Assembly (NCBI GenBank): GCA_951406725.2
Contig: OX597816.1
Coordinates: 145,142,001 to 145,206,000, forward strand
Reading direction: 5' to 3'
DNA: 64,000 nt
Origin: Octopus vulgaris
Lineage: Eukaryota
Part shown: piece by piece, positions 1 through 64,000 of the stretch
Numbering within the stretch: position 1 is the first letter of the stretch
How the letters are laid out: each line of letters opens with the position of its first letter
Notes under the pieces: model-generated
Seen by the model: only the letters and a program-made list of their open reading frames with translations
The model's database searches: none
Told to the model about the DNA's origin: nothing
Position numbers and translations under genes: made by a program

Positions 1-74
1 CGCTCTATATACGGTTAGATATCGTATTTGTCGTTCTAGAAATTCCGCCATTTTACTGACCTTTGTAATAGTGG

Positions 75-295
75 TTTCCAATTTTCACAGTGGGCCAGTA
101 ATATTGGAGGGAACGGGTGGTGGGAGGGAGACGATTATATCGGTCCTAGGATCAGAATGATGCTACTTTTATCGACTCCAATTTGATGAAAGGCAAAGTC
201 GACCTCAGCGAAATTTGAGGTCAGAACGTATGGAAGGGCGAATTGCCGTGAAGCATTTTGTCCGGCGTGCTAAGGCTACTACCAGCTTGCCGCCT
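75..295 (+). mobile_element. SINE-like dispersed repeat, family S1 (diverged copy)
   Basis: Shares words with copies at 12213 and 16340 (tttatcgac...gatgaaaggcaaagtcgacctc..gaaatttga..tcagaacgt...aagcattt...ccagcttgccgcct) and ends at a microsatellite. Resembles an abundant octopus SINE from recall; family name not verified. Confidence 0.65.
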
Positions 296-296
296 G

Positions 297-336
<40 letters not shown>

Positions 337-381
337 ATCCTCCTCCTCCTCCTCCTCCCCCTCCTCCTCCTCCTCCTCCTC

Positions 382-441
<60 letters not shown>

Positions 442-478
442 AAAATAACAATAATAATAATAACAGTAATAATAATAA
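297..478. repeat. Compound microsatellite (CTA)n-(CCT)n-(CTA)n-(AAT)n
   Basis: Read directly; explains the poly-Y/S/T/P/N ORFs at 215-593. Confidence 0.97.
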
Positions 479-575
479 AAAATTTGGCAGAAAACTCGTA
501 AATTTAGCGAGGAAGGGGCGAGTAAATTACGTCGATCCCCAGTGCTCAATCGTAATATATTTAATCTATTCAGAA
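478..575 (+). mobile_element. S1 SINE-like 5' fragment
   Basis: gaggaaggggcgagtaaattacgtcgatccccagtgctcaa resembles gggaaggaactaattgattacatcgaccccaggactcaa at 12235. Confidence 0.45.
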
Positions 576-2270
576 TTGATGATAGGGAGATAATAATAAT
601 GACAATAATAATAATTAATAAAGAACGACCAATAGAAGAGTTTAGGGGATTTTAATTTCCAGACTGATCAGGAAATACAAGCTAGATGATCAGATATGGT
701 TTTTGACAAAGGGAAAAACGAGAGTGCACCATCATAGATTTGGTTATATCTACAGACATTAATGTAGCGGTCAAAGAACAACAGAAAATAGGATTTACCT
801 AGGGAAATACGAAGACAGTGGGGGGTTTCTATAAAAATATTCCCAGTTTTTATAGGTGCCCAATGTACCATCACCAACAGATTTAACACTTCCCTTATTG
901 AAATCGGTGTAACTACAAGAGTTGCGTTAATTCAGAAATCGCCTCTATTGTGGATAGTAAGAATTGTTAGAAAATGCCTCAGTATCTGAGAAATTGTAAA
1001 CCGGTATCAAGGACATAGACTCCGGTGCGATGACTTTATTAAACACCTCGTTTTAGTTTTCTCTATCGCTACTTATGTACTGACCCTAATTGATTCGTGT
1101 TTAATCGCGCTTTTTAAGAAAAACCATCATTTGTTATACCGATTGCCCGGTTAAACAGTTCACGTGTACGTCCAAGATACAGTTCTAATATCTCTCTAGC
1201 ACTTAAGGGATGGCTTAGACTTTTTGGGATACAGACGATTACTATTCTGAATATATAATCTTAGTTACTGGACACGTCTAGCACCACTAACTTACCTTCT
1301 GGTCGATATTGTAGAATCCAGATAATTTCCTAAATAATACAAGAGCTGCACATCCCAAACCGGTCGACTTGAAAATGCACACACCTTACAGCCAAAACCT
1401 TGTTTCACTGATTGTCATCAAATATGTAACTAGTGACCTTCAATCATTGAACAGATGGCCGTGCTTCATTGGTGACTTCAGGCCAATATCTACACAATGC
1501 ACTCAACTTTAAGTCTGGCTATGTTAGACAGAAAGAGGTAAGTGAGAATTACCCACTTATCTTATTCTTGTGGAAAGAAAGTTGTTAAGTTCTTCCTGTT
1601 TGTGTGTGGTTCCAAATTCTTTTGTTTATGATGCGTCGGAAGAATACGAGAACGCAGAACGCCGATTACACTTGATGTGAATAGAGTACTAAATTACTGC
1701 ACCAAACTATATAAATTAATAGCGACAAATTAAATGGAATTTACTGGGGAAAATGCTGACGGATGTAATATGATGATTTGCTATGTAAAATTTATTTATC
1801 TTTAACATACATAATTAGTTTACTGCCAAATTTTGTACTTGCTTGTAATCGTACGCCATGTGTACTGAAAAGAATTATATCAGTGTCAGATAAATATAAG
1901 CCACCCATCTTACAAAATGACAGACAATTCTAATAAAAGATGACACATGCATCTTGTTGTGTAAAACGAAACGCGAACTTTCAACTGAGTGTAGAAAAAC
2001 TGGAATGTGTAACATTCAGCAATGACAGAAGATAGATGAGACGGTACTTAAAATAATGACACTTTTACAGAAGATACTGTAATAATTCAGAAAAAGTTGT
2101 TGGAAGCAAAAATGATTATGATTAGGAGGATGAAAATGGTGGGGATAGCGATACTGATGACGATGCTGATAATAACAGAAAAACAATCATAATATTTTTT
2201 TCTATTGATTACAAAAATCCATTAATGAAACAAAAATGGGTCATAGAAAGTGTTAGATATCTTGTGTGAA

Positions 2271-2308
2271 TGCATATATATATATATACATATACCTGTA
2301 TATGTATA

Positions 2309-2358
<50 letters not shown>

Positions 2359-2385
2359 ATATACATATACCTATATATGTATGTG

Positions 2386-2418
<33 letters not shown>

Positions 2419-2445
2419 ATACGTATATATATGAGTGTCTGTGCG
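2271..2445. repeat. (TA)n/(TG)n microsatellite
   Basis: Read directly. Confidence 0.95.
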
Positions 2446-5400
2446 TATATATGATCATTAAATAGGAGTTCGGAAACAATAGTTAATAGTTAATATGCTA
2501 AAAGCGTTAAAAATCTACTGAAATAAACAATGCTTACTCACCTACTATTACTTGAGAAGCCGCCATCTATTTGGAATCACGTCTCCACACAAATTTAACT
2601 ATATTCCACTCGGATTACTTCTTGCAAGTAGGACTATTGAAAATTGACTGTGAGTTTCGCCGGTATTATCTAAACCACGTGGAGCCAATTTCCAAACGTT
2701 CCCTTCTACAGTTATAAAACTGGTGGAGTCCAAGCCGACAATTGGCTTAATGTATTCTTCATTACCTCAACTCTAGGCTCATTGTTTTACTTTTTGCATT
2801 TTGTGTTTACTTTTATTGGTTTAGATGTTTTTCACTTTTCTCTAGATTTTGGCAGCTTCCTATCAACACAAAATGATGGGGTGAAATTGTTGCTCTGACA
2901 GCTGTCCCGCCTCGTCTTGGGCAAAGAACTGGAAGAAGAGATGCCTCGGTTTTCAGTGCACTGGTTGCACTGGAAACATGAGTTTAGTTGAATTTGCTGC
3001 CACTCTGACTATTCTCGTACTATAGACTGGTGGTACAGAAGCAACAGCAGTAAATATGGTCTTAAACTTACGGTTTGCTGCTTGCTTTGCCATCTTTTCT
3101 TGTGGATTCATCGACCTGAAATAGCTATTACTACAATGAGCGTAGCGACTAGATCTTCTGTGTTGCACCACCGATCTAACTGACGTTTTTTCCTCTCCCT
3201 CTATTTTGGTTTCCAGTTGTCAACTCTTGATGGAATATCGGCGATATAACTTCATAAATATAATTAAAACTTTTGCTTTTGACTACACTTTAAAGGCATA
3301 TATAATTCAAAGCGTTTGCATTGTAGTAATTCTGTATACACCAGTATTCGAAATCAGCACTAAACTAAGGAAACGCATCGATAATTACTGTTGAATCACT
3401 ACTTAAGTGTTTGTGACATGTCATTAAATTTTAAATATTAAGAGCTAAGCTTCTTGGGGCTGATATAGCAGATATCACTTTGTCATGAATTTACCGCAAC
3501 GCTATTGCCATTGCGAGACTTTCCTGTACTCAGGCTGGTTGCTTACCCGGATAACCTTTGAATTGGCTGGTAGTAAATTTAATGGTGTAGCATTATTATA
3601 GGATAAACAATAATGAAATGTCCAGCAACATTCGTACCTCAACTATGTTTCTCCTTCGAATGAATGAATATAACGAGTTTTAGTGGAAATATTTAGACAT
3701 AACACGGTATTGAATGAGTAAAGAGAAAATAACATGTACAGGATCATCATGATATCGGAGACATTCAACAAAATACACTACATTATTTATATTTTTTCAG
3801 TTTTCAACTATACTACAATATTCTGCACAATATTACACTGTGATAGAAGAATGAGTTTCAGAGACGAAAACGAAAAAAAAAAAAACAAAAACAAGCAAGT
3901 GTAACCACATATTTCTCAGTGACAGGCTTATAACATTACTCACTTGAATACCATGTTATCCAGCCAAAGAAAGAAATGTTCACGATCGTTCGACATTGTT
4001 GGAATAATTTCAAAATCCCATCATATCAAAAGAGTAAGGACGTGTTATCAACGCAGTTGTAAATAAACAAAACAAAACAACTGGTGGGGATCGCTTTTGA
4101 TCATAGGTTTGCTGAAGCGGAACTGAAGGGCTTGCTTGGGTCTAATGAAATTTGATCATACTTTTAGTGTGAATGTTTTTACAGAATTTATTCTGCTGCA
4201 AATATTCGTACCAGAACCCTCGTCTCCCTCTTCGTTTTTTCCTGCAGATATTGCCCTTCAAATATTCAGCATTCGCACTATAACCAGTTTGGCACCACGG
4301 GCACTGAATAAGTTATTTGAAACAATCTCAATATTCCATTCAATAACAATGTTTGGACAACAATAATATGAAAATATAGAGGAAAGAAAATATAGTAATA
4401 ACAGTAAGAAGATTATTGGATTACTATTATAAAATGCTGCTGCTCAAAAACGTAAACATAAGCCGAAGCCATAGAGAAGACATAAAACGACATTAACAGC
4501 AATAACAGCTGCAGGGACTAGAGCAACAACAACAGAAAACTAGCAACTAAATCAATAAAAACCAATGCTAAATCAAACATGCGTCAACTGCAAGCACAGC
4601 AAGATGACGGATATATGCAGCAGTCATGTTAGTAGCAATGGTAAAAAGAAAACTATGAAACAATAACGATAATGAAAAAAAAGGCAAAAAGGAAAACATC
4701 AAGAAATGATTTTCTTATCATGGATCGGCTTGGTTTAATATATCAACTAAATTTTCATATATCTCTCATTTTCTCTTGAAAATTGAGATTAGACATCTTT
4801 GTTTCTTTAATTTAACAGTTTACTCGACATGAGCTTCAGCTTGATATCCAATTTATTCTAGTGTATTTTAATAGCGAAAAATAAAAAAAAAACATTTCAG
4901 TCATGGCCCTCTTGATTTATTTGAAATAAATCAATAGGGCCAATCAGTTTTAATCATTTAAATTATGAAATCAAATATTTGTTTTCAACTGATTAGGAAG
5001 ACTCATGTAAATTAAATCTATGCTTATTAGGTCCTATAGACCGAAACAAGCACATAGTTAACACATACGCATAGAGAAAGGAAATACTTCTCTGTTAAGC
5101 TAGGTAAATTAACAAAGACTTTATTTATTTCTTGAAATTACTTTGAGTATCGCTAACAATTACTGCATAACATTTCTTTTTTTCTCCAAGTAAAGGAGAC
5201 CTGGCTGGGTATTTTTGCATATTGTAATTATTGCAACTGGCCATCCCTATCTATCTAAATTCAGGTCATTGGTCTATTTGAGTTATTTCTTTCGGCTCAC
5301 TTTTAAAAATTATATTCGTTCCTATATTGGTTTCCTTCGTGTGAGTATGAGTTACGCTTGCATGCAACTTTAAAGCATACTACCACCTTTGTCCATCTTA

Positions 5401-8400
5401 TAAATTATTCTGTAATTGAGACTTGATGATTTGATCACATTCAACAACACCAAAATATAAACTTAAAGAACCCTACCAGCTATACATAATACTGCATCTC
5501 CACTGCTACTGATGAATATTATGGAATTTAAACAGTCACTTGCGGTACAAACGTTAAGTCTAATAATCTCCTATAACCTGTCATGCAGATCCCAGATTCT
5601 CTGCCTTGTCAGGATTATATGAGAAATGATACAGCAGATAATATATTGAAGATCTCAGAGCTTCTGTATTTAAATTCACTTCAGTTGTTTCATTGTGTAT
5701 TTGGGAAGTCTTCTTAATACTACACGATTTACTTCACCAATCTGTTGATTCTCTTGGAATGTTCCATGAAATATCAAACAGAAGATTTAACTCACATGTT
5801 AAATCAAAGAGAAAATTTAATCTCATGCGCTTAATGCTATGAAACCTTCCGGCTTCTAAGAAATTTACATTCTTAACATATTCAAAACTACAACACAAAC
5901 ATTCATTTTCTTCTAGAAATTCAGAAAACACATCAGTAGCAAATAATTGTTATATCTTCATAAAAACAGACATGTTCTAATTCTTATTTACCGACCAAGT
6001 ATTCATTTACTGATTGCCTGTATGTATAAATACGCAACAATAAGGGCCAACATGATAGCCTCTATGCACCTACTTGTAATATCAGTCGAAGGTTTCTCAA
6101 ATCACAATGAAATCTCTTTAAAAATAAAGAAAGGACATGTTGAATAATATCAGTATACACTGTAAAAGGACAAGGAAGTGATGACCGAAACGAAATCAAT
6201 TGTTGGTTTAATCGCTCGACCAAACTGATTCGAAATAACAAAAGAAGAAAAAAATGAACGGTTTTAATGACATTCCAGAAAATATCGCCTATATTGTTAA
6301 GCAATTATTAACAACCTAACTTTTTCTTTTTTCTTTATATGCTTTAAATGAACTGCCTTGAAGCTTAATTTTTCTCCTTAATACTACATTTCGATTCTTT
6401 TACCTCACCAACTCGGCGCTGCTCGTGGTAAATAGCATTTATGAAAACTTTTCTTCTGTTTCTGTCACGCCACTGTGTCTCACTTTGCTACATTGTAAAA
6501 CCATTTTCTTTATAACGGAACTTCTGCCTGCTTGTTTCTATGAATTAATGTGCTATCATTCACGCTGGACAGTAAATAATATTTCTTGTCTGATCGATCC
6601 ATTGCAACAGGCAGAAGTGTCTCTCTCTCTCTCTCTCTCTCGTTCTCACTCTCTTTTTCTTTTTTTCTCTCTCTCTCTTTCTTGCGTTCTCACTCTCTTT
6701 ATTTCTCTCATTCTCACTTCCCCTCCTTCGTATTCTATGAATTTTGATGCATCTAAAAGGAGTGACGTCACCACACTTTTTCTGTTCATATATATATATT
6801 GTTACTTATTCACAAGCAAGTGCGCACACATACGCACACACTTACGCACACTCACACACACACACACATGCACATACACAAGCGTCATCTAACAAACTTT
6901 AAATATATATTGCAAATTTTTCTTTACCGTTTAGTCAAGGAAAGTCCATGCACACAGGCTTCAGAAAATCGTAGATAATAAACGGACGAAAATATCTTCA
7001 AATCGAAGATTTGTTCCTATTGTTTGCAAAAGAGTAAACTTCTTCTGCAACCCCAAAGGCCGCGTGGGAATGTGTAAGTTGACAGGGTATTAAATAAATC
7101 CACGGAAACAGAACTTTGATGAAAGAAAATATTGCAACAGTTGAGTTGAGCAACACCAAAACCCTTTCACTGCACGTAGGACATATTCAGTTCACGTTAC
7201 ATCCGTTGCTATATCGTATATTTTGTCAATAATTCTGCTGATAATCAGGCAGTTTGATTCCATGAACAGAATTCCTAGCAAGGCCTTTTTACATTTTTAC
7301 ACTTTTATGGAATTCACTGTTGTGTAACATAGCTACGTGCTCTCAGTGATCCACATTCAACAATATTTTGTTTTATCAATTTTATTCTATTTATTGCTTC
7401 TGTCAACTTTGTATTGTTTAGTGCGGTTGTTGTGTTTTATTCTGTTGTACGATAAGCGATAGAATTTTGTCACGGTTCTGTATTTGGAAGAACGTTTCCC
7501 TGGGAATATTTATGGTTTCATCATTATCTCTGATGTAGTTATTTTTTTCTTTGAGTTCGGATACAATTAATACTCCTTTTTCTTAATGCTTTCTTATGCT
7601 TTCACTGTGATTCGAGGGTTAATTTATTATACACGTTGTCGGTTTTCTTTTCTCTAATTTGAATGTGATAAGTTCGATTGCGATTTTAACATTGATTTGT
7701 CGTAGGTTCTCATTTATGTGTGGTCTTTTGTTTTGTTTCCTTGTTTCTGTTTCGAATTTTTTGGATCATGCTATTGTTTATTATAAATCTACGTCCGTTC
7801 GCGTATTCGTAATTATATTCTTCAAATCATCATTTTTCCATACTCATAAGAGTCTTTCGGAAAGCTCATGTTTTTAGATGGAATGATTATACATAAAGTA
7901 ATGGCAAAGTTAAAAAAAATATTATACGCCTCTCTTATATATTTATTTGTTTCTTAGTTAGCGTAATCCAGGAATTTCAGAGATGTTAGAGTCAAAGAAT
8001 AATTGGCTTTTTTCTAGTATATTAAAATCAAACATTAGTGGTTCCTATTGTAATTTCTATTCCTCCTCTTATCAGTGCGATGAAAATAACAATGGCTGCA
8101 ATAAGTACAACAAGAAGAAGAGCAAAGCAATAACTAAAACAGCATCAGCAATAACTTAGATAAAGACTTACGCCACTCAAAGTACATTCAGAATAAAAGA
8201 AAATATTCCATCTTAAGGATTTAGATTGTATCACAGATGTTCGTTGTTGTTCTTCCTTATGCTTTTACACATTTTTTTATTGATTTATTATCACTGATAT
8301 CTTGGATAATAAGATTTTATTATTAATTTGTGCATCTCATGAGAGCTGTAAAGCAAGGTGAAAGCGCCCATGAACCACAGTTTTTTCTATTTCTTCCAAA

Positions 8401-8411
8401 CAAGTGTTCCA

Positions 8412-8572
8412 TATGTATGTATATTTGTATGTATGTATGTATGTATGTATGTATGTATGTATGTATGTATGTATGTATGTATGTATGTATGTACGTACGT
8501 ACATACGTACATACATATATACGTACGTACATACGTACATACATACATATGTACATACATATATATATATAT
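8412..8572. repeat. (TATG)n/(TACG/TACA)n/(TA)n microsatellite
   Basis: Read directly. Confidence 0.95.
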
Positions 8573-10180
8573 AGTGAAAACCTATGACAATCACAGCCTC
8601 TCATTTATTGTCGTAAATCACAGATATTTTACACTTGACAAAAAATCATTTGTGTATTTATTTTCTTTTTCTGTCATAATATTTTGTTTCATAATTTGAA
8701 GCTTTAGATATTCGATGCTTTATAATAATTTCAGGTGATGGTGAACTCGTGAAAATAAATGAAGACTTCTTACATTATATACTATGACACAAGTAAATAA
8801 TTGTCGTGTGGCGCTTATGTTTTCTGAAAGCTGGATAGTATTTTGAAAGAATATTTCAGAATATTCATAAGGTCGCGATTACATATATAAAACCAAATTT
8901 AAAGAATTTAAGCAGTTTGTATACCATTCTCACCGGTGGCTCCGTATTTGTGTCTTAGTGATCTAGCGTTGGAATAACTATGAAGATAAGGGAAATATGA
9001 TTGAAAATTTTAGGTTTATAACTCTATACGATTCAGAATTATATAATATAACTTCTGAGCAATTCAAATCAGGGAATCTGGTTTGCACACCTGAACTTTT
9101 CTTAATAAAGCCCTTTAAAAACAAAATATGAAATCTCAGAATCTATAATGTAATACTTTCACCGTTATGAAAACGTTTTATTAATGCTTGGAATGTGTCA
9201 GCTAAATATTGATTAGGATGTGTATCACCGGAACCTAGAAGTACCAGAGATTTCCAATTGTCCAACAATGAAAAATATTAAGAAAATATAAATGAAATGT
9301 TTAAATTTAAACCCTTGTTAAGCACAAACTTCTTTTGTGGCTGCGTATCCGATATTTGAGAACTAACTAATCTTCCTATTCACAATAATTTCAATTACTA
9401 TTTCTATAATTACCATTAGATCCAAACGCAAACTAGCTATGCACAATTGAGATAGAAATGCCCACCAATCTCACCGTAAATGAAGATGGGCTATCTGAAT
9501 GCAGAGAATACCAAAAGGAAACCAATGAAACCAATTATGTATTACTTGTCTTCATCGGTGTCATTATCCTCGACGTCAACAGCAATAGAAACAGAACCAA
9601 GGGCTATAAAATCAGAATTTAGCGTCATCAAACAATTTCATAATATACCAAAGCATCATTATAATAGTTATCACAAAACCCTAGACATCAAAATAACTTT
9701 TGATATTTGATGATGATAAGGTTCATGAAGAGGGTTAGCATGAGTGAGTGAAGAAGTAGAAGAAGAAGGAGGAGGAACATGGTGGGGATGCTATTGACGA
9801 GGTGGGTGATAATAATTCCGATGGTAAAGACGAAATGAATAATATTAGTGATGACAGTGGTGGTGAAATAAATATATAGAAATAAATATATACATGTCAA
9901 AATTTACTATTAAAGATACTAGTCTGAAATGAAACATGAAAGAAAACAAGGACAATATTTTGTTTATTAAAAAATAAAACAAATATCGTCATAACCATTA
10001 ATATAACTTTAATCATCTTTAACATCATAATCATCTCGCCAATCACATCCTTTTCCTCGTAAACATCACCAGCTTTCTCCGTTTGATATTTTCATATTTT
10101 GTTCTTTAATAATAACAAAGAAAGAAACCAGTCACCATTATTAACTTTATTATAATCATCAGCTTCAACAGCATAGAAGC

Positions 10181-11350
10181 CAGCCAGCCAGCCAGCCAGC
10201 CAGCCATCAACATCATCTTCATCCTCCTCCTCCTCCTCCTCCTCATCATCATCATCATCATCATCATCGTGGACCTCCTCCCTTCCCTCCTCCCTTCCCC
10301 CTCCTCCTCCCTTCCTCTCCCTCCTCTCTTCCCCTCCCTCCTCTCTTTCCCTTCCTCCTACTCCCCTCCACACTCTTCGTTTCTTCCTCCCACTCCCTCT
10401 CCTCCTCCGATCTTCCCCCTACTCCTCTTCACACTCCTCCCCTCCTCCTACTCCCCTCCACACTCTTCGTTTCTTCCTCCCACTCCCTCTCCTCCTCCGA
10501 TACACATCCTTCTCTCCTCTACCTACTCACCTCCTCCTCATCCTTCCCTACTCTACTTCCTCTTCCCATTCTTCCTTCCCACTTACTCCTACCCCTCCTT
10601 CTCCCACCCCTTCCCCTTATTTCTCCCTTTCCCCTTCCTCCCTCATCTTATTCTTCCCCTTCCCCTTCTTCCTCCTCCTCATTCCTTCCTCCCATTCCTC
10701 TTCCTCTCTTCCCTTCCCCCTTCCTCCCTCCCCTTCTCCTTCCCTCCTTCCTTAATTCCCTTCCTTTCTCCCCTTCTTCCTCCCTCATCCCCCTCCCCTA
10801 CTCATTCTCCCCTTGAGCTCTTCCCTTCCTCCCATCCCTACCTCCTCCTTCCTGCTCTTCCCTACTATTCCTCCCCTTCCTCCTCTTACCTACTTCCTCT
10901 CATTCATCCCCTCCTTCTCCTCCTCCCATCATCCCCCCTCTTCTTCCCTTCATTCCCTCCTCCTCCCTTCATCCCCTCCCTCTTCTTCTCTTCATTCCCT
11001 CCTCCTCCTCCCTTCGCCTCTTCCTCCTCCCTTCTTCCTCCTTCCCCTCTTCCTCTCTTCCTCCTCGCCCATTCCTCCTCCCCTCTTCCCCCTTCCTCCT
11101 CCCCTCTTCCCCCTTCCTCCTCCCTTCTTCCTCCTTCCCCTCTTCCTCGCCTCTTCCTTCTCCCATCCTCGCCGCTTCCCCCTCCCATTATTCTCCTCCC
11201 CTCTTCCCCCTTCCTCATCCCTTCTTCCTCCTTCCCCTCTTCCTCGCCCCTTCCTTCTCCCATCCTCGCCGCTTCCCCCTCCCCTTATTCTCCTCCCCTC
11301 TTCCCCCGCTCCCCTTCCTCTCCCCTCTTCCTCCTCTGCATCATCATCAT
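10181..11350. repeat. ~1.1 kb polypyrimidine (C/T) low-complexity tract with internal duplications, bracketed by (CAGC)n and (CAT)n
   Basis: The + strand is almost only C/T; a 58-bp unit is repeated at 10354-10411 and 10444-10501. Confidence 0.95.
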
Positions 11351-11665
11351 CATAATGAATGTCAACAGCATCATCTAACTCACTAATAAATTGAAATGCA
11401 AGGCAAGAGAAATCACAATGACATATGTCGTTCCATTGTCGTTGATAGAAATCAATTGCTTTTTGAAATTGTTTTTGGTTTTATTTTTGATTTTTGATAT
11501 TAAAATTTTCAATTAGGAAACTGGAGTAACTAATGGATAAATAAGACCTTCAGAAAACGTAAACCAGACAATAGCTATCCTAGCTATTTCATTAGAAGGA
11601 AAATAAATGGATTTCAGTAAATTCAAAATCAATAGAAAAAACAACAATACCAAGAACAAAAACAA

Positions 11666-11667
<2 letters not shown>

Positions 11668-11736
<69 letters not shown>
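11668..11736. repeat. (AAT)n microsatellite
   Basis: Read directly. Confidence 0.97.
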
Positions 11737-12212
11737 TTGTTGAAATACCTAACCGTGTTCACAATTATGACTGTTCGGCCTATTTAACTCACTACATTCC
11801 AGACACAGCAAACCACACCCATTACCAATTCCCCCTGTCTTCCAGAACCTTGCCCCCACACAGGTTAGCAGGAAACCTATCAGGATGAAAACAGCCATTT
11901 CAGTTTCTATGGCTACGGAAGGTGGCGAACCCTAAGGCAAGAAGAAGAGCAACAGTGACAACTCTAAATGTAGTAACAATGACGAAAACAGCTGAGCCAT
12001 CATGACTACAGATGAGAGTCATGACACGTATATGAACAACAACAGTAGCAGGAACAACCATAGAAAAAAAGAACAACAATAACAACAGAATCACCGTTGT
12101 TACAGGAGATAACCAGAGCAACAAAGACAGCGACAATACCAACAGAAACAATACAATTCACAAAAGCAGGGCTACCGCCACCACTGACAACAGCAATACA
12201 CTTTTTTACTAT

Positions 12213-12383
12213 AAGCACAAGTCTTGAAATTTTTTGGGAAGGAACTAATTGATTACATCGACCCCAGGACTCAACTGGAGGGAAATCGATCTCGACAGCA
12301 TTTGAATTCAGAACGTGAAGACGGACGAAATACTGCTAAGCATTTCGCTCTGCGTGTTAACGATTCTGCCAGCTTGCAGCCTT
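12213..12383 (+). mobile_element. S1 SINE-like dispersed repeat
   Basis: atcgaccccag..ctcaactgg, atttgaattcagaacgtgaagacggacgaaatactgctaagcattt and aacgattctgccagcttg are collinear with the copy at 75-295. Confidence 0.7.
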
Positions 12384-12612
12384 ATCATTAACCCATTAGC
12401 GCCCATGGTCCTTTTTTTAAGGACCAGTAGGGTAATTCATAATATTTCTGCAACACCTGTATTTTTTTTTAGATATATTTAGTTAGTCTTGCGAATATTG
12501 TAATAATTTTTTTTTTGTATATTTAGTATCAGATAAAGTTGTATAGAAAAGATTTTTGGTAAAAAATTAAATAAAAAATTGGGCACTAATGGATTAATAA
12601 TAATAATCCTTT

Positions 12613-13047
12613 CTAGAAGGAACAGGGGTGTGCAGCAACATGAGTCAGGTGAATTCCATCAGGAATCATAAGAGAAATATTATGATTTATACAGAAGGTG
12701 GGACATGTAGAGATTCCCATTTGGTGTACGCAGCAGAATGCACGAAATACAGCTTGATTTATGTTGGTTGTACAACAGAACAATTAAACAAAAGATTTAA
12801 TGTGCACAGATATGACATCAGGCACAATAACAGTAGTTCGACAGAATTTGCCGTACATTTTGCATCAAATGGCTGCAATTTTGAAAAAGACTTGAAGCGG
12901 CATATTCTCAGAAGATATTCTGAATCTGCTACGCCTTCAATACTCAAAATGCATGAGGAGTAATATGTTTGCAGGTTATTAACATCACGCCCTGGAGTAA
13001 TGAATAAAATGATAGGAGAATTTCATCAAATTTACACAACACTTTGA
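12613..13047 (+). mobile_element. Penelope-like element 3' fragment encoding a decayed GIY-YIG endonuclease
   Basis: ORF 12628-12963 has C..D..LVYAAECTKYSLIYVGCTT..L..RF..HR.DI.....FAVHF, the PLE GIY-YIG/Zn motif pattern. After an in-frame stop the frame continues with YVCRLLTSRPGVMN, typical of PLE C-termini. Confidence 0.8.
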
Positions 13048-13290
13048 TTAAATATTCTTCTTCTTTTTCCTTTTCTTCTTCAATTATTTTTCTTTTTTCT
13101 CTTTTCTTTATTTTACTTTTTGCCAGTTGCATATTTCAACTTTGAAAACTGATAATATCATTCTATCAACATGAGAAAGCTGGTTACTCTCGTTCATATT
13201 TTGGATTTGAATTTCTATAATTTTGAATTTTTGTTACTTTTCATTTTGAACTCGACAAAGAGAGGGAATAGTTACGTTAATACTTTTAAA

Positions 13291-13643
<353 letters not shown>

Positions 13644-13653
13644 AATAATAATA

Positions 13654-14920
<1,267 letters not shown>

Positions 14921-14940
14921 AATAATAATAATAATAATAA

Positions 14941-15660
14941 GATTGAAACAGTGGACCACCTAATCTCTGGATGTCAAGTCTTAGCACCAGTGGAGTATAA
15001 ATTAAGACATGACAGAGTTGGCCAATATCTACACTGGCTAATAAGTCGGCATTACAATATCAAAACTGCCGACAAGTGGTACAATCACCACCCTGAGGCT
15101 GTAACTGAATGAGAAAATGTAACTATTCTGTGGGACTTTCCAGTACATACAGACCTAACCATCAAAGCCAATAAACCAGATATTGTTGTGATAGACCAAA
15201 ACAATAAAGTTTGCTTATTGATCGACATGAGCATCCCCTGTGATCATAATATCTCAGCGAAAGAGTTTGACAAGCTCAGAAAATATAAAGACCTACTCAT
15301 TAAAATTGAGAAAATGTGGCATCTCAAGGCGGTTACAATACCAGTGATCGTAGGAGCACTAGGAATGATCAAGAAGGGAACCGAAAATTATATGAGAATG
15401 ACCCCTGGCTTACCATCCCTGCAATAAGTGCAAACGATTGTCTTAACTGGTACATTACACGTATTGAGAAGAGCATTGTCGATGTGAGAACTGTTGCTGC
15501 TCATGTATTTTAATTTAACTTAAAAAAAAAAAAAAAAAATGAACGAACTATTGAGTTTGGTTTAATGGCCTACCAATGTATACTATGAGTTTCTTTGCCC
15601 TAGGAGTCGGGAAGACACTCGGCAAGAAATGGAAGCAAATTTGAAAGAAGAAAAAAAAAT
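14941..15660 (+). mobile_element. R4/Dong-like retrotransposon, family A, 5'-truncated copy
   Basis: Near-identical to 27939-28660, including the internal poly(A) and the 3'UTR hairpin; carries nonsense changes; preceded by (AAT)n. Confidence 0.92.
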
Positions 15661-15667
15661 AAAATAA

Positions 15668-16217
15668 TGCCCTGATGCAGTACAAGGCAGTGGCTCTCAT
15701 GACTTCTCATCTTAACTGATTGGAAGTGTTATCATGTACATTGTTTTGTCTTGGTATAAAAGATGGGCTACAGCAAATATTCTGCTTAATACCACAGATT
15801 TGCTTGTCAGTTGTTTGACCTTAACCAGTTGAGCATGTCTCTTAGTGGCTGACGATATGTGTATCTCTGATCAGGAGCAGACGTAGTAGGGGAGTATCAT
15901 AGCCATGTGTTGAGAGGGATTCTTTGGGGTTTGAATAATTCACCTCTGGAAACATGGATGTTTCGTTCAGCATCCTTTAACCTTATTCAGGGACCTTTTG
16001 AGCGGGATGGGTTACTCGACCAGAAGAAAACTCTAACTGGGCCTCACTTGCAAGGTCATATGCTGTTTATCTTGATATGAAATCACCATGTCACGCACAT
16101 ATGGTTGTGATGCATGTACATAGTGTACCCTTATCAGACGTGTAATCATGATGGATATACTGGGCTTCGTATATTTTACCGCATGTCACTTTGATGGCAT
16201 GCACTGCTCTCTCACTC
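15668..16217 (+). mobile_element. Non-coding ~550 bp TAA-associated element C, copy C1 (longest)
   Basis: Four copies in the window share the 3' end (..ctctcactc + AATn) with variable 5' starts; no ORF with recognisable homology. Confidence 0.8.
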
Positions 16218-16272
16218 AATAATAATAACATTAATAATAATAATAATCATAATAATAATAATAATAATAATC

Positions 16273-16332
<60 letters not shown>

Positions 16333-16339
16333 GTTATAG

Positions 16340-16530
16340 ACTTTTATTTCTGGTTTAGGATTATGGCCAGATGTTTTGAATGGAAGGTGCGAGTCGATGC
16401 CATCGAACCCAGTACTTGACTGTTACATTACTTTCTCATCCTCTACATGACGAAATTCAGAGTTGTCCTTGGTAGAATTTGAACTTACAATTTACAGAAC
16501 CGGAATTAATACTGTAATCTACTTTGTTCT
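16340..16530 (+). mobile_element. S1 SINE-like repeat (highly diverged)
   Basis: gagtcgatgccatcgaacccagtacttgactg...gaatttgaactta is collinear with the 12213 copy. Confidence 0.5.
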
Positions 16531-17571
16531 GTAGCGTTAGAATTTTCTTAATGTAAGAGAATATTGTCAATGATGACGATGATGATGATGATGATATTGA
16601 CATGATAAAAATATTGGCATGACGATGATGATGGTAAAAGTCACAAGGAATATTCAGTTATGTCATATGAACAAAAAGAAATTGCTCTATTTACTTAAGG
16701 CGGTTTTTAATCCCCTCTAATCAATGTAATATTTTCCTATTCGTGTATTATTTTGCTTTTTCCTTAATGCTATTTCTACTAGAAAATCGTTTTTCTCCTC
16801 TATCACCTTAACACCCACCCATCCACAAACACACATACATATACATACATACACATGCATTTTATACATATATGCATAGAAGCATACATTCATATACACG
16901 CGCGCACACACGCATACGCACACACCCACACATTTCTGCTCATCCGTTTATTTTCCTTCTTTCCATCATTCGCCATCGTCGATTCTGCATTATTTTGTTA
17001 GTTTATCATTAGCATTCGCAGCAGGAAATCATGAGCATTATTAATCCTTATTTTATGTTTTTCTTTCAGTGAATAAGAGCAATGTAACTTTCGTGAATAT
17101 ATCACCGTGCCAAATGTCAAACAAATTACTGTATGTATCCTATTATCGCACCGAATAAATTAATATGTCTTTATTATTTGGAAAATGTTCAAAGGCTGTA
17201 TTACCTGGAATGACAGAAATTGGAAATTGCCACGCTTTGTAATTACACCTGACAATGATTGCTTCTTAGACAAAATTTTAGTTCCCTTTTCTTTTCTAAT
17301 ATGTTTTATGTAATAAGCACTCTAAACGAAACACAAAGCAATGCATGTATGTCTAAGGAATTGTTTCGTGACTGCACTACTCAAAAAAGAAATCCCACTA
17401 CGATACGGTACATCTGGTACATGACATTTACCATAGGGCAGAAATGACATAATTTAAGTTCACTTTACAAAGACGTGATTACAAGTACAGCCCGAACTCT
17501 TTCTACTATGTCTTGTAACTGGAAGAGTGTGGTAGATGAGAAAATCATTGAACTTCTCTTATATGTACGTA

Positions 17572-17830
17572 TGCATGTATTTATGTATGTATGTATGTAT
17601 GTATGTATGTATGTATGTATGTATGTATGTTATTATTCAGTTTATTTCAAGATTCTTTACCAATAGAGAAAGAACCGGTTTCTAACCTAGATCCAAGGCT
17701 CCTTCATTGGAATTTCAACATCAACAATAGGGTATGTATGTATGTATGTATGTATGTATGTATGTATGTATGTATGTATGTATGTATGTATGTATGCATG
17801 TATGTATGTATGTATGTATGTTTGTATGTA
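17572..17830. repeat. Two (TATG)n arrays
   Basis: Read directly. Confidence 0.9.
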
Positions 17831-18349
17831 TGTTTTGCTTTATGTGCCTATGCATATAATTGCATATAATTGCATATATATTTAAGTGATGAACTTCTGG
17901 TAACTTTTACAGATTTTGACAATTTCAGTGATGATTTGGATCTGTAGCCTTCGAATCAGTTTTCTCCTTTCTGGTTTTGAGGAGCTGATTTCTCAAGACT
18001 GGTATTTAGACAGTGGGTTGCATATCCCAGAACCCTAATAATTACAGGTATAAACTTGAACTTGTAATCTAGATAGAGTAAATGCAAATTTCTCCATTGT
18101 TCACGTAGGTATTCTCTTTTTCACTGATCTTTAGCATTATGGCAATATCTGCTGGGTAGCTAATTTCCACAACTGTACACAGTTTCTCTTCTCTATACCA
18201 AATCATCATATCAGGTATGTTGTGCTTACATTTTATTGAGGCTTTCACTGGGACATGCCTTTTTATTATGAGTACTCCTTTTTAATATGAGTGGCTATGG
18301 ATTCTATCATACTGGGGATTCTTATTTCTTTGTCATCGGGGTTTTCTTT

Positions 18350-18613
18350 CTATGTATGTATGTAGTATGTATGTGTGTATGTATGTATGTATGTATGCAT
18401 GGAAGCATGCATGCATGTATCTGTGTATATATGTATGTATATATGTATGTATATATGTATGTATATATGCATGCATGTATGTATTATCTTCCTACCTATC
18501 TATAAATCTATCTATCTATCTATCTATCTATCTCTGTATGTGTGTCTATCTGTCATTCTCTCTCTTTCTCTGTCTATCTATACACACACAAACACACAAA
18601 CACACGCACACAT

Positions 18614-18672
<59 letters not shown>
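18350..18672. repeat. Compound (TATG)n/(TATC)n/(CA)n/(TC)n/(TA)n
   Basis: Read directly. Confidence 0.9.
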
Positions 18673-18677
<5 letters not shown>

Positions 18678-20709
18678 AGGAATTAGAAGTGATACACACA
18701 CATACACACGTGTGTGTATGTGTATATGTGCGCGTTTGTGTCAATGTATCTGATGCAGTGAAATGTGTGCATTATGTTTATGTCACACGGTTTTACATCA
18801 GGTGTTGTTTTGTTTTCTTCCGCATAAGTTAGCGCGTTTGCAAACTGAAACAATTGAATGAGTACCATACTAACAAGTAAGTACTGTAGTGGAGATATTC
18901 GACTAAAGCTTTCACGGCGCTGCGCCATGAAGTCTGCAGTCCAATGACCAAAATAAATAAAAGAGAATTAAAAGGAATGGAAATATCTCTTTGGACTGAA
19001 CATTTATTCTGTGGGGATAATTTAGTTTATGGAACCACCACTGAAGCTTTTATGCATCGACGAGAGAATAAAAAACGAAACACCAGTGATTTTAGAAATA
19101 AATTCATTGTGATATTGATTCTGCATAGAATTTCTAATATACCATTGACACAACACAGGCAGACACGCAAAGAACAAGTGAATGACTCATTGGAAACGTT
19201 GGAGACTATCATTTGGCAATTGCAATCTTACAAAAATATAACATAGTCCGACCAAGATATAAATTTCAATTCTTGATGTATCTAAAAACTGCATTCGCAA
19301 CACCAACATAGTTGTAAATATATAATGAAATATATAGATAACTTTTCTTGCCTGTGCAATAATATACTTTGTGAACCTCGTAGATATCAATAAAAGAATT
19401 TAATATTCATTCAATTTAATATATCAGCCAAATATATCGGAACATAACACACGTGACACTCTCTTATTATCTTACGTCAGTATAATATTTGGACAAAATA
19501 TATATCGACATTTCTTTTCCTTTCAATTAGAGGGAATAAAAGTAGTTTCAAAATTGCTTTTTCATTTTAAATCTGTTAAATAAAATTCTTTTCTCTATTT
19601 TGCAATAGTGAACCTGCCAGTAGATACAGAAGCAGTAAGTGCAACTAAATTTTTAATTAATTAATTAGTCAATTGATTGATTTGGCAAACTCTTTCAGCA
19701 TACATCTATGATTATCTTTGGCAATTTTCCCGCCACCCTCTTTTCTGCTGATTCGTCCCTGTTATTTCTGTTTCAGAATTTGTATATGTGTATTCCTAGG
19801 TGCGTGATGTTTCGCTGTTAGGAACTAATGTCTGTGTGTGCACGTATATTTACATAGGCACTTTGTTTTCTTTCCATAATACAAAAAACACATACACTCC
19901 CATACAAAAATACATACCCTTTTCGTTGGTGTATTTATTGCTGTTGTTGTTTATTGGTTTATTGTTATGCCAACTGGAAAGAAAACACGGCTTTGCTGTT
20001 TGTGCTTATTTCCATGATTTTGTGGTAACATATTCTTTACCTTGCTATCGAGCGCTGGCGCGCAATTTCTTATATCTACAGGCATTTACATATACATTCT
20101 TTTACTTGTTCACGTACGCTTTTATGCACACGAACATCAATACGTCCATACATTAAGGGATATGGATGAATATGCTGTTGGTACAAGCATGAATATGACA
20201 CTGAATGATGACATAATAGGTTTAAATAGGTTTAACGAACAAAGTACATATTCAGAAGAGTGTGCAGTCAAAAGTTTTTATCGCCGAAGCGGGAGCCAAA
20301 TTGTTTATGGTATAACATAAACAGTAACCATATAAACGGTACAGAACTATTGTATCATATTCTCGCTAAGTAGATCAATATATCTTTTATGATTAAAACA
20401 TCATAAGTTATACAGAATAGAGAACTTTGAAGAACTTTCAACACCTAGCAAATTCCGTTCATACAAAATCTAGGTGAACCATCCATGACTACACATTCAT
20501 GAATCCTGACTAAATAATGCCAGAGTAGGTACTGAACAATAGCTACAAGATTTAGTCAGCAAAATCCGTTCTTATTATTGAAAGTCGATATCAAATAAGT
20601 TAGTGGTCCACCCAAGTCCTGCTGCGTCACATCCTCATGATTCTGGGTGATTCCAAGTGTATTACGCGTGTCTAAATCTAGCGTATTGAAAAAGAGTGCA
20701 TTGATTTCA

Positions 20710-23215
20710 GGTAAGTCCTCCTCTTCCCGTCTGTCTTGATAGACAATGGGTCGCGCCAAGAGTGGGGCCTACTTTGATGATGAGCAGCGTCTGCTGTGAC
20801 TGAACAGTCCAATTCTAGAGTGGCAGTCCCTGATACAGTTGCTGCACACGAACATCGATGGGTACGTGTGGGGTGTTGCTGCAGTTGTCCTCCTCCTGTC
20901 CCGCCTGTCCGACCACAGCTGTGCTCTCCTTTCCTCAGCCATGGAAACGCCTTTCCTCACTGTCCGACGCCAGGCAGAGCGGTCAGCAGCTGTTACCTCC
21001 CACGTGTCCACACAGATGTTGGCAGTCCTCAGGTCGCGCTTGCACACATCCCTGTATCGTAGCTGTGGACGTCCCTTGGGTCGGGATCCCGTGGTGAGTT
21101 CGCTGTACAGGATGTCTTTAGGCATGCGACCGTCCTGCATGCGGCAGACGTGTCCGAGCCAGCGCAGTCGTCTCCGCACGAGGAGGGCATGCATGCTTGG
21201 CATATTAGTCTGTTCTAGGATGACTCCGTTTGGTACTCGGTCCTTCCAGGATATGCCAAGGATCCGTCGAAGACACCGCATGTGGAAGCTGCTGAGGCGG
21301 CATTCTTGCCGGGTGTATGTTGTCCAGCTCTCGCTGCCGTAGAGTAGGGTGCTCAGCACGCAGGCTCGGTACACTGCGATCTTGGTGGTTATTGTGAGCA
21401 TGTTGTTTTCCCACACTCTCCTGGAGAGCTTAGCCATGGCAGCAGCAGCCTTCCCAATCCGTCTGTTCAGCTCCGGCTCGAGGGACAGGCTGCTGGAGAC
21501 CGTCGATCCCAGGTAAGTGAACTCGTTCACCACCTGCAAGCTGTGGTCGCCGACACTGATGCTGGGGACCCCTCCGACGTCATGGCCCATGATCTCTGTC
21601 TTTTTCAGGCCGATGGTAAGGCCGAACTCTTGGCAGGCATCCGCCAGGGCACTGACCAGCCTCTGGAGACCCGGCTGGTTGTGTGATGTTAGGGCGGCAT
21701 CGTCAGCAAAGAGGATCTCTCTGATCAGCACCTGACGGACTTTGGTCTTAGCTCTGAGGCGCGCAAGACTGAACAATCCACCATCAGCCCTGGTGTGGAG
21801 GAACACTCCGTCGTCGGACGTTCTGAAGGCATAGGACAGGACAAGGGAGAAGAAAATTCCAAAGAGCGTCGGCGCCAGAACGCAACCCTGTTTCACTCCA
21901 CTCTGGATGGGGAACGACTCCGAGGGCGATCCGTCAAACTGCACTGTTCCCTGCATACCGTCGTGAAAGGAGGTAATGAGTTTCAGCAGTCTGGGAGGGC
22001 AACCTATCCTACTCAGGAGCGCAAACAGCCCCTCCCTTCTGACTGAGTCGAACGCCTTAGCCAGGTCGATGAAGGCCACGTATAGGGGCTGTCTCTGTTC
22101 TCGACTCTTTTCTTGAAGCTGCCTGAGTGAGAAGATCATGTCGATTGTAGACCTCTCTGCCCTAAAGCCAGACTGAGACTCGGGGTACACACGCTCTGCA
22201 AGCATTTGCAACCTCTTCAGGACCACCCTGGCAAATGCCTTACCGACAGTGCTGAGCAGTGATATGCCCCTGTAATTATTACAGTCGCTTCTGTCCCCTT
22301 TGTTTTTATACAGTGTGATGATGTTTGCGTCACGCATATCCTTAGGGACAGAGCCCTCCTCCCAGCACTGACAGAGCAGCTCGTGGAGATGGCCCAGAAG
22401 GGCTGGCTTCCCGCACTGGATGACTTCTGCGGGGATGCCGTCTTGCCCTGGTGCCTTGCCCCGAGCGAGTGAGTCAATTGCTTTGCTCAGTTCTTCCTTT
22501 GTTGGAGGCAGGTCAAGCTCCTACATTACAGGCAGAGCAGGAATGCCGGCGAGGGCAGACCTGGTGACCACATTCTCAGTGGAGTAGAGGTTCTGGTAAT
22601 GCTCGACCCACCTCTCCATCTGCTTCGCTTGGTCCTTGATGACCTCGCCATCCCTGGACTTTAGTGGAGCAACCTTGCTGACAGTGGGCCCGAATGCTTT
22701 CTTCACCCCTCGTACATCCCTTTCACGTTACCACTGTCAGCACAGCACTGGATATTCTGGCATAAGTTCTGCCAGTAGATGTTGGCGCAACGTCTGGCCG
22801 TCCTCTGGGCGTCGCTTCTGGCTGTTCTCAGAGTAGCCAGGTTCTTTTCTGATGGGTCGCGCTTATAGTTGACCAGTGCTTCCCTCTTGGCAGCAATGAC
22901 AGGCTCCATCTCAGGCAGGTGAGCTTCAAACCAGTCTTGATTTCTCCGCTCCCTCTTTCCTAGGGATGACATGGCTATTCTGCAAGTGGTGTCGCGAATA
23001 AGCTGCCATCTCTCCTCGATGGACGTGGCTGCGTGATCTTTAAGGGCCTCCTCCATGCGGTTGGTGAATTCTGAGCGGAGGTCGGGGTTGGTTGTCCTGG
23101 CGGTGTTGATGCGTGGGTGGCTTTTCCCTACGGGACGGCGGATTTTCTTTGGGGCCAATCGGACCCTGCTGCACACCAGAGAGTGGGCTGTATCACAGTC
23201 AGCACCATGGTAAGT
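20710..23215 (-). mobile_element. RTE/BovB-like LINE, 5'-truncated, with 7-bp TSD GGTAAGT (20710-20716 and 23209-23215)
   Basis: Begins at the end of the APE domain (YHGADCDTAHSLV), has a full RT and a C-terminal CSNC..DCHSRIGLFSH finger; short 3'UTR with a tgtct-atca-agaca hairpin and GAA/GAG tail. One frameshift near 22705 and one premature TAG at 22521-22523. Confidence 0.93.
20769..22337 (-). CDS. RTE reverse transcriptase plus C-terminal zinc-finger-like region (open 522-aa part of a disrupted ORF)
   Basis: NYRGISLLS, QSGFR, FIDLAKAFDSV, GVKQGCVLAP, LFADD, FTYLGS, RRLRWLGHV motifs. Confidence 0.9.
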   Translation of the reverse strand: MRDANIITLYKNKGDRSDCNNYRGISLLSTVGKAFARVVLKRLQMLAERVYPESQSGFRAERSTIDMIFSLRQLQEKSREQRQPLYVAFIDLAKAFDSVRREGLFALLSRIGCPPRLLKLITSFHDGMQGTVQFDGSPSESFPIQSGVKQGCVLAPTLFGIFFSLVLSYAFRTSDDGVFLHTRADGGLFSLARLRAKTKVRQVLIREILFADDAALTSHNQPGLQRLVSALADACQEFGLTIGLKKTEIMGHDVGGVPSISVGDHSLQVVNEFTYLGSTVSSSLSLEPELNRRIGKAAAAMAKLSRRVWENNMLTITTKIAVYRACVLSTLLYGSESWTTYTRQECRLSSFHMRCLRRILGISWKDRVPNGVILEQTNMPSMHALLVRRRLRWLGHVCRMQDGRMPKDILYSELTTGSRPKGRPQLRYRDVCKRDLRTANICVDTWEVTAADRSAWRRTVRKGVSMAEERRAQLWSDRRDRRRTTAATPHTYPSMFVCSNCIRDCHSRIGLFSHSRRCSSSK

Positions 23216-23341
23216 AATACACGGAATATTGATGAAAAGGATGCAGAAGCTACCAAGTAAGGGTTCGAAACGTACATTCTTTAAATATACTATTGGCATA
23301 TACCTCATATTTTGGAACATATTCTGGGATGGATTAGCAGG

Positions 23342-23342
<1 letters not shown>

Positions 23343-23398
<56 letters not shown>

Positions 23399-23475
23399 TT
23401 AATAATAATAATAATAATAATAATGATAATAATAATAATAATAATGATAATAATAATAATAATAATAATAATAAT
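23343..23475. repeat. (AAT)n tract
   Basis: Read directly. Confidence 0.95.
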
Positions 23476-23810
23476 GGGGGAGCATCATAGCCATGTGTTG
23501 AGAGGGATTCTTTGGGGTTTGAATAATTCATCTCTGGAAACATGGGTGGTTCTTTCAACATCCTTAAACAACCCTTATTCAGGGACCTTTTGAGCGGGAT
23601 GGGCTACTCAACCTGAAGAAAATTCTAACTGGGCCCCACCTGCAAGGGCATGTGCTGTTTATCTTGATATGAGATCACCATGTCGCGCACATATGGTTGT
23701 GATGCATGTGCCTGGTGTACCTTTATCAGACGGGTAGTCATGATGGGTATATTGGGCTTCGTATATTTTACCCCAGTGTCACTTTGATGGCATGCACTGC
23801 TCTCTCACTC
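23476..23810 (+). mobile_element. Element C, copy C2 (5'-truncated)
   Basis: Matches the 3' ~335 bp of C1; (AAT)n on both sides. Confidence 0.85.
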
Positions 23811-23836
23811 AATAATAATAATAATAAATAATAATA

Positions 23837-24185
23837 AGAGCAGAAGTAGTGGGGGAGCATCATGGCCGTGTGTTGAGAGGGATTCTTTGGGGTTTGAATA
23901 ATTCATCTCTGGAAACATGGGTGGTTTCGTTCAACATCCTTAAACAACCCTTATTCAGGGACCTTTCGAGTGGGATGGGTTACTCGACCAGAAGAAAATT
24001 CTAACTGAGCCCCACCTGCAAGGTCATGTGTGTTTATCTTGATATGAGATCACCATGTCGCGCACATATGGTTGCGATGCATGTGCCTGGTTTACCCTTA
24101 TCAGACGGGTAATCATGATGGGTATACTGGGCTTCGTATATTTTTCCCCAGTGTCACTTTGATGGCACGCACTGCTCTCTCACTC
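23837..24185 (+). mobile_element. Element C, copy C3 (5'-truncated, tandem to C2)
   Basis: Matches the 3' ~350 bp of C1, with a different 5' breakpoint from C2; (AAT)n on both sides. Confidence 0.85.
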
Positions 24186-24216
<31 letters not shown>

Positions 24217-24219
24217 TTG

Positions 24220-24280
<61 letters not shown>

Positions 24281-24833
24281 GCCCTTCCTTAATTTTTCTT
24301 AAGGCTAATAGTAGTAAACATCTGAACTTTTTTTGACCCCACCAAAAAAAAAAAAAAAAAGAAAAAAAAGATAGTAATAGTGCTGATATTCTATCTATCT
24401 ATCTACACACACACACACAAACCTCACCTCGGCTCTATTGTTAACCAAATATGAAAGTATTATTTGACAGGCAAGAACTCTGGCGTTGAAGACAGTCAGC
24501 CAGCCAACCACCAAGCCAGCCAACGAGACAGACAGACACTACTGTGATGGTGATAATGATAAAAAAACAAAAATAACAATAATAAGATACTGCTGTGACT
24601 ACACATAAAACAATATCATTGATGATGATGGTGGTGATGGTGATGGTGATGATGATAATGATGATGGTAATGGTGGTGATAATGATGATAGTGATGGTAA
24701 TGGTGAAGATAATAACAATAATAAGCCGACTACGGCTGCTATAATGGTACGATTATAATTGTAACGGCAATGATGGCCGTCTCCCCACGAGCCAATCAAA
24801 GCTCAAAAATGATAACATTATCGTAGCACCAAA

Positions 24834-26153
24834 ATGTTTTTGGAAACTAAAAGGAAAACTAAATCAGTATACCAAATCGCTTGTCCTATGGTTAATCTGG
24901 AAGCGCGTTCCCCAGGGAAGAGCCAGCCTGGGATCGAAAAGTCATCAACTGGCACAAACTCTTCTCCGAATACGGACATGGATGGTCACTTGAACGGGAA
25001 ATCCCCCAACTCGAGCCCTCCAAGTTCACCACCACAACCACCACAGAAAGAAAAATGTAAGCGGAACAAATGGACCCGAGAAGAGTATAAAGAAGTAATA
25101 TACGCTTATTACTATGCATTAGGTAGGCCATCTCAAGAGAGACACACCGCAAACTCTTACAGTATATGGAGAACACGGAATCAAGACAGTAGGCCCTATT
25201 TGGACGAGAACAAATTAGCAAATGTGAGGAGGGATATCTTTAGAAATAACAGACTCACAGACAGTGAAATAAGTGCGATCAAGCACGCAACGGAAAATGA
25301 CATAAATATAAGACACAAAGGAAATGAAGAATCAGATGAACAGTATAGCCCGCCACGAAGCTTAATTGAAAGACTGCCATCTGACCAAAGTACGCAAAGG
25401 CCTGAAGATACAAGAAATTCTATTGTACCTGTTAAAGATAGCCAGGAAAACGAAAAAACAACAGTAACTGAAGATCTCGCATTTGCTGAAGAACACAGAG
25501 AGTCTATGGCAGAAATGAGGCAGAAAATCCTGAATACGCTTGAAGTTGTTAGACATACAAGTATGAATGATAGAGAACCGCTTCATAAACTCTCAAATAC
25601 AAACCAAAATAAAAAACAAATCCAAATTGGCAACTATGTAACAAATGAAATAATACGAGAATTAAAACCTGATTTTACTGAGTTAAATGAAATTATTTAC
25701 GCTTCTGCTAGGGCAATTGAAACCAGCTGTATGCCCCCGAAAAAACAAAGAAAACAAAACCTGGGAAGAAATCAAACCTGGAGAAGTAAAATTGAAAAAG
25801 AGATTGAATTTATGAGAGGGGAAATATCAATATTAAATGAACTAATATGTGGAAATGATGTAAGATCCAGAACAGGAAGAAAGATGAAGAGAAAATTTGG
25901 ATCCTCACCAAGAGAAGAACTGATATCAATAAAAGAAACGCTGAAACAAAAAGTCCAAGCAAAAGCCCAAAGAATACGAAGATTTGAGAAGAGAAACAAG
26001 TTTTACAAGCAAAATAAGCTGTTCACATCCAATGCCAAACAATTCTACAGAGAAATAGGGAAGGAGAAAGTAACCGTTAAAGACCCCCTCCCATGGAAGA
26101 AGTTCAAAACTTTTGGGAAAGGATTTGGAGTGACAAGAAGACGTACAACATAA
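24834..26153 (+). pseudogene. R4/Dong ORF, N-terminal part (Myb-like motif region)
   Basis: RNKWTREEYKEVIYAYYYA...W....N motif and LKQKVQAKAQRIRRFEKR..FYKQNKLF, typical of the R4 clade; frameshifted into the next ORF. Confidence 0.8.
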
Positions 26154-27466
26154 ATGCAGACTGGATTATACAAACTGAAGGATCCTACCAAAATTTACAA
26201 CAAGCATGGGAAGACATCACAATAGCAGACCTAAGAAAGGCACTCACGAAGGCCCATAATTGGAAATCCCCCGGTAAAGATAGGGTGCCGAATTTCTGGC
26301 TCGCATCGCTCCCGTGCGCACACGGTAAGCTAGTTCAGCTGCTCATTGGAATTTTGAGAGACCCAAAGAAAACACCTGAATGGTTAGCAAGTGGCATTAC
26401 TTACCTACTCCCAAAGAATAACGAAACCAACCTTCCAAAAAACTATCGGCCTATAACCTGTCTATCCACGACGTATAAAATCCTAACATCTATCCTGGCG
26501 GAGAAAACATATGCATTCATGGAGAAGAACGATATTTTCCCCATTGAACAAAAAGGGTGCCGCCGAGGCTCTTACGGATGCAAAGATCAACTGCTAATCA
26601 ATCGTATGATCCTTGAGAACTGTCACAACAAGCGCAGAAATCTCAGCACCGCATGGATTGACTATAAAAAGGCCTTCGACGGTATACCGCATCCATGGAT
26701 CTTGAGATCGCTGGACATCTTCAAAATTTCCCCTGTGATTTCAAACTTCCTGAAGCACAATATGTCGTTGTGGAATACGAATCTCCAATTATACCACTCT
26801 AATGGAGTACTTGCCTCAGAAAATATAAACATCAACTGTGGAATTTTTCAAGGTGACTCACTTTCACCTTTAATATTCTGCATAGCCCTAATACCCCTTA
26901 CAAGTGAATTAAACAGAACAGGGTATGGGTATAAAATTGCCAATAAAAAAATAAGCCATCTATTTTATATGGATGACTTAAAACTTTATGGTAAAGACAA
27001 TAATGAACTTGAAGGCCTATTGCGCACCGTGAAAGCATTCAGCGATGACATCGGGATGGAGTTTGGACTTGAGAAGTGTGCCAAGGCCACTTTCCAGAAA
27101 GGGAAAGTGAAGACCACAAATTCAGTCGTGTTAGATGTTGACACAGTCATAAGAGAGCTTGAGCAAGAACAGACATACAAATATTTAGGGATAAATGAAG
27201 GCTCTGGTATTCAGCATGCAAGCATGAAAGAGAAAATCAGGAAGGAATGTTATAGGAGAGTTCGTGCAGTCCTGAAATCTGAACTAAATGCACGTAACAA
27301 GGTGTTAGCTATAAATTCCTTAGCAGTTCCAGTTGTTACTTATAGCTACAATGTGTTGAACTGGAATATGAGTGAAGTAAAGAACATAGATAGAAAAATA
27401 CGCAAGCTGCTGAGTTGTAATAGGATGCACCACCCAAAGGCAGAGTCGAGGCCTGATCCAATTTGA
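26093..27466 (+). pseudogene. R4/Dong reverse transcriptase domain
   Basis: NYRPITCL, EQKGCRRG, AWIDYKKAFD, GIFQGDSLSPL, YMDDLKLYG, YKYLGI motifs. Confidence 0.93.
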
Positions 27467-27687
27467 ACTAGCTTACAAAACAACCACAATTGGACTGGCC
27501 AAATATCTCGAAATATCGAATGACTGGATGCTAAAGCTCGTGGAAAATCACGAGAGACGAAAGAAGCTTCATTCTATCATCAAGGAAAGCAAAAAATTTG
27601 CTATTGATCTCGTGCAGGATACCCAAACTGAACAACCCGAGGGAAGTACGGCAACTATTGTTGCAAAGAAGGTGAAAATGATGGCAA

Positions 27688-28485
27688 ATGAAAAAAGCGC
27701 ACGAGCAATTGGCTGATAGGTGCGAGGAGAAACCTCTGCACGGCAAATATGTGACCCGCAGCAGACAAGCTGATGTTGACCAGAAGCAAACCCATCAGTG
27801 GCTGCGGAGCTCAGGGCTAAAAGCAGAGAGCGAAGGTTTCATCCTGGCTGCTCAAGACCAAAGCCTATTAACCCGGAACTACCAGGCCAATGTGATGAAA
27901 AATGGAGCAGACCCAAAATGCCGATTCTGCAACGACATGATTGAAACAGTGGACCACCTAATCTCTGGATGTAAAGTCTTAGCACCAGTGGAGTATAAAT
28001 TAAGACATGACAGAGTTGGCCAATATCTACACTGGCTAATAAGTCGGCATTACAATATCAAAACTGCCGACAAGTGGTATAATCACCACCCTGAGGCTGT
28101 AACTGAAGGAGAAAATGTAACCATTCTGTGGGACTTTCCAGTACATACAGACCGAACCATCAAGGCCAATAAACCAGATATTGTTGTGAAAGACCAAAAC
28201 AATAAAGTTTGCTTATTGATCGACATGAGCATCCCCTGTGATCATAATATCTTAGCGAAAGAGTTTGACAAGCTCAGAAAATATAAAGACCTACTCATTG
28301 AAATTGAGAAAATGTGGCATCTCAAGGCGGTTACAATACCAGTGATCGTAGGAGCACTAGGAATGATCAAGAAGGGAACCGAAAATTATATGAGAATGAT
28401 CCCTGGCTTACCATCCCTGCAAGAAGTGCAAAAGATTGTCTTAACTGGTACATCACACGTATTGAGAAGAGCATTGTCGATGTGA
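27688..28485 (+). pseudogene. R4/Dong C-terminal CCHC finger and restriction-like endonuclease
   Basis: CRFCNDMIETVDHLISGC; KPDIVVKD...LLIDMSIP...K..KYKDL. Confidence 0.9.
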
Positions 28486-28664
28486 GAACTGTTGCTGCTC
28501 ATGTATTTTAATCTAACTTAAAAAAAAAAAAAAAAAAAAAAAAAATGAACGAACTTCTGAGTTTGGTTTAATGGCCTACCAATATACACTATGAGTTTCT
28601 TTGCCCTAGGAGTCGGGAAGACACTCGGCAAGAAATGGAAGAAAATTTGAAGAAAAAAAAAAAA

Positions 28665-28665
<1 letters not shown>

Positions 28666-28729
<64 letters not shown>

Positions 28730-28750
28730 TATTATTATTATTATTATTAT
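28666..28750. repeat. (TAA)n switching to (TTA)n
   Basis: Read directly; strand switch at about 28729. Confidence 0.95.
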
Positions 28751-29466
28751 AGACCACAATAGACCACCTAATCTCAGGGTGTAGAGTCTTAGCACCTGCA
28801 GAATATAAAGCAAGACATGACAGAGTCGGCCAGTAGTTACATTGGACTATATGTCAGTATTATAATATCAAAACCGCTGATAAATGGTATAAACACCATC
28901 CTGAAGCTGTGACTGAGGGAGAAAATGTGTCGATTCTCTGGGACTTGCCCGTACAGACCGACAAGACTATAAAAGCTAATAAACCGGATATTATTATATA
29001 AGATCAGACAAAAAAGATGTGTTTATTAATTGACATGTGTATCCCTTGCGATCACAATATAGCGGCGAAAGAATTTGACAAGATTAGTAACTATTAAGAC
29101 CTGCTAATAGAAATTGAAAAAATGTGGCATCTCAAGGCGACTACGGTACCAGTGATTGTAGGATCTCTAGGAATGATAAAAAAAAAGTACTGAAACCTAT
29201 TTGAAAATGATTCCAGGCTTACCATCCCTACAGGAAGTGCAAAAAAATCGTATTAACTGGAACGGCTCATGTACTGAGAAGAGAATTATCGCTGTGAAAA
29301 CAACATCCATCCATGAATTTATTTATTTGTTAATTTTTAAATACATATTTATCTGTGAATTTGCGCGTGTAATCTGGGAATGCATACAATGAGCTTCTCT
29401 GCCCTAGGTGTATGGAAAATACTCGGCGAGAAACGGAAGAAAATTTGAAGAAAGAAGGAAAAAAAC

Positions 29467-29468
<2 letters not shown>
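28751..29468 (+). mobile_element. R4/Dong-like retrotransposon, diverged subfamily A2, 5'-truncated
   Basis: Collinear with 27945-28660 but with many substitutions and small indels; ends in (AAT)n. Confidence 0.88.
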
Positions 29469-29501
<33 letters not shown>

Positions 29502-29725
29502 CATTATAGTAATAACAACAGCAGCAGCAGCAAGAGCGATAATGCCATCTCCTCTCCCTCCTCCTCCTTTTCCTTTTTTCTTCTCCCTCCTCTATCCCCG
29601 ACTCCCTCCCCACTGCATTCTCCTCTCTACCATCCACTCTCCATTTCGCCCATGTTCTCTCCCTCCTCCTCTCCCGCACCTTCAGTCAATCACGTGCTGA
29701 ATTCAAAAATTCAACGATGTAGACA

Positions 29726-29726
<1 letters not shown>

Positions 29727-29811
<85 letters not shown>
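29727..29811. repeat. (TA)n(TG)n microsatellite
   Basis: Read directly. Confidence 0.97.
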
Positions 29812-29816
<5 letters not shown>

Positions 29817-29923
29817 TATAATGATATGGGTGAAAATTTGAATATTAATGTGATTAATATCAATTTAAAACCAGTAGTCTAGCATATTGAAAAACCTGAA
29901 GATTCAGAAAAAATTATATTACA

Positions 29924-29970
<47 letters not shown>

Positions 29971-30083
29971 TTATATATGAGGATAATATCGATATTTAAG
30001 TGTCGAAATTATCAAGTGGCCAGCATGAAAGAAATACCTTACAAAGGTAAAAAAATTTTTAACAATTAAAAATTAAACCTCAT

Positions 30084-30134
<51 letters not shown>

Positions 30135-30389
30135 TATATATATATATGGGTGTGTGTGATTGTGTATAGAAGAATATATTAATAAAAAGAATTCCAACCT
30201 TGTCTGATTTTCACGTTTTATTTACAATCTTATAATGATATATTATAAGATAATATATTATAATTGAATAAAATAAAATGAAATAGTAGAATGTTAAATA
30301 TTCATTCTGATTGAACTAGTACTTTCATGCATTGAATTCTGCAATCTTCGGGTTCATGTAGTAGTGTTGACAGTCATGCTTCACAATTT

Positions 30390-30540
30390 TTGACTGTAGC
30401 AAGATGAGTGATTCTGTGCTATAAATACAGCTGGGTAGGCTCCAGAGTGCTAGGTTTTGCAAACTGTATTCTGACCAATCAGTGTGTAGTATCACTCAAT
30501 TACTTAAGCTGATTGGTTGGTTGAGCTGATTGGTTTAGGC
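30390..30540 (-). promoter_or_regulatory. Candidate core promoter: three CCAATCAG boxes and a TATA-like motif
   Basis: CCAAT at 30475-30479 (+); ATTGG at 30512-30516 and 30529-30533, all in NF-Y-type CCAATCAG context; ctataaata at 30419-30427. No downstream gene identified. Confidence 0.25.
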
Positions 30541-30850
30541 ATCACGCTTTGTTGGACAGGTCAAGAGTCCTGTATCTTGACCCTGGCCGAAGCAGCAATT
30601 GTTGGGTTATTTTTAGAAATGTTGTAAATATCCTTTGTCAGAGATTTTTATATTTTTATATTTCAATTGTCATCATCATCATTGTCAGCACCTTAATTAT
30701 TGTTGCTAGTGGTGATGGTGGTGGCAATAGAACTTTTAACCCTAAATAAGATAATTTTCCTGCTATCTTCGTCTTGATCACCTTTAGTATTGTTGTTGTT
30801 GTTAGTGGTCATGGTCGTAGCAGTGGAAGTAATACCTCTAAGTATTATTA

Positions 30851-33178
30851 TTATTGCTTATTTAGCTTGGGTTCGAATTTATCAATAAAATTCTTTTCTC
30901 TGATTTTCCTCTCGATTTCACTTGGGCTGTGTAATTTGTAGAATGGAAATATTATATATATTTTCCGACCACATGTTGCTAGGTGGTTACTCAAAGGTAT
31001 CTGACGGACCTCTGGGTCTCTAATCTGTTGCCGGTGTACACGTGAGCGTTCTAATAGTGCGTTTCCCGTCTGACCTACATATATTTCTTCACAATTTGGG
31101 CATTTGATGCAGTAAATTAAATTTCTGCTTTTGCAGTTCATATTCGCGTTTGTGAATATTTTCCCGCTTTTTGTGTTTATATATTGACCGGTATGTATGA
31201 ATTGGCATGTGCCACATCGGCTATCATTGCATTTAGATACCGTGAATGTTTGGTCTTTGTTGCTGAGGTCAAATTTTGCCTTTGTTAGTAATGTTTTCAA
31301 GTTTTTAGGCTGTCTTTTACTAAGCACCATAGCTCGATCCTTGATTATGTCTTTTAATTCATTACTTTGGGCAATGATTGGTAGGTTTGCTTTGGCAATG
31401 TTGAAGATATTCTGGTGACATGGGTTGTGTGTCACTATGAATGGTATGACTTGTTCTTGTTTTCCTCTTCCTTGGGTTGTCCTAAGTTGTTGTATAGGTA
31501 TTTTTATAGCCCGCTGTATGCCATTTTCTATAAGTAGAGATGGGTATTTTTGTTTGAGCAAAAATTCTCTTAGTTCTATTAGGCGTTTGTTCCTGATATT
31601 TGCATCTTCTACAATAGTACAAATTCTTCTGGCTAGGCAGTATGGGATGTTACGTTTTGTATGTGGTGGATGGCACGACTTAAAATTTAGGTATTGATGT
31701 GTGTCTGTGTGTTTATAGTATATATCTGTGGTGATGGTGGTGTCTTTTTTAATTACCATTATATCCAGGAATGGTAATTTGGTACTACTCATCTCCTTTG
31801 TAAATTTGAGAGATGGGTGTAGGTTGTTCAGGAGGATATTGAACTCTTCCAGAGTATTTAGAGATTCTGTCCAGATTATGAAACAGTCGTCTAGGTATCT
31901 CTTCCATGCCTTTTCAATATACTTTCTAAATCCAGTGCCATAGTTTACCTCCACCTCTTGGTAGAGTTGTTCTTCTAAGTATCCCATTACAGAGTTGGCG
32001 TAAACGGGAGCAAACCTCGTTCCCATCGCCGTGCCTCTAATTTGGATGTAATTCTTTCCATTGAAGAAGAATGTGTTATTTTCTAGAATAAGTTTGACTG
32101 TGTCTAATATAAATGGCACTGTGAATCTGCTGGGAATCACTTCTCTATGTTTTTCTAACCAGTATTTAATCGCCTTTATTCCTAAATCGTGTGGAATATT
32201 GGTGTAGAGGCTTACCACATCAAAACTTAGTAAAACTGAATTTGTTTCTGTTGTTTTGGGAAGATGGGACAGGAAGTCGATGTCATCCCTGATGAAACTT
32301 GGTATGTAAGTACATAGTGGTTTCAAAACAATGTCAATAAAATTGCTTAGACGGTGTGTAGGGCATGCTGGACCAGCTATAATAGGTCTAAGTTTTAGGT
32401 CTTTTGGATGTAATAATTTTATGTACTCACTTTCTTGTTCTTTTACTGCCTGTTGAATGTTTTTTGATTTGTGTATTTTTGGTAAACCGTAGAAGTTGCT
32501 GGGTTTTGGTTCAAAATTGGTGATGTAGTCTTTTTCATTATCCGTAAGTGAGTTGTGGTGTGTTGAAATCAGGTTGTTGATCTTTTTCATGATGTGGTGG
32601 TCTATATTTGCGGGTATTTCACAATAGAAGGTTGTATCCTTCAGTTGGTCTTCAACCAAATCCTTATAGTATTCGGTATCCATAATAACAATTGCACCAC
32701 CTTTATCTGCTTGTTTAATTATTATTGTTTGATCGTTTTGTATACGTTTACATGCAGACATCTCTGATTTGCTAATGTTTGGCCTAACATTGGTATTGCG
32801 TCTAAGGGGAAATTTAGACAGGATATCAATGTATTGGTCAAGGTAGTTATTTCTTCCTTTTGGTGGGGTGAAATTTGATTTATTCCTTACTAGGGATTCA
32901 TCAATCTCATTACTTTTGTTAGCGAAGAATTCTACAAGTCGTAATTTTCGACAGAATTTTTGGATATCCTCCTTTAATTCTTGGTGGTTGGCTGTTGGTG
33001 TAGGTGTGAATTTCAGTCCTTTTGACAGAAGTTGGATTTCATCATTGTCAAGATCTCTTTTTGATAAATTAATTATTTTAGGATCTATACGTTCAGTTGT
33101 TTGGGGTATGTTTCCTCTTGGATTTTTTCTTTCTCCGGTGTTTGTTGTCCTGACGTAAAAAAATGGATTTTTTTCTGG
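30851..33178 (-). CDS. PLE ORF2: reverse transcriptase + GIY-YIG endonuclease (775 sense codons stop-to-stop; first Met only at 32761)
   Basis: Hand translation upstream of the listed 636-aa ORF gives IINLSKRDL..DEIQLLSKGLKFTPTP (PLE N-terminal motif). RT: SFDVVSLYTNIP, GTAMGTRFAPVYAN, RYLDD, LPFLD. EN: CKSRNLIYCIKCPNC..IYVGQTG...R..H...E..FI....PKLN. Confidence 0.92.
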   Translation of the reverse strand, partial: PEKNPFFYVRTTNTGERKNPRGNIPQTTERIDPKIINLSKRDLDNDEIQLLSKGLKFTPTPTANHQELKEDIQKFCRKLRLVEFFANKSNEIDESLVRNKSNFTPPKGRNNYLDQYIDILSKFPLRRNTNVRPNISKSEMSACKRIQNDQTIIIKQADKGGAIVIMDTEYYKDLVEDQLKDTTFYCEIPANIDHHIMKKINNLISTHHNSLTDNEKDYITNFEPKPSNFYGLPKIHKSKNIQQAVKEQESEYIKLLHPKDLKLRPIIAGPACPTHRLSNFIDIVLKPLCTYIPSFIRDDIDFLSHLPKTTETNSVLLSFDVVSLYTNIPHDLGIKAIKYWLEKHREVIPSRFTVPFILDTVKLILENNTFFFNGKNYIQIRGTAMGTRFAPVYANSVMGYLEEQLYQEVEVNYGTGFRKYIEKAWKRYLDDCFIIWTESLNTLEEFNILLNNLHPSLKFTKEMSSTKLPFLDIMVIKKDTTITTDIYYKHTDTHQYLNFKSCHPPHTKRNIPYCLARRICTIVEDANIRNKRLIELREFLLKQKYPSLLIENGIQRAIKIPIQQLRTTQGRGKQEQVIPFIVTHNPCHQNIFNIAKANLPIIAQSNELKDIIKDRAMVLSKRQPKNLKTLLTKAKFDLSNKDQTFTVSKCNDSRCGTCQFIHTGQYINTKSGKIFTNANMNCKSRNLIYCIKCPNCEEIYVGQTGNALLERSRVHRQQIRDPEVRQIPLSNHLATCGRKIYIIFPFYKLHSPSEIERKIREKNFIDKFEPKLNKQ

Positions 33179-34326
33179 TTATGATTTATATTCCTGTTGA
33201 TGTTTGCTTGATGAATTTTGCGTTTTGGTTGTGGTACTTTACTTGGTTTCGTTATGTTTTCTGTCTTGTTTTTGGTATTATGTATGCTACTTGTCAATTT
33301 CTTGTTAGCATTGTTTTTAACCACCTGGAGAAATGATCTGGGTTTACTTCTAGATCTAGATCGGTTTTTTGTCCAGTTTCTTGTGGGTAATCTCTGTTGA
33401 GGTCTTGAAAATGATCTCCTGTTATTTCTACTGCTAATGGTCTGTTCAAAACAATATCTATTTTGTTTGTGCTTTTTGTTCATGTGTGCATTAGGGTGTT
33501 TGCATACAAAATGGGAAGAGTTCTTACCGTAGTTCGTCTTCGATTCGTGGTGAAACGGTTGTTCATGTTGCCACGTGTTCTGGTGTATGTTGCGTTGGTG
33601 AGGTTGTCCACTTTTAATGCTATTTCTCGGAGTTCTGGTGTCTTTACCGTAATTTGTAGCATATTTGTCTAGAAATAATTGTTTCCGCTGCCAAAACTTT
33701 CTTGATCTGCTTTCTTCTTTTGAGATATCTCTGATCCATAGTTCTCGCATTTTTTCTGCTATATTGCCGGTCGTTAGTTTGGATATTTCATCTCTGATTT
33801 GATCATCGATAGCTTCGTATTTGGCTTTGTAGCGGGATTGTTTAGACAGGGTAATGGAGATGTCGGTCCTGAATTTTATCAAACTAAGGTCCCATCGAAG
33901 TTTAGTTTCTTCCTCTGGTTCTCCTGCAATTTCTTTAATTAGGTACTTCCGAGGAAGTATGGGTGCCGCTAAAGATATCCATTTCGAATGTATTTCAGCA
34001 TATTTTTCGCATTTATATGCCTTCCAGAAGTTTTGTTTTCTTATGTTAAGGAGTTTTTTCCATGTCTTCTGTATCTCTTCTCTTTTTCGGTGTGCCTCTT
34101 TTTCCAGATTTCTTTCGTTTATTTCTGACATCCAAGGAGGTTGTGGTAGGCTTTCTCTTGTAGATTTTATAATTGTTGGTATCATTTCAGCTAAATTCTT
34201 AATTTCAGAGTTTATGTGTTCATTTCCAAGTTTTCCGTCTGTAGACTGTTTTTCTATTTCCTTTAAAATAGAGGATTGTGTGTCAATCATCGTGATGAGT
34301 GTTGATAATTTCGATGAAATTTCCAT
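33085..34326 (-). CDS. PLE ORF1, 413 aa, helical N-terminal half and basic R/S/K-rich C-terminal half; function unknown
   Basis: Uninterrupted frame from ATG 34326 (MEISSKLS) directly upstream of and overlapping ORF2. The extra 37 N-terminal residues in the track run through a (TA)n repeat and are probably spurious. Confidence 0.75.
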   Translation of the reverse strand: MEISSKLSTLITMIDTQSSILKEIEKQSTDGKLGNEHINSEIKNLAEMIPTIIKSTRESLPQPPWMSEINERNLEKEAHRKREEIQKTWKKLLNIRKQNFWKAYKCEKYAEIHSKWISLAAPILPRKYLIKEIAGEPEEETKLRWDLSLIKFRTDISITLSKQSRYKAKYEAIDDQIRDEISKLTTGNIAEKMRELWIRDISKEESRSRKFWQRKQLFLDKYATNYGKDTRTPRNSIKSGQPHQRNIHQNTWQHEQPFHHESKTNYGKNSSHFVCKHPNAHMNKKHKQNRYCFEQTISSRNNRRSFSRPQQRLPTRNWTKNRSRSRSKPRSFLQVVKNNANKKLTSSIHNTKNKTENITKPSKVPQPKRKIHQANINRNINHNQKKIHFFTSGQQTPEKEKIQEETYPKQLNV

Positions 34327-34429
34327 TAGAATTCTTTCGGATTCTGTATATATATATATATACATACACTGGGAAAGAAAGACTAGGTAGTGGGAAAGAC
34401 AAGCAACAACATAAGAGACACATGTCAGA

Positions 34430-35995
34430 CCAAACACGAACCGAAAGGGAAAAATAATAATAGCGTTACCAATAAGGAAGGGACAACTGGCACCAACGAC
34501 TTAAGTGATTTAAGTGAGGAAGATCAGAAGATTTTAGATGAGTTGCTGGTAGTAATGAGTAAAGAAGTAAGAAAAAGATTGCCAGCATTAAAAGACATCA
34601 ATGGAAGGAAGCTACAAGAAATGGCTAGGAAAGTAGATTCTGTTATCAGTAAGACAGATACTAAAATAGAGAAGACATTAACTTCTTAATCTATGCAGGA
34701 GGGGAAGTAGTCACCAGAAGATTAGATGCCTCACGGGGAAAGATTAAAAAAGAGCAAATGTGGAAAAGGAGATTACAAAATAAAGTAAAGACTTTAAGAC
34801 AAAATCTGAGTAGAATAGAAGCCTGGAAAAGAAACAAGTTAGAAAGCACAAGATGCAAATCTTCCTTCGGATAAAGATACTTAGTCAAAGAGAAAGGATT
34901 TGGGACAATAATAGACGAGTTAAAACAGCGTATCATAGCAGTAGCAGGCAAGCTCTCCAGATATCAGAAAAGAATAGATCGGTATCAACAGAATAGGTTA
35001 TTTGAGACAGACTAGAGGAGATTTTATAACCAAATAAATAATGAAGAACGAAGTACTGAAGATGAGAAAACTAATGCAGAAGAAGCTAGAAAGTGCTGGA
35101 GTAATATTTGAGATAAGCCAGTCAATCATAATGGAGATGCGGTATGGTTAAAAAAAATGGGGGAAGAAGTAGTGAGTGAGAAGCAGTGAGATCTAAGATT
35201 AACTAGTGCATTAATGAGTAAAGTGTTAAGACAAATGCCGAATGGGAAGGGCCTTTGGACTAGATTTAGTTCAAGAGTACTGGCTAAAGCAATTAAGTAG
35301 TTTACATGGGAGGCTGAGGGAACAACTTCAAGATTGCCTTAATGGAGGAATAAAACCAGATTGGATGACTAGAGGGAGAACAAAACTCTTTACGAAGGAT
35401 AAGAGCATGGATAATACAGCTAGCAACTATAGACCAATCACTTGATTACCATTAGTGTGGAAGCTGTTAACAGAAATGATTTCAAAAAGCATTTACAAAT
35501 CCTTGACAGCCAAAAGTTACTACCAGAAGAACAGAAAGGTTGTTGGAACAAGCCTAGAGGGAGGCATGATCTCTTATATACAGACAAAGCAGTTCTGAAT
35601 GAAGTAAAATCTAGAAAGAAAAATCTAACAATAGCATGGGTAGATTACAAGATAACTTATGACATGATCCAACACTCATGGATAAGTGAATGTTTGATTA
35701 TGTTCAGTATACCAGACAGCATAAGAGAATTAATTAGCTTTAGCAAAAAGAAACGGAAAGTAGATACTCAGATGACACACTCTTAGGGAAAGTTAATATC
35801 AAAAGAGCAATTTTCCATGGGAATTCGTTGTCCCCTTTAATATTTGTCTTATGTTTGATCTCACTCAGTTTAGTATTGAGGAAGGCAAAGGTAGGGTATC
35901 AGTTCAGAAATAGAAATGGAAAAATTAACCATGCATGATATGAAGCTTTTTAATAAGAATGAAAAAGAGATAGGTTCCTTAATACAAACTGTAAG
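34430..35995 (+). mobile_element. Decayed R4/Dong-like retrotransposon fragment, family D
   Basis: Broken frames with ELKQRIIAVAGKLSRYQKR, WLKQLSSLH, NYRPIT, AWVDYK.TYDMIQHSW motifs. Confidence 0.82.
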
Positions 35996-36051
35996 ACTCT
36001 TCATCAGCAACAACAACAAAAAGAACAATAACAACAATAATAATATTAATA

Positions 36052-36589
36052 TCTTATGATGCGATACCAGTCAGTGGCTTTCGTGACATTCTAATTTTAA
36101 CTGATTGAAAGTGTTAGCATGTACATGTTTTTCGTATTATAAAAGATGGGCTACAACAAATATTCTGTTCAATGCCAAAGGTTTACTTGTCAGTTGATTG
36201 ATCTTAACCTATCTTTTAATAACTGACGGTATATGTGCATCCTTGATCATGAGCAGGAATAGTGGGAGAGCATCATAGCCACGTATTGAGAGAAATTCTT
36301 TTGGGTTTTGATGATTAACCCCTGCAAAAATAAATGTTTCTTTCATCTTCCTTAAACAAACCTTATTCAGGGACCTTTTGAGAGCGATGGGCTACTCGAC
36401 CTGACAAAATTGTAACTGGGCTCCTCCTGCAAGGTCATATACTGTTTATGTTGATATGAGATTGCCATGTCGCGTTCATTTGGTTGTGATGCATGTGCCT
36501 GGTGTATCTTTATCAGACGGGTAGTGATATTGGACTTCGTATATTTGTATTCTAGCGTCACTTTCATGGCATGTGTTGCTCCATCACTC
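36052..36589 (+). mobile_element. Element C, copy C4 (old, diverged, full length)
   Basis: Collinear with C1 from about the same 5' start to tcactc + aataataat. Confidence 0.75.
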
Positions 36590-37929
36590 AATAATAATGA
36601 CACACAACGAAAATTGAACTCTCTTTGTGATGTCTCCATTCTCTGGATTAGATGTCTATTTATGCTAATATCAGGAGTAAACTAAATATTTAAAGTAACG
36701 TTACTCGAAACAAATTTTCGAACTGAAGTAATAGAAAAATAGGTAGGTCTAGTAAATCGTTTATTAGTATGTCTTATACAACACAGAAAACTACTGTATC
36801 AATAGTAAATCCAGTATGGGAAATGTGATGCACAGTTAAACTACAAAATAAAGGATAGAGTCCACAGTACGAGGCGGACAGAGGCACAATGTGGTAATAC
36901 AATGAACAAATTATATTTTGGTGGAATAGTTCATAGTGCGGATGAAAAGGTTGAATGAAATTGGTGCGAATACAATGTGAAAAACACTGTACGCATACTA
37001 TACATATATCCAGAGGGCAGTGGTTTTCAAGCTTCAGAATCCATAAGTATAAATTTATGTTAAGAATACTTATTAGGTACGTATAACGTAAGTGTAATTC
37101 TTCGTGCACCACTTTGAATAAATAGCTCTATGAAATATTAATAATTCCAATTTCAGAGCGGTGATATATAACTTTTAGAAGTAACTTGAACCAAATGACA
37201 AATCTAGAATAAACTACGGAACATACATTAAAATAATAATACATATTTTATATAACCTTTACCTGGTTGTGAAAATTGCTTTCAGCAGAAATATGTTTAT
37301 AAATTATATAAGCATACATCTTGCCCCTATCTGGGGACAGACTCTCAAGTACAAGAGAATAACTGGCATTTTATTTGCCATCATTGCAACATTTGAAATT
37401 GCCGGATGATACCAGTCCGAGGCGAAAATTCAAAATAAATAAGATAACACATCTTTACGTGTAAAATTAGAAAGTGGTCAAACAGCAGAATTGCATGTTG
37501 AATTATTAAATTTCTCAGAATATATTAATACGGAAACACTAACTAGTATATAGTCACGTAATGCTCTGGTACACGTCAATCGATTTCCTGATGGTAATAG
37601 AAAAAACAATATTGTTTTGAAAGAATATAAAAGAAAAAAGTGTTCCTTTTAATTTATACATCTGCTTATATTTTTCACGTGTCATACTGCAGAAATTATA
37701 CATATTGTTTGCTTCTTTTATGCGTTATAGCCCAAAGGCTATGGCTGTGTTGGGGTACGATCAGTGTTATCACATATTCAATGGCAATTCTTTTGTGATT
37801 GGCTTTTGGTGAAAGAAGGAGTTCAATATTGCTACACTCTTTTGAGTTTCTTGTAGTGATGTAAGTTGATCCGCGAATTTGGACAGCAGAAGGAGGTCAA
37901 GTTGTTCCATCAAAATATCTATCCTAGTC

Positions 37930-40900
37930 CATTTAGATCTCGCAGGTTTTCTGGCAAAATATTAAATAACAGTGGTCATTCAATCCCAGGTTTTTGTAGT
38001 ACATGGTCTTCACTCTAAACGGGATGGCTGGGATCTTTGGAATAGTGCAGTGTCGTCCAGTTCGGGGGCTGGTATTCTCGTTGCCAAACTTTGGTGCCAA
38101 CCCATCCAGGAAATTCCATACGCACATCACTGCATATTTCTTCCGTCTTTTCTTCAGAAAGTAGAATCGTAACTCTTTCACTTTCTCCCAGTATCTTAGC
38201 TCTTCCACTGATGATTTCTTCTTGGTGTAGCACCGCTGAACTGCTTTAAGTTCTGCCAGTATGTCGACAAACTGGGGTGATCAAAGTTGAGAGCACGTGC
38301 ACATTGCTGAGGACAAGTGTCCCTTGGTCCCTTGTTCTGAAAGTTTCTAGAATCCATCCGGCCATTTACATGTACATTGCTACCCTCTTGGTGATATGGA
38401 CGTGAAACATAGCATTGATGCTCATATCGATCCCGAGATCACGCATTGGACTTAACTCTGGGATTGCCGTTTCTTTTCGTCCAAAGCATCATTATTGCGG
38501 CATGTTAGAACTTGGAATCTCCCTGAATTAAACTGCATGTTGCTTTCTTAAGCCCATTTATATATGTCATCTAGGTCTCTCTGTAGAAGATTAGCATGGA
38601 AACATTCCTTGACTGCTCGACTTCTGATGGTATGTCTGAAAGTGCAGCCATAAACAGCAGCGGCCTCAAGACATTTTCCTTCGAAAGGGTCCCATTGCCT
38701 TCTACAGCCTCGCTTCTGTCTTTTAAGAAGGCATGTAACCACTCCCCCAGTTCTCCGACTATGCTGAGTCTCCGCAGTTTCTGACATATCATCCTATGAT
38801 CAACCTTTTCAAAAGCCTTTGCAAAATCAAGATCAAGATATGTCACATCAGCGTTTGAGCGATTCATTAGTTGCTTCAACACCCAATTATAATGCAGCAG
38901 AAGTTGTGTAAGCCAGCTTCTTCCTGAGTGGGAGCCATGCTGCGTGTCAGGGAATTATCTTATAGGAATGTGATCAGCTTCCTCCAGACAATGCACTCAA
39001 TGATTTTGCTGATATGTAAAATTAGAGGCCTATAATTTCTACCAATCGTTCAGCTACCTCCTTAATGGACAGAGCACATAATACCTCCTTTTAAGTTCTG
39101 ATAAATCTCCCATACGCAAGGGAGCTTTGGACACCGATTCGCAGTGGTCTTGTTAGAGACCCTTTGCATTTCTTTGGGAGGATCGTTGGGAATCTATCAG
39201 AGCCTGTGGATGAGATTATGCCCATTTCCTAAATGGCAAATATATTAATTTCATTGACTTCAATGTAATCAATAATTGCCATCTCTTCGCGTAGAGTGGT
39301 GATGCTGAAAGTCTGATCAGGCACGACTATTTGCAAATATCCCAACGGAGTTATGAAAAAACTTTCGTATTGCACATTCGGTATTTCCCATATCCTCTGA
39401 GGCTCTGCAGTCAGTGAGCCTGTCTTGTACTGTACAGACTAAGATACTTTTGCAAATCTGTAGAAGACTTTAGGGTTTGTATTCACATTTTTTACAGCCC
39501 CAGCTTCTTTTTCTGCGCTCTTCTTTTCATTGGAGTGTTTGAGTTCACTTTCCATCTCAAGCAATGTTTTTTTATTTTTAGATAAGATTCTTCGCTGTCT
39601 TTTAGTAGCCAATTTAGACGGTTTGAGATCTTTGTTTGTTGTCTCATAAGAATGTTCCTATCCCTGAGAATTATGCTTCTATTTTGGCTTCACAATCTTT
39701 CGGGAGCAAACTTACTGTATGCGTCATGCATGATTATCATAAAGTGCTGTACCTTTATGTCAACATCTTTCGTAAAGAGTCTTGTAGACCAAGTTTGTTT
39801 CATGACCTCTTTCTGAATACCCTTTCCAATTAGCTTTATGAAAGTTCAGGCTGGAGAGGAGTTGGATGCTTCTGTAGCCTGTATGTCTGCAGCTTTCTGT
39901 GGACCACACATCGTTAGCGTTATTAAGTTATGGTCAGAGAACATAGTCGATGTCATTTAACATTATGGATGAGCGCCGCGTTATTTGTGAAGTAGATGTT
40001 CATAGAATGTTTGCCGCTTGTGGGGTCAAGTATTATTTTCTCTATAAAAAGCATATTTGTGAGGTCGAACTCTGCTTGTCTCTGTTTAAGCAGCAACATA
40101 CCTGCGAGAAGGCGGCCCTTTGGTCATTCGACATTAGGGATATATGTAAAGGCTGTAATCTAGAGTGGTTAAAATAATACTTCTTCCATCTTTCTAAAAC
40201 TGTCTTCGAATGAGTGCCCAGGACTTTGAGCACCTGGTGAGGGATATATAGCACATATTACCTTTTGTTCTGTTTAATGTATACTTCTAGAGTGTCACAA
40301 ACTGAGGTTGAGTGTAACAGTAGAACAACAGGTGTGACATCCTCCCGGATGTACATTGTAACACCACCATGACAATTCCTTTACTCCTGCCAGTTCGAAA
40401 TGAAACATACTTTCGTATGTATATCGCAGCATCTGACACGTCAGCTTTACGATGTCTTTCTGTTAGAGAATATTGCTTGATTACATGTACCTAAATTTCC
40501 AGGGTATGGGGTTTTGTGTTGGTAAGATGTTGCAAGGCCCCTAACATTCAATAGGAATACTGGTGTGACAAAATGGGTATCGGTAATGTTCACTTTAATG
40601 ACATTTGTAGAGGCGTCGGAGGTGACTACTCTGGATTTTTTTGTTTTGTTTATTTTCAGCGGTATTGAGTGCTGGTATGTGTTTCTCAGACTCAATGTAT
40701 ATCTACAGCTAGTCTCAATCCGACCATGCCAAAGGCTGTTTGGGTTTTCATTTTTCCCAGGTTCTACTTCTTTTTGTTTTTACTCTCACCTTGATTCCAT
40801 GGTCATCATCAGCTTGCTTACTAGCTTGCTTCTGCCTTCATTGTTGATTTACTTAGATTTTGTTTTTGCTGGTGGACTTCTGCTTTGCTGTTGTTCTACT

Positions 40901-41230
40901 TGAGCTCATAGTTGTCGAGAGTTATGATGTCTGTTTTGTGTCCCCTATCATAGCATATGCCTGACCTTCCTCGGATTCTGTTGAGTCACTGACTTCTTTT
41001 TCGCCTTTTTGTGTTTTACCCTTCGCTTTGAATATGTTGTTTAATAACACAATGTGCAGTTTAATCAAAGCATACGAACGAATGAATTCGTTCTTTTTCC
41101 TTTCGATTTGTGTTATGGTCCAGTGAAAACCAAAGCTCTCCTGGGTTTCTGCAAATATATATTTTGGTGGTGTTCCTTCTGCTAATTTCCATATAAGGAA
41201 CATCGTTTTTTTCTTCTTGAAACTACCAGT
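37930..41230 (-). mobile_element. Decayed CR1/L2-like LINE (APE + RT); boundaries approximate
   Basis: LLNVRGL and HGGVTMYI (APE); YLDLDFAKAFEKVDH..ICQKL...GELGEWLHAFL (RT); LRYWEKVKELRFY..KRRKKY...W...G..P...RTGRHC (C-terminus); many stops and frameshifts. Confidence 0.82.
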
Positions 41231-41352
41231 TTATTTGTATTTAAAAGGAGATGCTGTCGTTGGTGTAGTTGGTTTTGCAGGGGTCAATAATGCTGAGATA
41301 GGAAGTAAGAGAGGTCAGAAAGAAGTAGAGATAGATATGTAGAGAAAGGGAG

Positions 41353-41357
<5 letters not shown>

Positions 41358-41403
<46 letters not shown>
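41358..41403. repeat. (GA)n microsatellite followed by a purine-rich tract
   Basis: Read directly. Confidence 0.95.
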
Positions 41404-41408
<5 letters not shown>

Positions 41409-42635
41409 GACATGTAAAAGTAGTCAACAAAATCAGAGAAAGGAGTCATAAACGTAGATAGAGATGACGGGACAGAGAGAGAAAAACGAAGTTAAGAGAG
41501 AAGGACGTAGAGGTAATCAGGAAAATAGAGAGAGGTGAGAGAAAAAGAAAGCAAAGAGAGAAGGTGATGGAGAGAGAGAGATGGATGTAAATGGAAATGC
41601 AGAGACAGAGAGCGAAAACTGTGGAGATAAAAGGAACAGATAAATCACATTAAGAGAAATGGAGAGATAGAAGGAACGATATCGATAAATAGAAATCATT
41701 GAAGATATACATGAGCATCTGTAAGAAAGAGATAGAAAGGAGCAGAAGAGGAGACAAGAAAAACTGAAATAGGTAGATGAATAGATCGATGTAAATGTAA
41801 ATAGAGATACAGACACAACTCAAAGACAACGATAAAAATTCAATCTGACACCAGGCACATGATAATAAAAATAAAAATTGTCAGCATGCACCGAGGAAGC
41901 CAGGAAAAGGAGAGAATAATAAACTTATGTTGAGACTGGTCAGATAAAAAGAAAATAAAATTCTCCACGGTTTGACATGTTCTTACCTAGAATGAATGAT
42001 TTCACCTACGTGATTCGTTATAGAAATTGTAAGCTAACCTGAGGTTCCAGAAAATTTTGAATTTGATGTTTTAGGAATCTACAAAATTGCATACAAACAT
42101 TTGGCTTATACAAGTTGGAATCTTAACGACCGGAATTTCTCAGAAAAAGTACAGTCAAATGCAAATATCAATCTATATTTTACGCAACCCGTGGTTCACA
42201 GTGGGAAAATTCTTTATAACTGCGTAGCAATTCATTGACTGAAAGATAGTTTATATTATGGTATACTGGCAGTAATGTATTTCAAACAGAGGCCACCTGG
42301 ATTTCAGTTTAAATAGAACTGCTTGCAATTTTTCGAGGTTTTCCAGGAGCTTGATTTCACACACTTAATAAGTAGGCGTCTCATTAGTATATATAAATAT
42401 ATATAGTTGCTATTATGTTAAACTTTCGTATGTCCAAATTTGGTCAAATGCGCTTTTTTCAATATTTCTTTTTGCTTGCAGTAGCCGGTTCCTTTTGGCA
42501 AACTATCATATCTCCAGCTGCTTCAGATGCCAAGACATCAAAAACTGTCAAAATGTAGTACAACAGTTTTGCTCGATTCTTTCATTTTCTGAAAAAGCAA
42601 CGTTTTCGACTAAAGACACTTTTGCATAATAGCAA

Positions 42636-42679
<44 letters not shown>

Positions 42680-42718
42680 TAATCAAAATAAAAATATGAA
42701 CATGATGCCAAGGATTCA

Positions 42719-42796
42719 GCGGTACATATGTTTCGGGCCTTTATTAGACAGATTTATAACAATGCATAATGTGTGTCTATGGCCTTCTTCAGCCGC
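42719..42796 (-). ncRNA. Minimal type I hammerhead ribozyme (left arm)
   Basis: Minus strand: stem I GCGG / CUGAAGA / stem II A-GGCC...GGCC-C / GAAA / stem III AC-AUAU-GU / cleavage GUA / stem I' CCGC. Position 10.1-11.1 is an A-C mismatch. Confidence 0.75.
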
Positions 42797-43178
42797 GCAC
42801 AATCACTACCTCAAGGACATGTATTACATCAAAAATTCTACGTTGGGGATGCAAATCCTCTCAGTCGCGTCCTGAACTTTCACATTTTTATATTTTTTTA
42901 TCCTTCGTCCTGAACTCTCGCCCCTCCATCTTTATCCCTATTTACTCTTATTACCAGGTTCCTTCACGTCTGTCTGTATTTATATATGTATATATTTATT
43001 TATTCATTTATTTATATTACCTCAACATCCAAGCTTCCTCATTCTACATTGAGAGAAGGACGCGATGGACGCTTCATTTTTGTGCTGGTACCGCATTATG
43101 TCGTACGCAACTGAGAGGATTTGCATCCCCAACGTAGAATTTTTGATGCAATACATGTCCTTGAGGTAGTGATTGTGC

Positions 43179-43256
43179 GCGGCTGAAGAAGGACATAGAC
43201 ACACATTATGCATTGTTATAAATCCGTCTAATAAAGGCCCGAAACATATGTACCGC
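43179..43256 (+). ncRNA. Minimal type I hammerhead ribozyme (right arm)
   Basis: gcgg-ctgaaga-aggac...ggccc-gaaa-catatgta-ccgc; same fold with one stem II substitution (GGAC). Confidence 0.7.
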
Positions 43257-43366
43257 TGAATCCTTGGCATCATGTTTTTATTTTTATTTTTATTAATTTA
43301 CTCCACCACCTACACCACCAAACGGTATATACAGGTGCTTACAATTATCAAGTACTCACCCTGAAT

Positions 43367-43371
<5 letters not shown>

Positions 43372-43442
<71 letters not shown>
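43372..43442. repeat. (TA)n microsatellite
   Basis: Read directly. Confidence 0.97.
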
Positions 43443-43444
<2 letters not shown>

Positions 43445-43743
43445 TTGCTAAAAAAATAATAATAAATAAATAAATGAATGAATTAATAAACAAAATAATA
43501 TATAAATATAAAAACATACATACATATATATATATATATATTTGTATGCATATATTTAAAATTTATAAGTTTAAATTATTTTGATAATTTTTAAATTTTT
43601 AACTTTTATATTTTTAAATTAATTTTATGTATTAGCTTATGTTTTTCACTGTTTGATTTGTCTAACAGTGGTTTATTCTCTAATTTAATATATAATATTA
43701 TTTATATATATATATATATTTGAAAATGTATGCGTGACGTTCA

Positions 43744-43812
<69 letters not shown>

Positions 43813-43917
43813 GTATATATAAATATATATTTATATGCACATACAAACATACATATGTATATACATATGTATATACATATGTATATACATATGTATATAC
43901 ATATGTATATGCATATA

Positions 43918-44318
43918 TGGGTGCAGGAAGTCACATAACGTAAACAACATGAATTACAAAGACAAACTTGGGTATGCGAACAACGAAAGAAACAAATGGA
44001 AAACAAGACAAGTAACATAAAGAACGACCCTTCATCAGTCGTCGGCTGTCCATCTACTTCTCATTTTGAGCAATTAACGACAATATGAGGCTTCAAAGGC
44101 AGTCGCTCCCACGTACAAAAATAAAATTCGAGATTTGCGGAGGGTGAAAGTTGGTAACAAAAACAGGACAGTGAAGACATACAACAAACCAAACGAAAGC
44201 AAACATGGAGGGCTGTTGGGCCAGATGAGGTAAGGTCTTCTCTTCTATCTTTTCTCTTGTCAAAGACAATATTCCTCCAGCGCTCGCTACCTTACCTTAT
44301 ATAAAAATACCATTTTAT
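43918..44318 (-). mobile_element. TA-flanked dispersed repeat carrying a partial hammerhead-like CTGATGA motif, probably PLE-associated
   Basis: Minus strand gacga-CTGATGA-aggg at about 44029-44043; block bounded by TA-rich arrays. PLE link is inferred. Confidence 0.4.
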
Positions 44319-44321
44319 ATA

Positions 44322-44357
<36 letters not shown>

Positions 44358-45164
44358 TGTATGTATGTATGTATGTATGTATGTATGTATTTATGCATGT
44401 ATGTATGTATGCAAGTGTGTAGGGCAAAACGGTCGATAGAAAAGTGAGGTTCGCTAAGGTTGTAAAGGATAAGACTAGAAAAAGAAACGCCTAGGAAACA
44501 AATGGTGGTGTCGGAGTTAGAAGTGAATCCCTATGCAATACCAAAGGAAAATGAAGGAGTTCAGAGCTGCGCCGTTGTCCATTATCTGTGTTTAATTGGA
44601 ATTAACTTGGAGTAAACACTGTACATAAAACCCTTTGTAATTCATTCTGAATGCACGTATGCAAGTAGTTCTCGGCTTCATGAATCAACATTTTTTCCGT
44701 TCGTTATCGTTGTTAGTAAAAAGAATTAACGAATGCCCTGTAAACAATATTATTCAAGGGGATTACTGACATAAATAATCATCCCATACTAGTTATATCT
44801 ATAGAGATTAACAATAAATGAATGATGATTAACAATAAATAAATGAATGATTTCGTTTGAGCAGTGCGATTTATAAATCTGCATAAATCCCATCATTTGG
44901 TTTCTAAATTGGGTATTTTCACATTGCCGTAGTTACCTTATCGTGCTGGAATAGCTACCTGTTATTTTGGGCAATAAACATAGAAATAGCTGGTGTCATA
45001 GTCAGTTGATAGGGAAATCTACCTTTCACCCCAGTCATACTTAGGAAAATAGAGTTAAGATTAGACACTGAATAATGTACGGGTAATATATTTCAGGAAG
45101 TTAGTAACTTGTCCATAAAAATGCCGTAAGATCGCCAGCAGCAATAGCAGGAATAGTAGTTGTA

Positions 45165-45170
45165 GTAGTG

Positions 45171-45237
<67 letters not shown>

Positions 45238-45246
45238 TAGTAGTAT

Positions 45247-45298
<52 letters not shown>
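45165..45298. repeat. (GTA)n microsatellite
   Basis: Read directly. Confidence 0.97.
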
Positions 45299-46889
45299 TT
45301 TTGTTGTTGCTGTTGCTTAGTTTTTGTGAGAGTAGCAAACCTGCGAAAATAGTAATAACGCTATTAATAATAGTAAAAGCAGACCCTCTTTACAAATATT
45401 ATTGATTTTTTATTTCAGGATAGTTTGGAGACATCATTACGCTACGAAAATATGCTATTGCGTGAGACTTCAAGAAAAATATTTTTCGCTGAAATCATCT
45501 ACATATCTGAGTGTCTTTATTTTTTCCTGCATGCATGTAAGTTTATTTGTTTGACTTTTTATCCCCCGAATTTCTCATAGATATTCTTTAAAGTAAGACT
45601 GATTTGACAGAATAATGGATCGCTCTGGGAGTGGAATATATTTGAGCGGCAGTCATATTGCAATTCAATTGCACTATAGCGGGAGGTTGGGTGTTTCGAT
45701 AGTTTTTATTCCTTCCCACCAAAGAAGAATATTCAAGATAATTGTAGAGGAAGAGCCAAGATAGATAAAGGGACAGAAAAAAAGGAATACAATTATATGA
45801 ACAGAGTTAGAGAAGAGAGAAACGAAAAGAGTAAAAACAGAATGATGGAGGGTGAAAGAAAGAGAGCTAATTGGCAGAAAATGTTAATGGTTTCCAATGG
45901 GTGTATTTTTGTGTGCCAGGAATGCATTAAAGGCAATTGCAAATAACAAGAGAAAGAATAATACAACAACAAGAATACAGTCACAGCAGCAGTAATAATA
46001 TTGACAAATGTAGGCATGAAACATCATACAGAGAAAATGGATAAAAAAGAAAAGAAAAGAAAAAAACAAACTACTGCAATAACAATGATAAGTACAACAA
46101 TAACAACGCCGCCAACAGCAATAACAATACCAACAACGATCATAGTATTCTTGTTTTCGCTTTCCCAACACTTGAATAATAAAATAATACATAAAAAAAA
46201 ACATTACATGTAGAGAGAAAACATCGGGACCTGACAATGATTACGAAACATATAGATGTGAAATATGCTGTTTATACATGGAAAATATAAACAGAAGTTC
46301 ACAGTTAGATATAGACATACACGCATACTTATATCTACGTATATGAATGCGTGTGGGTGTGCGAATTATATGCATACTTATACACACACACACCGGCACA
46401 AACACACACGCACTCACACACACGCATGTAGGGTAGGATTAAGGGATTAAGTATATGAAACCCCCAAGAAAACACAGAAGAGTGTTTGGGGAAGGTAGAA
46501 AAAGAACCTGTTGAGATTAACGCCAGCAATTGTACAAAGCTGTAAATAATCTGAAGGTATTGCATGATTAAATCATCAAAGTAGAACTGAAGATAAAATA
46601 TCAATAAGAGTGTATGAGGTGTGCACACATACATGTCTATATGTGTGTGTGAATATGTGTGCTCGCGTGTGAGCCAGAGTGTGTATACATATGGTATCTA
46701 CACACAAGAAATAGTGCGTTTTTTTTGTACATATAAATATATAATCTACTTTATATATTGAATATTCTTTCCCTCCCTTTGTACACAAGAAACCTATTCA
46801 TCTCCACCATGCACACATACATATACCCACATATAATACTCTAACATGTTTTTCCGTCAGTTACCTTCCGTATACTAATACTAACGCAA

Positions 46890-46956
46890 ATGTGTGTGTG
46901 TGTTTGCGAGCGTGTGTGTTGTGTGTGTGTGTGTATATATATGTGTGTGTGTGTGT

Positions 46957-47011
<55 letters not shown>

Positions 47012-47014
47012 TGT
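46890..47014. repeat. (TG)n microsatellite
   Basis: Read directly. Confidence 0.97.
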
Positions 47015-47715
47015 AATTTTAAAACTCTAAAGAAGAATATGAAAATGGAAACTTTGTCTTCCTAGAAAATTTATATGAATCTAAAGATGCAGTCTTCGTA
47101 TAGAATATTTCGGCTCGTATTAGCCATCACATTTATATAAAACTTAGGTTTTCTCAGTTTTCTAAACTGTACTATCCTTTCATATGATGTTCTTGCGTCA
47201 AATAATGAATCTCATTTACACAGGTAGTTTAGCTTGTGCGTGTTTAGGTAATATAATAAAATAACTGTTCATCTACCGCAGAAATGCAACAAATATATAC
47301 AATTGTTTCACCTTTCATATTCTGTGTTACTTCTGGAGTTATTGTAACGGCAAATAGGCAGCTCCGACATTTCAAAACAGCCCTGTTATATATAAAAATA
47401 ATGTTTGTCGGTCAAAACTAACTCATCGTTTTCTCGGACAATGCATATGCACGACTATATCATCCAATGAATAGCTCGTATTTCAATACTCGACTGTGAT
47501 TTGCAAGCCATGTAGATGATCATTCATCGTTACGTTTATCAACAGGTAATCAATACCATTCGTCGAAGAAGCTTAGAATAAATAGTTTAAATCAAGCCCT
47601 GAGGAAACAGCGTATATCATCTTATATCTTATTCCAGTTGTTAGTCAATTATTTTTCATCTCTTCCACACACACAAGCATGTACATGCGCATACATATTA
47701 CATGCAAGATATATA

Positions 47716-48255
47716 TATGGTGGCTGCCTCCTCGTTATCGAGTATGGCCATTGCACGAAGCTTAATCAATGTTGTTATCGTGCAATGCCTGTGCAAGATG
47801 ATTTTTTTTTAAAGTGAGGAAAGGGTGTGCACTGAGTCAATCTCACTCACTAAGCAACAGCAGCCATAATCCGAAAAGAACAAGTCAACATCATCGGTAA
47901 CCACTGAGCCGCAGGTTTTATGTCGGAGTTATCCCAGTTATCTGAGTTACCTTCTCTTAGAAGCATGCCCTAACAAAGGCTAGGAGTCCTTCACTCCCAA
48001 TGGTTTAACCGCGCGATCGGGTATTCAGTCCGATTATTTCTATGTCCCCGCGCATGATACAGCCTTAAGACATTTATTGGATGACCGTTGACTCTCAAGA
48101 GTTCCTCCGCCCTTTGACGGGTTTTGTTTTTCATCCCGCCGGGTGTCCAATAAACACCCTCCTCACCTTGCCGGTTTAGTCGCCGACGACTCGACCATGC
48201 AGTAGGTTGTACTGGGTTACATGTTACCAGTAGCACTCGAAAGTGACCTGCAAGA
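47716..48255 (-). mobile_element. Probable RTE-type 5'UTR/5'-end fragment between (TA)n runs
   Basis: GC-richer block; minus strand has ggtgaggagggtg...gaaaaacaaaacccgtcaaagggcgga...agaaggtaactc..., resembling RTE 5'UTRs from recall; several hairpins at its 5' end. Confidence 0.5.
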
Positions 48256-48281
48256 TATATATATATACAAACATACATACA

Positions 48282-48323
<42 letters not shown>

Positions 48324-48334
48324 GATACATAGAT

Positions 48335-48373
<39 letters not shown>

Positions 48374-48604
48374 GTGAGTTAAAAACATATAATAAATACA
48401 TAAATGCACACATGGTTACCAACACTCCATCAGTAATCGGCCAGGAGGTCAATCGCAATTTCGCGCTTAAGCGATAATATTGAATACCATATTCCCGGCA
48501 ATTGGTGAGCCAAACAAAAAAAAAAACAAGAAGCAAGACAGAAAACGTACAGACAAGAATGCGATACAGATAGTTAACATACACATGTGGAATAAATGTA
48601 ATCC

Positions 48605-48660
48605 AAAAGAAGACAATTAGTTGTCAAGTGATGGCAGGGGGACAAACAAAGACACGAAGA

Positions 48661-48709
<49 letters not shown>

Positions 48710-48815
48710 ACACACACACAAACACACACATACATATATATATATATACACGACGTCTACCAAATCCACTTACAAAGCTTTGGTCGGCCCGAGGCTATAG
48801 CAGAAGATACTTGGG
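48605..48815 (+). mobile_element. SINE-like repeat with internal (CA)n, family S2 (partial)
   Basis: gttgtcaag.gatgg..ggggacaaac-(CA)n-cgac..ctaccaaatccact.acaaagctttggtcggcccgaggctatag; homologous to 53985-54345. Confidence 0.7.
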
Positions 48816-51374
48816 AAAATAATTTAAATCCATGCTGTATTTAATATTTACTCTTCTGTGAAAGTAAGACATTAATTCGTTTTTGGTTGACAATGTGCCT
48901 CCGCTTTAGAGTAACTACAGAATTATATTTTAAGGTCCATAAATGCTATCCCTAATTAATTTAACCATAACAGAGAACTGCCTCAATACGTATCTATGGA
49001 AATCTTACTTAGTTTCTTAGTATTATACACTGGAGCAATATATTGCTGGTGGTGATGATGGTGCATCTTAACGGAGACAATCCTGACGTAACCTCTCTCT
49101 TATTCAGATTATATACGTAGGAATTGTTATCTTTTGTATTTGTAAAGCTAAGGTATTTCTATCAGTCTGAACAATCACATGAATGCTTCCATGACGTTTG
49201 TATGATGTACGAAAGAGATGGTAAGAAAGAGATACTTTGGCGTTCATAACTTTTGAAATGTGTCTCAACGACGAAGATAGTGCATAATTACAACCGCTAA
49301 AAATCAAATTTCTCAGAGTTTTGTCGTCGTAGACCTGCGTCTACTTCTACAAAACTGACCATATACTCACAGATAACAATAACTGTTGAGTGTGAAAATG
49401 ATGTCATAATACTTACGCCAAGGAACGGTAATGAATTAGCTGAATGCTATAATACTGTATTAAATATATTATAATCTCCATTCTATAGATTCTACATTGA
49501 TTCTAATTTCAAAATCTGTATGGTCGTCAGCTTTGCTTTTCATATCTCTGGAATCGTGAAAATGTGTACCAGTAATTTATTTGTGTTACTTTCATTTTCT
49601 AAATTACTTTGAAAAAGTTAGTCTTTCGCTGAGACAAAGAAATCAATAAATATAGTCGTTCGATGAGACACGGTTATAAAAAATGAATAACAATAATAAT
49701 TTACGTTCAAATTTAGAAGATAAATTAACGAGATAGTGGTAATTAGTAGAAATTATTTTAAACATGTATGATGACTGAACAAAAAAAACCTAATCAATTT
49801 TTCTTGATAAATGAATTTTATGCGAGCAATTAGAATAAAAGTGAATTTCATCATAGTGAAGAAAAATAAAATTGAAAGTAATGTTATCATTGGTCTAGAC
49901 ACGAGAAAACTTTATTCTTATTAATGCAAAATAGTCGATTAAACTGACCTCAATATATATTATTGGTGCTGTTACTTTTTGAGCGGAAAGCATTAAAATA
50001 AAAATGAGATCGGCGTGATTTGAAATTAGAAGAGCGAAATTTTAAATGATTACTAAAATAAACCAACCTCTACTAATCCTGTAATAAGACTCAATGAGAG
50101 CATCTCTGCATAATCGCCCAGTCTGCTAAAAAAGATAACACAATGTACCTCAGTTAACACCATGTTATGTTATAAAAGACAGATAAACGCTAGATATTTT
50201 AGTACCTGATACACTATACCTGAATAAAAATATATTACAGCTGAAACAGACTTGATCATAGTTCTGCTGGATTAAGACATATATGGCTAAATAATTCGTC
50301 CCCACACTCTAAGTTTTATTGAAACAAGAAGCTTAAGATTTGCAAATGAGTTGAAATATGAGTTTATAATGTAATATTTCTAATATCTTTAGCGAGAAAT
50401 GTCTAGTGAAATGTTTCCTACGCAAATTGTAAACTATACTGGTGACGTTCCATATCACGACAGGAATTTTAACAAATGAGAATTACTCTAGATTGAATAA
50501 ATTTCGATTGCATTCTTTGCTTTGACAGACTTCTGCAGCCTTTTACAAAAGGCTGCAGAAGTCTGTTATTACAATAAAAATCTATCTCTGGTGTTCGTAG
50601 ATGAGTCTGCATGGCATGCTAAATCCCAGATAGGTGTTACTCCTTAAAAGTCATAAGGAAGAAACACTTTATAACAGTCAATTCTTTTTCTGTCTGTGTC
50701 AAGAGAATATAGCGCAGAAAGTATTTTAATATCATTAAAAAACATTTTATCTGTCAAAATAATAAACGCTACATTTGTTGTAAATTAACTATAAACCAAC
50801 AGCAATCGAAATCAGATATCACATAGAATCTTACTTGGGATGAAATTTTGATAACTGGAAATCGAAACCGAAACCAAATCATGAGTTACTTTGGCCAAAA
50901 GCGAATCTCAATGACAATTTAACGCATTTCAAGGCTGCAGTTTTACAATTAAATTGATTATTATATTTATTACTTACTGTAGGACGCTAGTTGGTCTCTT
51001 TAGTGAAGGAGCAGCTTATATGCTTAATAAAAAAGGTTCCATTTTTATACAGAAGAAGCACCTAATTCTCACCCCACTGTCATTGAACCATTCTATTATT
51101 TGAAAAAAGAACACATGTATTTAGGCAATGATTATAGTTATTGGAATCTGATCCTTACGTTTGGAGCACTCATTCCATCGTCATTGCAAATATATTGAAG
51201 TAGAGATGAAACAAATATTCAAATAATGCTTTTATAGCGATTCTGTATTTTGTAGCAACACCTGTCTCAAATTTGGACTGGATATAGTCGATTGAACTGA
51301 TCACAATATTTAATTGGTTCTTACTTCGTCGAACAGGAATGGATGAACAGCAGCATTAATAGCACTCACGGATA

Positions 51375-53013
51375 TATATATATATACATATATATTCTCT
51401 CACTTCAATGCACTTGCAGTTGTGCTCCAGCGACTTTGTGAAGGCTCCGTGGAAGTCTTCCAGAGTGAAGGTGTCCAGCACCATTGCAGTAGGCCAATTC
51501 ATCTTCTCGATGTTTTTAAAACGACTGTCCCTGAGGTTCTCTTTCAGCTCAGGGAATAATGCCTGAACTTTAGGGAGGGTGATGGACTGTTTGGTGGCCA
51601 TATGTGTCAAAGATGGAATTGTCGACAAGTGCATTGTCCTGGTACAGATATCGCCGACCCGAGGGAAAGAACTCTTGCCTTTTGCAAAGAAATCACCCAA
51701 TCTTCCTTAATATCTCCAGAAAGTATTCATTGACGTCTAAAGGGGGACCCAGTTGCTGTAAATTATGCCCTTGCTATCGGGAAAGGCTCATCATATGTTT
51801 CCTGGTGGCCTAGCTTCGTTTGGCATTCTTGGGTCTGAGGGAGCCATGATGCTTCCATTGCGCACTCTGTCACTTGTTCTCTGGATCATAAATGTTGATA
51901 GACCTTTCGTCACAAGTTATCAAATATTGAAGTACACTTTGAATGAAGATAAAGAGATATCCATCGCCCTGCTGTAACCAACGCGTCTGCCCTTCTGATC
52001 GTCACTGAACATGTGCAGAAATTTTGCACATGTTTATATCTTCATGAATAATTCAGTGTACAGTTGCCCCACCGACTCCAAATTGTATGTTGATTGTCTT
52101 TATAGACACACAATGGTTTTGATGCAGAAATCTGAGACTTTTCTCGACTAGTTCTGATATTCTGGCGTCCCTCTCAATCCCAAATCTTTCATCATCTCTC
52201 ACCTCATCTCTACCATCCTTGAATCATTTGTGCCAGCAAAAACCAACAGCTCGGCTTATACAAGTTAATCCATAAGTAATCTGGTGAGTCTATAATTTTC
52301 TGTAGCGTTTTTGCCTTGGTCAACTCAAAGTTTTACTGCATAGCGAGCTTTCAAATTCTCTTCACGTCCCGCTTGATTCCCTCAATCTAGTCACCTGCGA
52401 CAAACAGGGATCAGTATAGTGTGTTCAAAGTGTAGTTATAGCAGTCTCCTTCAATGTGAAATTAAAAGTTGGCTGGTCAGTTTATTAAGTGTATAGTAAT
52501 GATATACTGAAATTACTATAATCTAGGTCAGTTATAACTACCTCTCATAACTTTTAGAATGTACCTCATTAGGTGAGACAAGCTGACTGAATCAGCTTCT
52601 CTGACTGACAGGTGACGGTCGTTTAGAAAAAGCGCGGGCTAAAACTACGCGCCTTCACTAGTCAGATATGGTGAGACAGTGTCACGTGACAACTTGCTGG
52701 CGCTGCCTGCTGGTGCCTATGCGGCAGGTATTTAAAGGGAAAAATTTCACAAGACAGTCAGTCACCGGCTGACACTCGCTGATGATACATCGAAGAGGCC
52801 AGGGAACAGAAGAAAGAAGAAGAAAGGAGACATGCACCCAACACCAGAGCTGAAGACACCTCCGAAAGTTGCCACGTCAAATCGGTAGAGGAGTAGGGAC
52901 TGAAACCGGACGCGGTTCCTCCTGGTGATGTCTTGAGCTAACTGGATCCTATAAAGGAGCTGTTGTGGTAGCAGACCACTAAACACGGTTGTAATTCCTA
53001 GAATGTACCTCGC

Positions 53014-53016
<3 letters not shown>
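51375..53016 (-). mobile_element. Decayed mariner (Tc1/mariner) DNA transposon with a 431-bp insertion in its TIR
   Basis: Minus-strand remnants RYAVK...GKNATE, FKDGRDEVRDDER, PENK.QSAQWKH.GS.RPK, HPP.S, LFPELKENLRDSRF, EDFHGAF...KCIE; TIR split at 52543-52567 and 52999-53016. Confidence 0.8.
52568..52998. mobile_element. Unclassified 431-bp GC-richer insertion with 13-bp TSD TAGAATGTACCTC
   Basis: Identical 13-mers at 52555-52567 and 52999-53011; removing the insert restores a mariner TIR. Confidence 0.7.
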
Positions 53017-53086
<70 letters not shown>

Positions 53087-53094
53087 TAGGTAAA

Positions 53095-53275
53095 ATTTAT
53101 AGAAAAACAAAAGACGAAGACATGTGTATGAACAACAAACAAGTGTATTGGTTTGACAGGAAAATGAAGTATTTTTTACATTTCGAGTCTACGCTCTTCA
53201 ACAGAAAGGAATAAAAGAAAATAAACAGGAGAATGAAAGTACTTGTAGGTTTCTGCGGCATATCACACACACTCG
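53095..53275 (-). mobile_element. TA-flanked repeat with a degenerate hammerhead-like core
   Basis: Minus strand ctg-TTGAAGA-gcgtagactc-GAAA-tgtaaaa at 53172-53204. Confidence 0.4.
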
Positions 53276-53286
53276 CCCCCCCCCCC

Positions 53287-53319
<33 letters not shown>

Positions 53320-53325
<6 letters not shown>

Positions 53326-53351
53326 AGGTGCATTCTGGAAGTTATGAGACT
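53320..53351 (+). repeat. Mariner-type terminal inverted repeat (second element end)
   Basis: tatgcgaggtgcattctggaagttatgaga is the reverse complement of the reconstructed TIR at 27 of 30 positions. Confidence 0.7.
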
Positions 53352-53984
53352 ATTTTTTATATAGATATAAACAAATTAGATTGAATGACTGGTTGATAGA
53401 TTGATCGGCTTGTTAATTAAATTTCACAGTCAACCTTATTGAATATTAATTAATATTCAAATGTTGCTTTTATTTTATCTTATTAAATTAAATAAGAAAA
53501 CTTATAATGATTCATATTATTTTGTTTGTATATCTGTAGTGGAATTGCATTGAAAAACATGTTTTACATTTCATTTGTATTCGCAAATCATTTAAACGCA
53601 CTTTTGCCTAAAAGTACCAGAGATAAAATATTAATATCATATTCAGACATTTTTCATCGTCATATATGTATATAGATTTATAGTGTGGACAGTATTAAAG
53701 TTTAGGAGAGTTACTTTCACATTCTGGCATTGAAATGTATTTGAAATATCACCTAAGCATTAAACATTTAAATGAAGTTTTATTTTACTTTTAAATATTG
53801 ATAAATAATGATTTATTTTGAATTAATATAAATCCAATCTGTGATTGAACCAATATTTTCAGATTATTGAATATTCCATCGGAATAATTTTATCGATTTT
53901 GAAAGAAATGAATCATTATCTTTTCCATTTTTTATTCATTGCACTCTAGGTATTCTGGGGATCCTCTTGAAGTGTGTAGTCGAA

Positions 53985-54112
53985 AACCTCTACTCCGCTA
54001 CTTATTTTGTTTCAACATGGTACAAATTCATTCGTTTTCTTTTGCCGAAGCGCTATGTTACTGGAACGTAAACAAAACATCTGTTGTCAAGTGGTGGTAG
54101 GGAAAAACACAA

Positions 54113-54196
<84 letters not shown>

Positions 54197-54345
54197 CGGA
54201 TTTATTTCAACTTTCCTCTGCGAAATCACTTCACAAGGCTTTGGTTGGCCCAGGGCTGTAGAAACCACTTATCAAAGCTGCCACGAAATGGGATTAAACG
54301 ACGCTGGGCAATGTGACTGGACAATGGTGTTCTTACAACACAACC
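53985..54345 (+). mobile_element. S2 SINE-like repeat with internal (CA)n
   Basis: ttttgccgaa.cgcta.gttac..gaacgtaaac...gttgtcaag-(CA)n-cgacgg...cacaaggctttggttggccc; homologous to 48605-48815. Confidence 0.7.
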
Positions 54346-55606
54346 ACGTCTATGAGTCAGTAAAGAATAAAAATGAAAAGAAACCTGCGAACGATATAGT
54401 CCACATTTAAGCGATTCTTCAAAAACTGTTCTCTCTTAAGTACTAATTGTCTTTTATCTGAAACAAAAGAGAAAAAAATGGTTTTAAGAAAGTAGTCTCA
54501 GTCAAAACCATTTGCCACAGCTTTGAATTATTTTTCAATTATATGTCCTACCAGGAACAATGCTGCTTTTTCTCTACTCAGTTCTCAGTTTTCCGTAATT
54601 TGACAATAATTTGGTTTAATGTTTTTTTTCTTTAACCACAAGAGGCACGTCATCATAAAAATGATATTGGCAACATCATTAACATAGTTTAGGTCATCGT
54701 AGACGCTTTAAGAAATTAGATTTGTGGTGATCATTTCTGATTCGAAGATAGTGCTGTTTACAGAGAAACCTGGAGAATAACGTTTCAGAAATTAGTCAAA
54801 AAGGTTCATAAAACCCGTAATACTTTCACCCGGTTTTCTCTCATTACTTTGGTGCGGAGCTAATTTACTCTAATTCTCGGCAAGAACACATTACATATCA
54901 AAAATACACACCAGAAAAAACTGGATAAAACTTTGGATTAACATGTCTTTGGTATCTCAGATATGTTGTGGCTTCAGAGTAAATAGGGATTTATGGGAAA
55001 TAATTTTTCCGTGGGGGCGGAGAGAGGAGTTTCAGAAAATTCACACAATCTGACTTTTACTCCTCATAATTTTCAGAAAAATGGGCAGTTTTTAATGAAA
55101 GTTTATACAAATCCCTTTCAAACAGCATAGGTTATGATTATAAAGAAATTTGTGGGGCAAGTTTTTTCGGGGATTTTCCCCATTTGTTTTAAAACACAGA
55201 CTTCGAAATGATGGAGTTGGGGGGCATTTTTGTATGAAAAAATATTTTGAAAACTTTTCTTTTTACACCCCCTCCATCATCATTCCACTACGGACCTGTT
55301 CATGGAAGAAAATGCTAATATTTTCAGAGGGAAAAATGAGTGATTTAAGAGCGATTTGACTGTTGTTTCTAACACCCAAAGTCAACCCTCCTCGTTTCTT
55401 TATCACTCTCGCATGTTTTTCGATATCTTTTCCCCATAAATACAATTTAGGTATTCTTTCGTTAGAAACAGCATAGAAGTGAAACTCGATCATGTGGGAT
55501 CATATGATTGTGGATGAATTTTCGTAGTAATATTTCTTTCTTTACTCCTTTTTGGAAGGCGACATTTGCTTTGAAGTGAGAGAACGTGAAAGATGAACGT
55601 GTGTGT

Positions 55607-55646
<40 letters not shown>

Positions 55647-58255
55647 GTGAGTGAGTGAGTGAGTGAAGGTGTGTTGTCATGTTTGTATTTTTTGCATGTA
55701 TTGTAAGTGGTACGTCCTCTCTCTCTCTCTCTCTCTCTGTCTCTCACGCACATACAAAAATGATATATGCATATGTATTTATGTAGGTACGTATATATGA
55801 AAGATAAGGATTGCGTGAGAGAAGGAGAGAGAGAGAGAGAGTGCCACTTACACGTACATGCAAAGAATACATACATAACAATACACACCCTCACTCTCCC
55901 CCCTCTCTCTCACACACACACATATGCATGTGTATGCATATGTATTTATGCGTGTACTTGTCTATGAAAAAGTGTGTATAGGAGAGTGAGTGACACTTAC
56001 ATATATATGACAATACACATCTTCACTCACTTTCTCTCTCTCTCACATACACACACACGCACATGTACATGCAACAAGATGTATGCATATACGTGTATAT
56101 GAAAGATCTGTGCGTGTGAGAAAGAGAGAGAGAGAGAAAGAGCCACTTACATATACATGCAAAAAAGTACAAACGTGACAAAACATATCTTGACTCACTC
56201 AAACTCTCACACACGCACAAAATAGTTATGTAAACGGTAATTAATTTTAATAGCATGCCTTTCTGTTAGAAAATGTTTTTATTACACACATATGGCTTCG
56301 CTTGATTGAGGTTGGGGTAAAAATTTAGATTACAATTTATTTTGTTGCATATATTCTACCAATAGCGTGCGTTATTTCGGCATCATCATTCCATAAAATG
56401 TGTTTAATGGGAGAAAAATATTGTAAAAATATCAATTCATATGAGAGTAAAAACGGCGGGTGGTTTGGATTGTGCTAGAAACAACAGTGAACTCTCCCTT
56501 GAATTGTTCACCTTTTCCTCCGAGAATATTTACAATGTTTTATAATATTTTTACCGTAAAAGCTCCTGTCATGGTTTTTAAGTTAAAACAGAAAATGGCC
56601 AAAATCGGTCCGAATAGTTATTATTGTAAGGCGTTCCAAACAGCTATAACAACAAAATCGCTTTTAAGTTTATTTTTACAAAAGTTATATCGGTATATCA
56701 AAAATATTTCATTCAATGAATAATGTGTTTACGTTACGTATACCTTAATAAAAAAGAAAACTGTCGGTTTTCTAAATAGTGAATTAAAGCTTGAAATGAA
56801 AACATTGAAAAAAAAGTGAGAGACTTTGCAAATGAAAATGGAATACTCCACACTGAATGTAACGAATATTTAAATTTATGAAAAATTGGACTTCAAAATC
56901 CAATGAAGTTCAGAAAACGAAATTATAGGAAATTTCTTGGAACATGAATTAAAAAAGAAATTCCAGACAGTCAAGCCTTTAATAATAGCTTTCTTTTAGA
57001 ACTTTTAGTAACTGTTACATACCTAATTAATAACCAGCTTTCTCCAACATAATATAGATTTACCTTCTAAGCAACTGAAAACACGTTAGGTAGACATCAT
57101 AAACATCGTTGATGTGCATTTTTGGTAGGCATAGTGTAAAAGTTATGTTTTATTGGCCTAAAATATTTGGGGGGAGAATGTACAGGCTATGTCAGTTTAA
57201 GCATTTTCATATCTTCCCGTTTTCACTCTTCGTATTTGCGTCGTCATCGATCACTTCTCCGTAGTGTACCACATAGGTGGCTTTATTGGAAATTATATAT
57301 GTGACATTTGTATTTGTTCGACATAATTGCTAAAGCGCCGGCGCATGCATGCCAGTTGTGTGACCAACCAATTCGGTCTTTATCACCCTGTGTTCAGATA
57401 TAAAACAGATCACTCGCTTCTTTATATTTCTCTCAAAATTTGTACTAGATATCGACAATTCCAACACATCTTTTATTGCAGTATTTGTTTTTCAACATAG
57501 CTGTGAGAAAACCATTCTGTTTCTGACAAATCATAAGTAGAGCACTTTTGTATTTTTGTCTTCTTTTTGCATTAAAAATCCGCTTGGCATACACTTTTTT
57601 TTTAATACAAAGTTTTGTCAAATAAATAATTTCTCAGCTAGTTTATTTATTCGCATACGTTGTCATTTGTTTAGTAGTAAACACCAAAATACTAGTCTGT
57701 CTGCTGTTTTATTTTTAAGTCTAAATTATCGAAAATAAATAAATCATTTGTAAATGTATCCACCATCACCATAATGTGAGCAGATATTTTGCATTAAAAA
57801 GACAAGATAATCATTTTTTTTTGCAAAACTGCTAGTATTTTCTCTAATTATATTTTTTAAAACCTCATTTTTGTGCAATAGCCAGGATGGCTGCCTATCC
57901 GGGAGCCTGTTTCACTGTTGTATTTTTATCAAATGTCAGCTTTAAAGTGCTGTTTTAATATCTGCGGATTTTTCAGTTAAAAACGAAAAAGTAATTGAAA
58001 CTTAGTACTTAATCACTTAATGTAATTGAAACAAGTAAAAAAAAAAAAGTCATGAAAATGTTCACATACGAGAGTGATAAGGGAATAGCGGAAAATATAT
58101 GACTTAGCGCAGCATAGGAATACAACAATAATTGATATTATTAGACATAGACACTAGGGTGAAATTTGTGGGAATGGCAAATTGTGGGAAATTACAAAAA
58201 ATATATATAAAACAACCAAGAAAGAAGCTTAATACTATAGTACAAAGGAACATAC

Positions 58256-58445
58256 ATTCTTCTTCTTCTTCTTCTTCTTCCTGTTCTTCTTGTTCTTCTT
58301 GTTCTTCTTGTTCTTCTTGTTCTTCTTGTTCTTCTTGTTGTTCTTCTTCTTGTTCTTCTTGTTCTTCTTGTTCTTGTTCTTCTTGTTCTTGTTCTTCTTC
58401 TTGTTCTTCTTGTTCTTCTTGTTCTTGTTCTTGTTCTTCTTCTTG
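58256..58445. repeat. (TTC)n/(TTCTTCTTG)n compound repeat
   Basis: Read directly; explains the poly-S/C, K/N and F/L ORFs. Confidence 0.95.
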
Positions 58446-59879
58446 CTAGTTAAAACAATTTCTTTTAGCAAAAGTACTCGCATAGGCATAATTTCTTAAA
58501 TGTCGAAGTTTCTACTTCATGCGAAAAACGTAACGTCTGCGTTATAACTTTGGACAAAGTTTAATTTTTCCTCTTCAAGTCAGAACACACGAAGATGGTC
58601 ATGAATATTTTGTGCCATGCTAAAAAGAATCCAACTGTGAATGTGAAAGATAATAAATTTCTTTCTCAGAAAAGAAAAAAAAAAGACCCCCCCTCCAAAA
58701 AAAAAAAAATTAAGCAAAACATCTCTAATGCAAAGAAAAATGTGAACAGTAATCACAGACCAAAAGAAATCTCGAACATTTTAAGTATACCGACTAGTAA
58801 TCATGTCAATAACGACAATATCAGTGCGCATTCATATGTTGCTTCGAGCATAAATTGAAGTAGCGAACGGATGGCCTTCAAATATATTTCTTCAAATAAA
58901 ACTCTCCATATGAAACATTTTGTTGCAAAATCAAAAGCATTTCACATTGTGTTCTTCGGACTGCAGCCATCCATCCACAATCATAGAGACATGTGAGTGA
59001 AAAAAGTAACATAGCTCTACCTTGCCAACAACACATCAGGTTTTCTACTTTCATCAATATTGTAAGTGAAATAGTCTACATTTGAAAAGGGGTGGCATTT
59101 GGCACCATATGCGTCTTTATTTTAATAGTGGATGTGGTGAAGCGCAAGTCCACACAGTATGTGACACAACAATCTATAAGCCAGTTTCGTCGCATTTTAG
59201 AAGGATGAACAAAAATGTCACCGTCAGGGTTTATAACGATCAAGTGGTCAACGATGGAGTAACGTTTGACGATACATGTTTGAGGGGAACTCCAATACAT
59301 ATAGAAGCCCTAATAACCTCGAAAGACCACAAAATAATACTATAAGTGTGCTTTTAGGAGCTGCTGCGATGAAGATCGTAAAACGTATCAGCGAAGAAGG
59401 CATTATGCATGTAGGAGAAAAGCCATCTTAGAATTTTATGAACAGAAATTCTAAAACAAGAAAAACTACAGTAACAAATTACTAGGGCCATCGTTTCGAT
59501 AGTGACACCTGGAATAACGTATCAATCGGCAAATAAATTTCGCTGTTTATGGTTTACCAAAGGCACATAACCTAATGCTATCGCCTAGCTATAAACAACA
59601 ACAGAAACAGTCTGTTCTAAACGAATGGGAAAAGCTGTAGCACCGCATTTGCTTGTTAAGATGCAGACCAGACAGGGCCGATGTAGATAAGGTCTACTAA
59701 AGAAAATATGTAGAAAACAACATAAAAAGTTATCAGAATGCGATTTTCAGTACACTTCCATAGGTGAACAGACTCACTAACGAGGACAAACTCATAATGC
59801 ATGAAGAAGAGACAATGTTCCGTGAAATGGAACCAAACCTCGCTCTGAGGAAAATGAAATTGACAGCTAGTCACATGAA

Positions 59880-61820
59880 TAATAAATCTGATGTGTTGTC
59901 TATTCTGTATTTTATGTAGTTGTTCTTAGTACTTGCTCTTGGGCAGCACAGATTAGAGCCAACGTCTCCGGTTTTATATTACTTTTAGTCATCCACAGCC
60001 ATCTTTTTTCTCTGTCTGTCTTCTCTTCAACATCCCTATGAAATTGACCATGCATTCTTTTCATTACACACCTATTTTCAGTTTCATTCGTTTTCAATTT
60101 CTTGTATAGTGCTTTATCTTTGCAATCTTTCATCCTACACAAGCCTGACCTTCTTACTTCTAATATTAACGGTTCTGTGGCATTTTTTACATGCCATGCT
60201 ATGTTGTTTTCTTCTGCTCTAATGCTGTGTTCGCATCCAATTAGTACTTTCCCCTCTCTTTTTCGTGGTACATACAGTATGTCTGTGTTACTTTTCGGCT
60301 GGAGTGACCCATATCTATTTAGCAACTTCCTTGTCTTTCTGTCTAAGCTGTTTAGTTCGTCTACTGTCCATGCGATTACCCCTGCTCCATATCTAAGGAG
60401 TGAAACCGTCCAGATGTTGGTAGCTTCAATCTTATTCCGTCCGTTTAATTTCGACTTAAGGATCAGTCTCAGTCTGCGTAAGTACTCTACCTTAAATTTT
60501 TCTGTCATTTCTTTCTCAATTAATTTATCAATTTCCAAAATCCCCAAGTACTTATAGCCTGTCTCTTCTATCTGCTTCATAACCTCCCCCGACGATATCT
60601 TTAGTCCGTCCATACATTTGATTTTACCTCTATTCAATACTTACACACCACACTTTCTCAGTCCGAACTCCATTCCGATATCAGCACTGAAGTTATACAC
60701 CGTATAAACGAGGGAACTAACTTCAGCTGCATCTTTAACATAAAGTTTGAGGTCATTCATGAATGACAAATCGTCGACTTTTTGTTGGCGGCTTTTTAAT
60801 ACATACCCAGTTTTTGCTTTCCTCAGAATCAGTGTCAGTGGCATCAGTACAAAGACCAGAGGGGACAGGCAATCCCCTTGGAAGATTCCCCTCCTAATTT
60901 CCACTGTCCCTAAACTTCTTCCGTATGCTGTCAGGTCCGTCCTCCTATTCGCCATACTTTTTCCAAGCAATCGCTCAACATTCGATGCAATACCAAACAG
61001 GTTCATACACTCCCTAATCCAAGAATGTGGGATCATATCATACGCCTTACGATAGTCGATCTATGACATGACTAAGTTACTTTTCCTCCTCTTACAGTCT
61101 TTGAGTACAGTTTTATCTATCAGGAGTTGATCCTTGGTTCCTATGCACTTACACTTGCAACCCTTCTGCTCATGTGGCAGGAGTCCATTTTTTCTAGATG
61201 TTCGTATACTGACTCAGCGAGTATTCCAGTCAATAACTTCCACATAAGTGGCAAACGGGATATCGGCCTGTAATTGGCTACCGTATTGCCCTTTTCGATG
61301 TTTTTCAAGCACACCACTGCCCTACCCAATGTCAACCACTCTGGTGTTGCTTGGTCGGCATTTAACAAGGTGTTGAGTTGACCAGCTATTCGTGCATGAC
61401 ATTCACCAAATCTTTTGATCCAGTAGCCTTGAACTCCATCTGTTCCCGGGGCCTTCCAGTTGTTTTTTTTTTTTGCTTCTCTTCCCTTCCCTAATTGAAT
61501 TGACTTCTGCCTGTTTTGGACAGACGACTGTTTGTTTCAGTTCTTGCAACCATTCAGCATCCTTCTTGTGCTCCTTGTCTTTGCTCCAGATGTCATTCCA
61601 AAACTTTGACTTTCAATGTTATCTGGTATTAACTCTTCATCTGTACATCTTCTATTTATTTCTTTATAGAATTTCTTCTTATCTACTCTGAATAACCTAT
61701 TCTGGTGGTAACCCTTCATTCTTTGGTCGTATCTTACCATCTTTGCTTTCTTTGCAACGGGGCGCTTCTTTAGTTCCTCCACTACTATTTTCAGGCCCTT
61801 TCTTTCAATATTATACTTCC
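59880..61820 (-). mobile_element. Decayed R4/Dong-like retrotransposon (family D-like), truncated at both ends
   Basis: ANYRPISRLPLMWKLLTGI, IPHSWI, RGIFQGDCLSPL, FMNDLKLY, YKYLGI, HGQF..., ALICAAQEQVLRT; the 5' end abuts (TAA)n on the minus strand. Confidence 0.88.

Positions 61821-61881
<61 letters not shown>
61821..61881. repeat. (TTA)n, i.e. (TAA)n on the minus strand
   Basis: Read directly. Confidence 0.97.
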
Positions 61882-61882
<1 letters not shown>

Positions 61883-62983
61883 GCAAGCAATGATAATCAA
61901 ATAATAATATTAACAACAGTAAAAATAATATTGATAAAAAGAAGAACTGGGTGCAAAAGCAAAATAAATAACATTTAATGTGATTTTAGTTCAGTTTCAA
62001 ATTAACTCGTAACAAACGAACGCGACAAAATTGGAAAAAAAAGAAAAATTGACAGAAAGAGCAAAAATAAAAAATAACAACCAGACATCCTAATTATCTT
62101 CCCCGCCGTATAAAATAAAATAAAAAAGCAAATAAAACTAAGCCTGGCACATAAAACTCACAAGTAAACAGTCAGAAAGTAAATCTAAATCTAAATAAAC
62201 AGAACACAAACCCACACCCACACACACACGCGCACGCCCACACACACACATATATATATAAATATATACACATGTACATGCATACATATGCGTCTTTATA
62301 TATGGTTGTACATATGTATCTATGATGAACTACATACGTATACATATATATGCAAACAATAAATATATATATGTATATATATATACACAAATGTAAATGT
62401 AGAGTAATACGGCGCCTAACACCCCACTTTTTATCAAAATTAACTCTATTATTTACTGTTTGTTCAGTACTTAATATAGTAAATATATATATAAAAAAAT
62501 AAGTATTTTTGGTAAAAATCAGAAAATAATAACAATTCAAAATAAAATTATGACAAGCGTATATAGGAAAATCAATGTTTCATCAAACGTGCAACTAAAA
62601 TAAACAAATAACAAGAACACATAGCAAGATAACACGAAGAAAACCAATAATCGTATAAGTACTGACAGTTACAGTTTAGCAAATTTCTTTTAAGCATTCT
62701 TGATTGCGACACATATGACTGAATCTTGGATTGGCGTTATTCACATTCCCTCAGTCATGTGTGTTAATTTCCTGTGAGGCGTTCTGTTCTGTGTTTTTAT
62801 GAGCTGTGTTAATACGTCTTATTTATTTTAAACACTAACAACAAACTGTATAATCATTTTTGGTGAAAAATATGAAAAGTCTCTCGCAGCTTAATCGTAA
62901 GGTGCAATCTTCAAAACCAGCTTGGTCACTGCATACCAGTTTGAAATGAGATAGATAAATACATAGATAAATAATTAGATGGT

Positions 62984-62984
<1 letters not shown>

Positions 62985-63049
<65 letters not shown>

Positions 63050-63067
63050 CATACATACATACATACA

Positions 63068-63101
<34 letters not shown>

Positions 63102-63105
63102 CATA
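62985..63105. repeat. (GATA)n(CATA)n microsatellite
   Basis: Read directly. Confidence 0.95.
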
Positions 63106-63847
63106 CATAGATCGATAGAGACAGAGGTAGGTGAAGAAATTGAAAGAGGATAAAAGAACAAGGAGAAAATGAATGATAAACCAAGAGAGATAGATATAGA
63201 GGGTACCAGAGCAAGGTAGGAGAGCGAAGAAGTGTAATGTTGCAATTTGATTGACACAACATTCTTTCTAAGAGTTCCCAGTATTCAGAAAAACAAAATT
63301 CTCTTCAATTAATGCCTAATGAATTAGTTATTAACAGACTGTTCCTTGTTTATAATTTCTAACGGTGTAAATGTAAATGTTTGTGAACATGACACATGTG
63401 CAGACAGATATTCATACATCAGCGTTAATACACACTGCCAATAACAACACATATATATCTAAGTGCTAGTAACAATATATGTGTGTGTATGTGTGTGCAT
63501 GTGTGTGTGTGTATGTGTGCGTATGCGTGTGTATGTCTGTATATGTATATATATAATATATATATATATAATTAAATGTCGAACAGTGAAAACGAGTGCT
63601 CAACACCGCATTGGCACATAAAATGTCTATATTTGTGTATTCATTGTGTGGCATTGATTTCATGTTAAGAAGAATATACTAATATCTTAACAATTTTTCA
63701 AGCTGATCACATCGAGGAATGGTGTTCGTTTCCACTTTGGAGACGAACACTATTCCTTCATGTGGACGGCTTGAAAGCTAGCTAAAATATGAGGATATTC
63801 TTCTTAACATGAAACCAATGGTAGTCTTAATACACAAATATATATTT

Positions 63848-63907
<60 letters not shown>

Positions 63908-64000
63908 GCAGAGTAGTATTTCATTGGTCATGTCATATAACCAGACAGAAATTTATCATTTGTTTACACATCCATTGCCCTTGGTATTACATGCGACCCA

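Follow-up and report, generated by a model that had tools for sequence, protein, structure and literature searches.

Structure of the insertion on contig C3

The DNA analyzed here, referred to as the window, is a 64-kb stretch of Octopus vulgaris sequence that forms part of contig C3 in a 2.8-Gb genome. A repeat search identified within it two arms of 196 nt each, at 42675-42870 and 43105-43300, which are 96% complementary to one another, differ by seven mismatches and are separated by 234 nt. These data confirmed the two reverse-complementary arms of about 195 bp that had been described in an initial annotation of the locus. No ORF is present between 42675 and 43370.

By comparison with related loci elsewhere in the genome, the structure was resolved into two copies of the end of a Penelope-like element (PLE), lying with their 5' ends together and their 3' ends outwards. 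The left copy (42675-42870, minus strand) corresponds to the last 196 nt of the PLE unit and is 5'-truncated at the equivalent of position 43105. It ends at the unit boundary (...GATTAATTTA) and has no tail; at least 43 scored copies in the genome match it at 93-97% identity. The right copy (42877-43300, plus strand), also 5'-truncated, comprises the last 424 nt of the unit, i.e., the end of its 3' UTR; it is contiguous, at 92-96% identity, in loci L008, L010, L012, L018, L020, L024, L027 and L030, in all of which homology carries on upstream into an ORF. Between the two 5' ends lies a junction filler of six bases (42871-42876), delimited from the sequence and from the limits of homology. The right copy is followed by a 70-nt tail (43301-43370, plus strand) representing the first 70 nt of a next unit, the start of its 5' leader. 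This tail is found at one end only of the insertion. The tail brings the right copy to 494 nt, of which 70 nt lie beyond the unit boundary, and the insertion extends to 43370 rather than ending at 43300 as first annotated. The two flanking microsatellites, (AT)n at 42638-42674 (TA run 42638-42675) and (TA)n at 43371-43441 (TA run 43372-43441), are the left and right parts of the target tract. Each copy carries a hammerhead ribozyme motif, at 42719-42796 on the minus strand in the left copy (predicted cleavage between 42723 and 42722) and at 43179-43256 on the plus strand in the right copy (predicted cleavage between 43252 and 43253), with a ribozyme spacing of 521 bp.

The filler and its neighbouring bases form an 11-nt sequence, CGTCCTGAACT, at 42868-42878, which occurs a second time 38 nt further on, at 42906-42916, in the right copy. 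That this 11-mer is recreated where the two copies meet may point to a template switch guided by microhomology. Outside both (TA)n tracts, positions 42630-42637 and 43442-43449 are mutually reverse complementary (TAGCAACG(AT)n ... (TA)nCGTTGCTA). Before insertion, the target may therefore have formed a palindrome with (TA)n in the middle, whose left half is the end of a repeat of approximately 235 bp that lies directly to the left of the insertion (42405-42637) and is bounded by 12-bp terminal inverted repeats (GTTGCTATTATG ... CATAATAGCAAC). This repeat is dispersed in the genome (2781 first-look candidates, 82-86% identity) and looks like a MITE.

The parent element

The stretch from 42877 to 43370 was recovered as one contiguous sequence ending at (TA)n in many loci. 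Homology among these loci extended upstream in a stepwise manner, by approximately 330 nt, approximately 615 nt and more than 2.5 kb, into an ORF. Non-autonomous units of approximately 500 nt, then 820 nt and then 1.1 kb were each considered and dropped, as homology kept extending upstream. The parent element is approximately 4.7 kb in length, with a 3' UTR of approximately 2.2 kb. One locus (L035) has an intact ORF of 835 aa (364-2871 of that locus), a second (L033) has an ORF with one frameshift, and a genome search yielded many copies with open frames of 800-936 aa. The 3' end, ribozyme included, was common to 11 of the 12 open-frame copies that were fetched, with the match in the twelfth (L049) confined to the start of the 3' UTR. 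Since this end is shared with copies that have intact ORFs, the window contains truncated copies of a coding element and not members of a short non-autonomous family. The link to Penelope-like elements drawn in the initial annotation was thereby borne out, the annotated unit being the 3' end of a PLE with intact ORFs elsewhere. The accompanying idea of a discrete, protein-free, non-autonomous unit found no support, given that an autonomous element has the spacer and the right arm as one uninterrupted stretch of its 3' UTR.

The origin of the tail was established from three loci (L064-L066), in which the tail sequence links an upstream pseudo-LTR to the leader and ORF, with approximately 80 nt between the tail and the ATG. 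Because the tail follows the unit boundary in this upstream pseudo-LTR, it represents the start of the next unit. In the full element, the upstream ribozyme lies approximately 200 nt before the ATG. The tail was absent from the short 5' flanks of ORF loci and present once longer upstream flanks were taken.

The ORF contains the motifs PADKTG, FDIA.YY and YRDD, a CxCX5C linker (CNCICASEC), VIYSCEV...YIGCS, CQLC (CxxC) and CIH (CxH); the endonuclease motifs were identified by eye. In an alignment (A1) of the octopus ORF with eight relatives from other organisms, the motif columns were conserved, most of them being invariant or nearly so, with the octopus ORF reading IRWAAY where its relatives read RMRWKAY. 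Pfam searches of the cognate ORFs gave no matches even at E <= 10, the GIY-YIG model included. By BLASTP, the cognate ORF shared 22% identity (E 4e-5) with the reverse transcriptase (RT) of another PLE located in the window. Classification was based on the motifs, this BLASTP match and alignment A1. With Pfam silent, it is from its motifs that we assign the parent family to the Hydra clade of PLEs. The octopus ORF also has two low-complexity insertions of approximately 60-100 aa each, rich in N, S, T and P (A1 columns ~600-665 and 745-815), which are located after the RT thumb region and before the endonuclease linker and are missing from all eight relatives.

Hydra-clade PLEs have been described as possessing DKT instead of DKG, RWK, CxCX5C, no CCHH, and CxxC and CxH motifs near the E/N residues; they insert into (TA)n, carry hammerheads and are found in Mollusca (Craig, Yushenova, Rodriguez and Arkhipova, 2021; PMC8557442). 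The same study described, among PLEs, inverted copies with 5' truncation, tails confined to one end and a bias towards (TA)n. The octopus family resembles Hydra-clade PLEs in its single ORF with a C-terminal GIY-YIG-type endonuclease, its DKT motif, RW(K) region, CxCX5C, CxxC and CxH motifs and lack of CCHH, as well as in its (TA)n target, hammerhead, partial pseudo-LTR tandems, inverted truncated copy and one-end tail. It differs from them in the length of the element (approximately 4.7 kb as compared with "generally <3 kb") and of the tail (70 nt as compared with 30-40) (PMC8557442), and also in having RWA rather than RWK, the two low-complexity ORF insertions, a 51-nt helix II and a 3' UTR of approximately 2.2 kb.

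The hammerhead motif and its conservation

A type I hammerhead could be threaded base by base through both arms, from 42796 to 42719 on the minus strand and from 43179 to 43256 on the plus strand. Helix I is an open-ended helix of 4 bp (GCGG/CCGC), and the core reads CUGAAGA ... GAAA in both arms, such that the conserved bases C3 U4 G5 A6 N7 G8 A9 ... G12 A13 A14 are complete. Both arms also have the A15.1-U16.1 pair and A17, i.e., an H17 other than G. Helix II spans 51 nt, beginning with GGCC/GGCC followed by UAGAC/GUCUA. Helix III (AC/GU) closes the palindrome ACAUAUGU, which was found to pair between two molecules in cofolding, and the cleavage triplet is GUA. The motif lies 48 nt upstream of the unit boundary and is of the PLE type with a palindromic helix III, as had been claimed. 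The left hammerhead matches the family consensus save for one helix II base (42750); in the right hammerhead the family GGCC at the base of helix II has become GGAC (43193), creating a mismatch. As for the extension of stem I by GAUU/AAUC that was also proposed, three of its pairs are kept in the family consensus (AAUU) and the fourth is not.

A strict descriptor of our own matched a single motif in the 64-kb window, the one in the left arm, and nothing in 20 shuffles; a relaxed descriptor gave approximately 0.3 motifs per shuffle. The right-arm copy failed the strict descriptor because GGAC replaces GGCC at the helix II base. The presence of a hammerhead motif on each strand, as first annotated, was confirmed. 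Searches of the window and locus with Rfam (RF00163 and relatives) left the motif unreported, both at the gathering score and at E <= 10, with matches limited to TA-repeat artefacts such as mir-297. The failure of the Rfam covariance models to report the motif is likely to be due to the 51-nt helix II.

The hammerhead fold has a predicted energy of -13.2 kcal/mol and the minimum-energy fold one of -16.6 kcal/mol, a gap of 3.4 kcal/mol. RNA covering both arms is predicted to form a hairpin of approximately 196 bp (-355.9 kcal/mol, z -30.8), in agreement with the earlier proposal that RNA from either strand would do so. Given that read-through RNA from the window would fold into this hairpin, cleavage at the window copies appears unlikely.

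The octopus motif conforms to the minimal type I hammerheads reported from PLEs (Cervera and de la Pena, 2014; PMC4209133) in its 4-bp helix I, larger helix II and unpaired base after A9. It is also like them in the palindrome formed by 15.2-16.2 and loop 3, which implies dimer action, and in that most copies are single motifs in truncated PLEs. Its helix II, however, is much longer than in those hammerheads. A second difference concerns the base pair next to the core, for which a highly conserved G10.1-C11.1 was reported in PLE hammerheads (PMC4209133). In the octopus motif an extra A is present after A9, and a G10.1-C11.1 reading requires a bulged C; read otherwise, A-C is followed by 4 bp.

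Within the octopus family the motif is almost invariant, and it is unchanged between subfamilies whose ORFs are ~82% identical. This conservation covers the whole last 340 nt of the element and not the ribozyme alone, and no double compensatory change was found within the octopus family. We therefore also consider six distant Hydra-type relatives, obtained from metagenome contigs of other organisms. In all six, a hammerhead is present in the 3' region, between the ORF and the unit end; five of the six passed our descriptor, and the sixth, with a helix II of 2 bp, was read by eye. In the two with a visible (TA)n junction (L082, L083), the cleavage site is approximately 38-45 nt upstream of that junction, and several of the six have a second hammerhead upstream of the ORF. 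The sequences of helices I, II and III are all different among these relatives and yet are paired, the descriptor itself demanding pairing; shuffled controls gave at most 0.07 motifs per locus. Helix III is a perfect palindrome in ACUAAUUAGU and ACUAUAUAGU and a near palindrome, with one central base, in ACAGACUGU.

The relatives also bear on the A-C at 10.1/11.1, which the initial annotation had raised as a caveat. In five of the six, the motif reads CUGANGA-U-[helix II]-U-GAAA, with an unpaired U-U where octopus has A-C, and the A-C itself is fixed in all octopus subfamilies with intact ORFs. Octopus and five of six Hydra relatives thus have an unpaired A-C or U-U in place of the G10.1-C11.1 of other PLE hammerheads (PMC4209133). 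Because unpaired U's flank helix II in five of these six distant relatives, we interpret the A-C, from comparison of sequences, as a trait of the clade and not as decay.

These data must be weighed against the view that the motif is a relic with no catalytic role, or a chance match, at a 3' end conserved only for RT recognition or as a promoter. Such a view draws on the silence of Rfam, the A-C at 10.1/11.1, the 3.4 kcal/mol by which the hammerhead fold exceeds the minimum and the extent of conservation over 340 nt; in addition, PLE hammerheads cleave poorly in vitro (PMC4209133), and PLE clades without hammerheads spread well (PMC8557442). Nevertheless, every core base is present, and the hammerheads of six distant relatives occupy the equivalent position, with helices that pair despite their different sequences and with a palindromic helix III. 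Moreover, other hammerhead families of the octopus genome have a long helix II and palindromes (ACGAUCGU, ACGGCCGU) that share with the present motif the form AC-NNNN-GU. On balance, we consider a relic or chance match to be unlikely.

One of these other families (L068, L069 and L072, at C7:15930010, C1:98507175 and C15:53489332) exceeded the Rfam cut-off by a small margin. Its helix II measures 77 nt, its helix I reads GUAC/GUAC and its palindrome is ACGAUCGU; in L068 two copies are again arranged head to head. No PLE ORF was found within 1.5 kb of these hammerheads. In a further locus, L058, on mitochondrial contig C227, COX1 matches occur in three different frames, which suggests frameshift errors in that part of the C227 assembly. 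A COX1 fragment taken from this contig matches an Octopus vulgaris record at 100% identity.

Head-to-head pairs in the genome

A 31-mer taken from the ribozyme's 3' half had exact matches at 1516 genome sites (751 + 765), and a control pattern had none. Among the 100 of these 1516 sites that were listed, neighbours within 10 kb formed 27 head-to-head pairs as compared with one tail-to-tail pair (binomial p = 2e-7), and 54 of the 100 sites belonged to head-to-head pairs. Spacings within pairs ranged from 142 to 5138 bp in this listed set, with several near 411 bp. Same-strand neighbours in the same set were only found 4.7 to 8.2 kb apart, and short head-to-tail arrays were absent from it. The inverted architecture therefore does recur in other genomic copies, being the usual arrangement in this family, and the statement that PLE insertions are accompanied by inverted copies held true at dozens of head-to-head loci. 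A fixed inverted-repeat unit, on the other hand, was not sustained, since arm lengths and junctions vary between loci. Pairs of hammerheads on opposite strands, 100-700 bp apart, have been reported previously in Schistosoma (PMC4209133).

Nine pairs were examined closely. In all nine, the 5' ends abut without (TA)n between them, and a tail is present on exactly one outer end, a coupling that would have a probability of approximately 0.002 if the ends were independent. Single copies were evenly divided, 10 with a tail and 10 without. Family copies abut (TA)n at both ends. The junctions of the nine pairs differ, even at similar spacing, with several falling in a hotspot equivalent to 43036-43059. 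Snap-back self-priming at this hotspot was considered and set aside, as working by hand did not yield the junction of L029.

Two loci have more elaborate centres. In L026 (1744-2037), mirror-symmetric tandem copies of a segment of approximately 64 nt lie on both sides of the pair centre, and the junction of L021 (1409-1437) has a 27-nt filler of short palindromic units. Separately, three same-strand ribozyme sites on C1 (57297020, 57305159 and 57313314) are separated by gaps of 8139 and 8155 bp, a pattern suggestive of a longer unit repeated in tandem or of segmental duplication.

The pair in the window could in principle have arisen from two independent insertions of the same family into one (TA)n hotspot, their head-to-head placement being a matter of chance. 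In favour of this, the family prefers (TA)n as a target and numbers well over 1500 copies. Furthermore, the arms in the window are 3.7% apart, no closer than unrelated copies; this distance test is uninformative, however, because the family is a young, star-like burst. Since the window arms are no closer than unrelated copies, a single-event origin rests on the family-wide pattern and not on this locus alone. That pattern speaks against chance in the excess of head-to-head over tail-to-tail pairs among the sites listed, the missing (TA)n between the two 5' ends and the coupled tails. In the window itself, a rare G just 5' of stem I (42804 and 43171) is common to both arms and is found in 3 other copies among the 39 aligned. 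With one tail per pair in nine of nine, one event per pair is favoured, and we regard two independent insertions as improbable.

Neighbouring elements and the source of the machinery

A second PLE is located in the window at 30851-34500 on the minus strand (30851-33178 plus 33085-34500), with RVT_1 and GIY-YIG domains detected by Pfam. It has DKG, CX4CxxC and two Cys between GIY and YIG, as opposed to the DKT and CxCX5C of the cognate element. Judged by these motifs, the neighbouring PLE is Neptune-like and the cognate element Hydra-like, which would place them in different clades. No DNA is shared between the neighbouring PLE and the unit, and our descriptors found no hammerhead near it, including in its 3' flank. 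The neighbouring PLE has an upstream ORF of 471 aa, and its 3' flank ends close to a (TA)n tract. Two more sets of RT ORFs, at 20769-22520 (minus strand) and 24816-28485 (plus strand), have RVT_1 matches at E 1e-29 to 1e-33, followed in one of the two by zf-RVT; these are probably LINE-type elements.

The initial annotation had cast the PLE 8 kb away as a helper of the unit. This role fell away, as the two have no common DNA, the RT of the neighbour is 22% identical to the cognate RT, and no helper is needed. On the annotated reading, the structure would be a self-contained, protein-free inverted-repeat ribozyme element, similar to a retrozyme or MITE, that obtains its RT and endonuclease in trans from the neighbouring PLE. 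It is true that 42675-43370 has no ORF, that head-to-head pairs are frequent, several with a spacing near 411 bp, and that PLE ends are known to have given rise to non-autonomous derivatives (Li et al., 2026; bioRxiv 10.64898/2026.07.22.740005). Against this, the spacer belongs to the right copy and to the parent 3' UTR, junctions vary between loci even at similar spacing, spacings run from 142 to 5138 bp, and the parent family has intact ORFs; in addition, the neighbouring PLE differs in DNA and RT as just described, and there were no short head-to-tail arrays among the 100 sites listed. This reading is largely refuted, and we give it very little credence.

The window locus does share with non-LTR retrozymes a type I hammerhead from a PLE end, the lack of a local ORF and a dependence on PLE machinery (Cervera and de la Pena, 2020; Li, Clavereau and Pollet, 2026). 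Non-LTR retrozymes, however, are short head-to-tail tandems that give rise to circular RNAs, whereas the two copies in the window are inverted relative to each other and are truncated parts of a coding element. A non-LTR retrozyme was accordingly rejected on the inverted pair, its identity as the 3' end of a coding element and the lack of short tandems among the sites listed. A MITE or foldback DNA transposon was likewise rejected, because neither arm length nor junction position is constant between loci and the tail makes the two outer ends unequal. Finally, we consider it very improbable that the palindromic (TA)n tract underwent an inverted duplication at the DNA level or was wrongly assembled. 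Tandem and inverted PLE structures do trouble assemblies (PMC8557442), and the flanking sequences TAGCAACG(AT)n and (TA)nCGTTGCTA also form an inverted pair. Against this, dozens of loci show this architecture with junctions and arm lengths of their own, and the window arms have 7 mismatched positions, are unequal in length and do not share the tail, unlike a mis-assembled or fresh palindrome.

Discussion

Taken together, the data make it very probable that the window records one retrotransposition of an autonomous Hydra-clade PLE into (TA)n, which left two truncated head-to-head copies that inherited the hammerhead of the parent. Both copies are dead on arrival, having no ORF and one sense ribozyme per strand. 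The structure is of a known kind, and the octopus family, judged by its motifs, joins the Hydra-clade PLEs.

In full elements, with their pseudo-LTR or tandem arrangement, two sense ribozymes approximately 4.7 kb apart could pair through the palindrome ACAUAUGU. As proposed by Cervera and de la Pena, the paired ribozymes would adopt a dimeric active fold, by which the RNA would be trimmed to unit length. At the target, where the (TA)n tract is self-complementary, a break would leave two 3' ends, and each of these would prime cDNA synthesis on the PLE RNA, one of them at the unit boundary and the other 70 nt further on. Joining of the two cDNAs at their 5' ends would then produce the head-to-head shape.

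In L1 twin priming, both ends of the target break are likewise thought to act as primers, with inverted segments joined internally. The L1 segments are two different parts of one RNA, whereas the octopus copies both contain the same 3' end, and their outer ends differ in extent by a constant 70 nt.

The coupled asymmetry of the ends (nine of nine pairs, with singles at 10:10 and more than half of copies paired) raises a broader possibility, which we put forward tentatively. Every integration might use both ends of the (TA)n break, or the template might be longer than the unit or be a circular, hammerhead-processed RNA. Hairpin loci of 0.15-2.5 kb might then number between several hundred and a thousand in the genome. 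If this were true, near-perfect hairpin loci would constitute a sizeable class of dsRNA substrates in octopus for ADAR editing or small-RNA pathways.

For annotation, the present findings remove a false lead, in that the locus consists of routine truncated retrotransposon ends and is not a new ribozyme element. They also suggest, from sequence comparison, that hammerheads of the Hydra clade tolerate or even prefer a non-Watson-Crick 10.1/11.1 position together with very long helix II inserts; hammerheads of this form are missed by standard covariance models. Lastly, the octopus family is young and very abundant, with 1516 exact sites, many intact ORFs and sharp junctions, and as such provides a clean natural data set. 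Its head-to-head copies, one-end tail and (TA)n targeting make it useful for approaching the unsolved problem of how PLEs integrate.
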